Shown here: in pieces, positions 1 to 64,000 of the stretch | Layout of the letters: every line of letters starts with the position of its first letter | How positions within the stretch are numbered: position 1 is the stretch's first letter | Source of the DNA: Squalus acanthias | Lineage: Eukaryota | DNA length: 64,000 nucleotides | NCBI GenBank assembly: GCA_030390025.1 | Contig: CM059432.1 | Location: 47,742,001 to 47,806,000 of the forward strand | Reading direction: 5' to 3' | Made by a program: the position numbers and the translations under genes | Notes under the pieces: model-generated | Databases searched by the model: none | What the model was told of the DNA's origin: nothing | The model's input: only the letters and a program-made list of their open reading frames with translations

Positions 1-706
1 CTGATAACAGTCTTCTAGATTATGATGGGTTATTGTCATTTAAAAAAATCTTTCCTATCTTTATTATCCCAAATTATTTTGGTTACTGTATCTTAGATTA
101 CTCTCATGGATGATTCCCAATCCCCCTTATCTTCAAGACTACCTGTTCTTACCATGAGATCTAATTAAGTATTCAGTAACGTGCCCAGGAAACAAACAAG
201 TCTTGTCGAGCAATTGCTTTTAGCTGCTGGACTTATTTTATACCTTTCGTAAGATCTCACTCGTCTTCGAAGCGCAGATCACATTTTAAATTTAAAATGA
301 ACAAGCACATAAGAAAGAATCAGTTAATATAATTATATGTTTTGTAGTAGATAACCTTCCACCTAACTCCTCGAGTGGGCAAAATCATGAAAAGAACTTG
401 GGGTAAAATCCAACTTCGACGGGGGTTTAACAGATCAGCTGCCTGTTATGCACCCCGCCTGATTTTCCTTTGCATTGAAATCAATAGAATTGGGCGGGTC
501 ATATAAAGGGTGGCCGAACTGCTACTGCCCATTTTGTGCCCCCTGCTGAAGTTCAATTATACTTCCGAGAACTCTAACTAAGTTAATCCTTTGTAAATAA
601 CTTTTTATACATACATAGCATTTCTCCTTTCTTTAAAGAAACTGACCGATACTGAATGGTTGTTTCGTTGAGACTGCTGTCTCCTCTTGTGGAATTTTCA
701 AATTAC

Positions 707-1659
707 CTTCTGATTGAAAAAGTGTTTTATGTCCCGAACAAGAGTAACCAGAATTTCCTGGATTTTGATTATCTGGTTTCTCCACTTCAAAAGGGAATTG
801 TCAGTCCAATACAGAGAACTGAACCTGAGACCAATTGCTTCTTATGGATAAGTTACCCACATGAAGCAGCAGGGGAGCCTAAGATTGGATGTTACAGTTC
901 ATGGCTGGGCCTTTCCACTTCTGTGCTTACCAGCTTGCGATTTTCTTGTTCAAGAAAATGAATAAACCAAAAATCATGAACTGGAGAGAGCACAAGCAGA
1001 AAACACTGAATTATATGTAAAGTCTGGTGGAAATCAGGAAACAACACTCAAAATGTCTTTTTTAATCTACATAGAGGCCCTGAAATTACGCTGAGGGATA
1101 ATAGTGTATGAACACTTTTCATGTACACCGTGTGGAACCCCCTCCCTACAGCGATCCACTTCTCTTCTCTCTCTGCCTTTCAAAAATTCTCAGAACTCAT
1201 CTTTTCCACCAAGCTTTCAGTCATCACCCATAATCTCTCCATCCATAGCTTGGTGTCCATTCCATTATCTATTTTTTTCTCTCCCCTCTCCCTTTGTAAA
1301 GCACTTGAAACAGTCCTACATTAAAAGGTGTTATATAAATGCAAGTTGTTATTGTATGTCTGAAATTATTTTGTCCACTATTTTAGTCAGGTGTTAATTC
1401 ATTTATTTTAAAAGGACTTACCGTCACTACTGAAACAGCAGACAAAGGATTTTCAGGATAAAATGTTCATAAAGTATCCAACATTGTAATTTCAAGGCCA
1501 CAGATTTTTGAATCCATAAATTGTAACGTGAGCATATGCTGCAAAGTTTGAATTGTTAAATTATATGAAGGGCTGAGGAGTTTCAAGACTGACATTTACC
1601 CTCATATAACCAAATGATAGTTGTTCCACAGTTTGCCGATGTAGGAATGCATCTCAGTC
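707..1659 (-). CDS. Candidate internal exons of an unidentified gene (1600-1659, 1422-1429, 931-980, 707-824)
   Basis: All four segments are bounded by AG/GT on the minus strand (donors GTAAAT, GTAAGT, GTAAGC, GTAATT). Their phases chain into one open frame, LRCIPTSANCGTTIIWLYE-VVT-FMIFGLFIFLNKKIASW-FSSLYW...HFFNQK. No homology recognised. Confidence 0.3.
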
Positions 1660-1920
1660 CTGCAAAACCTAAGCCATTTGTGTTATATAATTATATGATA
1701 TTCTGAACTGTTATCAGCAATACGACAATTATTTGGACTGGAGTATGAATGATTTTAGTTGATACGAGATTTAATCTTTGTTTGGGATGATGACATCATG
1801 CTCCTGGTGCTGAAATGGGATGGTAAAGATTAGTGTGGGACAATTGAGCTGGATTCTCCTCCCATTGGTGGGTTAGCAGCGTGTTGGTCCTAACACTTGC
1901 CAATGTGAAACTGCCGCTAA

Positions 1921-2976
1921 CATGATGATACTAAGATGGGAGGGAAAGTAGTGAGTGAGGAGGACATAAAAAATCTGCAAGGGGACATAGACAGGCTAAG
2001 TAAGTGGGCAGAGATTTGGCAGATGGAATACAATACTGGAAAGTGTGAGGTTATGCACTTTGGCAGGAAAAATAGTAGAGCAAGTTATTATCTTAATGGT
2101 AAGAAATTGGAAAGTACTGAAGTACAAAGGGATCTGGGGGTCCTGGTGCACGAAACTCAAAAGGTTAGTATGCAGGTGCAGCAAGTGATTAAGAAGGCCA
2201 ATGGAATGTTGGCTTTCATTGCTAGGGGGATAGAATATAAAAATAGGGAGGTATTGCTTCAGTTGTACAAGGTATTGGTGAGACCGCACCTGGAATACTG
2301 CATACAGTTTTGGTGTCCATACTTAAGAAAAGACATACTTGCTCTCGAGTCAGTACAAAGAAGGTTCACTCGGTTAATCCCGGGGATGAGGGGATGGACA
2401 TATGAGGAGAGGTTGGGTAGATTGGGACTCTACTCATTGGAGTTCAGAAGAATGAGAGGCGATCTTATTGAAACATATAAGATTGTGAAGGGGTTGGATC
2501 GGGTGGATGCGGGGAGGATGTTCCCGATGATGGGTGAAACTAGAACTAGGGGGCATAGTCTTAGAATAAGGGGCTGCTCTTTCAAAACTGAGATGAGAAG
2601 GAACTATTTCACTCAGAGGGTGGTAGGTCCATGGAATATGCTGCCCCAAAAAGCTACATCATTACATAAATTTAAAACAGAAATAGACAGTTTCCTAGAA
2701 GTAAAGGGAATTAAGGGTTACGGGGAGCGGGCAGGAATTTGGACATGAGTCTAGGTTCGGATTGGTCATGGCCCTGTGGGTAGCGCAGCGGGCCCAGGGG
2801 CCATGTAGCCTGATCCTGCTCCTATTTCGTTTGTCCAATTCTGTTAGGTTCAGGAGATGGTTCTGTGATAGTAGATTGGCGGTTAGGATCAGATCAGCCA
2901 TGATCTTATTGAATGGCGGAGCAGGCTCGAGGGGCCAATTGGCCTACTCCTGCTCCTATTTCTTATGTTCTTATGC
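1921..2976 (+). mobile_element. CR1 LINE, 5'-truncated (RT C-terminus and 3' UTR)
   Basis: ORF 1936-2748 has CR1 motifs (WQMEYNTGKCEVMHFG, LVRPHLEYCIQFW, TRGHSLRI). It ends in the CR1 tail cctatttcttatgttcttatg. Confidence 0.95.
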
Positions 2977-3129
2977 CACAATTTCCTCCCTCAGTAACCA
3001 TTCAGGGAAGTGTGGAGAACAGAAAACTGACCCTCAATGGCTTACCACCTCTGGGAAGGAGGGAAATACAATTCTAGTGCAGCCTTTAAAAGGCTGCAGC
3101 CAGTTTAAGGACAACATCACGTATCAGCA

Positions 3130-3375
3130 AGATGGCAGAAGGAGCAGCAGCCTTGGCGTGTCAGTAGCTGGAAGGACCCCCAGATTTTCCTATGCATCTG
3201 TGAAGGTATTGCTGGTAGAATTGAGAGCCATGAGGGACCGTCTGATGGGCACTGAAGACATGAAACCCCATAAGAGAGTGGTGCAAGTTCTCTGGTGGGA
3301 CGTGGCAGAGGCAGTCAATGCAACCTCCACCACCCAAGAACTGAAAGAGATTCAATAACCTCACAAAGGTGACCA
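3130..3375 (+). pseudogene. Harbinger Myb/SANT-like DNA-binding gene remnant
   Basis: Translation GRTPRFSYASVKVLLVELRAMRDRL...WWDVAEAVNA resembles the Myb-like remnant at 44430-44703. Confidence 0.6.
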
Positions 3376-6300
3376 AAGTCAGGCTCTGGTGCCATTACAT
3401 GTTGTCTACCACTCAGACAGCTTCACTCACCTCTTTATCTATTTCACTCAGCACCAGGGTGTTAGAGAAACTCACTTCAGCAAAGGGTTACCTTTCCAAA
3501 CTCTCAAGTACTTCTTTACTCAAAGCCACTCTCTCAACTCACTTTGCCTGCCACAAAGATTTTTCATGCACACTTCACATAGAGGGCCAAGGCATCTTCA
3601 CCTCTCATCATCAAGGGATCCATGACAGTCACAGTTCTGTAACATTGTCTTCTCTCCCCTCCCTCCAAAGTGTAAAAGAGTACAACCAGTGCCACAGAAG
3701 GATAACCAGTAGAAGACAACTATCACTGAAAACCCAAATCAACAGGAAAAGGAGGCTTAATATGCAGATGGACAGGAGAGCCTGTAGGAGAGGGCAAGTC
3801 TGGAAGTGAGATGGCAAGAGAATGTTGGCAAAGGCTGGGCAAGGCTCAACATATGTAGTTTCAGTTTCATGTCCTTTCTCAAAGTATTGTAATTCCTTTA
3901 CACTCACCCACTATTTCCTCAAGGGCAAGTGTCATGTTATGCACAGCTAAATAAGCTCTTCTGTCTTTCACATCATAGGAGATGTCTTGGAGGAAGAGGT
4001 CAGCCATTCCAGTGGGCACTCCAGAGTGAGATCCACAGTTGCTGTCATGTCCTCAACAACTTTGTCCTGGCATCTTAACTGTGCCAGCATCAGCACAGAG
4101 GCACCCATTTGCGAGGAATTAGTTAGACAGTCAGAAGAGTTGTCACTGAACACTAGTTAGGATGAGGGCCTGGGAGTGGAAGAGAAGGAGAATGCTGATG
4201 AGCCTAGGGACCCAGACCCTGGGGGTCCAGTCTTCAAAAGAACTATGATTTGGGAGCATTGATCTCATGTGCAGGTAGTGGAGACAGTTTCAGTACCAAC
4301 TGGAATTTTGCAAAATGAAGATAAAAATGGTCCCTATGAGTCCTGAACAGCGACCTAAATATTAGGGGTAAGTGAGGTGGATTCATTTTTTTTTCATCTG
4401 CCTTCTTATGTTCTTTATTAACAAATACCATAGTATGAGAAAATATCTATGGCATTTCATTATTTTGACATAAACAATGTTATTAGTACATTCTATTCTC
4501 AGTTGAAATATAATCATGCTCATTAATTTTAACGTCAACTGTAACAGGAATGTGGGGTGTAGGTTGATCATGCACAGAATGAAAATTGATTCATTATGCA
4601 CACACCCACTAAGAGATTAATTTATTGAAACAAAAAGTTCCATTTTTATTCAATGCAATAACATGCTGCAAAGACCTGTCATCTAAAGCCAAGTTAAATG
4701 TTATTATGGAGTCACACGAAGTACCACATTCAACACAATGAACTTTCTCTTTACTTGAATAATAAATTATTGACAGCAATATAAAGAAAGACCAGTTAGG
4801 GTCATATCTACACAACGAAACTGAAAAAAATACATACTTAGGCTAAGGGAGTAAGGTAAAGTCAGAAAATAACTTAGTAAAAAAGGATGAAAACTGGACA
4901 TGTATATCCTCATTTAAGAACGTAAGAAGTAGAAGCAGGTGTAGGCTATTCGGCCCCTCGAGCATGCTGCATTCAATAACATCATGGCTGATCTTCTACC
5001 TCAACTCCACTTCCCTGCGCTATCCTCATATCCCTTGATTCCCTTAATATCTAAAAATCTATCGATCTCTCTGTCTTGAATATACTCAACGACTGACACT
5101 CCACAGCACTCTGGTGTAGAGAATTCCAAAGATTCACCACCCTCTGAGAGAAGAAATTTCTCCTCATCTCAGTCCTAAATGGCTGACCCCTTAGTCTGAG
5201 ACTGTGACCCCTGATTCTAGACTCTCCAGCCAGGGGAAACATCCTCCCTGCATCTACCCTGTCCAGCCCTGTAAGAATTTTGCATGTTTCAATGAGATCA
5301 CCTCTCATTCTTCCAAACTCTCGAATATAGGCTGAGTCTACTCAATCTCTCCTCTAAGCATAACCCCCCAACCCAGGAACCAGTCTGGTGAATTTTTGTT
5401 GCACTCCCTCTATGACAAGTATATCCTTCCTTAGGTAAGGAGACCAAAACTGTACATAATACACCAGGTGTGGTTTCATCAGGGCCCTATATAATTGCAG
5501 TAAGACGTCTTTACTCTTATACTCAAATCCTCTTGTAATAAAGGCCAACATACCATTTGCTTTCCTAATTGCTTGCTGTACCTGCATGTTAACTTTCAGT
5601 GATTCGTGTACAAGAACACCCAGGTCCCTCTGAACACCAACATTTTCCAAACTCTCACCATTAAAAAAATACTCTGCTTCTCTATTTTTCCTACCAAAAT
5701 GGATAGCTTTTCATTTCTCCACATTATATTCCATTTGCCATGTTCTTGCCCACTCACTTAGCTTGTCTATATCCCCTTGAAGCCTCTTTGCATCCTCCTC
5801 ACAACTTACATTCCCACCCAGCTTTGTATCATCAGCATCCTCATCCAAAACATTGATATAGATTGTGAATAGCTGAGGCCCAAGCACTGATCCTTGCGGT
5901 ACCCCACTAGTTACAGCCTGCCAACCCAAAAATGACGCGTTTATTCCTACTCTCTGTGTTCTGTCCGTTAACCAATCCTCAATCCATGCTAGTATATTAC
6001 CCCCAATCCCATGAGCCCTAATTTTGTTTAATAACCTCTTGTGTGGCACCTTATCAAATGCCTTCTGAAAATCCAAATACACCACATCCACTGGTTCCCC
6101 CTTATCTATTCTGCTAGTTACAACCTCAAAAAACTCTAACAGATTCATCAAACATAATTTCCCTTTCATAAATCCGTGTTGACTCTGCCCAATCCTATTA
6201 TTATTTTCTAAGTGCCCTGTTACCACATCCTTAATAATAGATTCTAGCATTTTCCCTACTACTGATGTCAGGCTAACTGGTCTGTAGTTCCATGTTTTCT

Positions 6301-6650
6301 CTCTCCCTCCTTTCTTAAATAGTGGGGTTACATTTGCTACCTTCCAATCCATGGAAACCATTCTAGAATCTATGGAATTTTGGAAAATGACAACCAATGC
6401 ATCCACTATCTCTATAGCCACCTCTTTCAAAACTCTAGGATGTAGGCCATCAGGTCCAGAGGATTTATTGGCTTTCAGTCCCATTAATTTCTCCAGTACT
6501 ATTTTTTTACTAATACTAATTTCTTTCAGTTCCTCATTCTCGTTGGACCCTTCGTTCTCCACTATTTCCGGGAATTTTTTTACGTCTTCTTTCGTGAAGA
6601 CAGACACAAAGGCCACGATTTTTCGGTTCGAGCTACCTTAAAGGAATGTA

Positions 6651-8805
6651 CGATAGCAAAATACTGCGGATGCTGGAAATCTGAAATAACAACAGAAAAC
6701 GCTGGAAAAACTCAGCAGGCCAGGCAGCATCCGTGGAGAGAGAAAGAGAGTTAACGTATCAGGTCGATGACCTTTCGTTAGAACTGTGAAGAGCCGGAAA
6801 TCAAATAGATTTAAGGCCAGAGTAAAGCTGGGAAAAGGGGGGAGGGGATAAAAGAACAAAGGGGGAGATGAAGAGACATTAAGAGACATTAAGAGATATG
6901 CAAGGCTAGAGGTGGTGTTAATGTGACAGATTAAGGCTGAAAGAAGTGTGAAATCCACTGGCAGAATGAAGGACAGCTGCTAGCTTCTAGGAGGAAAAAA
7001 AAGGTGGGGGGGGGGGCAAATAAAAGGGTGGAAAAAATAAAATATAAATGTGATTGGAGCTGAGGTTATGATCTAAAATTGTTGAACTCGATATTGAGTC
7101 CAGAGGGCTGTAGCGTGCCTAAACGAAAGATGAGGTGCTGTTCCTCGAGCTTACGCTGCGCTTCCGTGGAACAGTGTAATAGGCCGAGGACGGTGAGGTC
7201 AGAGTGGGAGTGAAGCGGTGAATTAAAGTGACAGGCCACCGGGAGCTCGGGGTCCCCCTTACGGACTGAACGGAGGTGTTCCGCAAAGCGGTCACCCAAT
7301 CTGCGTTTGGTCTCCCCAATGTAGAGGAGACCACATCGTGAGCAGCGAATACAGTATACTAAATTGCAGGAAGTACAAGTAAATCGCTGTTTCACCTGGA
7401 AGGGGTGTTTGGGGCCCTGGACAGTGGGAAGAGGGGAGGTGTAAGGGCATGTGTTGCATCTCCTGCGCGTGCACGGGAAGGTGCCGGGCGAAGGGGAAGG
7501 GGTGCTGGGGGTGGTAGAGGAGTGGACTAGGGTGTCGTGGAGGGAGCGGTCCCTGCGGAATGCTGAAAGGGGAGGTGAGGGGAAGATGTGTTTGGTGGTG
7601 GGATCACGCTGGAGGTGGCGGAAATGGCGGAGGATGATCCGTTGAATGTGGAGGCTGGTGGGGTGAAAGGTGAGGACAAGGGGAACCCTATCGTGGTTCC
7701 GGGAGGGAGGGGCAGGGGTGAGGGCAGAAGTGCGGGAGATAGAACGGACACGGTCGAGGGCCGTGTCGACCACGGTAGAGGGGAATCCTCGGTTGAGGAA
7801 AAAGGAAGACATGTCGGAAGCACTGGTATGGAAGTTGGCATCATCAGAGCAGATGCGGCGGAGACGGAGAAACTGGGAGAATGGAATAGAGTCCTTACAG
7901 GAGGCGTGGTGGGAGGAAGTGTAGTCCAGGTAGCTGTGGGAGTCAGTGGGCTTGTAGTGAATGTTAGTCAATAACCTATCCCCAGAGATGGAGATGGAGA
8001 AGTCGAGGAAGGGAAGGGAAGAGTCGGAGATGGACCATGTGAAGGTGAGGGAAGGGTGGAAATTGGAAGCATAGTGAATGAAATGTTCTAGTTCAGGGCG
8101 AGAGCAGGAGACGGCACCGATACAGTCATCAATGTACCGGAAAAAGAGGTGAGGGAGGGGACCCGAGTAGGACTGGAACAAAGAGTGTTTCACATATCCC
8201 ACGAAAAGGCAGGCATAGCTAGGACCCATGCGGGTACCCATAGCAACACCTTTAATTTGGAGGAAATGGGTAGAGTCAAAGGAGAAGTTGTTCAATGTGA
8301 GAACAAGTTCAGCCAGGCGGAGGAGGGTGGTGGTGGATGGGGACTGGTTGGGCCTCTGTTCAAGGAAGAAGCGGAGCGCCCTCAGGCCATCCTGGTGGGG
8401 AATGGAGGTGTAGAGGGATTGTACGTCCATAGTGAAGAGGAGACGGTTGGGGCCGGGAAACTGGAAACTGTTAAAATGGCGGAGGGCATCGGAAGAGTCG
8501 CGGATGTAGGTGGGAAGAGACTGGACAAGGGGAGAAAAAATAGAGTCGAGATAGGAAGAGATAAGTTCCGTGGGGCAAGAACAGGCTGAAACGATGGGTC
8601 TACCGGGGCAGTCCTGTTTGTGGATCTTGGGATGGAGGTAGAAGCGGGCTGTGCGCGGTTGGGGAACTATGAGGTTGGCGGCCGTGGGGGGAAGATCTCC
8701 AGAGGAGATGAGGTCAGTGATGGTCTTGGACACGGTGGCTTGATGTTCAGTAGTGGGGTCATGGTCCAGGTGGAGGTAGGAGGAGGTGTCAGAGAGTTGG
8801 CGTTC
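6651..8805 (-). mobile_element. Penelope-like retroelement, left arm (5'-truncated)
   Basis: RT motifs PKIHK/GRPIVS, MDVQSLYTSIP, GVAMGT, RYIDD and FLD; Cys/His linker; GIY-YIG (LVYCIRC..LYIGET). 3' UTR/pLTR runs to 6651. Confidence 0.95.
6749..6785 (-). ncRNA. Hammerhead ribozyme motif, core-mutated copy
   Basis: Reverse complement reads agtt-CTAACGA-a-AGGTC-atc-GACCT-GATAC-GTT-aact, i.e. CUGA>CUAA and GAAA>GAUA. Confidence 0.7.
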
Positions 8806-8919
8806 CCCATCCACCACCACCCTCCTCCGCCTGGCTGAACTTGTTCTCACATTGAACAACTTCTCCTTTGACTCTACCCATTTCCTCCAAATTAAAGGTG
8901 TTGCTATGGGTACCCGCAT
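7066..8919 (-). CDS. PLE reverse transcriptase + GIY-YIG endonuclease ORF (617 aa; first ~38 aa come from the antisense of the opposite arm)
   Basis: Uninterrupted ORF in the track. Genuine PLE sequence starts at ERQLSDTSSY (~8805). Confidence 0.85.
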   Translation of the reverse strand: MRVPIATPLIWRKWVESKEKLFNVRTSSARRRRVVVDGERQLSDTSSYLHLDHDPTTEHQATVSKTITDLISSGDLPPTAANLIVPQPRTARFYLHPKIHKQDCPGRPIVSACSCPTELISSYLDSIFSPLVQSLPTYIRDSSDALRHFNSFQFPGPNRLLFTMDVQSLYTSIPHQDGLRALRFFLEQRPNQSPSTTTLLRLAELVLTLNNFSFDSTHFLQIKGVAMGTRMGPSYACLFVGYVKHSLFQSYSGPLPHLFFRYIDDCIGAVSCSRPELEHFIHYASNFHPSLTFTWSISDSSLPFLDFSISISGDRLLTNIHYKPTDSHSYLDYTSSHHASCKDSIPFSQFLRLRRICSDDANFHTSASDMSSFFLNRGFPSTVVDTALDRVRSISRTSALTPAPPSRNHDRVPLVLTFHPTSLHIQRIILRHFRHLQRDPTTKHIFPSPPLSAFRRDRSLHDTLVHSSTTPSTPSPSPGTFPCTRRRCNTCPYTSPLPTVQGPKHPFQVKQRFTCTSCNLVYCIRCSRCGLLYIGETKRRLGDRFAEHLRSVRKGDPELPVACHFNSPLHSHSDLTVLGLLHCSTEAQRKLEEQHLIFRLGTLQPSGLNIEFNNFRS

Positions 8920-10460
8920 GGGTCCTAGCTATGCCTGCCTTTTCGTGGGATATGTGGAACACTCTTTGTTCCAGTCCTACTCGGGTCCCCTCCCTCACCT
9001 CTTTTTCCAGTACATTGATGACTGTATCGGTGCCGTCTCCTGCTCTCGCCCTGAACTAGAACATTTCATTCACTATGCTTCCAATTTCCACCCTTCCCTC
9101 ACCTTCACATGGTCCATCTCCGACTCTTCCCTTCCCTTCCTCGACTTCTCCATCTCCATCTCTGGGGATAGGTTATTGACTAACATTCACTACAAGCCCA
9201 CTGACTCCCACAGCTACCTGGACTACACTTCCTCCCACCCCGCCTCCTGTAAGGACTCTATTCCATTCTCCCAGTTTCTCCGTCTCCGCCGCATCTGCTC
9301 TGATGATGCCACCTTCCATACCAGTGCTTCCGACATGTCTTCCTTTTTCCTCAACCGAGGATTCCCCTCTACCGTGGTCGACACGGCCCTCGACCGTGTC
9401 CGTTCTATCTCCCGCACTTCTGCCCTCACCCCTGCCCCTCCCTCCCGGAACCACGATAGGGTTCCCCTTGTCCTCACCTTTCACCCCACCAGCCTCCACA
9501 TTCAACGGATCATCCTCCGCCATTTCCGCCACCTCCAGCGTGATCCCACCACCAAACACATCTTCCCCTCACCTCCCCTTTCAGCATTCCGCAGGGACCG
9601 CTCCCTCCGCGACACCCTAGCCCACTCCTCTACCACCCCCAGCACCCCTTCCCCTTCGCCCGGCACCTTCCCGTGCACGCGCAGGAGATGCAACACATGC
9701 CCTTACACCTCCCCTCTTCCCACTGTCCAGGGCCCCAAACACCCCTTCCAGGTGAAACAGCGATTTACTTGTACTTCCTGCAATTTAGTATACTGTATTC
9801 GCTGCTCACGATGTGGTCTCCTCTACATTGGGGAGACCAAACGCAGATTGGGTGACCGCTTTGCGGAACACCTCCGTTCAGTCCGTAAGGGGGACCCCGA
9901 GCTCCCGGTGGCCTGTCACTTTAATTCACCGCTTCACTCCCACTCTGACCTCACCGTCCTCGGCCTATTACACTGTTCCACGGAAGCGCAGCGTAAGCTC
10001 GAGGAACAGCACCTCATCTTTCGTTTAGGCACGCTACAGCCCTCTGGACTCAATATCGAGTTCAACAATTTTAGATCATAACCTCAGCTCCAATCACATT
10101 TATATTTTATTTTTTCCACCCTTTTATTTGCCCCCCCCCACCTTTCTTTTCCTCCTAGAAGCTGGCAGCTGTCCTTCATTCTGCCAGTGGATTTCACACT
10201 TCTTTCAGCCTTAATCTGTCACATTAACACCACCTCTAGCCTTGCATATCTCTTAATGTCTCTTAATGTCTCTTCATCTCCCCCTTTGTTCTTTTATCCC
10301 CTCCCCCCTTTTCCCAGCTTTACTCTGGCCTTAAATCTATTTGATTTCCGGCTCTTCACAGTTCTGACGAAAGGTCATCGACCTGAAACGTTAACTCTCT
10401 TTCTCTCTCCACGGATGCTGCCTGGCCTGCTGAGTTTTTCCAGCGTTTTCTGTTGTTATT
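8804..10460 (+). mobile_element. Penelope-like retroelement, right arm (inverted copy of 6685-8343)
   Basis: ORF 8786-10081 differs from the left-arm protein at only about 6 residues. The 3' UTR is the reverse complement of the left-arm UTR. Confidence 0.95.
10360..10396 (+). ncRNA. Minimal type-I hammerhead ribozyme motif in the PLE pLTR
   Basis: agtt-CTGACGA-a-AGGTC-atc-GACCT-GAAAC-GTT-aact: intact CUGANGA and GAAA core, 5-bp helix II, palindromic ACGT helix III, helix I agtt/aact. Minimal hammerheads are an established feature of PLE pLTRs. Confidence 0.75.
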
Positions 10461-11069
10461 AAAGGAATGTATATTTGTTGTAAATTATGTATTGATTCTT
10501 TAAATGCTAGCCATTGCTTCTCTACCATCATAACTTTTAATGTAGTTTCCCAATGTGCCTTAGCCAACACGCCCCTCATACCTACATAGTTTGCTTTGTT
10601 TAGATTTAAGACTCTAGTTTCGGATTTAACTAAATCACTTTCAAACTCAATATAAAATTCTATCATATTATGGTCACTCTTCCCTAAAGGCCCCTTTCCT
10701 ACAAGGTTATTAATTAACCGTTTCTCGTTGCACAATACTAGATCTATAATAGCCTGTTCCCTAGTTGGTTTCTCAACATACTGATCTAGAAAACTATCTT
10801 GCATACATTCCATGAATTTGTCCTCCACACTATTATTGCAAATTTGGTTTGCCCAGTCTATATGTAGATTAAAGTCCCCCATGATTACTGTATTACCCTT
10901 GTTACATGCACCTCTAATTTCCTGATTTATACTCTGCCCTACATTACAACTACTGTTTGGGGGCCTATAAACAACTCCCACCAATGTTTTCTGCCCCTTG
11001 CTATTTCTTAGCTCCACCCAAACTGATTCTACTTCTTGATTTTCGGAGCTAAGATCCTTTCTCTCTACT

Positions 11070-11535
11070 GTCAGCTGTGGCTCAGTTGGTAGCACACTCA
11101 CCTCTGAGTCAGAAGGTTGTGGGTTCAAGTCCCACGCCAGGGACTTGAGCACATAAAGCTGGGCTGACACTCCAGTGCAGTGCTGAACGAGTACTGCACT
11201 GTTGGAGATGCCGTCTTTTGGATGAGACGTTAAACCGAGGTCCCGTCTGCTCTCTCAGGTGTACATAAAAGATCCCATGGCACTATTTCGAAGAAGAGCA
11301 GGGGAGTTATCCCCGGTGTCCTGGCCAATATTTATCCCTCAACCAACCTAACAAAAACAGATTATCTGGTCATTATCACATTGCTGTTTGTGGGAGCTTG
11401 CTGTGTGCAAATTGGCTGCCGCGTTTCCCACATTACAACAGTGACTACACTGCAAAAGTACTTAATTGGCTGTAAAGCGCTTTGAGACGTCCGTTGGTTG
11501 TGAAAGGCGCTATAGAAATGCAAGTCTTTCTTTCT
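11070..11535 (+). mobile_element. tRNA-headed Deu-domain SINE with L2-type tail
   Basis: A box tggctcagttgg, B box ggttcaagtcc, Deu-like core (tgccgtcttttggatgagacgttaaaccgagg), tail ggcgctatagaaatgcaagtctttc. It splits the CR1 endonuclease. Confidence 0.85.
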
Positions 11536-12091
11536 GTCTTTATCCCATCCTTTATTATCAGGGTTACCCCTACTCCTTTTCCATTTTGCCTATCTGTTCT
11601 AAAATTTAAGTACCCTGGAATATTTAGTTCCCAACCTTGGCCACGGTGCAACCACGTCTCCATTATGGCTATTAGATCAAACCTATTAATTTCTATCTGC
11701 GCAATTAATTCATCTATTTTGTTGCGAATGCTTCACGCATTCAGATATAGTGCCTTTAGATTTGACTTATTCCTATTTCCCCCTGATGTCACCTTAGTCA
11801 CTGATGCCTTATTATCTTCGTTACTCTCTCTGTTCCTTCGTGACTCACTCTGCTTATTTTTACCCAAAACTCTACTCTGCTTTTAAATTTTCTCTTTCCT
11901 GAATCCTCCCACCCCCCCTTCATTAGTTTAAAGCCCTGTCTACTGGCCTAGGTATTCGGTTCGCCAGGACACTGGTCCCAGCCCGGTTTAAATGGAACAT
12001 TTCCCTCTTTCCCCAGTACTGGTACCAGTGCCCCATGAACTGAAACCCCTTCCTCCCACACCATTCTTTGAGCCACGCATTTAAACCTCTA

Positions 12092-12985
12092 GGGGTAAAA
12101 ATTCAGTTGGTTGCACCTCCCGTTAGCGCCTTAAGAGGGCGCTAATGGGGCGCAAAGCCGCTAACGCCCGGGCGCAGCGATGTTTGCGCCGCTCGGGAAC
12201 TTAACTAGAGATTGTGCGGCGGCGCTAAACTTTACCGCTGCGACCACCTGCGCGCGCAGATTGTGACGTCATTCCATGGTGCAACGCCCTTGTGGTGCCC
12301 CGGAGCGGAAATTGAGTGGCGCCCCCTGCCTTACCGCCTGGCGCATCCAACGACCAGAAGACTGGAACGCTATCAATCGCTGTGGGGCTGGGGGGGGGCA
12401 CTATTTAAAGGGGGCCTCTTGCTGTCTTTTATTGTTGGTGGCATTTTTGAACTATGCTTTCTGAGAGAGAGAGGGAGAGACTTCTGGAGAGATTCAACGT
12501 TGTGTGAAGGAGTTTTGGGTACTGAGCAGCACTTTGCAGGTTCATTTTGATTTGCCATTCCTTGTATCGATTTAGCAGAGACTGTGGGAGCTGCACTCTG
12601 AGCTCTTTGCCTGGTACTCTCCATTGTTCTTTCCAGCACATTTGATGTGCAAGTCTCTCCAGGCCGAGATTTAAGGCTGCAATGAACAGGATGTGGATGG
12701 AAAGCAAGATTAACCATCCCCTTTAAGAACTGGCCCGTGCCATTGTGTGTGTGTTCCATTGCTGACTGACATTACATGAGCTTCGCCAGCACTCTGAGTT
12801 AGCGCCTCACTCCTTGGCCTTTGCGCCTTAAGACAGGTGTGCAGCGCCTGCTTTAGCGCTCCACTCACCTCCCGGGGCGGTAAAAGTGAAGTTTCCAGTC
12901 AGTGCCGATAATTAGCGCCAGGCGCTAATATTTGCGTCCAGACGATATTTGCGCCCCAAATGGGGCGCGACCTAATTTCTACCCC
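12092..12985. mobile_element. Harbinger-type MITE (family A)
   Basis: TIRs GGGGTAAAAATT / AATTTCTACCCC, 3-bp TSD CTA. CR1 sequence rejoins across it. Sibling at 30568-31461. Confidence 0.9.
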
Positions 12986-13995
12986 CTAATCTCTTTGTCC
13001 CTATGCCAATTTGCACGTGGCTCAGGTAACAATCCAGAGATTATTAACTTTGAGGTTCTGCTTTTTAATTTGGATCCTAGCTCCTCAAACTCCCTCAGCA
13101 GAACCTCATTCCTAGTTCTACCTATGTCGTTGCTTCCTACATGGACCACGACATCTGGATCCTCTCCCTCCCACTCCAAGTTCTCCTCCAGCCTGCGAGG
13201 AGTTGTCTTTAACCCTGGCATCAGGCAGGTAACGCAACCTTCGGAACTCTTGGTCGCGGCTGCAGAGGACAGTATCTATCCCCGACTATACTGTCCCCTA
13301 CCACAACTACATTCTCTTTCACTTCCCCCACTTGAATGGCCTCCTGCACCACGGTGCCATGGTCAGCTTGCTCATCCATCCTGCAGGCTTTTCCCTCATC
13401 CACACAGGCAGCAAGAACCTCATACCTGTTGGACAAGTGCAAAGGCTGAAGCTCCTCCATCACTGCACCTGGGGTCCCCTTACCTGCCTGAGTTGCAGTC
13501 ACACCCTCCTGTCCCTGACCACTAACCAGACCTGTACCACTACCTACCCTAAGGGGTATGACTGCCTCCTGGATCAAAGTGTCCAGGTAACTCTCCCCAT
13601 CCCTGATGCCCCGCAATGTCTACACCTCAGACTCCAGCTCACAAACTTTGAACTGAAGTTCCTCAAGATGCAGACACTTACTGCAAACATGGTTGTCCAG
13701 GATCGCGATGCTCTCCACAAACTCCCACATGCTGCAGTTGCGGCACACCACCGGCACTGCCATCCCTATATGACATTGTTTTATTTAATTAAATTTAATT
13801 AAGTTTGTAATTAGGTAACTTAGTTTACAGTGTAGTTTCTTGACTACTTACTTGATCTAGATTAGGTTAAGGGTACTGAAATTAAATATCTACCTGTATC
13901 ACAAAGCACTACAAGTAGTGTAGGCAAAAAGCAGCAACTCCTTCCCCCTCTTCTCCGAATTCCCACTCTTTCCAAATTCCCAAATAAAACACTCT

Positions 13996-14625
13996 GGGCT
14001 GGATTTTGATACTGGGGCGGGTTGGGGTCGTGTCATCCGCATTTTGTGTTATCCACCCGCCTGCAATTGGATGTGGGAGATTGATGCAATTGTCACCTAA
14101 TTGGGCAATTGAGTTCCAGCATGTGGGAACCCATGAACCAATTAGTGTTTTCAGTCTGAAAGTCGCCTCTGATGATGTCATCATTGCTGCTGCATTGAAG
14201 GTCTTCAGAGACTGCCTGGCAGTCTCTGAAGACATTCAATGCAGCAGCATCAGAGGTGACTTTCAGACCTAATACTACTACTACCTTCATCACATCTCCG
14301 TTGTAATAGTGGACCTGCAGCTGATAGTCAGCTATCCACTTGTGCTCCCGCCAGGTTTCACTGGCGTGTTTCACATCAGGTGTGCTTCACGTTGGCTAAA
14401 ACATTTCAAAATGGCATTACAGAGCCAATTTAGGGCTTGTTAAGGGCTTTAATGGCCTCTCCCGCCTCTTGGAGGCAGGACGGAGTCGGGAACACCGCAC
14501 ACGATTTTATCAAAATTGCGTGGAGGCGGAATGGAGGCGGGATCAGGTCCGCCCACCACTTTTCGCAATTTTAACCCCCCACACGCCTCCAAACCCACCT
14601 CCACGGCCCTATGAAAATCCAGCCC
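13996..14625. mobile_element. Harbinger-type MITE (family B)
   Basis: 12-bp TIR GGGCTGGATTTT, TSD TCT. Sibling at 41564-42345. Confidence 0.9.
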
Positions 14626-14958
14626 TCTGTTTAAGTACACTCCATTTTAATCCTGCTCTGTGCAGACCGCTCTGTGCATCTAAACAAAAAAGTGTTTAGG
14701 GAGTATTAACCCTTCTTTGTTCTCTTTGTAACTTTAATGAAATTATCATACCTTTGAAGCATTCTGAAGTCATGGCATTTGCAAACAACGACAGTAAAGG
14801 TTAAAGTGCGCTGTCTTCATGAAGAATTATTTTTTGGTAAAAAATGTTTGCATATGTACATACAACACCTACTGTGCTGAAAAGCATAATTAAGTTACTT
14901 GTGTGTGATGTCATCATGATGAAACCATTCATATCTTTTATTCCTCACCAAATATAAA

Positions 14959-15370
14959 GGCCGCGATTTTGCCGGCGCTCAGAGAGGCGGATCAGAGGTT
15001 AAAGTGCTATTGATTGATGGCGGGTTCCGAACCCGCCGTCAACCCGCCTCCAAACAGCTTTCCCAAGTGTCAGGTCCCCGATTTGCGAATGGACCCGACA
15101 CCTAGCGGCGGGAAACGGATTAAAGGCAATTACCTGCCTATTAACAGGTACTTGTTGGTAGTTTTCAGCCTGTTTTTGGATTTTCCTGCTTCTGGGCCGA
15201 GTTTCCCAATGTCCGGACACCACGCCAGGTAAGTGTGGCATGTTGTGAGTCTGGTGTAATGTTCCTGTTAATTGGCCGGTAAGCCCTCAGGTCAATCAAG
15301 GGACCGGAACCTGGAACCTGGAAACTAGCTGTCCCGCACCCATCCCGACACCGACCACAAAATCGCGGCC
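14959..15370. mobile_element. Harbinger-type MITE (family C)
   Basis: Perfect 13-bp TIR GGCCGCGATTTTG, TSD AAA. The TIR resembles the end of the fossil Harbinger at 44962. Confidence 0.9.
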
Positions 15371-17427
15371 AAAGAGATTTGTTAAACATTTTTTGATACA
15401 GTGCCCCTTTAAATACAAAACAAAATCAAGTCCAACTCTAAAAATATAAGACTTGTGTTTATTACACAAAGTGCAATGAATATGGTTTTATGGAAAATGG
15501 GTCTAGAAATTACACTGTGCAATATTATTGTACAAATGTTTGTTGTTTGTCTGACACTATTTTAATGGATGTATTAATGCTTTAATAATAAATGTGATAA
15601 ATCACTATTAAAATAACAAAGGAATGTCGTATTAAGGGGTATATTTTCTCCTGGTGGATTTCAAGTACAGATGGATAACGCATTCAAACTACATTCACGT
15701 ATGTGGTGTTTTAAAATAAACAAGTTAATACCTGGCTAAAAATAGCACACAGATTCAAGTAGTACAAGCTAGCACAGTACATGAACTTTGCTGATTGAAA
15801 GAATACACTGTTTACATACTAATATCGCACAGAGTGATTTATCAGCTACTGAAATATGAAGCTGTGGCATGTTTGAAGCTTTACAAGACTTGCAAACAAA
15901 ATATTGGATGTCACCTAGGTCCTGCTGGTTTTCCTTAGGATTGCCAAACCCCCCTCAGTGCAGAACAGATGTCAAGCAAAGCTGCAGAAGTGCAATTAAT
16001 GTTGCATAGCATATCTTCCGAATTAGACACTATCTAATTAGCACAAGTCAATTGAAATTGGACTTACTAGTGATAAATCCAAAAATTTACAGCTGCAGAT
16101 ACTTTCAGCTGGTACTTAAATATTTAAATCTCAGCAAAATGAGGGCAGGGCATCCAGCAACATATGTATGTACAAAGGCTGGTATTGTTCCTCCTCCCAC
16201 TCCCAAGGTGCATAAACAGATCAGTTGCTGAGAACAGGACTCCAGTTGCCGTTTATGAAAACTCATAAGGATTACCCAGTGTCATCAACAGATGGCCAAT
16301 TTTGAATGTGTCCCCCCTTTTTTTTTTAAAAGGGCACAACTAATAAAAGAACTTAACCATAAAATAAATTTTCAACAAAACAAAAGGAAACTGATAAATC
16401 AAAATAATATTATTTCTGGTGTCTATAAGACACTCCAGTCCTTGCGGTGCCCACCGGTCGCAGAAGGCCTCAAGTGTGCCATTGGACACCGCATGTTCTC
16501 TCTCCAGGACCGCCCAGACGCGGACAAGACCGTGGAAGAGAGGCAGGCAACCAGAGCGACCTCACCCCCAACCCATGGACTGCATCAATCCTGGACCTAT
16601 AGATGGCTACGTTGGCCAGGCCCAGAAGCAGATCCACAAGTAGGTCCTCCACACCAGCTAGCCAGGATTGTGGTTACTTGAAGATGGGTCTTGTAAAAAA
16701 TGTTTGGTGATGTAATTTTAAGGTCAGGAACGCCACTTAAGACCATGGATTCTCCAAAAACGGAAAATCACCCAGGGTTATACCAGAGGCGAAACAAAAC
16801 AAAATCAGTGCAAATAATTAGTAACAGATTAAGAATCTGCGCCAATTTTGTGAGTGACATTAATTTAATTGGTCACCACTCTTTTTTGTTTATGTCATGC
16901 TGCTGTGCAGAAGCAACCAATCTCAACCCAGACAGCATGTCAGAAAAATGAGACTAGCTTTGGTCACTTAAACGTAAAGCTAAAAAATCCAATATTTCTT
17001 TTGTCTCTCCAATTTTGCCCCCCATCTCTCCCGAAGGTGATGGTTCATTTTCAGAAACAGATCCATGAGTGTCAGCTAGACCCCTGCACCTCACTCAAGT
17101 GGTCATTATTCATGTACAAGAGCCTAAACAGTTTTAGCAAGCTATTTGACTGAGCACTCCAGCTAAATCTGCATGGCACTTTCTAGCAGGACTTACTGGA
17201 TAGTGATCAGGACTGGGAAATATGGCTGATTTTGCCCTCCCTACGATTGGCTTGGCTGAGATCAGCTATCTCTGCACAGACCAGGGATCAAATTTGGATC
17301 TGATTTAATTTTTGTTTTATTTATACAGGCTCTATCGAAGTACTGAATTTTTCAGATTTTGATCTAAAAAGAGTAGATTTCATATTTACTTTGTGCATTT
17401 GTTGCAATAGACAGTCATTTAAAAAAA

Positions 17428-19856
17428 AATAGTTTTTATGGTATGTGGGCGTCGCTGGCAAGGCCAGCATTTATTGCCCATCCCTAATTGCCCTTGAGAA
17501 GGTGGTGGTGAGCCGCCTTCTTGAACCGCTACAGTCCGTGTGGTGAAGGTACTCCCACAGTGCTGTTAGGGAGGGAGTTCCAGGATTTTGACCCAGCGAC
17601 GATGAAGGATCGCCGATATACTTCTAAGTCAGGATGACGTGTGACTTGGAGGGGAACTTGGAGGTGGTGGTGTTCCCATGCGCCTGCTGCCCTTGTCCTT
17701 CTAGGAGGAAGAGGTCGCGGGTTTGGGAGGTGCTGCCGAAGAAGCCTTGACGAGTTGCTGCAGTGCATCTTGTAGATGGTACACACTGCAGCCACGGTAT
17801 GCCGGTGGTGGAGGGAGTGAATGTTTAAGGTGGTAGAGGGGGTGCCAATCAAGCGGGCTGTTTTGTCCTGGATGGTGTCGAGCTTCTTGAGTGTTGTTGG
17901 AGCTGCACTCATCCAGGCAAGTGGAGAGTATTCCATCACACTCCTTACTTGAGCCTTGTGGATGGTAGAAAGGCTTTGGGGAGTCAGGAGGTGAGACACT
18001 TGCTGCAGAATACCCAGCCTCTGACCTGCTCTTGTTGCCACATTATTTATGTGGCTGGTCCAGTTAAGTTTGGTGACCCCCAGGAGGTTGATGGTGGGGG
18101 ATTCGGCGATGGTAATGCCATTGAATGTCAAGGGGCGGTGTTTAGTCTCTCGCTTGTTGGAGATAGTCATTGCCTGGCACTTCTGTGGCGCGAATGTTAC
18201 CTGCCACTTATCAGCCGAAGCCTGAACGTCGTCCAGGTCTTGTTACATGCGGGCATGGACTGCTTCATTATCTGAGGAGTTGTGAATGGCACTGAACACT
18301 GTGCAGTCATCAGCGAACATCCCCATTTCTGACCTTATGTTGGAGGGAAGGTCATTGATGAAGCAGCTGAAGATGGTTGAGCCTAGGATACTGCCCTGTA
18401 GGTGGTGGTGTTTTTTTGTCAGCTTTACCTCTGACTTCTGAGCGGTTCGAATCGCTCCCACTCCCTTGGTTCTAGACCTTGGACTTATTTGGGGGTTGTG
18501 ATACAAAGGTGCAGCAGACAACTGAGTTTGATGAAAGAACTTTGATCTTTATTAAAAGGTAAAACACACATGACAACACTCTTAACACTCTAAAAGTGGG
18601 GAACACTTCGGTACAAGCGAGGGAAATAACATTAGGAGAATACTTCACCCCTCCCAATCCCACTTCACTAGCTAGGTTGGACTCTGGAGAACCAGGGATA
18701 ATGCTCACCAAACAAATCCTTGACAGTTGAGAGTTAGGGTTTCGAGTCTTTTGAGTAAAAAGTTTCGTAAGGCCCTTGTTGCTGCGAGGTGTCCGATGGT
18801 CACTGAGGCGGTCGCTTTAGTTTCTTCTTGCGTGTCGGCCTGCTTCTGGAGCTGTTGGCCTTCTTTGTTGAACTTCTTTCTGTTGAACTCTGCCTCTATT
18901 TAAACTGTCTTCTTCCGAGCTGTGGAACTGCCTTCTTGCAGAACTGTAACTGTTGTGCTGGAGAACTGGAGAACTGGAGAACTCCCTTCTTACTGAACTG
19001 TCTTCTTTAACTGCCCAACTTGCTTCTCCTGAACTCTGTAACTCCAGCACTGACTTCTGCTGAAAACAGGCTTTCAATTGAACTCGAAACTGCAGAACTG
19101 CCTTCTGTTGAACTTGAACTGTTTTTACTGGAGAACTGCTTGATGGGCCTTCAATTATACTAAATTGAAGTGGCCTTATCTACCCCAAATCAAATCCCGG
19201 TCATTGTAAGACCTCGTTAACAGTAACGACTTTACTAGCGTGTTAACCGGTTTTGTAAATATGTGAAGTGGTTTCAGGATAGCTCTATCCTGTCGATCTG
19301 TTGTTTAATCGAGTTTAATTGTCCTCATGTTTTGGGTTTCTTGACTGGGCCTAGGACTTCTATAGAATATTTGCTTTATGCATGTCTTTAATGGGTTCTG
19401 TAAACGGTTTTGATGGGACCTGTTATTTTGGGTGGGACTGTCTTCTCCCAGGGTCTATTGTCAAAATGTTAATGCCTGCTGGGGCTTTGAGTGAGGTCAT
19501 CCCGGTTCCCCAGACATTGCAATTAACTGCATTACCCAAACTGCTTTTACAGAGGTCGAACCCACCTCTTGTTCCTTTACAGGCCCAGACATAGTTTTAA
19601 AATGCCAAAACTTGGTTTTTGGTCTTACAGTCTCTTAGGTTAGGCCCAAATACAATATTATCACTCTGAGGTAGTTCCAAAGTCCTTTTTCCTTAGGTTT
19701 TGGGGATCTCCAAATTTTGGAAACCTTACAGCCCTGAGGAACTCCTGCAGCGATGTCCTGGGGCTGTGATGATTGACCTTCAATCACCACAACCATCTTC
19801 CTTTGTGCTAGGTATGACTCCAACCAGTGGAGAGTTTTCCCCCCTGATTCCCATTG
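17428..19856 (-). mobile_element. Second LINE family (CR1/L2 group), 3' part, split by a solo LTR
   Basis: RT pieces AGVPQG / SILG..FINDLP / MFADD and KAQVRSVMEYSPLAW. The same 3' end occurs at 38848, 53125 and 63740. Confidence 0.9.
18397..19730 (-). mobile_element. Solo LTR (Gypsy- or ERV-type), 1334 bp
   Basis: TG...CA termini (TGTAGG...CCTTACA) and a 4-bp TSD GCCC that interrupts the LINE GVPQGS motif. AATAAA on the minus strand near 18550. Internal gaactg-rich repeats. Confidence 0.85.
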
Positions 19857-19915
19857 CAATATAGCCTTGATTTATCTTAATGATTGCTAACATAATATTC
19901 ATACTTTAAAAATAA

Positions 19916-20378
19916 AGCCCAGAGTTTATCTCTGAGCGGTATTCGGGTGTGTGGAGGCCAAAGTGGGCTGCAATCTGTCCGCCCCTCCTGAGCATTGGGC
20001 CCGACTGATTTTCCCGCTTCTCCTAGTGCACAAGGAATCCACACAGAAATTCAAAGAAACACTTAACCTTGGTCTCTACTGGCTACTCTGCTGCCTCCCA
20101 GGTTCCGCTGGCGCTTTGGCACTGTGCACACCTCCCAATTTCTGGAGTTAAAATTCCATTGTGGCACCAATGACATCAACTCTATCATGTTAAGTAGGTG
20201 CTCACCAGCCCAGGACAGGCAGCTGGCCCTCCCATGCTGGACTTCTGCCTGGTTAAAATTGCAGGGTGGGGGAGGGGGGGGGTGGAAATGCATCAGGAAT
20301 GCGGCACGACCCTCCACCGCCATTTTAACAACCCGGCCATCTTGTTCGTGCCAGGCTGGCTGGGTTAGGATGGGGGCT
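19916..20378. mobile_element. Degenerate Harbinger-type MITE
   Basis: Ends AGCCC/GGGCT flanked by TAA on both sides; GC-rich island in AT-rich DNA. Confidence 0.55.
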
Positions 20379-21523
20379 TAAATCTTTACATAGTAAGTCG
20401 CCAGTACTGCAAACAAACGCTGAGGTAACACAGTGTTATTGACTATCTTGCAGTGCAAAGTTGTTTTAATGTTACATTTAGAGCCATGGCAGATTGACAG
20501 GCATAGCTAGTTTCTAGAGGTAGTTTATATTGCATTAGATATAGATCTACAAAGTCTTTCAATCACACTGAACTTTGGACTGGAATGGTTCAATGAATAT
20601 TATTTGTTTAAATCTCTGGTATTTCATGACTGCTTCACCCAAAGGACAGTAGAAGCAGTTGTTTCAGGCTCCACTTAGTGGTGAAATACACTCGGGTTCA
20701 TGTAACGAAAATACTTTTGCACATTTCTTCCTATGCGTAGTATTAGTAGGATATCGGCTAATTGCTGTGCTCTAGATAAGATACATTTCTGAGATCAGCA
20801 TGATTGACTGATTCTTTGCTAAGTTTGGAATATTTGGCACAAAACATATCTACAAACCTTTTTGCAGTTTAAAAAGACCCCGAAAAATCTGTGTTGGAGT
20901 AATTTAAATAACATCTAGTTCAATACTTTCAACATGATTAAAATATCTATAGCTTTGACAGAGTCATTTGATGTTATTGACTGACCAGGCTCTAATTTAA
21001 CAAAAAGTTATCCTTGTCATTTATCTGTGTCCATATCCCTCATTTTAATTAAATCAATGAGCATGTAAATCTCAGAGTGGTAGAACTTACAGCTTGTCTG
21101 TCCACCTTCCTTGCTCAGAGATACTTCAGTCTTCATATACTCACAAGATTTTACCTTTGAGTAGTGAGGACAGTAATTCCTGTAGTCCAGATTATAATTA
21201 ATAATGTGAATAATAATGAAAGAAACTGGTAACGATTGCAACAAATGTAAAATAGTAATGATTATTCTAATGCACAATAATAGTAGACCGTATCTGTAGT
21301 CATTTAGTTACATATTTAGGTTCTATTCCCCTATTTGATGCAACATTTTAATTCAGCAGATACAGGATCATTTTTATCACCTGCATTTTGCAGGTAATAT
21401 ACTTAAATACATTCAACATAAAAAGCTGAAAATTATTATTACAAAAAGAAAATATCAATGTTTATGCCAACAAGAAATACTTTATGAATCAGGCTTTTCG
21501 AGATGCTACCATTCTAAGAAAGT

Positions 21524-22130
21524 GGGCCCGACTTTCGTCCATGTTTTTGGCCAGGAATGGTGCAGTAGTGCGCTCAAAGTTAATGGATAGAACTTACCGC
21601 TCTCTTTGTCGTTCTGCTCACCGCCATTTTGATTGGGACCTTCAAATAGGCAGCCACAACTCCCGCCAGAAACAGTATGAAGCTCATTATAAAATGCGAA
21701 TCAGGGTTCTTTGATGTCAATAGGACCCCGGTGCAATTTTCAAGTACCAATGGGTGGAGCCCAGGCTTCATGTGCTTCGTTTAGTGGTACAGGACGTAGA
21801 GCGGCCTAACCAGTGGACCTTAAAGGGACTGCATGAGTCCACTCCAAAAATGGGGCAGGTAGGTTTTAGTGGCATTAATCCTCCTCCTGGCCCCACAAAA
21901 ATCGACCCATCTGATGCCCGACCCTCCACAGTCCTCAACCTGCATTAAATTAACAGCTCTGTAGAGGAGCTGCCAGATTTCCCGTCTATCGAATGCTCGG
22001 GCAGCTCACTGCAAATCTGGAAATTAGGCCCAACTATCAGAATGGTTCAGGTCTCCATCTGCTTTCATCGGCAGGGAAACTGGCTCGCTCCACCTGCCTC
22101 CCGCCTGATAAAAAGGTCAAAATCGGGCCC
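21524..22130. mobile_element. Harbinger-type MITE
   Basis: TIR GGGCCCGA(C/T)TTT, TSD AGT. Confidence 0.8.
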
Positions 22131-22443
22131 AGTAATTCTTACAGTTAATTGAATGTCAGAAAAGATCAAAAAGTTTTAAATTTTACATCTCATGGCATAA
22201 ATATGTACATCAATCTTTAAGATGACACTGATTAAACAGAGATTCTAAAATACTTATAACTTTGATATAAAAATTGTTCAATAGAGAATTATAGCGGCAG
22301 TCTTGTTTATGAATTGTTTGAACATTATTTAGACTATTTTAAATGGTGAACCAACCAATGAAAATCTAGATGATACAATAATTTTGTTGTATGAAGAACA
22401 GTTTAATTAGCTGGAAGAAGATTCAATGATAACCCATTGATTA

Positions 22444-22752
22444 CTACTGCTCAATGTGGTGCTGGTACCATAGGTTAAACTCCCGGATTTCCTTCTCACG
22501 TAAACGACGTGACTTGCTGGAACGGCTCGATTTGGTAGACTGTGCTGACTTAGAGCTTTGACAGCGGGAAGATGTTCTCCTCATCAAGTTCTGAGAGATT
22601 GACCGGTGGAGGTTTTTCATAGAAGACGATGCTGCCATTGTCACAACCCATGGATGCTTCAAAGCTTGACCAGCTGCCATTCTCTCATTAGGGTCTATTG
22701 TGATTAGCCTGTCAATGAAGTCCTTGGCAAGGTTAGAAACATTCGGCCATGG
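22444..22752 (-). CDS. PSKH2: Terminal coding exon of a PSKH-family Ser/Thr kinase (PSKH2-like; PSKH1 not excluded)
   Basis: PWPNVSNLAKDFIDRL...HPWVVTMAASSSMKNLHRSISQNL...SRRLREKEIREFNL matches the PSKH1/2 C-terminus as recalled. Acceptor gtcctttccttacag, phase 0; stops TAG TAA. The AGQAL, TMAA and NLM residues and the shorter Ser/Arg tract lean to PSKH2. Confidence 0.85.
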   Translation of the reverse strand, partial: PWPNVSNLAKDFIDRLITIDPNERMAAGQALKHPWVVTMAASSSMKNLHRSISQNLMRRTSSRCQSSKSAQSTKSSRSSKSRRLREKEIREFNLWYQHHIEQ

Positions 22753-22879
22753 CTGTAAGGAAAGGACAATGTAAACAAAAATCAATATTAATGCAGAATG
22801 TGGTGCAAGATAACAATGAATTCATTAAAGATAAAAAAAAATAGTCTGCACACCTACAGCAATGGCATCTCTTCCTACC

Positions 22880-23875
22880 CTTGCACATCACTCTGGGAGT
22901 CTGCCATAGATTCAATCCTTGGCTTCTTCTTCTTCCTACCTACATACTGCCCTTTGGCAACTCCATTGCAGACATGGGCCAGCCTGTACATGTACGCTGA
23001 CGCCACCCAGATCTACCTTTCTTTCTTTTCATACCTCTTCACTGTCTCTGTTCTGTCAGACTACTTGCCCAACATCCAGTCTTGGATGAGCTGCAATTTG
23101 CTCCAGCTAAACACTGCAGAGACTGAAGCCATCATCCCCACCATAAACTCTGTACCCTCACCACTGACTCTAGCCCCCTCCCCGCTATTGAGCTCAGCTT
23201 CTGACCCCATATTTTCTTCATCACAAAGACCACGTACTTCCACCTCTGTAACATTGCTCGCCTTTGCCCTTACGTCAACCCATTTGCTGCTGAAACCTTC
23301 ATCAATAACTTTGTCACCTCCAGAATCGACTATTCCAGTGCTCTCCTGGATTGGACTCCCATCCTCCATGCTTTATACACTAAAGCTCATCGAAAATTCT
23401 GCTGCCCATGTCTTAGCCTGCACCAGGTCCCACTCATCTATCACCTCTGTCCTTGGCTCCTGATCTCCCACGACATCAAAATTCTGACCTTTGGTTTAAA
23501 TTCCTCTAAGGCCTTGCCTTTCCTTCCCTCTATAACCTCTCCAGCTCTAAAACCCACCCTCCTCTGAATGCTCCATTATTCTGGCCTTGGTCTCTTGTGC
23601 GTCCCCCACCTTCACCCCCTCCTTTCCACTCCCCCCGCCCCCCACCCCCCATTGGCAACCATGCCTTCAGCTGCCTAGGCTCCATTGTCTCTCCACCTCC
23701 CCCTCATCCTTTAAGACCCTCTTTAAAACCCACCTTTTTGACCAAGCTTTGGTCATCCTTCCTAATATCTCCTTCTATGACGCCACATTCATTTTTTAAT
23801 TATCCTTCTCTGAAGTACATTGGGACATTTTATCTATGTTAAAGTCCATATGGAGTGCAAGCTGTTGTTATTATT
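22880..23875 (+). mobile_element. Old L2 LINE 3' fragment
   Basis: YADATQIYL...IQSWMSCNLLQLN..TEAII and an L2-type tail (tgcaagctgttgtt). Confidence 0.8.
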
Positions 23876-23979
23876 GTTGTGAATTCCAGAAATTGGAAAT
23901 AAAAACAGAAAATGCTGGAAATGCAGATGAGTTCAGTAAGGAGGAAAGTTGGGTTAATATTTTGGGTGGGACATTTAAT

Positions 23980-24319
23980 GTTGTCGTTGTTTCGTATGAC
24001 GGGAAAAGCTTATAATGGGAAGTCTAGTTTGGCTATCAATTCGATGGCCTCCTGAATTGCCGAGTGAAGAAATGAAGTCCTCCCGCAACAGATCTTAGTG
24101 GGCAGGTTAATGAGATGTGTTCCATGGTCTGGGACTCAGGGCCACAGTCGCACTTCGGGTCGTCCCTCATCTTCCATGTGTGGAGCAGATGGTCACATCG
24201 TCCATGCCCTGTGTGGAATCGGTTCAGTGCTGTCCACTGTCTTCAAGGGAGGTCGAAGCCAGGGACCTCTGCTGTTGGGTCAACGATGAGGTGTTGGTTC
24301 TTTATGTTGCATGCGTCCC
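23980..24319 (-). mobile_element. Vingi/Ingi-like LINE 3' end
   Basis: Minus frame WTALNRFHTGHGRCDHLLHTW..PKCDCG..QTMEH (C-terminal Zn knuckle). 9-bp TSD ACATTTAAT at 23971 and 24320. Confidence 0.65.
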
Positions 24320-24590
24320 ACATTTAATTAGAACTCTAATGAAGAGCCCATCCCAAAATGCTAATCTATCTTCTCTCTTTCAGATGTTGAATGACTGGCT
24401 GTTCATTTCTGTTTTTATTTCATTAATTTAGTAATCTGGCATAGTAGGGATTCATAATTTATCAAAAAAATACTTGAAATTTAATTTCAGGACAATTTCA
24501 TTAGTTAATAGGTTTCTAGTAATAACAACAATTTTAATAACACTGAACAATGAGTTGTTTTGACAATGGTTACTCATAATGACTCATGTG

Positions 24591-24745
24591 CAACATTCCC
24601 TCTAAGCTGCGTGGCCACGCAGCTCTCTGCTGGTTCCACGCAGCCCGGGACCAGCTTTTCCAATGTTAAATTTTGCACAACTGTGAATGGGCCGCACAGC
24701 CCCTTAAAGGGGCTGCACACCCAAAAACAATTAGCGGGAACATTG
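24591..24745. mobile_element. hAT-type MITE, 155 bp
   Basis: Imperfect TIR CAA(CA/TG)TTCCC(T/G)CTAA with an 8-bp TSD CTCATGTG. Confidence 0.85.
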
Positions 24746-25767
24746 CTCATGTGTACAATTATTTTGGATGTTGCAGTGATGCACTGAGTGGTAGAATGTG
24801 AGTTTGCACCCATGATTCCCAGCATGAGAAGTTCCTGATCACAGCAATTTAAATAAATGATGTGGCCTTTTACATCTAGTCTTAAAAATCAACAATAAAT
24901 TAGAGTTGAGCTGTTAGCTAGTAGCATTTGCATTGTTTAATTCTAGTCAGTTTAAAAACAGGAAGAATTGGAATATAATAGAGCTGTTCATAATGCAGAA
25001 TATTCCGTAAGTATACTAAGCACATACAGTGAGTCTATCATAGGTGTACTGTTGAGAAAGAAATGAGAATCAGCTACATTGGTGACTGCAATTTTAACTT
25101 CCTCTGGGTATTATGTGCAAAGAAATCCTAAACCCATTCTTTATAAACGGTTTTACATATTAGACATAGCACACAAAGGAATCTTACCTTGCAGTTTTAG
25201 TCTTGGTAAAACAATACCATTATAGTGGTGTAATGTTGCAATATCAGAAGCAAGTGCTTATATCTGAATCAGGATATGAAGTACCATCAGGAGATTACTG
25301 AACATAAACAAAGATGAGGAGAAAAAAAAGCAACAGGTGTTCCCAGGCTACACAGGGGTGATTTAGTCATGGCTCCAGTTCCTCACTATCTTACATCCTT
25401 TGTTACATTCTTCAGTGTGTGTGAAGGGAGTGGGGGTGGGGGTGATGCTGGAAGGATAGGCCTGAGATTTGTATGTTTGGAGCCGTCATGGTCAAACACT
25501 CTGCCAACACTCGCTGTCGAGGTTTACACGCAATGCCCGTTTTACTTATGATCATGGGACTTATTTAAATGTTCCCAATATTTTGCTGTGTCTGGCAGTA
25601 ATATTAAATAGGGGGTAGTGAGCAGAAATGGTGCAAAGTTCTTCTTTGTATTGCACAGGATGTTTTTAGAAAAAAAGTGAAATTGTTTGGTATCACCTAG
25701 CAAAGGTTCTAACCTAAAGATGTACAAAAAGTGCCTGCGAGGAAATAACTGCTTAAATACATACAAC

Positions 25768-27848
25768 GGGGGGAATTTTTGGGGGGTTTAGCGGGCGCGA
25801 TCGGTGGTGGATTGGGTGGAAACCCGCTGTCAACCCGCTGCCACGGGACTTTCCCAAATGTTGGGTCTGTCAGGGATGAAAAGACCTGACACACAGTGGC
25901 GGGGGAGGCACTTCAGGTCATTATGACCTTGATAACAGCCCATTAAGAAGTATTTTGAGCTCACCTTACTATTTTACGAGGTCGGCCACGGGGTCCACGC
26001 TGCTCGGGGATCACGTCAGGTGAGGAGGTCGGGAGTTGTATCACCATGGGATCATCTCATTACTTGACAACTGCAAATGTGCTATAAAAGCTCCCATCTC
26101 ACAGCTGTTCACTTTTCAAGCTCAGAAGCTGTTGCTTACTGCATTTGGAAGACAGATTGAGCTTTATGCAGGTTGCAAGTGTTTAGAGTAAACTCTCTAT
26201 CCAGTGTCACCTCATTGGAACAACCTCTCTCACCTTTGACAGATCACTTCTGTCATCTCAAGTTCACCTGCCATCTATTACATCAGCATCGGTGCCCTTG
26301 AAACTATCTCACCTTGGTCCTCAGAATCCCACCACAATCAACCCCAACACCAGCAGCACCAGGCACACCAGCAGCACCAACAACAACACCAACATTCTCC
26401 GCAATCAACTGATGCTGCATTGGACACAGGGCATCAGCACCTGACCACATTGCTGCCTGGGAGGCCAGGGATGGCCTCACCATGGCCAGATTTACTTCAC
26501 TTGACGCTGTACACTCTGACTGCCACATAATACTCCAGGTTAGCACTACCCTTCACCAACACCATAAAGCATCCCTACAATGCCCAAGCCATTTGTTTCA
26601 CACTCAAGACCATTGCGGGGGGTACCGTTATGTCTCACCATTCACTGCAACTCACTAAGCCACTTCCAAAGGTGCACACAAATCTGTCCAAGAACACAAA
26701 GTGTTGAAAATAAAGATTTCAATGTTTGACACCACATTAACAGAAACTTTACATGAACATTGCATAAAACACCCAAGTGCCTACCCTTGTGAGTTGTTAG
26801 TTGGTATGATTGCACTAGGATGAGGGTGAGTGTGAGGGGTGGCTAGTGAGGTGGTGATGTGATAATATATTATTAGAGAGGGATGGGTGGAGGTGCAAGG
26901 TTAGTTGGTGTGAGTAAGGATGTGCAGGAGTAGGGTAGGGAAGGCAGAGTGATGGGGATGTGATGAGTGGCACAGCAGGATGAGGTTGAGTGTGGCTTTG
27001 CAGTAACGTTTCGTGATCTACTGAGATCATTAAAAGGTTTGCGCCACTGCAGCCTGGTCCTCCTGACGACATCCCTGCTTGTGTCCTGCTGTGCAACATG
27101 CAACCAGGCTGTGTTGGTCTCCTGTGGAGGTTTCTTCTGCCCATTGGAAGGAAAGAGAACTGCCCTGCGTGCTGTGACTCCCTCCATAAGCATATGGAGG
27201 GAGTCATGGGAGAGCCTGGGTGCAGCTGTGCACCTCTGTGCAGTGATTGTCAGTGTTTACAGCACTTCAATGCTGTAGAACACTGACAGCACAACTGTCA
27301 AAATCAATTTGCACATGGTCCCTTTAAGGAAACCGGCTGATGACACGTCATCAAATGATGTCATCAGACCGGCTTCCTTCAACATGTCAGATGTTGAGAG
27401 GCCATGGGTGTTAGGTTGCTTACATAGATAATTCAATTAAAAGGCAACAATGCAAGGCAATAAAAACAGTAAAGTGCATAGTTGACCAAAATAATGACCA
27501 CAATGTAAAAAAATGGTTCTATTGTTCCTTTAGTCAGACAGTACAGGTCTGAATGTATCCACACGTACTATATTTTCTGCTCCAGGCACCTCTGAGGAAG
27601 ACAGTAGTGATGTTCATTTCAGGCATGTCTATAGTAGGCATAAGGAAGTGATGATTTAAGAAAGACTGACTTGCATTTCAAATGACATCACCCGCTTCCT
27701 TCAATTGGCTGGCAAACGCGCTGGGCGGGCTTAACAAGCCCAATCAACGTAAAATCATTCTACACAGCGGGCTGGAGCCATCAGCGGGGTCGGGACCCGC
27801 TCTGACGTCGCCCGCCATGGACCTGCCGAGGTTGGGGAAATCACGGCC
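25768..27848. mobile_element. Non-autonomous Harbinger derivative with Myb-like remnant
   Basis: TSD AAC; right TIR GAAATCACGGCC; minus-strand remnant EGVTARRAVLFP..AWLHVA..RKPFNDL. Sibling at 50957-52695. Confidence 0.85.
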
Positions 27849-29585
27849 AACATTTCAGGTCGATGACCATTCATCAGAACTCGAAAATGTTACAGATGTA
27901 AGAGGTTTTAAGCAAGTACAGAGGCAGGGAAAGGAGTAAAGAACAAAAGGGAAGGTCTGTGAAAGGGTGGAAGGCAGGAGATATTAAATGACAAAAGGGA
28001 TGATGGTGCATGGTAAAAGGGGGTGGTAATGGGACAAGTAAAGAAGCAGAAGATGGGTCTAGAAGAAGTGTAATAGGAATAGCAGAATCAGCACCTGCTG
28101 TCCAAAAAATGGGGGCAGTGATTATGATCTGAAGTTGTTGAACTCAATGTTGAGTCCGGAAGGCTGTAAAGTGCCTAATCTAAAGATGAGGTGCTGATCC
28201 TCGAACTTACGTGAGCTTCATTGGAACAGTAGGAGGCCGAGGACAGAGAGCACAGAGTGGGAGTAGAGTGTAGAATTAAAGTGACAGGCAACCGGAAGCT
28301 CAGGGTCACGCTTGCTGACTGAATGGAGGTATTTAGCAAAGCGGTCACACAATCTGCGTTTGGTCGCCCCAATGTAGAGGAGACCACATTGTGAACAGCG
28401 AATACAGTATACTAAATTGCAAGAAGTACAAGTAAATCACTGTTTCATCTGGAAGGAGTGTTTGGGGCCCTGGACAGTGGGAAGGGAGGAGGGGGTGTTG
28501 GGAATGATTGAGGAGTGGACCAGGCTTTCGCGGAGAGAACAGTCCCTTCGGAATGCTGAAAGGGGAGGGGAGGGGAAGATGTGTTTGGTGATGGGATCAT
28601 GCTGGAGGTGGCAGAAATGGCGGAGGATGATCTGTTGAATGTGGAGGCTGGTGGAAGGTGGAAGGTGAGGACAAGGGAAACCCTATCGTGATTCTGGAAG
28701 GGAGGGGAAGGGGTGAGAGCAGAAGTGCAGGAAATGGAACAGACACGGTTGAGGGCCCTGTCAACCACGATGGAGGGGAATCCTCGGATGAGGAAAAAGG
28801 GAGACATATCGGAAGCACTAGTATGGAAGGTGGCACCGTCAGAGCAGATGTGACGGAGACGGAGAAACTAGGAGAATGGAATAGAGCCCTTACTGGAAGC
28901 GGGGTGGGAGGAAGTAGTCAATGTAACTGTGGGAGTCAGTGGGCCTATAGTGGATATTGGTCGATGGCTTATCCCCAGAAATGGAGACAAAGAAATTGAG
29001 GAAGGGAAGGGAAGGGTGGAAGTTGGAAGCAAAGTTGATGACATTTTCCAGTTTGGGGCGAGAGCAGGAAATGGCATCAAACAACAACAGCGCCACCCTT
29101 GTCAACAGGTTTAATGACACTGTTAGGGTTGGATCTGAGAGAACGGAGTGATGCAAGTTCAGAGGGAGGTAGGTTGGAGTGAGTGAGGGGAGCAGAGAAA
29201 TTGAGACGGCCGATATCACGCCGGCCGTGCCAAATGAAAAGATCTAGAGAGGGTAAGAGGCCAGAGGGAGGGGTCCAGGTAGAACGAGAATTCTGAAGAT
29301 GGAAAAAAGGGTCCGCTGTGTGGGGGAAGACTCCTGGGCGAGGAGGCGAAAGTGACGGAAAAAATGCTCAGCGTTGTGCCGAGCTTGAAATTCATTGAGG
29401 TGGGGGCGTAAGGGGATGAAGCTCAGGCCTTTGCTGAGGACTGATCGTTCGGAGTCAGAGAGGGGAAGGTCAGAGGGGATAGTGAAAACACGGCAGAGGG
29501 TGAGATTGGAAGAAGGAATGGTGTCAGAGGAAAGTGAAGGGGAAGAAGGTTCCAGAGGGGTATTGGTATCCAAGAGTTGTTGAAG
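27849..29585 (-). mobile_element. Older degenerate Penelope-like element
   Basis: Homologous to the young PLE (GIY-YIG, RT remnants). It also keeps an N-terminal region (LSDSERSVLSKGLSFIP) missing from the young copy. Hammerhead core CTGATGA..GAAA at 27849-27881. Confidence 0.9.
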
Positions 29586-29994
29586 CATCTCAAGGCTCAA
29601 CTGCATCAGCTAGATGATGGAAAAACGACTATTTTGGATTACCTCTGTAGCCAGGAGGCAGAACTGAGTCAACAGATCACTTCCTTACCAATTAATTGAG
29701 TTTTAAATCATTTGTTTGTACTAGGTACAATGTGACTGTTTCAAGGTTTCCTGAGGATTTGGCAGGAACATCTAAGTCAGCGTGTATCCTTTGTAGTTAG
29801 GATACAGTCAGATATCTAAAAGCACTATCCGTGCATTCACACTATCTACAGGACATGGGAGATGTCTTAGTAATATGTATGAGTTCCTGTAGAACAGAAC
29901 CAAATGGCTGAAAATTGAAGTTAGGTAAAATAATGATTCACATTAATAATTGTTGTCCTTCATTGTCAGTTGTTAGTAGTAAGCACACTCATCA

Positions 29995-30240
29995 AAAGTT
30001 CTTTATGCAGTATGTTGTTGGAACATGGAATGCTTTTCCACAAGGAATGGTTGAGGCAGAGACCATTGCATATTTGAAGAGAAATGTGGATAAATATTTG
30101 AAGCAGAGGAAGATACAAGGTTACGGGGAGAGAGCAGGGCAGTGGGTTTAGTTTTGGAATGCTCTATACTCTATCAGAGAGCAGGCACATGCATAATCAG
30201 CTGAACAGTCTGTTTCTGTGCTGTAACCGTCTATGGTTCT
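29995..30240 (+). mobile_element. Old CR1 3' end
   Basis: FFMQYVVGTWNAFP...IQGYGERAGQW followed by a CR1-like 3' UTR. Confidence 0.75.
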
Positions 30241-30567
30241 AAGTGGTCACATAATATAGAGAACATCTTTGTAAGGTATGGCTAACAGCCCACCCTGGCA
30301 AGTGATACTTGATTAATCATAGACCAGGAAAGTAATATATCAAAAAAAGAAATGATAAGTAGTGTCAAAATTAAAAACAAAAATAATTCTTTATACTCTT
30401 GAATAAAATAGACTTTAAAAAAATCAAATGATTTCAAGTTAAATAGTAAAAATTTGTAAAAAGCTATGTTTATATAAAATGCTGCTATATCAGTGCTGCC
30501 CTAACAGCCCTGAATGTATCTCTGAGTACCCAAGTCACGGTTGCTACACAAAGCTCTTAAGCTTCAT

Positions 30568-31461
30568 GGGGGAAAAATTCAGTATCGCCCCGTTTGGGGC
30601 GCAATTATCGGCCGGGCGCAAAGGTTAGCACCTGGCGCTAATTATTGCCTCCGACTGCAAACTTGACTTTTATCGACCCCTGGAGGTGATTGGAGCGCTA
30701 AATCAGGCACTACACATCTGTCTTAAGGCGCAAAGGCCGAGGAGCGAGGCGCTAACTCAGAGCGCTGGCGAAGCTCATGTGATGTCAGTCAGCAATGGAA
30801 CACAGACACAATGGCCCCGGCCAGTTCTTAAAGGGGAGGGTTGATCTTGCTTTCCATCCACATCCTGCTCATTGCAGCCTTGAATCTCGGCCTGGAGAGA
30901 CCTGTACATCAAATCTGCTGGAACGAACAATGGAGAGGCCCAGGGAAAGAGCTCAGAGTGCAGCCCCCACAGTCTCTTCTAAATCGATACAAGGAAGGGC
31001 AAATCAAAATGAACCTGCAAAGTGCTGCTCAGTACCCAAAACTCCTTCACACAGCGTTGAATCTCTCCAGAAGTCTCTCTCTCTCTCTCTCAGAATGCGT
31101 GGTTCAAAAATATCGCCAACAAAAAAAGGCAGGAAGCAGTCGCCTTTAAATAGCGCTCCCCCAGTCCCTTCCTGGCTGCAAAACGCTCCCCTCAACCTGT
31201 CGTTGCTAGCGGCAGGCGGTAAGGCAGGGGGCGCCACTCAATATCCGCTCCGGGGCGCTACCGGGGCATTGCGCACTCAACTGACGTCACGATCTGCCGG
31301 CGCAGGAGATCGTGGCTGTACTGTTTAGCGCTGCCGCAAAATGTCTAGTTAATTTCGCGAGCAGCGCAAACATCGCCGCGCCCGGGCGCTAGATGCTTTG
31401 CGCCCCATTAGCGCCCTCTTAAGGCGCTAACGGGAGGCGCAACCAACTGAATTTTTCCCCC
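30568..31461. mobile_element. Harbinger-type MITE (family A, opposite orientation)
   Basis: Perfect 15-bp TIR GGGGGAAAAATTCAG, TSD CAT. Confidence 0.92.
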
Positions 31462-32649
31462 CATGTTTATAATGTCCTAGATTTTCTGATCTGGTGGGAA
31501 TCCCGCTGGTTTTGTGGTGGTGCTAGCTTAGTGTATCCCCATCTCCCTGCGCTTTACCCTGGCAGATCTCCCCAGGTCAGAGTGCAGTATTGCTATGTTA
31601 ATGATGGCAAACATGTCAGATGAGATATTCCTATTATTAACTGTCACCTCTGGCAGAAGATCTTGGAACTGGTAGTAGAGATCAGAGAGCCAGCAGAATG
31701 GCTCCCTAAAACATTTCCTGCTTCAGTCCACCTCAAGACTGCCCTAAAATGGGCAGATAAAAAAGTGGAGCCAATGCCTCGCAAAGAACATGTACCACCA
31801 AGAACATGAAAAATAACATATGTAGCATGAAACATAGCACATGGGGGGTCTGGTGGATGAAGCAAAATGAATGCAAAACAAAATTACAATTTGTTGTTAG
31901 ATTTCAATCAATGGTATTATAATAGTCTAATTTTACTGTAGGCAATCTGCATTTCATTCATAGAGGCCACAGAAGTTCACTTTCATTTCAACAAAATGAG
32001 CTGCTTCAATTACTCATTGCAAAACCTCTTTGGCAAAGGTGAGATCAATCTCTGGGGTAGCTCTCATCATCAGTGCAGACACAGTGCAAGTTCCTAGAAG
32101 TATAGCCACAAATAGGATTCACATCCATGACATGGTAATGCTTTGACTGCTACCATTTCCCCTCTACTGTCTGCTGCTTCCTGTTACCAGTTGCCTTTCC
32201 TCCTTCACAGAAGCTGCCTCTCCTCTCTGCGAATCGCCACTATTCCCACGAGTTGCCATTTTCCTTCTCTCACCAGTCAACACTCCCCCATAAAAGTCTG
32301 CGTACATGTACACATATGCATATACTTCACATCATTCAGCATCGAAGAGAAGCATGTCTGCGACATGTATGCAGGCGCAGATTTTTTTTTGACAGTCACA
32401 TTCCTCATTTTCTGCTGAAGTCACAGTGCTGAGCAAGTTGCACCTCCTTGTTTTGTCGCTTTGTAATCCAGGAAATTCACACGTTCTTGCAACATGATTT
32501 CTTTGATAGAAGAAACCCACACACTTAATGACTTTCTTGTTAAGGAAGTGTCATTGACAAAGAATTTATTTCTCGTACCAGGTGTGAATATTCTTGGCAG
32601 AAAAATGTTATGAGTATTCTGCCACTGGCATAAATAGGACACCTCCACT

Positions 32650-33182
32650 AAACAACAACAACTTGTATTTATATAGCGCCTTTAACGTAGTAAAACGTCC
32701 CAAGGCGCTGCACAGGAGTATTTTAAGACAAAAAATTTGACACCGAGCCACGTAAGGATAAATTAGGGCAGGTGACCAAAAGCTTGGTCAAAGAGGTAGG
32801 TTTTAAGGAGCGTCTTAAAGGAGGAAAGAGTTAACGAGGCGGACAGGTTTAGGCAGGGAATTCCAGAGCTTAGGGCCTAGGCAACAGAAGGCACGGCCAC
32901 CAAAGGTTGAGCGATTATAATCAGGGATGCTCAAGAGGACACCGGGAGAACGGCCCCAGCGCTTCTTCAAATAGTACCATGGGACCCTTTACATCTGCTT
33001 GAGTAGGAAGACGGGGCCTCAATTTTATGTCGCATCAGAAGACAACACCTCCAACAGTGCAGCATTCCCTCAGTACTGCGCTAAAGTTTCAGCCTAGATT
33101 ACGTGCTCAAGTCTTCAGAGTGGGGTTTGAACCCACAGCCTGCTGACTCAGATGTGAGGGTGCTACCACTGAGCCAGGGCTA
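32650..33182 (-). mobile_element. L2 3' end joined to a Deu-type SINE fragment
   Basis: aacaacaacttgtatttatatagcgcc L2 tail (32650-32940), followed by the reverse complement of the SINE head and core (32940-33182). Confidence 0.75.
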
Positions 33183-33447
33183 ATACTTCAAAGTTACTGT
33201 TTGGAATTACAAACTTGTAGCTTTTTTCCTACAGAAAATATATAGGAAGCTGCTCAACATTGAAAAATTGTGGCGGGGGGGAGTTTGTTTCTTTTGCAAA
33301 AGGTTCTCTTGTAAGGATTTGTTATGTATCCCACAACTTATCTATTATTTCAAAGATGATTTATTATAGTTTACAAATTGATTATGGTTTTCTACTGGAT
33401 CTTCCGAGCCATTAAATTAGTAAATCTGGCAAGTTTACTTTGGACAA

Positions 33448-34492
33448 AAGCAAAACTGTGGATGCTGGAAATCTGAAATAAAAACAGAAAATTCCGGAAA
33501 CGCTCAGCAGTATCTGTGGAGAGAGAAGCAGAATTAATGTTTCAGGTTGATGGCCTTTCGTCATAAGCAAGTACAGAGCCAGGGAAAAGGGCGGGGCGGG
33601 TGAGGTCTGTGATAGAATGGACGGCAGGAGTGATTAAATGACAAAAGAGATGATAGTGCAAGGCAAAAGGGGGTGGTATTGGGAAGAGATGCAACACCCG
33701 CCCTTTCACCTCCTCCCTGCCCACTGTCCAGGGCCCCAAACACTCTTTCCAGGTGAAACAGCGATTTACTTGTACTTCTTTCAACTTAGTATACTGTATT
33801 CGCTGCTCACAATGCAGTCTCCTGTATACTGGGGAGACCAAACGCAGATTGGATGATCGCTTTGCTGTACACCTCCATTCAGTACGCAAGCGTGACCCTG
33901 AGCTTCCGGTCGCTTACCACTTTAATTCTCCAATTCACTCGCACTCTGACCTCTCTGTCCTTGGCCTGCTACACTGTTTCAATGAAGCTCAATGTAAGCC
34001 TGTGGAACATCACCTCATCTTTCAATTAGACACTTTACAATCTCCTGCCTCAACATTGAGTTTAACAACTTCAGATCATAATCACTGTTCCCATTTTCTC
34101 AGACAGCAGGTGCTGGTACTAGTTCTACTGTTACCATTTCCACCTCCTCTGAACCCATCTTTTGTTTCTTTACCTGTCCCTTTACCATCTCCTTTTGCCT
34201 TGCGCATCATCCCCTTTGTCATTTAATCACTCCTGCCTTCCACCCTATCACAGACCTTCCCTTTTGTTCTTTCTTCCCACCGGCCTCCTTTTTTTCTGGC
34301 TCTGTACTTGCTTACAAATGACTAAATCTCGAACTTCTTCCACTTCTGATGGAGACCGCATTGTGAGCAGCGAATACAGTATACTAAGTTGAAAGAAGTA
34401 CAAGGAGTGTCATCAACCGGAAACATTAACCGTGTTTCTCTCTCCACAGATGCTACCTGACCTGCTGAGTATTTCCAGCATTTTCTGTTTTA
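33448..34492. mobile_element. Older fold-back Penelope remnant
   Basis: Minus-strand pLTR/3' UTR at 33448-33685, then plus-strand GIY-YIG (LYTGETKRRL) and pLTR to ~34492. Confidence 0.85.
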
Positions 34493-34738
34493 AGTTTACT
34501 TTGGAGGTGCTTCTGGCTGCGTGAGACATGCACACGCGGAGCTAATAACACTGGTACAGCACTAATCCAGTATAAAAGTAGTTTACAATATGATTGTCTC
34601 CTGGAACAGGGGCTGTTTATACTATGGAGTACAGCCGAGGGCGTGCAACTCACACTCTGCAGTCAACTCCATAGAAACTTACGGCACAGAAGGAGGCCAT
34701 TCAGCCCATCGTGTCTGTATAAGCACTGGCTGAATTTC

Positions 34739-34814
34739 TGACAGGGGTCGGATTCGAACCCACAAAGAGATCGGAGCCTTAATCTAACACCTTAGACTGC
34801 TCGGCCACGCTACC
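34739..34814 (-). pseudogene. tRNA-Leu(AAG) pseudogene
   Basis: Reverse complement GGTAGCGTGGCCGAGCAGTCTAAGG...TTAAGGCTCC...GGGTTCGAATCC. Variable-arm deletion and stem mismatches. Confidence 0.8.
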
Positions 34815-35010
34815 ACTCCTGTAAAAGTGACTCAACAGAACAGAGACTTCTTTAATACAACAAAATACCTGTCTCCATCATTGGAACATACATGTTTACC
34901 GTCCATATTTCAGATAAATCCAGAGAAGTTGGACTTGCAGTAAAGGCTTGTACTGTACTGTGCTGACTGTATTGAGAAGAGATATCTGTTAAAAGCTCAG
35001 AAATTAGCAG

Positions 35011-36812
35011 CGGGGAGCACTCCGGAGCAGGCCGCAGCCACCCATAAGGAGTCTGCAGCTGTTAGTGGGAACGTGGAGGGGATCCGATCCCGACCCCGGG
35101 AGGAATCCGATCCCTCGTCGGGGGATCTTTGGATGGGGGGGTCTGATTGGGGGAAGAGATACCTGTTAAAAGCTCAGAAATTAGCAGTGTAGTTAAACCC
35201 AAAAAGTTCATTTTGTTAATATCACAAATCATTTTACTGTCAATTTTAATGGACAGAAACATATTTTTGTCCATCACTTGACTCAGGTCACAACATTCCA
35301 ATCATGATTCCTCTCTGGGTTTGTCTGTTCTTTAAAATATATATTTTGCTCCTCCCTTTTTCCAGTTGTTTTAATATGCCTGTCTGCCTCTTATTTTCCC
35401 ATTTTGAAGAAGGCTCTGCACTTGAAATGTTAACATGTCTGTTCTCTTCATAGCTGTTGTCTGAACTGCCGTGTGTTTTCAGTATTTTCTGTCTTTGTTT
35501 TACATTTCCAGCATCTGCAGTATTTTACTTGTTAATGAATCCGGTCAAGTTTTCACTTCATTACTCTATTGCTGCAGTGTAAATAACACAGTGTACTGCT
35601 CTTGCAATGGGTCTACTCTGAAAACCACTGTATAACACAATGCATTGTTGGGCTCCTAAATTAGCACCATAATCTTCTGCTTTTTACTGAATAACTACAA
35701 TGCCTTCCCTGTTTACCAAAGTATACAGTGACTCCATTCACACTTCATATCACTACCAACATCAAGTATATTTAAATTCTGCAAATATCCCATGTTCAAG
35801 CAGTAACAAAGTTATATTTGACAATGATATAAAGTTGAAACATTTTCTATGAGTAATTAGTTATAAAAGTGACAAAATAAAAACAACCAGATCACCATGT
35901 TTTCTTTGCACATTACCCTTATACTATCTCCTAAGTCAATTCTGTAGATGCTGGCTCTGAATTTTCTTGGGTGCTGGGGCAATGTCCCAGCACAAAAGTG
36001 GTGGAGATGGACTGGTGGGGGCAGAAACTTGGGTAGAACCCGGAAACACTTAGGGGTGAATTTTAACCCTTAAAAACGGGTGGGTTGGGGTTGGGTGAGA
36101 TATAAAAATATTTAAAATCTCAAACCCTACCCCAAACCCACTTACGAGTTTAACGGAGGTGGGACAGGGAGCGGGACGCCAGCCTGCTCCCAGGAGGCCG
36201 GTTGGCCATTTAAATTATATAATGAGGCTGGGAGCCTCACATTTAACTTCCCTTACAGGTTTAACCCTGGCTGGCCAGGTTTCCCAGGCCTCAGGAAATC
36301 CGGCAGCTGAAGGGCGGCGAGGACACCTTTGGGGAAAATCTAAGTTCCTGTACAGCACTGCTTATGGGCCAGGAGGAACAGGAGTGCTGCCCCGCCGCCC
36401 CCCCCCACCATCCCCCCAAGTTTACCTGCTTCCCTGGAAAAAGGGAGGAGCAAAATATATATTTTAAAGAACAGACAAACCCAGAGAGGAATCATGATTG
36501 GAATGTTGTGACCCGAGTCAAGCGATGGACAGAAATATGTTTTTGTCCATTAAAATTGACAGTAAAATGATTTGTGATATTAACAAAATGAACTTTTTGG
36601 GTTTAACTACACTGCTAATTTCTGAGCTTTTAACAGGTATCTCTTCCCCCAATCAGACCCCCCCATCCAAAGATCCCCTGACGAGGGATCGGATTCCTCC
36701 CGGGGTCGGGATCGGATCCCCTCCCGGGGTCGGGATCGGATCCCCTCCACGTTCCCACTAACAGCTGCAGACTCCTTATGGGTGGCTGCGGCCTGCTCCG
36801 GAGTGCTCCCCG
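35011..36812. repeat. ~355-bp inverted duplication (35011-35365 vs 36434-36812)
   Basis: Near-identical ORFs on opposite strands (35062-35301 minus, 36498-36761 plus). Confidence 0.9.
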
Positions 36813-37559
36813 CCCGATTGGAAGCCAAGCCTGTCAATCAAGGTGACTGCCGGGTGGGGATCCTGTCAAAAAAATACACAATCTGTGGAGTTAAAATCCC
36901 CCACTCGGAAAACCCGCCCCTGTCAATATTGGGGCCTTTGTCTCTGCACCTAGGAATTCCCACAGGGGTGGTAGAGGCGATAGTTCATCTGCCCATAAAT
37001 GGCCTGACCAGAAAAGGAAGCAATGCCAGCAGGGTGGCATTACCCATTGGTTTTCCCACAGCTTCCACCTGTTAAATGCCCAATAAGGTAAATGCTGGAA
37101 AGATACCGGAAAGGCGCAAGTGTGGAATGCAGGGATGTTCCGACTTGGGTCTCAGCCTGGATATCCACTGAAATGAATTTTTCTTCCTAAAGATCTCAAA
37201 GCCAGAATGAGAAGGCAGTGTAACAGGTTGTAACAGAGAATGGAGGAGGCAAACCCAAACATTTGTAGACTGGATTGAGAACTTCATGAAGAAAAATTTA
37301 TTCCTTGATGTATTACATTCCAGCTCTACAGTGTTGCTGTTTATAGTATACAAACAAAGGATCTGCATTTTGAGAATATCGATCAAGAAAACGCAAATAA
37401 AAACAAATGGCTTAATATTCATGTTGTATGTTATTAAATAAATTAAGTAAGTAATGGTTTGATAGTCACACAATAAAGCATCCATAATGGCATCAATGTA
37501 GTCCATATCAGTATGCACAATATGTAATCCAATTTACTAACAACAAGAGTGCCAATCTT

Positions 37560-38692
37560 CTCCTCAACCACCTGCTGCTGCACAGGGCAGAGGGCATCAA
37601 TGCAGGGCTGCACCGCGCCGCAGGAGATACCCCCAACACAGGGTTTACAGGCAGAGAATGAGCTTCCTCAACATGACTGAGCAGCAGTGCCAAAGGAGAC
37701 TGAGACTATCGCGACAGGAAATCGCAGAAATTTGCACATAGCTCGATCAAGACCTGCAGCCCAGAGGAGCGGGTGGACACCCCTTACCAGTGGCTGTCAA
37801 AGTCACCACCACCCTCAACTTCTTTGCATCAGGCTCTTTTCAGGGATCTGCAGCAGACATTAGCGGCATCTCCCAGTTGACCACCCACAGATGCATCACG
37901 CAGGTCACTGATGCCCTCTTTGACAAGTCCGCCAATTACATCTACTTTTCCACTGATGAAGCCAGCGTTACTGAGCAGGCGCTCGGCTTTGTCAATCTGG
38001 CTGGCTTCCTACGGGTGCAGGGCGTCATCGACTGCACACATGTGGCCATCAGGGCACCCCATCAGAACCCAGCAGTGTTTGTCAACCGCAAGGGCTTCTA
38101 CTCCCTTAACGTGTAGCTGGTGTGCAACCATAGGAAGAGCATCATGCATGTGTGTGCCAAGTTCCCTGGCAGCTGCCATGACTCTTTCATCCTGCGCCAG
38201 TCCACTGTCCCTCAACTGATCGCACCGCCAAACAAACTTTCTGGCTGGCTCCTTGGAGACAAGGGCTATTCCCTGAAGATGTGGCTAAAGACACCTTTGC
38301 GGAGGCCATCAAACGAGTCTGAGGAGTGCTACAATCAAAATCACATTTCCACCAGAAGTCTCATAGAGCAAACAATAGCATTGCTCAAAATGCGCTTCAG
38401 ATGCCTGGACAGATCTGGTGGAGCTCTTCAGTACTCACCAGCCAGGGTCTCGAGAATTGTTGTAGTCTGCTGTGCCCTGCACAACATAGTACTACAACGA
38501 GGATTAGCGCTGCATGAGGCACAAGGCGAAGAGCGCACAACCTCTTCAGAGGAGGGGGAGGAGGTGGAGGAGCAGAATAACCTTCAGCATGAGGAACAAC
38601 TGGAGGAGGCAGCTGTCCCAATGCAACCAGAACGTGAGCACATTGCTACCTGTGATGCCAGGGATGGCCTAATCAATGCCAGATTCACCTAA
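37560..38692 (+). pseudogene. Harbinger (HARBI1-like) DDE transposase, inactivated
   Basis: [38 protein letters not shown] and [13 protein letters not shown]. In-frame TAG codons near 37739 and 38114. Confidence 0.92.
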
Positions 38693-38847
38693 CTTTATGC
38701 AGCACAGACATGTGGCTGCCACATGCGCATGAAGGTTGACATCACCCCACCTCAACACCATCTCTACATTGAACTGTGCATTCCTTGCACGGTCACCACC
38801 ATTGCTGGACATAAAAAGTGCCCTTACCCTTCACTCTGCCACTTGCA

Positions 38848-41290
38848 ATTTTTTTTTTTATTCGTTCATGAGATGTGGGCGTCGCTGGCAAGGCCAGTAT
38901 TTATTGCCCACCTCTAATTGCCCTTGAGAAGGTAGTGGTGAGCCGCCTTCTTGAACCGCTGCAGTCTGTGTGGTGAAGGTACTCCCACAGTACTGTTAGG
39001 GAGGGAGTTCCAGGATTTTGACCCAGCAACGATGAAGGAACGGCAATATACATAGAAACATAGAAAAAATTGGAGCAGGAGTAGGCCATTTGGCCCTTCG
39101 AGCCTGCTCCGCCATTCAATATGATCATGGCTGATCCTCTATCTCAATACCATATACCCGCTCTCTCCCCATACCCCTTGATGCCTTTTATGTCTAGAAA
39201 TCTATCTATCTCCTTCTTAAATATATTCAGTGACTTGGCCTCCACAGCCTTCTGTGGTAGAGAATTCCACAGGTTCACCACCCTCTGAGTGAATAAATTT
39301 CTCCTCATCTCAGTCCTAAATGTCCTACCCCGTATCCTGAGACTGTGACCCCTCGTTCTAGACCCCCCAGCCAGGGGCAACAAGTCAGGATAGTGTGTGA
39401 CTTGGAGGGGAACTTGGAGGTGGTGGTGTTCCCATGCGTCTGCTGCCCTTGTCCTTCTAGGTGGTAGAGGTCGCGGGTTTGGGAGGTGCTACCAAAGAAG
39501 CCTTGGCGAGTTGCTGCAGTGCATCTTGTAGATGGTACACACTGCAGCCACGGTACGCCAGTGGTGGAGGGAGTGAATGTTTAAGGTGATGGATGGGGTG
39601 CCAATCAAGTGGGCTGCTTTGTCTTGGATGGTGTCGAGCTTCTTGAGTGTTGTTGGAGCTGCACTCATCCAGGCAAGTGGAGAGTATTCCATCACACTCC
39701 TTACTTGTGCCTTGTAGATGGTGGAAAGGCTTTGGGGAGTCAGGAGATGAGACACTCGCCACAGAATACCCAGCCTCTGACCTGCTCTTGTTGCACAGTA
39801 TTTATGTGGCTGGTCCAGTTAAGTTTCTGGTCAATGGTGACCCCAGGATATTGATGGTGGGGGGATTCGGCGATGATAATGCAATGTCAAGGGGCGGTGG
39901 TTAGACGCTCGCTTGTTGGAAATAGTCACTTGTGTGGCGCAAATGTTACCTGCAACTCATCAGCCCAAGCCTGAATGTTGTCCAGGTCTTGCTGCATGTG
40001 GGCATGGACTGCTGCATTATCTGAGGAGTTGCGAATGAACACTGTGCAGTCATCAGCGAACATCCCCACTTCTGACCTTATGATGGAGGGAAGGTCATTG
40101 ATGAAGCAGCTGAAGATGGTTGGGCCTAGGACACTGCCCTGAGGAACTCCTGCAACGATGTCCTGGGGCTGTGATTAATGACCTCCAACTACCACAACCA
40201 TCTTCCTTTGTGCTAGGTATGACACCAGCCAGCAGAGAGTTTCCCCCCCCCCCCCCCCGTCACTTCAGTTTTACTAGGGCTCCTTGATGCCACACTCGGT
40301 CAAATGCTGCCTTGATGTCAAGGGCAGTCACTCTCACCTCTGGAATTCAGCTCTTTAGTCCATGTTTGGACCAAGGCTGTAATGAGGTCTGGAGCCGAGT
40401 GGTCCTGGCGGAACCTAAACTGGGCATCAGTGAGCAGATTATTGTTGAGTAAGTGCTGCTTGATAGCACTGTTTGATGACACCTTCCATCACTTTGCTGA
40501 TGATTGAGAATAGACTGATGGGGCAGTAATTGGCCAGATTGGATTTGTCCTGCTTTTTGTGGACAGGACACACCTGGGCAGTTTTCCACATTGTCGGATA
40601 GATGCCAGTGTTATAGCTGTACTGGAATAACTTGGCTAGAGGCACGGCTAGTTCTGGAGCACAAGTCTTCAGCATGACAGCCAGGATGTTATCAGGGCCC
40701 ACAGCCTTTGCTGTATCCAGTGCGCTCAAACGTTTCTTGATATTACATGGAGTGAATTGAATTGGCTGAAGACTGGCTTCTGTGATGGTGGGGACCTCAG
40801 GAGTAGGTCAATATGGACCATCCACTCGGCACTTCTGGCTGAAGATGGTTGCAAATGCTTCAGCCTTGTCTTTTGCACTCACGTGCTGGGCTCCACCATC
40901 ATTGAGGATGGGAATATTCATGGAGCCTCCTCCTCCCGTTAGTTGTTTAATGGTCCACCACCATTCACAACTGGATGGGGCAGGACTGCAGAGCTTTGAT
41001 CTGATCGATTGTGAGATCGCTTAGCTCTGTCTGTAGCATGCTGCTTCTGCTTTTTAGCATGCAGTCCTGTGTTGCAGCTTCCCTAGGTTGGCACCACATT
41101 ATTAGGTATGCCTGGTGCTGCTCTTGGCATGCCCTTCTACACTCCTTTTTGAAAAAGGGTTGGTCCCCTGGCTTGATGGTAATGGTAGAGTGAGGGATAT
41201 GCCTTGCCATGAGTTTACAGATTGTGATGGAATACAATTCTACTGCTGCTGATGGCAATGGAGGGTGTCCTCAGTGTCAAGACAGGACTT
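38848..41290 (-). mobile_element. Second LINE family, long degenerate copy with a nested CR1 3' end (39051-39380)
   Basis: KAVGPDNI..LKTCAPEL..NYCPISL RT motifs; poly(A) tail at 38848. The nested CR1 has the catagaaacatagaa tail. Confidence 0.9.
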
Positions 41291-41292
41291 TG

Positions 41293-42410
41293 TAACGGTT
41301 TTATACAACTGAGTGGCTTGCTAGGCCTTTTCAGGGGGCAGTTAAGAGTCAACCACATTGCTGTGTGTCTGGAGTTACATATAGGCCAGACCAGATAAGG
41401 ACGGCAGATTTCCTTCCCTAAAGGACATTAGTGAACCAGATGGGTTTTTACGACAATCCGATAGTTTCATGGTCTCCATTACTGATACTAGCTTTTTATT
41501 CCAGATTTATTTCATTAACTGAATTTAAATTCCCCAGCTGCCGTGGTGGGATTGGAACTCACAGGGCTGGATTTTGAGACTGGGGCGGGTTGGGGTCGTG
41601 TCATCCGCATTTCGTGTTATCCACCCACCTGCAATTGGATGTGGGAGATTGATGCAATTTTCACTTAATTGGGCAATTGAGTTCCAGCATGTGGGAACCC
41701 ATGAATCAATTAGTGGTTTCAGTCTGAAAGTCGCCTCTGATGATGTCATCATTGCAGGTCAGAGACTACCTGGTCTCAGAGATTGCCTGGCCTTTGCTGT
41801 GAGAGGACCTGGATGCAAAATGAGCAGGAGAGCGAGCGAGAGAGAGAGCGAGAGTGAGAGAGAGAGAGAGAGAATTTTTTTGCAACCAAGTCCTCCCAAG
41901 CAGTCTCTGAAGACATTCAATGCAGCAGCATCAGAGGCGACTTTCAGACCTAATACTACTACTACCTTCATCACAATACTACTACTACCTTCATCACATC
42001 TCCGTTGTAATAGTGGACCTGTAGCTGATAGTCAGCTATCCACTTGTGCTCCCACCAGGTTTCACTGGAGTGTTTCACATCAGGCGTACTTCACGTCGGA
42101 AAAGGGTTAAACTAGCTAAAATGTTTCAAAATGGCATTACAGAGCCAATTTAGGGCTTGTTAAGGGCTTTAATGGCCTCTCCCGCCTCTTGGAGGCGGGA
42201 TGGAGTCGGGAACCCCGCGACCGATTTTGTCAAAATTGCGTGGAGGCGGAATGGAGTCGGGATGGGGTCGGGACCCCCGAATCTGCAACTTTAACCCCCC
42301 ACACGCCTCCAAACCCGACTCCACGGGTCATTGAAAATCCAGCCCACAGTCTCCAAATCATTAGTCCAGGCCTCTGGATTACAAGTCCAACATAACCATT
42401 ATGCTACTGT
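41293..42410 (-). mobile_element. tRNA-headed SINE/LINE-head sequence split by a MITE
   Basis: Homologous to the SINE at 50045-50540; B-box-like gagttccaatcc. Confidence 0.7.
41564..42345. mobile_element. Harbinger-type MITE (family B) with internal (GA)n tract
   Basis: TIR GGGCTGGATTTT, TSD ACA. Confidence 0.9.
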
Positions 42411-42644
42411 TCCATGTCCTCTCCCACCATCATCCCTCTCATGGGTCACCCGCACTTCTCTGCTAGCAAGCACACATATGGCAACAAATGCAAACATTCA
42501 GAAAAAAATAATTTATTGCAACAAAATAAAAGAACAGAAACTTAATATTCATTTATAGCAAATCACCCAAGAGTCTACCCTTATGACTATTTATGTGGGA
42601 TCTTTCTTTTACGCATGGTTTTACGTGGTGCTACCCTTGTGGCT

Positions 42645-44703
42645 TCAGCAGATGTGGAGGAAGCTGCTCACTTCCCTGCTGCGCCTGCTTAGACGCCTTT
42701 GGCGGTCGTCCTCTGGGTTTTGGAGCCTTTGAGGGCCCTGCCAAAGTCTGCTCCTCCTGCGATGTGCAGGGGCAAACTCAGCCATCTGGGGCTCTGACCG
42801 AGGAGTTGGCAAGTGGATGGAAGTTTGATCGCTTGGAAAGGAGCCCCCACTTCCATGTCCCCTCCCACCATCATCCCTCTCATGGGCCACCCGCACTTCT
42901 CTGCTAGCAAGTAAACGGAGAGCACCTTGCTGCACATCAGTGGGGCCATGAGGACCCATGTCTGTACTGACATTACTCATAACAAGGAGGTCCATAAACC
43001 TCTGGTTTCTCTCCTCAATAGATGCCCATCTATCCTCCATAGATGACCATCTATTTAGAAGTGTTACCTTGTTCTCCTGAGTCTGGAGATTTATGTCCTC
43101 CATGGAAGTGGCCAACCTTTCCATGGCGAACCTACAGTTGCTAGTGCGTGCGCCATGGCATTGCTCATATTTGAGACGGACTCCTCCATTCTCTGCACAC
43201 TCGCAGTCACCGTGGCTCTCTTTTCCTGCAATGAGGGAAACAAGAGCAGTTTGAGTGAGAGTGATGGAATGAGTGTAAAGAATGGATGGGATAGATGTTT
43301 GGGAATGTAAGTTGTGAGGAGGATGCAAGGAGGATTCAAGGGGATATAGACAGGCTAAGTTAGTGGGCAAGAACATGGCAAATGGAATATAATGTGGAGA
43401 AATGTGAAGTTATCCACTTTGGTAGGAAAAATGGAGAAGCAAAGTATTTTTTAAATGGTGAGAGATTTGGAAATGTTGGTGTTCAGAGGGACCTGGTGTC
43501 CTTGTACACGAATCACTGAAAGTTAACGTGCAGGTACAGCAAGCAATTAGGAAAGCAAATGGTATGTTGGCCTTTATTACAAGAGGATTTGAGTATAAGA
43601 GTAAAGATGTCTTACTGCAATTATAAAGGGCCCTGGCGAGACCACACCTGGAGTATTGTGTACAGTTTTGGTCTCCTTACCTAAGGAAGGATATACTTGC
43701 CATAGAGGGAGTGCAATGAAGGTTCACCAGACTGGTTCCTGGGATGGGGTATTGTCCAATGAGGAGAGATTGAGTAGACTAGGCCTATATTCTCTAGAGT
43801 TTAGAAGAATGAGAGGTGATCTCATTGAAACATACAATTCTTACAGGGCTGGACAGGGTAGATGCAGGGAGGATGTTTCCCCTGGTTGGGGAGCCTAGGA
43901 CCAGGGGTCACAGTCTCAGAATAAGGGGTCGGCTATTTAGGACTGAGATGAGGAGAAATTTCTTCAGTCAGAGGGTGGTGAACCTTTGGAATTCTCTACC
44001 CCAGAGGGCTGTGGAGGCTTAGTCGTTAAGTATATTCAAGACAGAGATCGATAGATTTTTGAATATTAAGGGAATCAAGGGATATGGAGATAGTTCAGGA
44101 AAGTGGAGATGAGGTAGAAGATCTTATTGAATGGCAGAGCAGGCTCGAAGGGCCAAATGGCCTACTCCTGCTCCTATTTCTGATGTTCTTATGTTTAGAG
44201 GGAGACTATGATGGAGTGGGGTGCCAATACCAAGTTGCCTCCTTTTGAGTTGTTAGTTGTTGTCATTGCATAACGATGAGGGTGAGTGTGAGGGGTGCAT
44301 CGTAAAATGGGGATGTGAATCTGTATATAGGGAGAGACGGATGGGTGACGGTACAAGGGATGTTGGAGTGAGTAAGGATGTGCAGAGTAGGGTTGGCAAT
44401 GCTGAGTGATGGGGATGTGTTGACAGGCACAGCAGAATGAAGGTGAGTGTGCTTTTATACTCACTTTTCCTGAATGCAAAAGATCATTAAACCTCTTCCT
44501 ACATTGCACCCAGGTGCGAACAAACACACACCTTGCAGTGACCTCCTCAGCTATTTGCAGCCAGGCTGCCTTTGTCTGCTGAGGAGGTCTCCTCCTTCCA
44601 TCCCCAGGGAATAGAACCTCCTGCATCCTCTGACTCCCTCCACAAGAACATGGAAGGGGTCATCATTGAAACGTGGTGCAGCCCTTTGTCTGCCTGCAGT
44701 CAT
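42645..44703 (-). pseudogene. Harbinger Myb/SANT-like gene remnant (spliced)
   Basis: RAAPRF..EVLFPGDGRRRPPQQTKAAWLQIAEEV..WVQCRKRFNDL, then a GTGAGT donor at ~44464. Acceptor-like ctcattgcag at ~43226. The element TIR ends at 44962. Confidence 0.8.
43300..44193 (+). mobile_element. CR1 3' fragment inserted in the Harbinger Myb gene
   Basis: Closely similar to 4915-5820; ends cctatttctgatgttcttatg. Confidence 0.92.
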
Positions 44704-46356
44704 TGTTGCCTGAACCAGCACTCAGGAGCATTAAATCAGAATTGAGAGCAAATGGGGACATGGCCCTTGGCAACAAATGCGTCATCAGGTGACGTCACCA
44801 GACCCGCACCTTGTAATTGGGCTGGGTAATGCGCAGGATGGGCTTAACAAGCCCAATTAACGTAAAATCCTTTTCGCAGAGCGGCTGGAGCCGGGACCGG
44901 GACCGGGACCCGCCAATGACCTCTCCCGCCACGATCCTGCCTCCGATGGCGAAATCGCGGCCTTGGTCTCATTTGCATATATGCACCACTTTGGAGGCAG
45001 CACATCTCTTGCCAGCACCCAGTTCCACCGGAATTGAACGCATATTTTAGAACAGATGTAACTCTTGGGTATCTGACTTACACCCTAAATTCCATATCCC
45101 CTACACTCCCAAGAAAGAAAATCACAACATTTCAAGCCCTGGATGTCAATTTAAAGTCTGAAAACAATACCAAGACTAAGAATAATAGCATGCAAAATTT
45201 TAATAAGTAGATGCAAAGTCATTGACCATGGCTGAACTATACACTTATTATGAAGATAAAGAAGTTCAGAAACCATTTTGGAGTTCACTAGTTACTGCGT
45301 TACCTTCCTGTCTCGGTATTCACTTTTATAAGTTATTCTTTTCTCTTGTGATTTCAGCCATCTATTGCATGCACTGGACTTGCTTGGATCACATTTCTTC
45401 TTTGTTTCACATTTTATAATTAAAATCCATCAGGGCATGAAATTGACAAATGCAAGCATATTGCTTTCAATGACTGGTAAGTGCAGGTTTCACTCTCTCT
45501 GCACGCAAGCAGAACAAAGAGGACATACAACAGAGACATAAACCAATGCTAGATGATACCGATAACAAGTCGGTAAAACAATACCTGTCTGGAGGATATA
45601 GCCCTTATCTCTCCATCAGCTCTGTTACAGCACAAAAGGATACAGTCTCTGACAGATTTCACAGCTAGATTTTTTAATGCACCGAACAAGAAATAGGGCT
45701 TTGTTGATTTAAAAGCTGGAGAAACCTGAGCAAGTACGAAGACAGGCAATAAAGAAACTTTCTTTGTGGGGGTGGCGGGGGGGAATTAAAGTCAGCCAAC
45801 TGTCCTCATGTACTAGCTAAATACACTGTGTAACAATAACTTCAGTGTTCTCTTGTTTAAGTGTAAGCCCTATTCATTAAGCAGTTATTCTTTTTTGATT
45901 CCCGACATACCTAGGCTGTCAAATCATCCTACAGATCTCCAGGATGTTCTTTAGCCTAAAGATGATACTTATAATATGACTCTTGACTCCATTCCAATCT
46001 GCATCCTCCTACATATAATGTAGATTGCCTGATGGTATTTTGAACTACCAGGACTTTCATAATGAAACCTATAAGACACAGCAGGTGCTACATTTCAATT
46101 TTTTAAATCTCTATTACCATGTTAAACCCATATTAAATATACTTGGGGAAACCTATTCGATACAATGGGTGAGAATTTCTCTGACCACTATCTGTAGTGG
46201 CTCCATCGCCAGAACTTTCAATGGAATGGAAAATCGGGCAGGCTGCATAATGGGTGGCCAATCCAATATCACTCATTAAACGCCCCACCCCCACACAACA
46301 TCGTTGAATGGTCCACCCAAAAAATGTGTTTTTTGAAGATTTTCTTCGGTAGGTAT

Positions 46357-48020
46357 TGTAGAATTCGCAATATATCGCGATTTTATTAATAAGGAGAAAA
46401 ACACATAGTTTCATTCAAACAGCTTTTATTTCAGCGGAATGCTGTCAGGTTTTCAAAGTGGACACAAGCAGCTTGTAAAATGGCCGCCGCACCTCGTGGC
46501 GGAACATTCTAGACTTTTCGACAGGCAGACAAGATGGCGTTCCAATAAACATTTGTGCAAGATCGATTAAGACTCAGCACATTGAAGATAATACACGAGA
46601 CATCATGGGTTTACAGTATACACATAAATACTGAAATCGGTCTCCCAGGTACGAATGAAAGCTATTGTACCAAGTAATCAAGAGCCCATCCAAAGACATT
46701 AATATGTAAAATCCCAACGACTCTACGATGAGAGAGCCGTTAGTGGGTAGTTACAGAAAACACTTGGAAGCCCCAAAACCCCTCCAGGGAGAACACCGAC
46801 CGATTAAACAATGGGAGAAATATTAACAGGTACTCAGACAATTACGAGTAGCCCCGAAACCCATTAAAACGGAGATCACCCTATACAAGACATTTGAGCG
46901 CCAAACCCTAACAAAAGAAAAAACATTAAGGTTGGGCGGGAAACGGAAGATTTTGCACTATAATTACAAGCTCCAACCGTCCATCTTTCTCTTATCTTGC
47001 TGGTGTTCATCCTCGTGGCTGCTCCTGTGCTCTTGACTCGCCGTCTTGTTCCTGCTTGCCTCGTGTCTCTTTTCAAAAGACTGTTGAACTTTATGATCCG
47101 CTCGGATCTACCTCGTGTCGTGTCGCGAAGACCTGTGTAGAACTGGGCTCTGAAGCCTTGAAGCGGGCGCACCATTCCGATAAGTCGGTAAACGGTGTTG
47201 GAACCGAAGGCCCGAGATGAGATGAGATGAGATGAGATGAGATGAGAAGAGAAGAAGACCATACTTATCGCCACGGTCAGTAAGCCCCGACCGCGCCTGT
47301 AGGTTGAATAGACATTTTCCTTGCCAGGAAGATTACTTTTTGAATTCTATCGCATCCGTGTGAGGGCACAGGAAGACTCTTTTTTGAGTAGAGTCGGAAC
47401 TCCGAGGACAACACAGATCTTCATGACAGCAGACGTTCCAGCCTGCTAGCCGGAGCAGAAACGAGTAAACAAGTGGGGCCAGGAGACCCCCTGATCGACA
47501 CGTGGGCGCTGCGGTGAAAAACATCCGATCAGAGTTTTCGGAATTCTCCGAGTTATCACGAGTGGTGAGCATGAGTCTCGAATCCTACGAATCTAGCTTA
47601 GGACAGATATTGATAGGGGAGGGTTTCAAGTATTAAGGATAATTGTAATGTGTGCCCCCATTTACGATGTGTCGTTCGTTCCTCGTTTCCCCGAAATTAG
47701 TTACATAACTGCGTGTAAGATTGTACTGTCATTAATCTGTGCTTATGACATGTATTTCGTAATCTTAAGTATTATGCAATAAAGATTTTCCATTTCGTAC
47801 CATTCAACCGAGTCTACCTGAGTTTCATCTCCATTACTGCTCTCGCATCTAAGTCCAGTGTCTAGAACCGTAAGGGCGAGTGGGTCGAACCACTCACAGG
47901 TGTCTAGTGCTCCCAGACTGGCTGGAGACCAGAACAGGCAACAAGGCCTAAACCCGCACTAGCACCCGGGCTGCACAGAGCCACACGAATCTCACAGGCT
48001 GAGAGACATAAACCCTTACA
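46357..48020 (+). mobile_element. Solo LTR (Gypsy- or ERV-type), 1664 bp
   Basis: TGTAG...CTTACA termini with 4-bp TSD GTAT. CpG-rich, TATA-like at ~46959, AATAAA at ~47779, (GATGA)n at 47215-47245. Confidence 0.8.
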
Positions 48021-48269
48021 GTATTTGAGGTGAAATTGTAAACTGGTTCTTTTTGAACACCTTTGCAGTTTTGCTGGAAATCTTCACGAACGCATTTACA
48101 ATGTTACAATACATAAATAATGGGATAATTTTCCCTCAATATTAGAGCTCTGGACTGACAGCACAGCAATACAGTAATGTTTTGGGCAGGAGAAGACCAT
48201 TGGTTCATCCAGCCTACCCTCCCAAGCCTCCAATCAGATTCTTAACTGTGATTCTTGGACTAATAGTGC

Positions 48270-49300
48270 TACATCGGCTCATCCAAAACTCTGTTGCCCA
48301 TATCCTATCCCACCTCAATTCCCACTCACCCATCACTCCCACCGACGTATATTGGCTGCTGGTCCCTCAACACCATAAATTTTAAATTCTTATCCTTGTG
48401 TTTAAATCCCCTCAAGGCCTTGGCCCTCACTATCTCTGTAACCTCCTCCAGCCCTAAAACACTGTCTCCATACTCTCCGTTTCTCTGACTTTGATCTTGT
48501 GCATTCTCCCTTCCTTCACCCTACCATTTCAGACGTCTAGGTCCCACTAGGAATTTAGTGCTAAATGTCTTTGCCTCTCCATCTACGTCTTCTCCTTTAA
48601 GACCCTCCTTAAACCCACCTCTTTGACTAAGCTTTTGGTCACCCCTCCTAAGTTTTCCCTCTTGGCATCCATTTTCTTTACACCTCTAAAAAGTGCTTTG
48701 GGACGTTTTTCTACGTTAAAGGCAACAACAACAACTTGTATTTATATAGCGCCTTTAAAGTAGCAAAACGTCCCAAATCGCTTCACAGGAGCGTTATCAG
48801 ACAAAATTTAACACCGATAAGGAGATATTGGGGCAGATGACCAAAAGCTTGGTCAAAGAGGTTGGTTTTAAGGAGCGTCTTAAAGGTGGAAAGAGAGGTA
48901 GAGAGGCAGAGAGGTTAAGGGAGGGAATTCCAGAGCTTACGGCATTGGCAGCTGAAGGCACAGCCGTCACTGGTCGAGCGAATAAAATCAGGGATGCTCA
49001 AGAGGCCAGAATTGGAGGAGCGCAGATATCTCGGAGGGTTGTAGGACTGGAGGAGATTACAGAGATAGGAAATGGCTAGGCCATGGAGGGTTTTGAAAAC
49101 AAGGATGAGAATTTTAAAATTGAGGTGTTGCTTAACTGGGAGCAAATATAGGTCAGCGAGCACAAGGGTGATGGGTGAATTTGACTTGGTAAGAGTTAGG
49201 ACATGGGCAGCAGAGTTTTGGATGACCTCAAGTTGACGGAGTGTTGAAAATGAGAGGCCCGCCAGGAGACGCGGTATATATGCAAGTTGTTGTTGTTGTG
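48270..49300. mobile_element. Old plus-strand L2 3' end with a younger minus-strand L2 (48723-49270) inserted in its tail
   Basis: IQNSAAHVL motifs on both strands; the plus-strand tail resumes at ~49270. Confidence 0.8.
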
Positions 49301-50044
49301 TCACATTTACTAACAGGAATTCATCCAGTCCCTGTTTAAAAATATAGTTTTCCACATTTGTATCATCCTCCTACCAAAAAATGTTGTCTAAATTTCTTAT
49401 TTTCCTTTGACATCCTTAGCTTCAAACTGTATCCCCTTGTTTTGAATTCGGATCTGCTTTTTATACCTTCTCTCAGTCAGTTGCATCAGTCGTTTCCATA
49501 AGAAGTTCTGAGTGTCTTACTTTTTATGGGAGTTGACTCACACTACTCTATACCTATTTGTGTAGTAGAGGGACTTGGGGGTGGACTAATGGAATCCCCT
49601 CATGACCTGACCCAGACCGTTGTGCATCTCTTTAATCTCTGCGTAATAGCATGACAAATAAATATGCTACACTACTCCACTTCTTCCGGTTTTCTTGCTT
49701 CACTTAGACTAACTCCTCTACTTTCTGATGTTCAGCTCAGGTCAGAACCTCCTCTCCCTGCAGACTCCTGTCTTTTTGCTGCCTGCCTGTACAGCGGATT
49801 AATTTGAAAGCCGGCCTGTCTTTTCGGTGCTCGTGTCTCTTGTATTAAACCCCACTTCACAGATAGACAGAGATCAAAGGGATGAGAAGTGTTTTCCGAT
49901 TACTCAGAATCGTTTGTTGTTTACTCTCTGGAAAAAAACAATTTTCATGTAGTGTATTAACCACCCTTTGGGTATCCTTTTTTTAAAGAGTACACATTGC
50001 TTTTAAAAAAAAGCATTACAAGGAACTCTGTTACCAAAATCCTT

Positions 50045-50540
50045 TCTTTTTTTAATTCATTCTCAGGATATGGGTGTCCCTGGCAAGGCTGACATTTATT
50101 GACCATCCCTAGTCGAAGATGGAGGTGGACTGCTTTCTCCTACAGTTGCAGTGTCGTGGTTTGACACAACTGAATGGCTTGCTCGGCCATTTCTGAGGGC
50201 AATTAAGAGTCAACCATGTTGATGTGGCACTGGAGTCACATAGAGGCCAGACGGCACGTTACCTTTCCTACAGGTTGGGTTTTTACGATAATCCAACAGC
50301 TTCATGGTCACGTTTACTGATACCAGTATTTTTAAATGTCTAGATTTTTAAAAATTGAATTCAAATTCTCAATCTGCCATGATAGGATTGGAACTCACAA
50401 CAGTCTCTTGGAGCAGAGGAGCAGGGGAGTTCTCTCCAGTGTCCTGGTCAATATTTATCGTTCCAACAACGTCACAAACAAATGATCTGGTCATTTACAA
50501 TGTTAGCCTATGCCTCTGGATTACTAGTCCAGTAACAAAA
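50045..50540 (-). mobile_element. tRNA-headed SINE carrying the 3' tail of the second LINE family
   Basis: Tail (ctggcaaggc..catttattg.ccatcccta) is shared with the LINE ends; body is shared with 41293-42410. Confidence 0.7.
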
Positions 50541-50699
50541 CCATAACACTACTGTACCCATTACTTTTTGTGGAAAAATGGTTAAATCCTAAAACATGAC
50601 AATTCAGGGCTGATTTTGGTCATGGTTCCACCCTATTTTTGGCAGGAACAAGGCAGTAATGAGACAAAACCACAGTGCAGCACTTACCGCCTCATTCTT

Positions 50700-53122
50700 A
50701 CCAACGTTCAGATTGCCGTAACTTTGGAGCAGGCCAGGAAATAAGTGTCCAGCGCTCCCCTCAAGCCAGTCTGACCATTCAAGTAGATCACAGCTGATCT
50801 GTAACTTAACTCCATTTATCTGGATTTGCTCCATATCACTCGATACTGACCCTACAAAAATCTATCAATTTCAGTCTAGAAAGCTTCAACTGACCCAACA
50901 TCCACAGCCTTTTGTGGAAGAGAGTTCCAGATTTCTACTATCCCTTGTGTGAAGAAGGCCACAAATTTAATAGCGCTCAGGGGGCGGGTTTGGAGGCGGG
51001 TCCGCTGTCAAAATAGCGAAGATTGACAGCAAGTAGGAAACCCGCTGTCAACCCGCCTCCACGCGAGACTCCCAGGTGTCGGGTCTGTCAGCGGGCGGGG
51101 ATACAATTCAGCTTCTTAAATGGCTTGTTAAGAGCTTACTTCTAATTTTATGTTCTCCCCCACGGGTTATCCGCTGTTCGGGAACACACCAGCTCACCCT
51201 GGTGTGTTTTGAGTCTGCTCTGATGTTTCTGAAAAGCTGACAGCTGCAGAAGTGGTGTAAAGGATGCTATGTTGCAGATGGTGAGTTTCAGAGCGCAGAA
51301 AATGTTGGTTACTGCATTTTTAATACATATAGAGATTTCTTTAGCTTACAAGTTTTTAGATCCAACTGTATGTCCAGTGCCACCTCATTAGGAGAACCTC
51401 TCTCACCATTGACAGATCGCTTCTGTCATCGCACCTGCAGCTGCCATCTATTGCCTTTGAAACAATCAGACCTTGGTCCTCCAAATCTTTCCACGATCAG
51501 CCCCAACACCAACATCACCAGGCACACCAACATCACCAACAACATCACCACCTTCTCCTCAATCACCTGATGCTGCACTGGACACAGGGCATCAGCCCCT
51601 GACAACATTGCTGCCCGGGAGGCTAGCGATGGCATCACCATGGTCAGATTTACTTCACATGATGCTTTACACCCTGGCTGCCACATGATGCGCCAGGTTG
51701 ACACCATCCCACACCAGCACCATAAAGCATCCCTTTAATGTCCAAGCCATTCCATGCACACTCATCACTATAGCAGGGGCGGGGTGGGGGGGGGGGTTAG
51801 TTATGTCTGAACAATCACTGGAACTCAGTAAGACATTCTCAAGGTGTGCTCAGATCTGTCCAATAAGGGGCACTTTTGGAAAAATAGATTACACTGTATG
51901 ACAACACATTACCAGAAACTTCACATGGACATTGGCTAAACCTCTCAAGTGCCTACCCTTGTGTGTTGTTAGTTGGTATGCTTGCAGTAGGATGAGGGTG
52001 AGTGTGAGAGGTGGCTAATGAGATGGGGAAGTGATAAAGTAGATAGAGAGGGTTGGGTGGAGTTACAAGGTAAGTTGGTGTGAGTAAGGATGTGCAGGAG
52101 AAGGGTATGGAAGGCAGAGTGATGGGGATGTGTTGAGTGGCACAGCAGGGTGAGTTTGAGTGTGGCTTTGCAGTAACGTTTCGTGATCCACTGAGATCAT
52201 TGAAAGTTTGCGCCACTGCAGCCACGGACCCCTGATGACATCCCTGCTTTTGGCCTCCTGTGCAATGTGCAACCAGGCTGCATTGGTGTCTTGGGGAGGT
52301 CTCTTCCGCCCTTGGAAGGGAAGAGAACCTCCATGCGTGCTGTGACTCCCTCCATAAGCATATGGAGGAGTCATTGGAGAGCCTGGGTGCGAGCGTTCAC
52401 CTTTGTGCAGTGCTCGTCAGTGTTTGCAGAACCTCAATGCTGTCAAACACTGACAGAACAACTGTCAAACTCTATGCGGACGTGGTCCCTTTAAGGAAAC
52501 CGGCTGATGACGCGTCATCAAATGACGTCATCAGACCCGCTTCCTGTTAATTGGCCGGGAAGCCCGCTGGGCGGGCTTAACAAGACCAATCAAGGGAAAA
52601 TCACGCTTACAGCACGGCGGCAGATGGGAGTGGGACCGGAACGGGGAAACCAGCTCTCCCGCCACCATCGCGCCTCCTCCATTAAATTCATGGCCGAAGT
52701 GTTTCCTGATTTTGGTGCTGAATGGCCTAGCTCTAATTTTAAGATTATGTCCCCTAGTTCTTGATTCACCCACCGGAGGAAATAGTTTTTAGGTATCTAC
52801 CCTATCAAATCCTTTTAGCATTTTAAACACCTCGATCAGATCACATTTCAAACGTCTATACTCAAGGGAATGCAAGCCAAGTTTATGCAACCTGCCCTCA
52901 TAAGTTAACCCTTTAAGCCCTGGTATTATTCTGGTGCATCGACATTGTAGGTTAATATATTCCACCTGAGGTTCGGTGCCCAAAATTGAATGTAGTACGA
53001 CAGATGGGTTCTGATCAAAGGCTATATACAAGTGAAGCATAATGTCCTCATCTTTGTATTCCAGTCCCCTTGAGATTAAGGCCAGCGTTACATTCACCTT
53101 TTAATTGTTTTTTGTACGTGTC
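50700..53122 (-). mobile_element. CR1 3' fragment split by a Harbinger derivative
   Basis: LHSLEYRRLKCDLIEVFK and MGESRTRGHNLKIR motifs. Confidence 0.85.
50957..52695. mobile_element. Non-autonomous Harbinger derivative
   Basis: TIR GGCCA(C/T)(A/G)AATTTAAT, TSD GAA; homologous to 25768-27848. Confidence 0.9.
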
Positions 53123-53124
53123 TA

Positions 53125-53738
53125 CTTTTTTTTATTCATTCACGGGATGTGGGAAAGGCCAACATTTATTGCCCATCCCTATTTTCCCTTGAGAAGGTGG
53201 TGGTGAGCCGCCTTCTTGAACCGCTGCAGTCCATGTGCTGAAGGTACTACCACAATGCTGTTAGGGAGGGAGTTCCAGGATTTTGACCCAGCGACAGTAA
53301 AGGAATGGCAATATATTTCAAAGTCAGGATGGTGTGTGACTTGGAAGGGAACTTGGAGGAGGTGGTGTTCCCATGCGCCTGCTGCCCTTGTCCTTCTAGG
53401 TGGTAGAGGTCATGGGTTTGGGAGGTGCTGTCGAAGAAGCCTTGGTGAGTTGCTGCAGTGCATCTTGTAGATGGTACACACTGCAGCCACGGTATGCCGG
53501 TGGTGGAGGCAAGTGAATGTTTAAGGTGGTGGATGAGGTGCCAATCAAGCGGGCTGCTTTGTCCTGGATGGTGTCGAGCTTCTTGAGTGTTGTTGGAGCT
53601 GCACTCATCCAGGCAAGTGGAGAGTATTCCATCACACTCCTGACTTGTGCCTTGTAGATGGTGGAAAGGCTTTGGGGAGTCAGAAGGTGAGACACTCGCT
53701 GCAGAATACCCAACCTCTGACCTGCTCTTGTAGCCACA
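53125..53738 (-). mobile_element. Second LINE family 3' fragment
   Basis: ATRAGQRLGIL..KAQVRSVMEYSPLAW. Confidence 0.9.
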
Positions 53739-54319
53739 GGCAGCTCACCGGCGAAGAAAATTTGAATTTGGGGCTGCTGCATCACCGGTAGGTCATGTAG
53801 GCCTTGGGAGAAGGGGGTGACTGGGAAAGGGGCAAGGTGGGGGTCGAGGCGGCGATCAGGAAGGGCGGGGGGTCAAGAGGTAGCCGGCAGCGGCCTGTGG
53901 TTTCAATATGGAGCTGGGCAGGAGCCCTCCTGCACCTCCCGGCTCCACATTCAGGTAAGTATTTTTTTTAAACTTACCTTTATAGTGGCAGTCTGCAGCG
54001 GTCTGTTTAAGGACCGCTGGTTAGGCTGTATATAGTCCTGATTTTTCTCAATGCAGCCAGCCCAGCGCCAGCTGTGATCAGGGTGAATCAATTTGGTAAA
54101 GAAGCATCAAACAGGCGTTAGACCCCTTATTTTCATATGCAAAGGAGCTAGCTACTGTTTCTGGAGCCCTCTTTTGATACCTTTACCAATATAGTGGGCG
54201 GCGCACTTCCGGCACGGATAGCGCCTGTGCTCGCCGTCCGCCATATTAGCTGCTTTACACCTGAAAAACGGGTGCAGCTTCATCGAATTTTAAGGCCATT
54301 ATTTTGAATAAATAATCAT

Positions 54320-56150
54320 AATACAACTTACATTTCTATAGTGCTCTTCACATATAGAAAGACAGCACAAGAGCACTTCACAGGGTGTTGAGCAAAAGGG
54401 GGACAAAGAGAAGATAGGTAATTGGAGGCAATGAGACACAGTTGAAAAGATGGATCTTTAAGAGGCTTTTGAAAGTGGGGAGAGACATGAGAAGGTGCAG
54501 GTGCTGAGAGAGGGAGTTGAAGAGGATAGATGCATAGTGGCTAAAGGAAGTAGGGAATGAGAACTAAAAATTGGAATGTGTGTACAGGGATATACAACTC
54601 AAAGAAATCACCAGGGTAAATGGAGCAAGGCCATCGAGGGATTTGTAGGTGAGGACAAGGATCATAAAACCGATTCCAAGTATAATATGCCCCTTTGGAG
54701 GTAAGAGAGCTGGAATCAGCCTGCACCAGGTGATCCAACTTATTTTACAACTCTGAATGCAGAAACATTTACATAATCCACAAGGAACCCCTGGTTGAGG
54801 TTTAAGCTCTGGTGAAGGCAAACTGTTACTACTGTCCAACCACTTATGATAGCAGGTGACTGTCCGAAACCAAAAAATGACCTATTGAAACCATAAACCC
54901 TCACACAGGACATGGATCCACTTGAACTGATAACAAAATGGAGCTGATTGAAGCTTAGCAGATACACGTTTGAACTAAAATTGAATGCGATCATCAGTAA
55001 CTATTGTGGCCAGTGGAGTAAAGAAGAAGTCACTACCTCGAAAGGGATGCACAGAAGGCCAGAGTTGGAGGAATAAAGGGCATAGGAGGGAACGTAAATT
55101 GAAGGAGGTTACAGAGTAAGAGTAGGGTGAATTCATGGAGACGTTTAAGGATGAGGATTTTAAGTACAATCTATTGGGAAACAGGGACCCAGAATTCATC
55201 AGCAAGAAGTGGTTGATGGACAAATGGGACTTAATGTGGGACTGGATGCAGATAGCAGAGTTTTGAATGAGTTGGCATATATATGAGTTGGCCAGTGGAG
55301 AATGGGAGGCCAGCAAAGAGGACATTGGAGAAATCGCTTTTGAAGCACGGATAAGGGTTCTGGTGGAAGTGGACGTGAAGTTGAGAGGAAGATGAATAAA
55401 AGTAGTCTTGGTGATAGATGGAATATGGGGTTTGAAGTTCATCTCTGGGCTAAGGTTTTGCATAGTCTTACCCAGACTGGCAAGGGAACAGAGTTTATCG
55501 AAGAGTTGAAAACTATTGCTTCAGTCTTTCTGTAGTTCTGCTGGAGGAAATTTGGACCCCTCTCTATCTCTGTAATCTCCTCCAGCCCTATAACCCTCCG
55601 AGATATCTGCGCTCCTCCAATTCTGGCCTCTTGAGCATCCCTGATTATAATCACTCAACCATTGGTGGCCGTGTCTTCTGTTGCCTAGGCCCTAAGCTCT
55701 GGAATTCCCTCCCTAAACCTCTCTACCTCTCTTTCCTCCTTTAAGACACTCCTTAAAACCTACCTCTTTGGCCAAGCTTTTGGTCATCTGCCCCAATATC
55801 TCATGAAGCTCGGTGTCAAATTTTGTTTGATAACGCTCCTGTGAAGCACCTTGGGACGTTTTACTATGTGAACGGCGCTATATAAATACAAGTTGTTGTT
55901 GGAACGTGAGGCAGGCAGTCTGGCAGCACAGAGGTGGTAGTTGTGGGGTCAAGGGAAGTGGTGGAGAAATGGGGCTCAGTTTCAGCAGAATACAAATGGA
56001 AGCTGATCCCATATCTGCGGATGATGTCACCAAGGAGCAATATTTAGATCATGAAGAGAAAGGATAGAACTCTGGAGGTGATTGTGCAGGAGCACAATGA
56101 GAAGCCATTGCTGGATGCATTGGGACAGTTAGGACTGGAATCATACAAGG
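54320..56150. mobile_element. Old minus-strand L2 remnants with a younger plus-strand L2 3' end (55557-55900)
   Basis: LIQNSA and KTEAIVF motifs; tail ggcgctatataaatacaagttgttgtt. Confidence 0.7.
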
Positions 56151-57214
56151 GTAGCAATGACTAGAAATCTCCAAGTAAATCTTATTTGTTTTATATTCAC
56201 AGGATCATCTTTTGCCCAAAAATATTTCAGAAATATTTTCTTTTTTAATATTGTTGCTGAGATTATTCCCATGCACACACCAGCCTAGCTTGTAAATTGG
56301 TTTGGTTGAAATTATGACTTATAGAAGTGAAATGGTAGAGCTGCATAGTTAACTTTGTGTCAAGCAACAGTTTAGTTCAACGCTCTATCTTAAATGTTAA
56401 AGTTATAATTGTTACCAAGTCGTACTTTAAAAAGTCCTAGGCTGTAATAGTTAAGAGAATCAGGTGCACAAAAAGATTATAACATTCACTTGATGTAATT
56501 GTTTTTAAAAAATTATTAATAAGCTACAGGAAGCCTTACATCATGGAGACCTTTTCCATAAATCAGCAGGCGGTCTAATCTTGGCATTGATACATGTCCC
56601 CTGCAGGGTTGCATGCACCTTGAAGGCATAGTGTGCCGAAACACAGCAGCATAGCACGCAAGGGACTGCCTTTTGACCAAGAGTGGTAATAGGAATGCTG
56701 ATTGAAACAATGCACTATTTTTGGCAGACAATAGCAGCCATTGGCAGTTTACCTGCAGAACTATCATTGACTGAACCATGAAACCAATTACAAAAAAAAA
56801 CAACAGATTCTTGAAAGCTGGAGAAAGTAGTACAATTTCTTCAGAAGATCCATTTTAGACGAATATGCCTGCTCCAAAACATAATTAAGAAGATAATCTG
56901 AGAACTAGCCAAAGATCGTTTGTAAAAGAACAATTTTTTAATTTCCAATTTTTCATTAGAAATTAGGGCATCTCCCTTCGTGTTGCTCATGGTCTGCAGC
57001 TTGGGCTGCGAGGTGGGTGCGGAGATTGGGTGAAGAGTGGATATTGGAAAAGTGGGCAACTGAGTAGCTACATTTAGAATCAGGCAGGCAATGGGAAGGG
57101 AGCATCAGTGGGTGCTGGCACCATAGCTGATGCTGAAATGGGAGAGCGGGAATCTGATGGTGAAACAGCCTGGTTAGGCAAGTCATGATGGCAGATACCA
57201 TCCAGGATGGGATG

Positions 57215-57605
57215 TAAAATTACAGCTCTTCGCAACCAATGATGTACGTTTGAAGTGTAGTCACTGTTGTATTGTAGGAAACGCAGCAGCCAATTTGTGT
57301 ACATCAATGTCATACAAACAGATAATCTGTTTTACTCATTTTGGTTGAGGAATAAGTATTGGCCAGGACACTGCGGAGAACTCCCCTGCTCTTCTTCGAA
57401 TTAATGCCATGGGATCTCTTATGTCCTCTACAGGGTGGATGGGGCCTTTGTTTAACGTTTTAGCCACAAGACGGCACATCTGACAGTGCAGCACTCCCTC
57501 AGTACTGCACTAGAGTGGCAGCCTAGATTTTGGTCTCTGGAGTGGGACTTGAAACCACAAACATCTGACTCAGAGAAAAGAGTGCTACCACTGAACCACA
57601 CCTAA
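57215..57605 (-). mobile_element. Deu-domain SINE
   Basis: Reverse-complement similarity to 11070-11535. Confidence 0.8.
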
Positions 57606-57989
57606 CAGCAGTATGTAGCTTGTTAATTTATAAATATTAATGAAATTAAGGTATTAAATAATGTTATAATCTCTTATGGGTCATGGAACTCCCATGGTTG
57701 CAGTATTACAATGTGATTGGTTCAGTCACAAAAATGGCCAATGAGAAATTATACTGTAAACACCAAGAACTGTCCCTTTGATAACCAGGAACATGGGAAC
57801 TCCTGACATTGGGAGTTCTCACCCAAGCCTGTTCTCTCCTGTGTTAACAGCCTACCAAACCTCATGGGGAAGTCTTGTGGAAAGCCAAGGTCTAACTTAT
57901 TTGGATCCCAGCATATTTTCTGCCATTCTCCCACGGCAGGAGTGTACTGGGTGTTCATCCCTTATGTTTCGAATCCGATAAAAAAATAA

Positions 57990-60290
57990 GCATTGCTTGA
58001 TTTAGTTCTGGGAAATGAAGTGGGGTAAATAACCGATAGGGGAACAATTGGGAAATAGTGACACTGAAGACCTTGATTTTTTAATTATATAAAAATATAA
58101 AAAATACACATTTACTGGATTTCTTTGAAGAAATGACAGATCTTACTGACAATGGAAATTCTGTGGAAGTGATATTTGTAGATTTCACCAGAGCTTTAAT
58201 TACCATGCCACATAAGCTTCTGAGGTAATTTAAAATTGACTAGATGAGAGAAAGCAGTGGGTGGTTATGACTGGAGTTTCAAGATGACAAAGGGTTGCTG
58301 GCAAGGTGCCAAGGGATCAGTGGTGGGACCGTTGCTATTTATGGTGTACACAAAGTATTTGGTTCCAAATTGGAGGGGAATAAGCAAACCAAAGAGATCT
58401 GGATAGGTTGTGTAGGTGGGCTGATGACTGGCGAATGCCATTTAATGTGAACAACTAGTGAGACTCAGGAAAGGAACAGTGGAAATATAAACGAAATAGC
58501 TCCAGGCTACAGGTCTCATTGAAATATATAAGATTCTGAGAGGGCTTGACAAGGTAGATGCTGAGAGGCCGTTTCCCTTGGCTGGAGAGTCTAGAACTAG
58601 GGGGCATAATCTCAGGATAAGGGGTCGGCCATTTAGGACTGAGATGAGGAGAAATTTATTCACTCAGAGGGTTATGAATCTTTGGAAGTCTCTATCCCAG
58701 AAGGCAGTGAATGCTCAGTCCTTGAGTATATTCAAGGCTGAGATAGATAGATTTTTGGACTCTAAGGGAATCAAGGGATAAGGGGATCAGGCGGGTTGAG
58801 GTTGAAGATCAGCCATGGTCTTATTGAATGGTGGAGTAGTCTCGAGGGGCAGTATGGCCTACTTCTGCTCCTATTTCTTATATTCTTTCTTATGTTCTTA
58901 GGTCACAACACAGGGGAGAGATTTGGGGCTATTGGTGGATAGCTCCATAATAGGGCATAGGGCAGTGCACAGCAGCAGTAAGGAAAGTTAATCTTGGAAT
59001 GTATGGCCAGATGGATAGAGCACAAATCCCAGAAGGTGATAATGAATCATGCACTGTTATAGCCACACCTGGAGTACTGTGCGCAAGTCTAATTTATTAC
59101 TACATTAAGGATATCCAGGCTTTGGAGGTAGCTATCTGGCTATCAGATAGATATCTTGCTAATAGATATTTAGGTAGATATCTAGCTAAGAAACAGATAT
59201 CTAGCTGAAGCATCTGCGGTATGGGAAGACCTGGGATTGTTTACTTTGAAGAAGTGTTAGAGGAGATATTGGCCCAAAAATTCGGCCCTTCCCGGGTGAG
59301 TACATAGTGCGTACTCACCCGTATTGCTTCCCGAAGTGCCGGTTTCCTGCATGCACTGCGCATGCGCGGGAAACCGGAACTTCCGGTATGGTGAAGGGGG
59401 CGGTTCCTAGGTGAACCGCGCGCGCGCTAGAGGCTGCGCACACGCAGCACACTTAGATTTTTTTTCAGGTTTCTATGCGAGGGTAAGTATTGAAGATACT
59501 ACGCTAATAAAAAGGAGGCGTAAGACCCCTTTTGAACAAGGTAAGTGGTTAATTAAGTATAATTTAAAATTTTTTTCAACAGGTTTATCTTTTTTAGATA
59601 CTTTAAAGAAAGGTAAGTTTATTTTTATAACTTTTAAAAAGTATTTTAATTTTTTCAAAAATTTAAATTTTTGTTTAAAGTGGTTAATTTATTTAACTAT
59701 AGTTATTTTATAAATGTGATGGTTTTTTTTAAATTTATTTTAAGTTTAGCTGTTCTTTTGGGGCCGATTTCAATTCACAGATTTGACAGGTCTCCTGTCA
59801 AATCTATGAATGAAAGATGGTCTGCTGCCATTGGCTCTCCATGGCCCACGTGATCCCAGGGGACGCATCGCACTAACTGCGCCCCTGGAACACGCAAGCA
59901 CTGCGCGCCGGCAGTTGGAGCAGGCCCAGGACCCGAAGTTCCTGTGGGCCCAAAACACAACGGCAGGCGCGGTGGGTAAGAGCGCGCACGATCCTTACCC
60001 CCGCGGCAAGCCGGCCACGCGAATTTCAGGGCCATTATCCAAGTATTCAAGATTCTAAAGGGAATATATAAATTGAACCCCGATAAAAGGTTTGCGACTG
60101 CAATAAACTTTAGAACCATGTTTATAAGAGGGAAGATGCACTGACAGTTTAAATTTAACTACTTTATGCAGAGGGTTGTGATTGTGTGGAACAGGCTGGC
60201 CAGCAAGCAGTGGAGGTAGATCGTGCGGAAACATTTAAGGGAGAATTAGATAAATATTTGAGGGAGTGGGCAATTGAGAAGTATTAGTAT
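57990..60290 (+). mobile_element. Very old CR1 remnant with a nested younger CR1 3' end (58513-58900)
   Basis: Eroded RT motifs; the nested copy reads AGESRTRGHNLRIRG and has a ttcttatg tail. Confidence 0.7.
59271..60033. mobile_element. Harbinger-type MITE with AT-rich core
   Basis: TIR GGCCC(AA/TG)AAATTCG, TSD ATT. Confidence 0.85.
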
Positions 60291-61054
60291 TTGAGATTGT
60301 TCAGATAGATTGCAGAGGTTTTCTGGTCTTGCACATTCCTATATATTCCTATTGCTTGACATGATCTGTCAGCTCGGTCAGTCCGCAAAAAGCAAATATT
60401 ATTGGAAAATAATTCCAAGACATCAAATCTGACTAGCAACAACTATTGTCCATCTTTGTTTCATAGTTTTAAATTCCAATACAGTTTGCTTGCACGCTAT
60501 TCTCAGGAAGTTCCTTAAAAGCCCGGATGATTCCGTGACTTCAGTTTGACAGCACCCAAAATATTTTACTGATAGTCTTTAAACTTTAGGCACCAGTCTG
60601 ACCACAACTTGTCACTTGCTTCAGTTTACATTCAACAAGTGGATAGCAGCTCACAGGAAGGAGCTACTGTTCAGAAACAAAACAGCGGGCAGAGTGTGCA
60701 TGCGCATGAAGGTAACCCAAGCTGATAGTGTCCTGTTGCAAAGCTGTGTTAATTGATGAGTGCCTTGTTCTTATTCTCAGACTCAATTTGCAGAAATAAA
60801 AGTACAGACAAATAAGAGTATGAGAAAATCCTGAAATTGAAGAGTTTACTACCTTCCATACAGCTCACTATAATGAACTATTATCAAGGTATGTAAGAAG
60901 TGGCCTTAAAATATATACCTCAATCCCATTAACAACAGAGATTCAAATTCACATCTGTTGGGAATCTGCAGCCAGATCAGAGTACAGACTGAAATCTAAA
61001 CACGAACAAATCAGAGTAAATAATTCTGAGTACAATAAGGACTCAATGATCATC

Positions 61055-63740
61055 TTTGTTTTTTTTGGCTCAAAAAAGGAGAGGATTGAATGCTTAATAT
61101 TCCTGGGTAGAAGGTATTCAGGAAAGATAGGGAAGGAAAAAAAGGAGATGGGGTAGCAGTTTTGATTAAGGAAAATTTTACAGTGCTAGAAAGAGAGAAT
61201 GTCCTTGAGGGACCAAAAACAGAATCTATTTGGTTGGAGTTGAGAAACAATAAAGGAGCTATTACACTACTGGTGTATTTTATAGGCCACCAAATAATGG
61301 GAAGGCGATAGAGGAGCAGATTTGCTCAGAAATTACTGAGAGGTGCAAGAACGATAGAGTAGTGGTAATGGGAGACTTTAAATATCCCAATATTGAATGG
61401 GGCAGTGATTGTGTTAAGGGAAAAGATGGGGAGGAATTTATGAAGTGTGTTCAGGAGAATTTTCTTGAACAGTATGTTTCCTGCCCAACGAGGAAGGAGG
61501 CTTTGCTGGATCTAGTCCTGGGGAATGAAGTGGGTCAAGTAGAGAATGTCACAGTGGGGGAGCATCTCGGGAATAGTGATCATAGTATCGTAAGGTTTAG
61601 ATTAGTTATGGAGAAGGACAAGGAGCAATCTAAAAATACTTAACTGGAGGAGGGCTAATTTCAGCGAATTGACGAGGGATCTGGCCCAGGTAAATTGGAG
61701 TCAAAGACTGGCAGGCAGAAATATAATGGAGCAATGGGCAGCCTTTAAAGAGGAGATGGTTTGGGTACAGTCTGGGTACATTCCTACAAGAGGGAAAGGG
61801 AGGGCAACCAAAGTCAGAGCTCCCTGGATGACGAAGGAGTTGGAGAGTAGGATGAAGCAGACAAAGGGGTCCTATGACAGATGTTAGCTTGATAATACAA
61901 GGGAGAATCAGGCTGAGTATATAAAGTACAGAGGAGAAGTGAAAAAGGAAATATGAGGGGCAAAGAGACTAGACGAGAATAGATTGGCAGCTAACATAAA
62001 GGGGAATCCAAAGGTCTTCAATAGGCATTTTAACAGTAAAAGGTTTGTCAGAGGAGCGGTGGGGCTGATTAGGATCAAAATGGAGAGCTATTGGTGAAGG
62101 CAGAATGCATGGCTGAGGTACTAAATGAGTACTTTGCATCGGTGTTTACCAAGGAAGACGACTTTGCCAAAGCTATGGTAAACGAGGAGGTTGCTGGGAC
62201 ACTGGATGAGATAAAAATAGATAAAGAGGAGGTACTAGACAGGCTGGCAGTAATTAAAGTGATAAGTGACCTGGTCCAGATGGGATGCATCCTAAGTTAC
62301 TGAGGGAAGTAAGGGTAGAAATTGCGGACGTACTGGCCACAATCTTCCAATCCTCCTTAGATACAGGGGAGGTACCAAACGACTGAAGGATTGCAAATGT
62401 TACACCCTTGTTCAAAAAAGGGGAGAAAGATAAACCTGGCAATTACAAGCCAGTCAGTTTAACGTCAGTGGTGGGGAAGCTTTTAGAAACAATAATCCGG
62501 GAGAAAATTAACAGCCACTTGGACAAGCCTGGACTAATAAAGGAGAGCCAGCACGGATTTGTTAAGGGCAAATCATGTTTCTTTGATGAGTTAACAGAGA
62601 GGGTGGATGAGGGCAGTGCAGTTGATGTTGTGTATATGGACTTTCAAAAGACATTTGATAAAGTACCACATACTAGACTTGTTAGCAAAATTGAAGCCCA
62701 TGGGATAAAAGGGAGCAGTAGCAGCATGGATACAAAATTGGCGAAGGGTGACGAAACAGATAGTAAGAGCTACAAAAAGGGAATATGAAAAGAAACTTGC
62801 AAGGGATATCAAAATCAACACAAAAAACTTCAACAATTACATTAGGATAAAGAGGGTGGTTAAGAGCAATGTGGGCCCCTTAAAAACTCATAATGGTGAT
62901 ATTATAAATGAAAATAAGGAAATGCAGACATGTTAAATAATTACTTTGCGTCAGTATTTACATGCCGGACAGCCTAAGGAAACTAATATTGAATCAGGGA
63001 CGGGACTCATCAAAATTAATGTAAGCAAATTAACAGTAATTAAGAAAATAATGGCACTAAAGAGTGGCAAATCCCCAGGATCAGATTGTTTTCATCCCAG
63101 GGTTTTAAAGGAAGTAGGTGAGAACATTCCAGATGCCCTAACTATGATCTTCCAAAGTTCTCTCGATTCAGGAACCGTTCCTTTAGGTTGGAAACTTGCA
63201 CTCCGCTATTTAAGCAGAGATGAGCGAGGGAAACCAAGGAATTATAGACCAGTTAGCCTAACATCTGTTGTCGGAAAATTATTTTAGTCTATAATTAAGG
63301 TTAGAGTGACTGAACACCTTGAAAATTTTCTGCTGATCAGAGAGAGCCAGCATGGATTTGTAACGGGTAGATCATGCCTGACAAACCTGATTGAATTTTT
63401 TGAAGAGGTGACTAAAGTAGTGGACAGGGGAATGTCTATGGATGTTATTTATATGGACTTCCAGAAGGCATTCAATAAAGTCCCTCATAAGAGACTGTTA
63501 ACTAAAGTTGAAGTTTATGGAATTAAGGGCAAATTATTGACCTGGTTAGGAAATTGGCTGAGCGACAGGAGACAGAGAGTAGGGATAATGGGCAGGCACT
63601 CTAATTGGCAGAATGTGACTAGTGGTGTCCCGCAGGGATCTGTGTTAGGGCCTCAACTATTCACTGTATTTATTAAAAAATTAGATGACGGGATAGAGAG
63701 CCAAATATCCAAGTTTGCTGATGACACAAAGATAGGCGAC
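61055..63740 (+). mobile_element. Two abutting CR1 ORF2 fragments (61055-~62740 and ~62740-63740)
   Basis: Endonuclease (MGDF, SDHS) and RT motifs; NY(K/R)PVSLTS and YMDFQK each occur twice. Confidence 0.88.
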
Positions 63741-64000
63741 ATTTTTCAAATTCATTCCTGGGACAGGCATCGCAGGCAAGGCCAACATTTATTGCCCATC
63801 CCTAATTGCCCTTGAGAAGGTGGCGGTGAGCTGCCTTCTTGAACCGCTGCAGTCTGTGAGGTTAAGGTACTACCACAGTGCTGTTAGGTAGGGAGTTCCA
63901 GGATTTTGACCCAGCGACGATGAAGGAACGGCGATATATTTCCAAGTCAGGATGGTGTGTGACTTGGAGCGGAACTTGGAGGTGGTGGTATTCCCATGCA
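63740..64000 (-). mobile_element. Second LINE family 3' end (runs off the window)
   Basis: Same 3' UTR as 17428, 38848 and 53125. Confidence 0.88.

Follow-up and report, generated by a model that had tools for sequence, protein, structure and literature searches.

Results

Layout and age of the pair

The window considered here (the whole 64-kb stretch of Squalus acanthias DNA) contains two 5'-truncated copies of a Penelope-like element (PLE), arranged head to head within an older CR1-type LINE. The left copy (6651..8805, reverse strand; bounds from local alignment and family contigs) is the longer at 2155 bp. The right copy (8804..10460, forward strand; bounds from alignment and its ORF) has 1657 bp and lacks the tail described below. 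A local alignment of 8343-6685 with 8804-10460 shows, in 1657 columns, 10 substitutions and a single 2-bp indel, the latter in a G/C run (99.4% identity, 0.6% divergence). A preliminary description of the sequence had called these arms near-identical reverse complements, with about six amino-acid changes across the shared ORF; both claims hold, the second exactly (6 of 425 codons compared). Six of the changes belong to the left arm and four to the right, and at least 12 alleles are common to both arms at positions where much of the PLE family differs. The divergence corresponds to about 4 million generations at the mutation rate of the epaulette shark, so the pair is young, as had been said, only in a relative sense. 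Also, the intervening 460 bp (8344..8803, reverse strand) does lack a partner in the right arm, but it is not a spacer; translation identifies it as an additional 5' part of the ORF of the longer left copy.

Protein and classification

The left copy carries an open, 5'-truncated ORF (7066..8805, reverse strand) in which translation, Pfam comparison, and alignment identify a reverse transcriptase (RT, with YIDD), a CX4CX2C linker, and a GIY-YIG endonuclease with an internal CxxC. The right copy has an open ORF as well by translation (8807-10081, forward strand). The PLE copy is without the 5' end of the ORF (compared with a full-length relative, the left copy is short by about 310 residues at the N terminus) and is predicted to be dead. 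A single ORF with RT followed by a GIY-YIG endonuclease at the C terminus is the arrangement of EN+ PLEs, and 1183 homologues were found at E<=1e-20 among 8000 candidates, although the Pfam matches themselves (RVT_1, E 2e-05; GIY-YIG, E 6e-04) both lie under the curated cut-offs. Among named proteins, the best relatives come from sharks and rays (64-71% identity). EN+ PLEs are defined by a CCHH motif whose two cysteines fall between GIY and YIG (excerpts of PMC8557442). The motif is present here as VYCIRCSRCGLLYIG, with C487, C490, H509, and H525 nearly invariant in 10 sequences. The linker CTRRRCNTC (C444, C449, C452) fits the CX2-5CxxC form of Neptune, and Nematis has the linker too. Other marks of EN+ PLEs are an RT phylogenetically near telomerase and N-terminal motifs such as DKG; the latter, found in 6 of 9 relatives, would lie upstream of the truncation point. 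Three further traits of EN+ PLEs are present at the level of the insertion: a tail of 30-40 bp at one end, inverted terminal repeats, and a short target duplication.

Two 3' termini and a candidate hammerhead

The left arm alone bears a 34-bp tail (6651..6684, reverse strand), delimited by alignment and by the 3' ends of the family. These 3' ends cluster around 6649/6655 and 6684/6685 when 6250-8860 is compared with contigs from 4 of 24 runs. Among the 24 rows listed of 7211, loose ends before 6655 occur in all four runs (312, 486, 442, and 482 contigs), before 6649 in two (310 and 171), and before 6684/6685 in one (268 and 228). The outer ends of the two arms are thus the family's two main 3' termini, and the short terminus carries the motif ATT.

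The right arm contains, at 10360..10396 on the forward strand (pattern match at 10364), a minimal motif with an intact CTGACGA core, a stem AGGTC/GACCT, and GAAAC. The pattern CTGACGA...GAAAC we take to be that of a hammerhead. Its counterpart in the left arm (6749..6785, reverse strand) has two private core changes, at 6779 and 6758. By this pattern match the 3' repeat of the PLE would contain a candidate hammerhead, in the terminal repeat where EN+ PLEs carry one; Rfam reported no hammerhead at the locus (its three matches, all under gathering scores, were set aside), and when the regions of the hammerhead and the tail were folded, none of the z-scores went past -1.5. Minimal hammerhead ribozymes do occur in PLEs (excerpts of PMC6155905). 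That 2 of the 10 differences between the arms fall in the left core has a probability of about 0.003, calculated post hoc. A rule to this effect was rejected, as both arms fit the core pattern in L001, L009, L040, and L050, related loci introduced below. Neither the tail, the hammerhead motif, nor the loss of host DNA described below figured in the preliminary description.

The central junction

The arms meet at 8804..8805 in an overlap of two nucleotides, TC. Comparison with family contigs and with the bases around the partner site bears out this microhomology, as described earlier: the listed loose ends of family contigs past 8805 continue with A in three of the four runs compared, and on the other side, the base preceding the partner site differs. 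An overlap of at least two nucleotides is expected at 13% of random junctions. It is therefore no proof of a joining reaction by itself, and a special role for it was rejected. There is no palindrome at the junction. An imperfect hairpin, noticed post hoc, can be drawn across it, and 65 of 1874 simulated junctions were equally stable. None of the contig pieces listed (32 of 389,413, from four runs with 6250-8860 as query) crosses a junction of this locus.

Target duplication and host DNA

The pair is flanked by TTAAAGGAATGTA, at 6638..6650 and 10459..10471 on the forward strand; these are its only occurrences in the 64 kb, both strands considered. The repeat does not extend further, and when about 20000 pairs of 40-nt windows were drawn at random, just 4 had at least 13 letters in common. 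The last two nucleotides of the left copy, however, also match the end of the element's tail (in runs X6 and X7, the match of family contigs extends through 6649), and the first two of the right copy also match the element. What had been described as a 13-bp flanking duplication is therefore a true duplication of 9-13 bp, and its left flank is not intact target.

By protein comparison, the host CR1 continues on both sides in the same order and orientation, with its RT part at 5004..6610 and its endonuclease part at 10461..11879 (both reverse strand), the latter interrupted near 11100-11525. Adjoining the left 13-mer, however, about 345 bp of the CR1 is missing (residues 301-415 of a related CR1 protein), a size taken from protein relatives, as no CR1 copy in the window covers the stretch. 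In its place stand 27 nt (6611..6637, forward strand) that by sequence comparison begin like a MITE-type terminal repeat. The DNA outside the left 13-mer is thus not a continuation of the CR1, and most of the MITE is gone as well. The loss was likely part of the same event or of later repair.

Other pairs of the same layout

A second, older head-to-head pair lies 27 kb away at 33431-34505, with a clean 14-bp repeat. Four of 80 related loci from metagenome contigs (L009, L040, L047, and L050, belonging to related families and chosen by eye) have the layout too. For eight of the 80, the outer ends were inspected. Three of these (L007, L059, and L071) were set aside, as one arm reached the edge of the contig; a fourth, L001, shows inverted arms, yet within about 130 nt it has no direct repeat of 8 letters or more. 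A 24-nt motif of the family matched no stretch of the metagenome contigs. With the locus studied included, six pairs are complete and carry a direct repeat on their flanks, and in all six, the tail is on exactly one arm: the shorter in four, the longer at the studied locus and in L050. An unrelated inverted duplication occupies 35010-36813 of the window. The rarity implied by the preliminary description was overstated, since the layout recurs 27 kb off and is published as frequent (excerpts of PMC8557442 and PMC3846280). The locus is a new example of this known type of PLE insertion.

Discussion

How might such a pair arise? Probably through a single insertion: each strand of a staggered cut would have acted as primer for a cDNA copied from the element's RNA, after which the two cDNAs were joined. 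The GIY-YIG endonuclease would nick the two strands of AT-rich DNA 9-13 nt apart, providing two 3' ends. The top strand would prime at the outer RNA start site, the end of the tail, and the bottom strand at an inner site 34 nt upstream, each through a 2-nt match. Both cDNAs would end early (at 2155 and 1657 nt), and their 3' ends would be joined over two nucleotides, each serving as the template for the other's second strand. The arms would be identical or nearly so at birth and mutate independently thereafter.

That there was a single event is indicated by the one duplicated 13-mer around the whole unit and by the colinear CR1 on both sides. Double priming, which the preliminary description had already proposed, gains support because each arm stops at one of the two principal 3' termini of the family. 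It is favoured also because the tail is on the shorter arm in four of six pairs and because PAc, the Poseidon protein of a lizard, nicks both target strands in vitro and extends them, starting at two RNA sites that bound the tail; a dimer is predicted (excerpts of PMC11167929). Against it, both strands used both sites alike in that work, which concerns another PLE clade and, in the parts drawn on here, reports no joining of two cDNAs. The left flank at this locus is not intact target. The tail here is on the longer arm, so this locus taken singly is equally compatible with copy-back, against which double priming is unproven.

Copy-back by self-priming is the chief competitor, though an unlikely one. 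A tail-primed cDNA would run to 8805, fold over two nucleotides at 8342-8343, copy itself to the tail boundary, and be captured by the other target end; or perhaps a hairpin intermediate would lose one tail to endonuclease trimming. Self-priming yields exactly the sequence observed, with the tail on the longer arm as here and in L050, and excerpts of PMC3846280 infer and prefer it for head-to-head junctions. The tail has been ascribed to endonuclease resolution (excerpts of PMC8557442), and the ATT at the short terminus is the preferred cut of PAc, whose tail, however, maps to RT start sites (excerpts of PMC11167929). The junction hairpin, more stable than most simulated ones, would also suit self-priming, but it is possible only after joining. 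The junction offers no palindrome, a 460-nt loop would have to close on 2 bp, and simple copy-back of the longer cDNA cannot yield the tail on a shorter arm.

Two separate steps (independent insertions at one spot, or an insertion followed by inverted duplication at the DNA level, the 13-mer being copied in repair) are very improbable. The loss of CR1 and MITE within a few bases of the 13-mer does imply some extra rearrangement, and an unrelated inverted duplication lies at 35010-36813. But there is one target duplication, not two, the arms belong to one subfamily and are 99.4% alike, the short arm ends at a family-wide terminus, and the layout recurs at 33431-34505 and four other loci. Long inverted repeats are a known artefact of long reads, and no listed contig piece crosses a junction, but an assembly or chimeric-read fold-back is scarcely credible, as it would mirror the flank near-perfectly, whereas these arms stop at separate family termini, have 10 changes distributed over both, and sit between direct repeats in a colinear CR1.

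Double priming invites a more specific and more tentative proposal, which we did not find in the literature searched: inverted PLE insertions may be the work of a single RT dimer reading one RNA molecule. One subunit would begin at the inner site; the other, beginning at the outer site, would displace the first cDNA, and each would take one strand of the staggered cut as its primer. On this scheme an insertion should always bear one tail and no more, whichever arm it is on, and its two arms should start out identical. All six pairs fit, where independent arm choice at 60:40 (the ratio in run X6) would produce this about 1 time in 80. Pairs are abundant enough in shark genomes for the rule to be counted, which would settle the integration step of PLEs.

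As a presumably dead insertion of published layout, the locus is itself of little weight. How PLEs make tandem and inverted units has, however, been called still undefined (excerpts of PMC8557442), and for that question it is a clean example: arms ending at two family 3' termini link two-site extension of both strands in vitro with inverted units in genomes. Inverted pairs as long and as nearly perfect as this might also give rise to dsRNA or make the DNA locally unstable; dsRNA and a cruciform are likewise suggested as possible consequences in the preliminary description.

In L1 twin priming, too, both target strands prime cDNAs that are joined at a short overlap between target duplications, but there the second primer starts far upstream, which splits the element and inverts part of it. 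In the present case both cDNAs would start at the 3' end, 34 nt apart, and the 3' part is doubled. The contrast drawn in the preliminary description (3' region duplicated, not split) is sound, and an L1-type insertion was rejected: the overlap of the arms extends over 1657 nt, poly(A) is absent, and the ORF is of PLE type.

The Poseidon element of Anolis carolinensis, the source of PAc, resembles the present one in its two RNA start sites bounding the tail, its AT-rich target, the extension of both strands, and a hammerhead upstream of the start sites; PAc belongs to the Penelope/Poseidon clade without the linker finger of the element studied here, and inverted insertions are not discussed in the parts of PMC11167929 drawn on. 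By motif description, the protein resembles Neptune/Nematis-type PLEs, with their two-cysteine C-terminal GIY-YIG and CX2-5CxxC linker (excerpts of PMC8557442).

The closest counterparts are the insertion units of EN+ PLEs, in which an adjacent inverted 5'-truncated copy is accompanied by a tail of 30-40 bp on one side and by a short duplication of the target (excerpts of PMC8557442), as in Pen2/Pen2a_Av, with inverted pLTRs, a 31-bp tail, and a 9-10-bp duplication (excerpts of PMC3846280). In contrast to the units in these excerpts, the present one has a long inverted arm (1.66 kb), no palindrome at its junction, no full-length copy, none behind a direct pLTR, and host DNA missing beside one copy of the duplication. 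It shares with them the head-to-head truncated copies with 3' ends outward, the tail (34 bp) at one end, the 9-13-bp duplication, the short overlap at the 5' junction, the RT with C-terminal GIY-YIG, and the putative hammerhead motif of the 3' repeat.

Structure of the head-to-head unit

The two arms of the Penelope-like retroelement (PLE), a longer copy at 6651-8805 (minus strand) and a shorter one at 8804-10460 (plus strand), were aligned as reverse complements, 8343-6685 against 8804-10460. Over 1657 columns there are 10 substitutions and one 2-bp indel, which sits in a homopolymer. The alignment confirms the arm coordinates of the preliminary description (6685-8343 and 8804-10460), and its estimate of about six amino-acid changes also holds, as 6 of the 425 codons compared differ and every coding change (six) alters a residue. 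By alignment to a relative of 889 residues, the left copy begins at residue 312 and the right copy at 470; both are 5'-truncated. The 460 bp between the arms, rightly called unpaired, are not a spacer but simply additional 5' sequence of the left copy. Past 8805, family contigs read A in three runs (48, 66, and 68 contigs); this pins down where the left copy ends and makes the proposed junction overlap (8804-8805) exactly 2 nt, a length reached by 13% of random junctions.

The 13-mer TTAAAGGAATGTA occurs in the window only at 6638 and 10459, and sharing of this length arose in 4 of about 20,000 random pairs of 40-nt windows. Because the 2 innermost nt of both 13-mers also match the element, the true duplication, originally put at 13 bp, is 9-13 bp.

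Identity and termini of the element

In Pfam, the open frame in the left arm matches RVT_1 and GIY-YIG weakly, neither match reaching its curated cut-off. Of 8000 candidates, 1183 are related to its protein at E<=1e-20; the nearest named ones come from sharks and rays (64-71% identity), so a cartilaginous fish is the likely source of the window. The 3' region holds a minimal hammerhead motif, which is intact on the right arm (10364), whereas its left-arm counterpart differs at two core positions; a search of Rfam did not detect it. The left-arm core holds 2 of the 10 arm differences (6779 and 6758; post hoc P about 0.003), probably by chance. Hammerheads are known in PLEs (PMC6155905). The protein carries YIDD, a CX4CX2C linker, and two cysteines within GIY-YIG, and a linker of this type, YIDD, and GIY-YIG-internal cysteines are given as marks of Neptune/Nematis-type PLEs (PMC8557442).

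Family contigs from 4 of the 24 listed runs were aligned to 6250-8860. Between 67,191 and 152,233 contigs fitted in each run, which shows the family to be very abundant. Among the best 24 of 7211 rows, contigs stop before 6655 in each of the four runs (312, 486, 442, and 482), before 6649 in two (310 and 171), and before 6684/6685 in a single run (268 and 228). The right-arm end, 10460, is the counterpart of left-arm 6685. By these stopping points the family has two termini: the left arm ends at the outer of them and the right arm at the inner, and the 34 bp separating the two (6651-6684, left arm only) are the tail. None of the best 32 of 389,413 contig pieces crosses a junction of this locus. 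In sequencing run X7, contigs of other family copies change strand at joints 8005/8235, resembling the junction here, and show a partial-tandem joint, 8124-6684, at the short terminus.

Target site

The host of the unit is a minus-strand LINE of CR1 type, with its endonuclease part to the right and its RT part to the left. Aligned to the CR1 relative P0138, the sequence on the right of the unit extends to residue 300 and that on the left picks up again at 416, a gap of about 345 bp. The gap is occupied by 27 nt (6611-6637), preceded by AAA, whose first 12 nt match the terminal repeat of the element at 14959-15370 at 11 of 12 positions; that element, of MITE type and 412 bp long, is whole and has AAA on both sides. 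We infer that the CR1 had received a MITE insertion, most of which was deleted together with the CR1 stretch, the deletion stopping a few bases short of the left 13-mer. That the deletion ends so near the 13-mer suggests a possible link to the PLE insertion.

Other pairs and repeats

The layout of the locus is routine, repeating both within the window and in related metagenome loci. An older pair of PLE copies, also head to head, occupies 33431-34505; its direct repeat of 14 bp, AAGTTTACTTTGGA, is present just twice in the window. Its tail is on the 240-bp left arm, the 806-bp right arm has none, and the arms are identical at 175 of 201 aligned letters. For comparison, 80 related PLE loci on metagenome contigs (30-61% identity) were self-compared, and five with head-to-head arms and both outer ends inside the contig were picked by eye (three more with such arms were dropped, an arm being at the contig edge). 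At one of the five, L001, a search within about 130 nt found no flanking direct repeat of 8 or more letters. The others, members of related PLE families, have flanking direct repeats of 16 bp (L009), 13 bp (L040 and L047), and 10 bp (L050). L050 carries the tail on its longer arm; in L009, L040, and L047 it is the shorter arm that has it.

The window also holds a longer, older PLE copy at 27850-29500 (minus strand; about 86% alike), which includes N-terminal ORF sequence, has an internal deletion near 29080, and is cut off at its 3' end near 27850. Short PLE 3'-end fragments lie at 35420-35529 (with tail) and 23889-23921. A repeat of about 900 bp has two oppositely oriented copies (12092-12985 and 30568-31461, 80-91% alike). 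A non-PLE inverted duplication at 35010-36813 (356 aligned columns, 5 substitutions, a 24-bp unit difference, and a 1068-bp spacer), with a 35-bp direct copy (34976-35010 = 35153-35187), resembles the product of a DNA-level template switch next to a small repeat element.

Age and ancestry of the arms

The arms have in common at least 12 alleles (best 40 of 249 rows) where much of the family differs, so they derive from one subfamily. Their differences are distributed over both: left-derived changes at 8190, 7907, 7835, and 7538 (by family contigs, three also by a second comparison) and at 6779 and 6758; right-derived changes at the partners of 7526, 6999, and 6981 (outgroup of one or two older copies) and of 8138, where protein comparison indicates that an invariant arginine is hit. 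The divergence of 0.60% (95% range 0.29-1.1%) corresponds to about 4.3 million generations (2.1-7.9) at 7e-10 per generation, a rate from another species (PMC10587355); gene conversion between the arms would make the pair look younger than it is, and sequencing errors would make it look older. Among the matches listed, 8344-8803 has three or four family-rare alleles, compared with six in the 1657 bp of paired left arm, perhaps a weak hint of such conversion.

Origin of the pair

Given the duplication, a staggered cut would leave two 3' ends at the target. Each target 3' end is joined to antisense element sequence starting at one of the two family termini. Both ends would prime cDNA on element RNA, both cDNAs would terminate early, and their 3' ends would then become joined. 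Such double priming of both target strands, proposed in the preliminary description, is the simplest account of the pair and probably the correct one. Self-priming, in which one cDNA copies back on itself, would yield an identical sequence and so fits this locus equally well, yet it is an unlikely origin: in 4 of 6 pairs the shorter arm has the tail and the longer has none, which copy-back alone cannot give unless the free hairpin were trimmed afterwards. Production of the pair in two steps is improbable, and an assembly or read artefact more improbable still; the structure itself is real and was correctly described.

In all 6 pairs, a small, partly related, and hand-picked sample, the tail is confined to exactly one arm. 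This hints that double priming might involve coupled starts on one RNA, a tentative suggestion.

Relation to published insertion layouts

A literature search found no paper naming double priming as the origin of inverted PLE units (the cited 2005/2006 reviews lay outside its scope), and the accessible text of a 2026 retrozyme preprint adds nothing on inversion. The locus is an ordinary case of an insertion layout already published, and what makes it useful is that ideas on the PLE integration step can be tested on it. Earlier work describes inverted pLTRs that carry a tail of 31 bp, with duplications of 9-10 bp, head-to-head being the commonest arrangement and self-priming the proposed mechanism (PMC3846280); inverted pLTRs and 3' extensions are counted among ordinary PLE features (PMC8969392). 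A Poseidon protein, a predicted dimer that favors AT-rich DNA, nicks and extends both target strands, does not require hammerhead cleavage, and has two RNA start sites that bound the tail (PMC11167929).

Follow-up and report, generated by a model that had tools for sequence, protein, structure and literature searches.

Minimal hammerhead ribozymes (min-HHRs) were described in the pLTRs of metazoan Penelope-like elements (PLEs) by Cervera and De la Peña (2014, PMC4209133), and that paper gives the consensus NNN CUGANGAH..GAAAN-palindrome-NUH, with an extra base after A9 as a conserved trait of PLE hammerheads. These motifs occur mostly singly on truncated copies and also as opposite-strand pairs, as at the locus described here, and they cleave weakly even as dimers (PMC4209133); among Xenopus dimer elements, one of nine is reported to cut in vitro. 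The 56 rows of Fig. S3 of that paper include no chondrichthyan.

Frangieh et al. (2024, PMC11167929) report for PAc, a Poseidon element from Anolis carolinensis, that reverse transcription starts at two internal sites bounding the tail, that hammerhead mutants insert normally in vitro, that cleavage needs the element's own protein, and that the cut site was neither the start nor the end of any RNA-seq read. In the EN+ PLE units described by Craig et al. (2021, PMC8557442) and Arkhipova et al. (2013, PMC3846280), the arms stand head to head, with an inverted 5'-truncated copy, a one-sided tail of 30-40 bp and a TSD.

A minimal hammerhead in the pLTR of a Penelope-like element

The window, that is, the whole 64-kb stretch of DNA analysed here, contains a minimal type-I hammerhead with an intact core, whose parts are listed in Table 1 together with the other features of the locus. 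The bases CUGACGA, GAAA and GUU stand where CUGANGA, GAAA and NUH are required, and the core, helix I, helix II and the GAAAC-GUU segment named in the original prediction were all found as it had placed them, although its description had left out the unpaired A that separates A9 from helix II. Helix III, as had been claimed, is only the palindrome ACGU; it has no loop, and the palindromic 15.2-16.2 pairing permits a dimer. Since helix III is reduced to this palindrome, cleavage is predicted to need a dimer, and that part of the claim stands as a prediction.

In agreement with the published min-HHRs (PMC4209133), the motif is of type I, has CUGANGA followed by an extra base, GAAA, a loopless palindromic 15.2-16.2, NUH and a short helix I, and lies in a pLTR. 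It differs from them in its core-adjacent pair, which is A10.1:U11.1 instead of the typical G10.1-C11.1 (a trait outside the descriptor of the published authors) that forms a consensus of more than 80% there, and in its helix II of 5 bp with a 3-nt loop. By our own count an A:U pair is present in 3 of the 56 rows of Fig. S3, and for this reason we did not treat it as excluding. With its A:U closing pair, this shark-type motif is a further member of a class known since 2014; in the literature covered, with most subscription papers and Repbase outside the search, no description of the shark motif was found.

A strict descriptor (CUGANGA, an optional extra base, helix II of at least 4 bp, GAAA-NN-UH with 15.2:16.2 paired, and helix I of at least 4 bp) matched in none of 150 second-order Markov shuffles, and when relaxed to helices of at least 3 bp it still had this motif as its sole match in the 64 kb on both strands. 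With a looser hammerhead pattern one match was obtained in the window and none in 100 shuffles. The motif lies 278 nt past the stop that ends the frame for RT plus GIY-YIG, which is the pLTR position where PLE hammerheads are described. The Rfam check proposed in the original prediction went the other way: a search of the whole window at E<=1 and one of the 151 nt at 10320-10470 at E<=10 returned three matches each, none of them to a hammerhead family, which we take to mean that the models do not cover forms with a loopless helix III. This failure, together with a folding z-score of just -1.68, is what could be said for a chance fold in repeat-rich DNA, a reading that has next to no chance of being correct and that is refuted by the uniqueness of the descriptor match and the PLE context. 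On sequence grounds, the motif is confirmed as a PLE min-HHR, and thus as a known kind of motif.

The non-LTR retrozymes (bioRxiv 10.64898/2026.07.22.740005) also bear a type-I hammerhead related to those of PLE pLTRs and are reported from one chondrichthyan genome; they consist of non-coding units in tandem, every one with its own hammerhead, whereas the sequence here is coding, inverted and non-tandem. Identity with a retrozyme was rejected, the window having one intact motif and no tandem array over it.

Table 1. Positions of the hammerhead, of the PLE arms and of related features within the window; core positions (A9, A14, U17 etc.) follow the customary hammerhead numbering.
Feature	Position	Strand	Remarks
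Minimal type-I hammerhead, right arm	10360..10396	+	37 nt, intact core
Helix I, 5' strand AGUU	10360-10363	+	pairs with AACU 10393-10396, 4 bp
Core box CUGACGA	10364-10370	+	
Unpaired extra A	10371	+	between A9 and helix II
Helix II, AGGUC / loop AUC / GACCU	10372-10376 and 10380-10384	+	5 bp, 3-nt loop
GAA	10385-10387	+	
Helix III half-site ACGU	10388-10391	+	palindrome
U17	10392	+	predicted cut after GUU, between 10392 and 10393
Right arm, 5'-truncated PLE copy	8804..10460	+	ends at short site, 66-68 nt past cut; holds C-terminal part of RT, Zn-finger-like linker, GIY-YIG, stop at 10081, 3' UTR, hammerhead
Left arm, longer 5'-truncated copy of same PLE	6651..8805	-	ends at long site, 102 nt past cut
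Left-arm hammerhead	6749..6785	-	core changes G5A (6779), A14U (6758)
One-sided tail, 34-36 bp	6651..6686	-	left arm only
Predicted structured RNA 3' of hammerhead	6653..6735	-	8-bp outer stem, two inner hairpins and a terminal one
13-bp TSD, left copy	6638..6650	+	
13-bp TSD, right copy	10459..10471	+	
Host LINE, endonuclease region	10461..11254	-	PF14529; interrupted by PLE insertion
Host LINE, reverse-transcriptase region	5714..6610	-	PF00078; other side of insertion
Second, older head-to-head insertion of related PLE	33445..34491		long end and short end; both hammerheads decayed
14-bp TSD of second insertion	33431-33444 and 34492-34505		

The host element and its head-to-head insertion

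The two arms are 99.3% alike over 1659 columns and differ by 11 substitutions and one 2-nt indel. The open frame of the left arm runs from 8802 to the stop at 7066-7068, and judging by this frame the arms appear to overlap by 2 nt at 8804-8805; at its other end the right arm shares 2 nt with the TSD. A single ORF carries RT together with GIY-YIG at its C-terminus, the combination that marks EN+ PLEs, and Pfam recognised both as RVT_1 (E 2e-5) and GIY-YIG (E 6e-4) with scores below the curated cut-offs (24.8 against 29.6 bits and 20.5 against 22.6 bits, respectively). Between RT and EN there is a linker, C444-X4-C449-X2-C452, with C, C, H and H residues. According to PMC8557442, a CX2-5CxxC linker is a mark of the Neptune and Nematis clades, and it sets this element apart from PAc; on the strength of the CX4CxxC linker we call the element Neptune-like and go no further. 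Homologs of the PLE protein numbered 1202 among 8000 scored candidates. The closest named relatives among the matches listed are chondrichthyan proteins from Rhincodon, Chiloscyllium, Hypanus and Stegostoma (64-71% identity), and most of the matches listed are unnamed proteins with about 46-56% identity.

All of the EN+ PLE insertion traits are present, namely the inverted 5'-truncated copy, the one-sided tail of 30-40 bp and the TSD, in agreement with the head-to-head units of PMC8557442 and PMC3846280. The locus departs from the units of those papers in the length of both its arms and in the lack of an upstream pLTR on either, and from their rotifer examples in that the TSDs found here measure 13 and 14 bp, as against 8-10 bp. 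The insertion interrupted a LINE, the two regions of which are found on either side. We take this host to be CR1-like. At 6611-6637 the left TSD is separated from the RT region of the LINE by the 27-bp end of a repeat with GGCC termini, and part of the LINE seems to have been deleted there.

Ends of the integrated copies and the predicted cleavage site

The motif had been placed at the tip of the Penelope arm, and this does not hold, given that the element sequence continues to 10458-10460. Measured from the predicted cut, the right arm ends after 66-68 nt and the left arm after 102 nt, the difference of 34-36 nt being the tail. The arms of the older insertion, from a related PLE (Table 1), stop 64 nt past the cut on one side and 91 nt past it, with a 9-nt deletion, on the other, so that a TSD with one long and one short end was found in both of the head-to-head insertions examined; in the older one, half of the right hammerhead has given way to an internal inversion of 54 bp (34351-34404). 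Since the integrated copies cross the scissile bond, cleavage does not set their ends, and the template of the integrated cDNA was either uncut or re-ligated. In its original form, the claim that cleavage after GUU defines the RNA ends of the family is unsupported, with integrated copies ending 64-68 or 91-102 nt downstream; cleavage may still have a role in making a transient RNA, either monomer or circle.

The family at large was surveyed with 25,034 contigs, from about 55% of one DNA run, aligned to 601 nt of the left arm. On the tail side, the best-supported loose ends listed are 6655 (575 contigs), 6649 (107), 6653 (93) and 6657 (80), these four rows at 6649-6657 totalling 855 contigs beside 784 further rows; none of the rows listed falls on the cut (6752/6753) or the short site. 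The arrangement resembles that of PAc (PMC11167929) in that the hammerhead stands upstream of two end points 30-40 nt apart, the target is AT-rich and copies read through the cut site. The two insertions are two clean cases of insertion ends that coincide with the two tail sites, away from the cut of the ribozyme, in line with what was seen in vitro for Poseidon. An old copy that stops right after GUU, at 27849-27881, was considered as evidence of cleavage and rejected, because a GGCC-ended repeat begins there that recurs elsewhere in the window.

A structured RNA is predicted downstream of the hammerhead (z -2.05, with 8 of 200 shuffles as stable). The short end falls within a hairpin loop of this predicted fold and the long end just past its last hairpin. 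Six of the seven family variants listed fit the fold (p=0.26 by chance), and the 35.4k copy shows one swap from G:C to A:U, all of which lends weak support to a branched structure in this region.

In the model proposed in PMC4209133, hammerhead RNA is cut and circularised. Applied to this family, cleavage would be obligatory: a tandem RNA would be cut to unit length at GUU and re-ligated into a circle, with reverse transcription starting 66-102 nt past the healed junction, and the inference about RNA ends would then be valid for the RNA intermediate and not for the DNA ends. The young copy keeps an intact core, A14 is kept in 99% of the family depth and a re-ligated template would account just as well for the read-through in DNA, all of which favour this model. 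A further point for it is the depth downstream of the motif relative to that upstream, which is 38 and 46 in two contig sets guessed to be from RNA and 2.9 in DNA. Processing near the motif would produce such an excess, a point against the explanation preferred below. The fall in depth is gradual over about 60 nt, with no step at 6752/6753, in contigs that by their nature cannot show ends, and the excess could have its source in old subfamilies within host transcripts. The results of PMC11167929 tell against obligatory cleavage as well, the Poseidon template in vitro being mainly unprocessed RNA and no reads ending at the site, as does the poor cutting of minimal hammerheads even in dimeric form, the Xenopus dimer elements included. 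Taken together, we consider obligatory cleavage unlikely.

Four of the 23 runs listed were aligned. In the only raw-read RNA run (X21), none of about 10 million records aligned to the element, which hence yields no RNA-end positions. In the putative RNA sets, three single contigs of low depth change strand where helix I has its 5' edge, with 6704-6743 joined to 6784-6786. Contigs diverging at 6786, the 5' edge of helix I, number 59 in X1 and 9 in X15; this divergence of another subfamily implies that hammerhead and tail form a module shared between different UTRs. None of the 40 rows listed (26 more exist) is a variant within the motif, and since the known difference at 6779 is also missing from them, this carries no signal of conservation. 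The other family copies in the window are decayed. The abundance of the family makes it good material for a genome-wide test of the role of PLE hammerheads in vivo.

In PAc the ORF starts within the hammerhead, with the cut 26 nt downstream of the AUG (PMC11167929); here the ORF start is outside the window and the candidate ATG, at 10415, comes 22 nt after the cut. This ATG corresponds to the beginning of a gene model from Heptranchias (P0121). A 46-aa frame through the motif had 1 + 9 matches, and none of the nine inspected among these ten continues into a PLE ORF or links the ATG to one; an N-terminal search returned four unnamed proteins, the query included. Shark gene models that contain translated PLE tail are an enolase-phosphatase isoform of Heptranchias (P0121), in which it forms the N-terminus, and a hypothetical protein of Scyliorhinus (P0130), which suggests exonised or mis-annotated pLTRs. 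Eleven metagenome matches to a 21-nt tail anchor were discarded as chance, with hammerhead or tail context in none of the 11; the same anchor had no match in viral contigs, and a protein-based viral scan gave eight pattern matches of which none was confirmed.

Folding of the motif and decay of its left-arm twin

The isolated 37-mer folds helix II and favours an inactive UGACG/CGUUA pairing (z -1.68, with 14 of 200 shuffles as stable), and pair probabilities reach 0.93-0.98 for the 5 bp of helix II and 0.06-0.46 for the 4 bp of helix I. By nearest-neighbour energies the inactive monomer has -9.1 kcal/mol against -5.9 for an open hammerhead-like fold, and the active dimer -9.7 against -22.9 kcal/mol for the best inactive one, in a score that leaves out tertiary contacts. 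No second intact hammerhead on the same strand was found in the 64-kb window. With the opposite arm, the 37 nt of the motif form a duplex of -60.5 kcal/mol, and according to this model an RNA spanning both arms would bury the right motif in a duplex of 1.66 kb. On these folding models, the copy in the right arm is probably unable to cut itself.

It may also be asked whether the motif hardly cleaves and owes its retention mainly to a folding or protein-binding role in the terminal module, or to hitch-hiking. Pointing to this are the A10.1:U11.1 pair in place of G:C, the ability of U17 to pair with A14 inside the AACGUU palindrome, and the stable inactive fold, which is predicted with a probability of 0.6-0.96 in a 66-nt context and 0.4-0.7 in a 121-nt context; in addition, Naiad and most Chlamys PLEs thrive with no hammerhead, according to PMC8557442. 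Set against these are the A:U pairs in 3 of the 56 published motifs, among which GUU is common by our own count (PMC4209133, Fig. S3), and the retention of every catalytic base, which selection on cleavage would explain more easily. We regard this reading as improbable.

Building on what is read from the DNA itself, namely the core, the element that carries it, the two head-to-head arms with their 13-bp TSD and the ends past the cut, the explanation that we consider likely as a whole is that the motif is the pLTR min-HHR of a PLE with a Neptune-type linker, that dimers cleave slowly in source tandems, and that the present copy is probably a passenger without activity. The cut after GUU would be made in tandem transcripts from source elements, slowly, as a dimer and likely with the assistance of the element's protein, in a mechanism borrowed from another clade, that of Poseidon. 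The endonuclease would make a staggered cut in AT-rich DNA, and reverse transcription would begin in the structured region 3' of the hammerhead and read through the intact scissile bond. The second arm may have come from fold-back copying or from priming a second time at the short site. Near-identical at insertion, the arms would have decayed afterwards, the left motif losing two core bases.

Indeed, two of the 11 substitutions between the arms strike invariant core bases of the left motif, and this hammerhead is predicted to be dead. For at least two of 11 changes to fall in 13 core positions p is 0.003, a value that belongs to a post hoc choice at one locus. In all three of the runs with coverage, 99.0-99.7% of contig depth retains A14, implying that A14U is uncommon in the family and probably originated here. 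The coding differences between the arms are all non-synonymous (6 of 6; p=0.18 under random change), which is compatible with, and does not prove, arms that were identical and then decayed neutrally.

The host LINE and a kinase gene that ends 12 kb away share the strand of the left arm, and a different account of the core mutations in this arm is that an active hammerhead harms the host. The cut would yield abundant uncapped RNAs carrying the structured tail and, 22 nt in, the ATG, and would be selected against on transcribed strands; this would explain both the two core mutations of the left arm and the 38-46-fold downstream excess, and if it were true, the family hammerhead would be active in living cells and costly to the host. 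The idea is weakened by the sole host exon, which ends in a stop 12 kb off and leaves an intronic position of the insertion without support, and we consider it highly improbable. This exon came from a scan for host genes in which 226 of the 230 stop-free frames listed were compared with Pfam. It lies at 22446-22753 on the minus strand, after a splice-acceptor-like AG, and is the last coding exon of a CaMK-group protein kinase (Pfam Pkinase; PDB matches to CaMKI and RSK), presumably a PSKH-like one.

The window contains further repeats. GGCC-ended elements are seen at 27848 (-), 6611 (+), 14959-15370, 44962 (-) and 52695 (-), the one at 14959-15370 with AAA on both sides; we take their ends to be of Harbinger type. 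An older, frameshifted PLE copy at 27849-29300 (-) is 86% identical to the left arm and has a different 3' UTR and a decayed hammerhead, and a DDE_Tnp_4 transposase fragment (E 8e-28) lies at 38117-38689 (+). An inverted repeat at 35010-36813 consists of 291 nt (98%) and 94 nt (100%) and has a 24-nt tandem at one of its sides, and between its arms, at 35400-35529, there is an old remnant of a PLE hammerhead plus tail. Finally, a tRNA-like sequence at 34739-34814 (-), which scores 27.4 bits against an Rfam threshold of 29, is likely a SINE head or a pseudogene.
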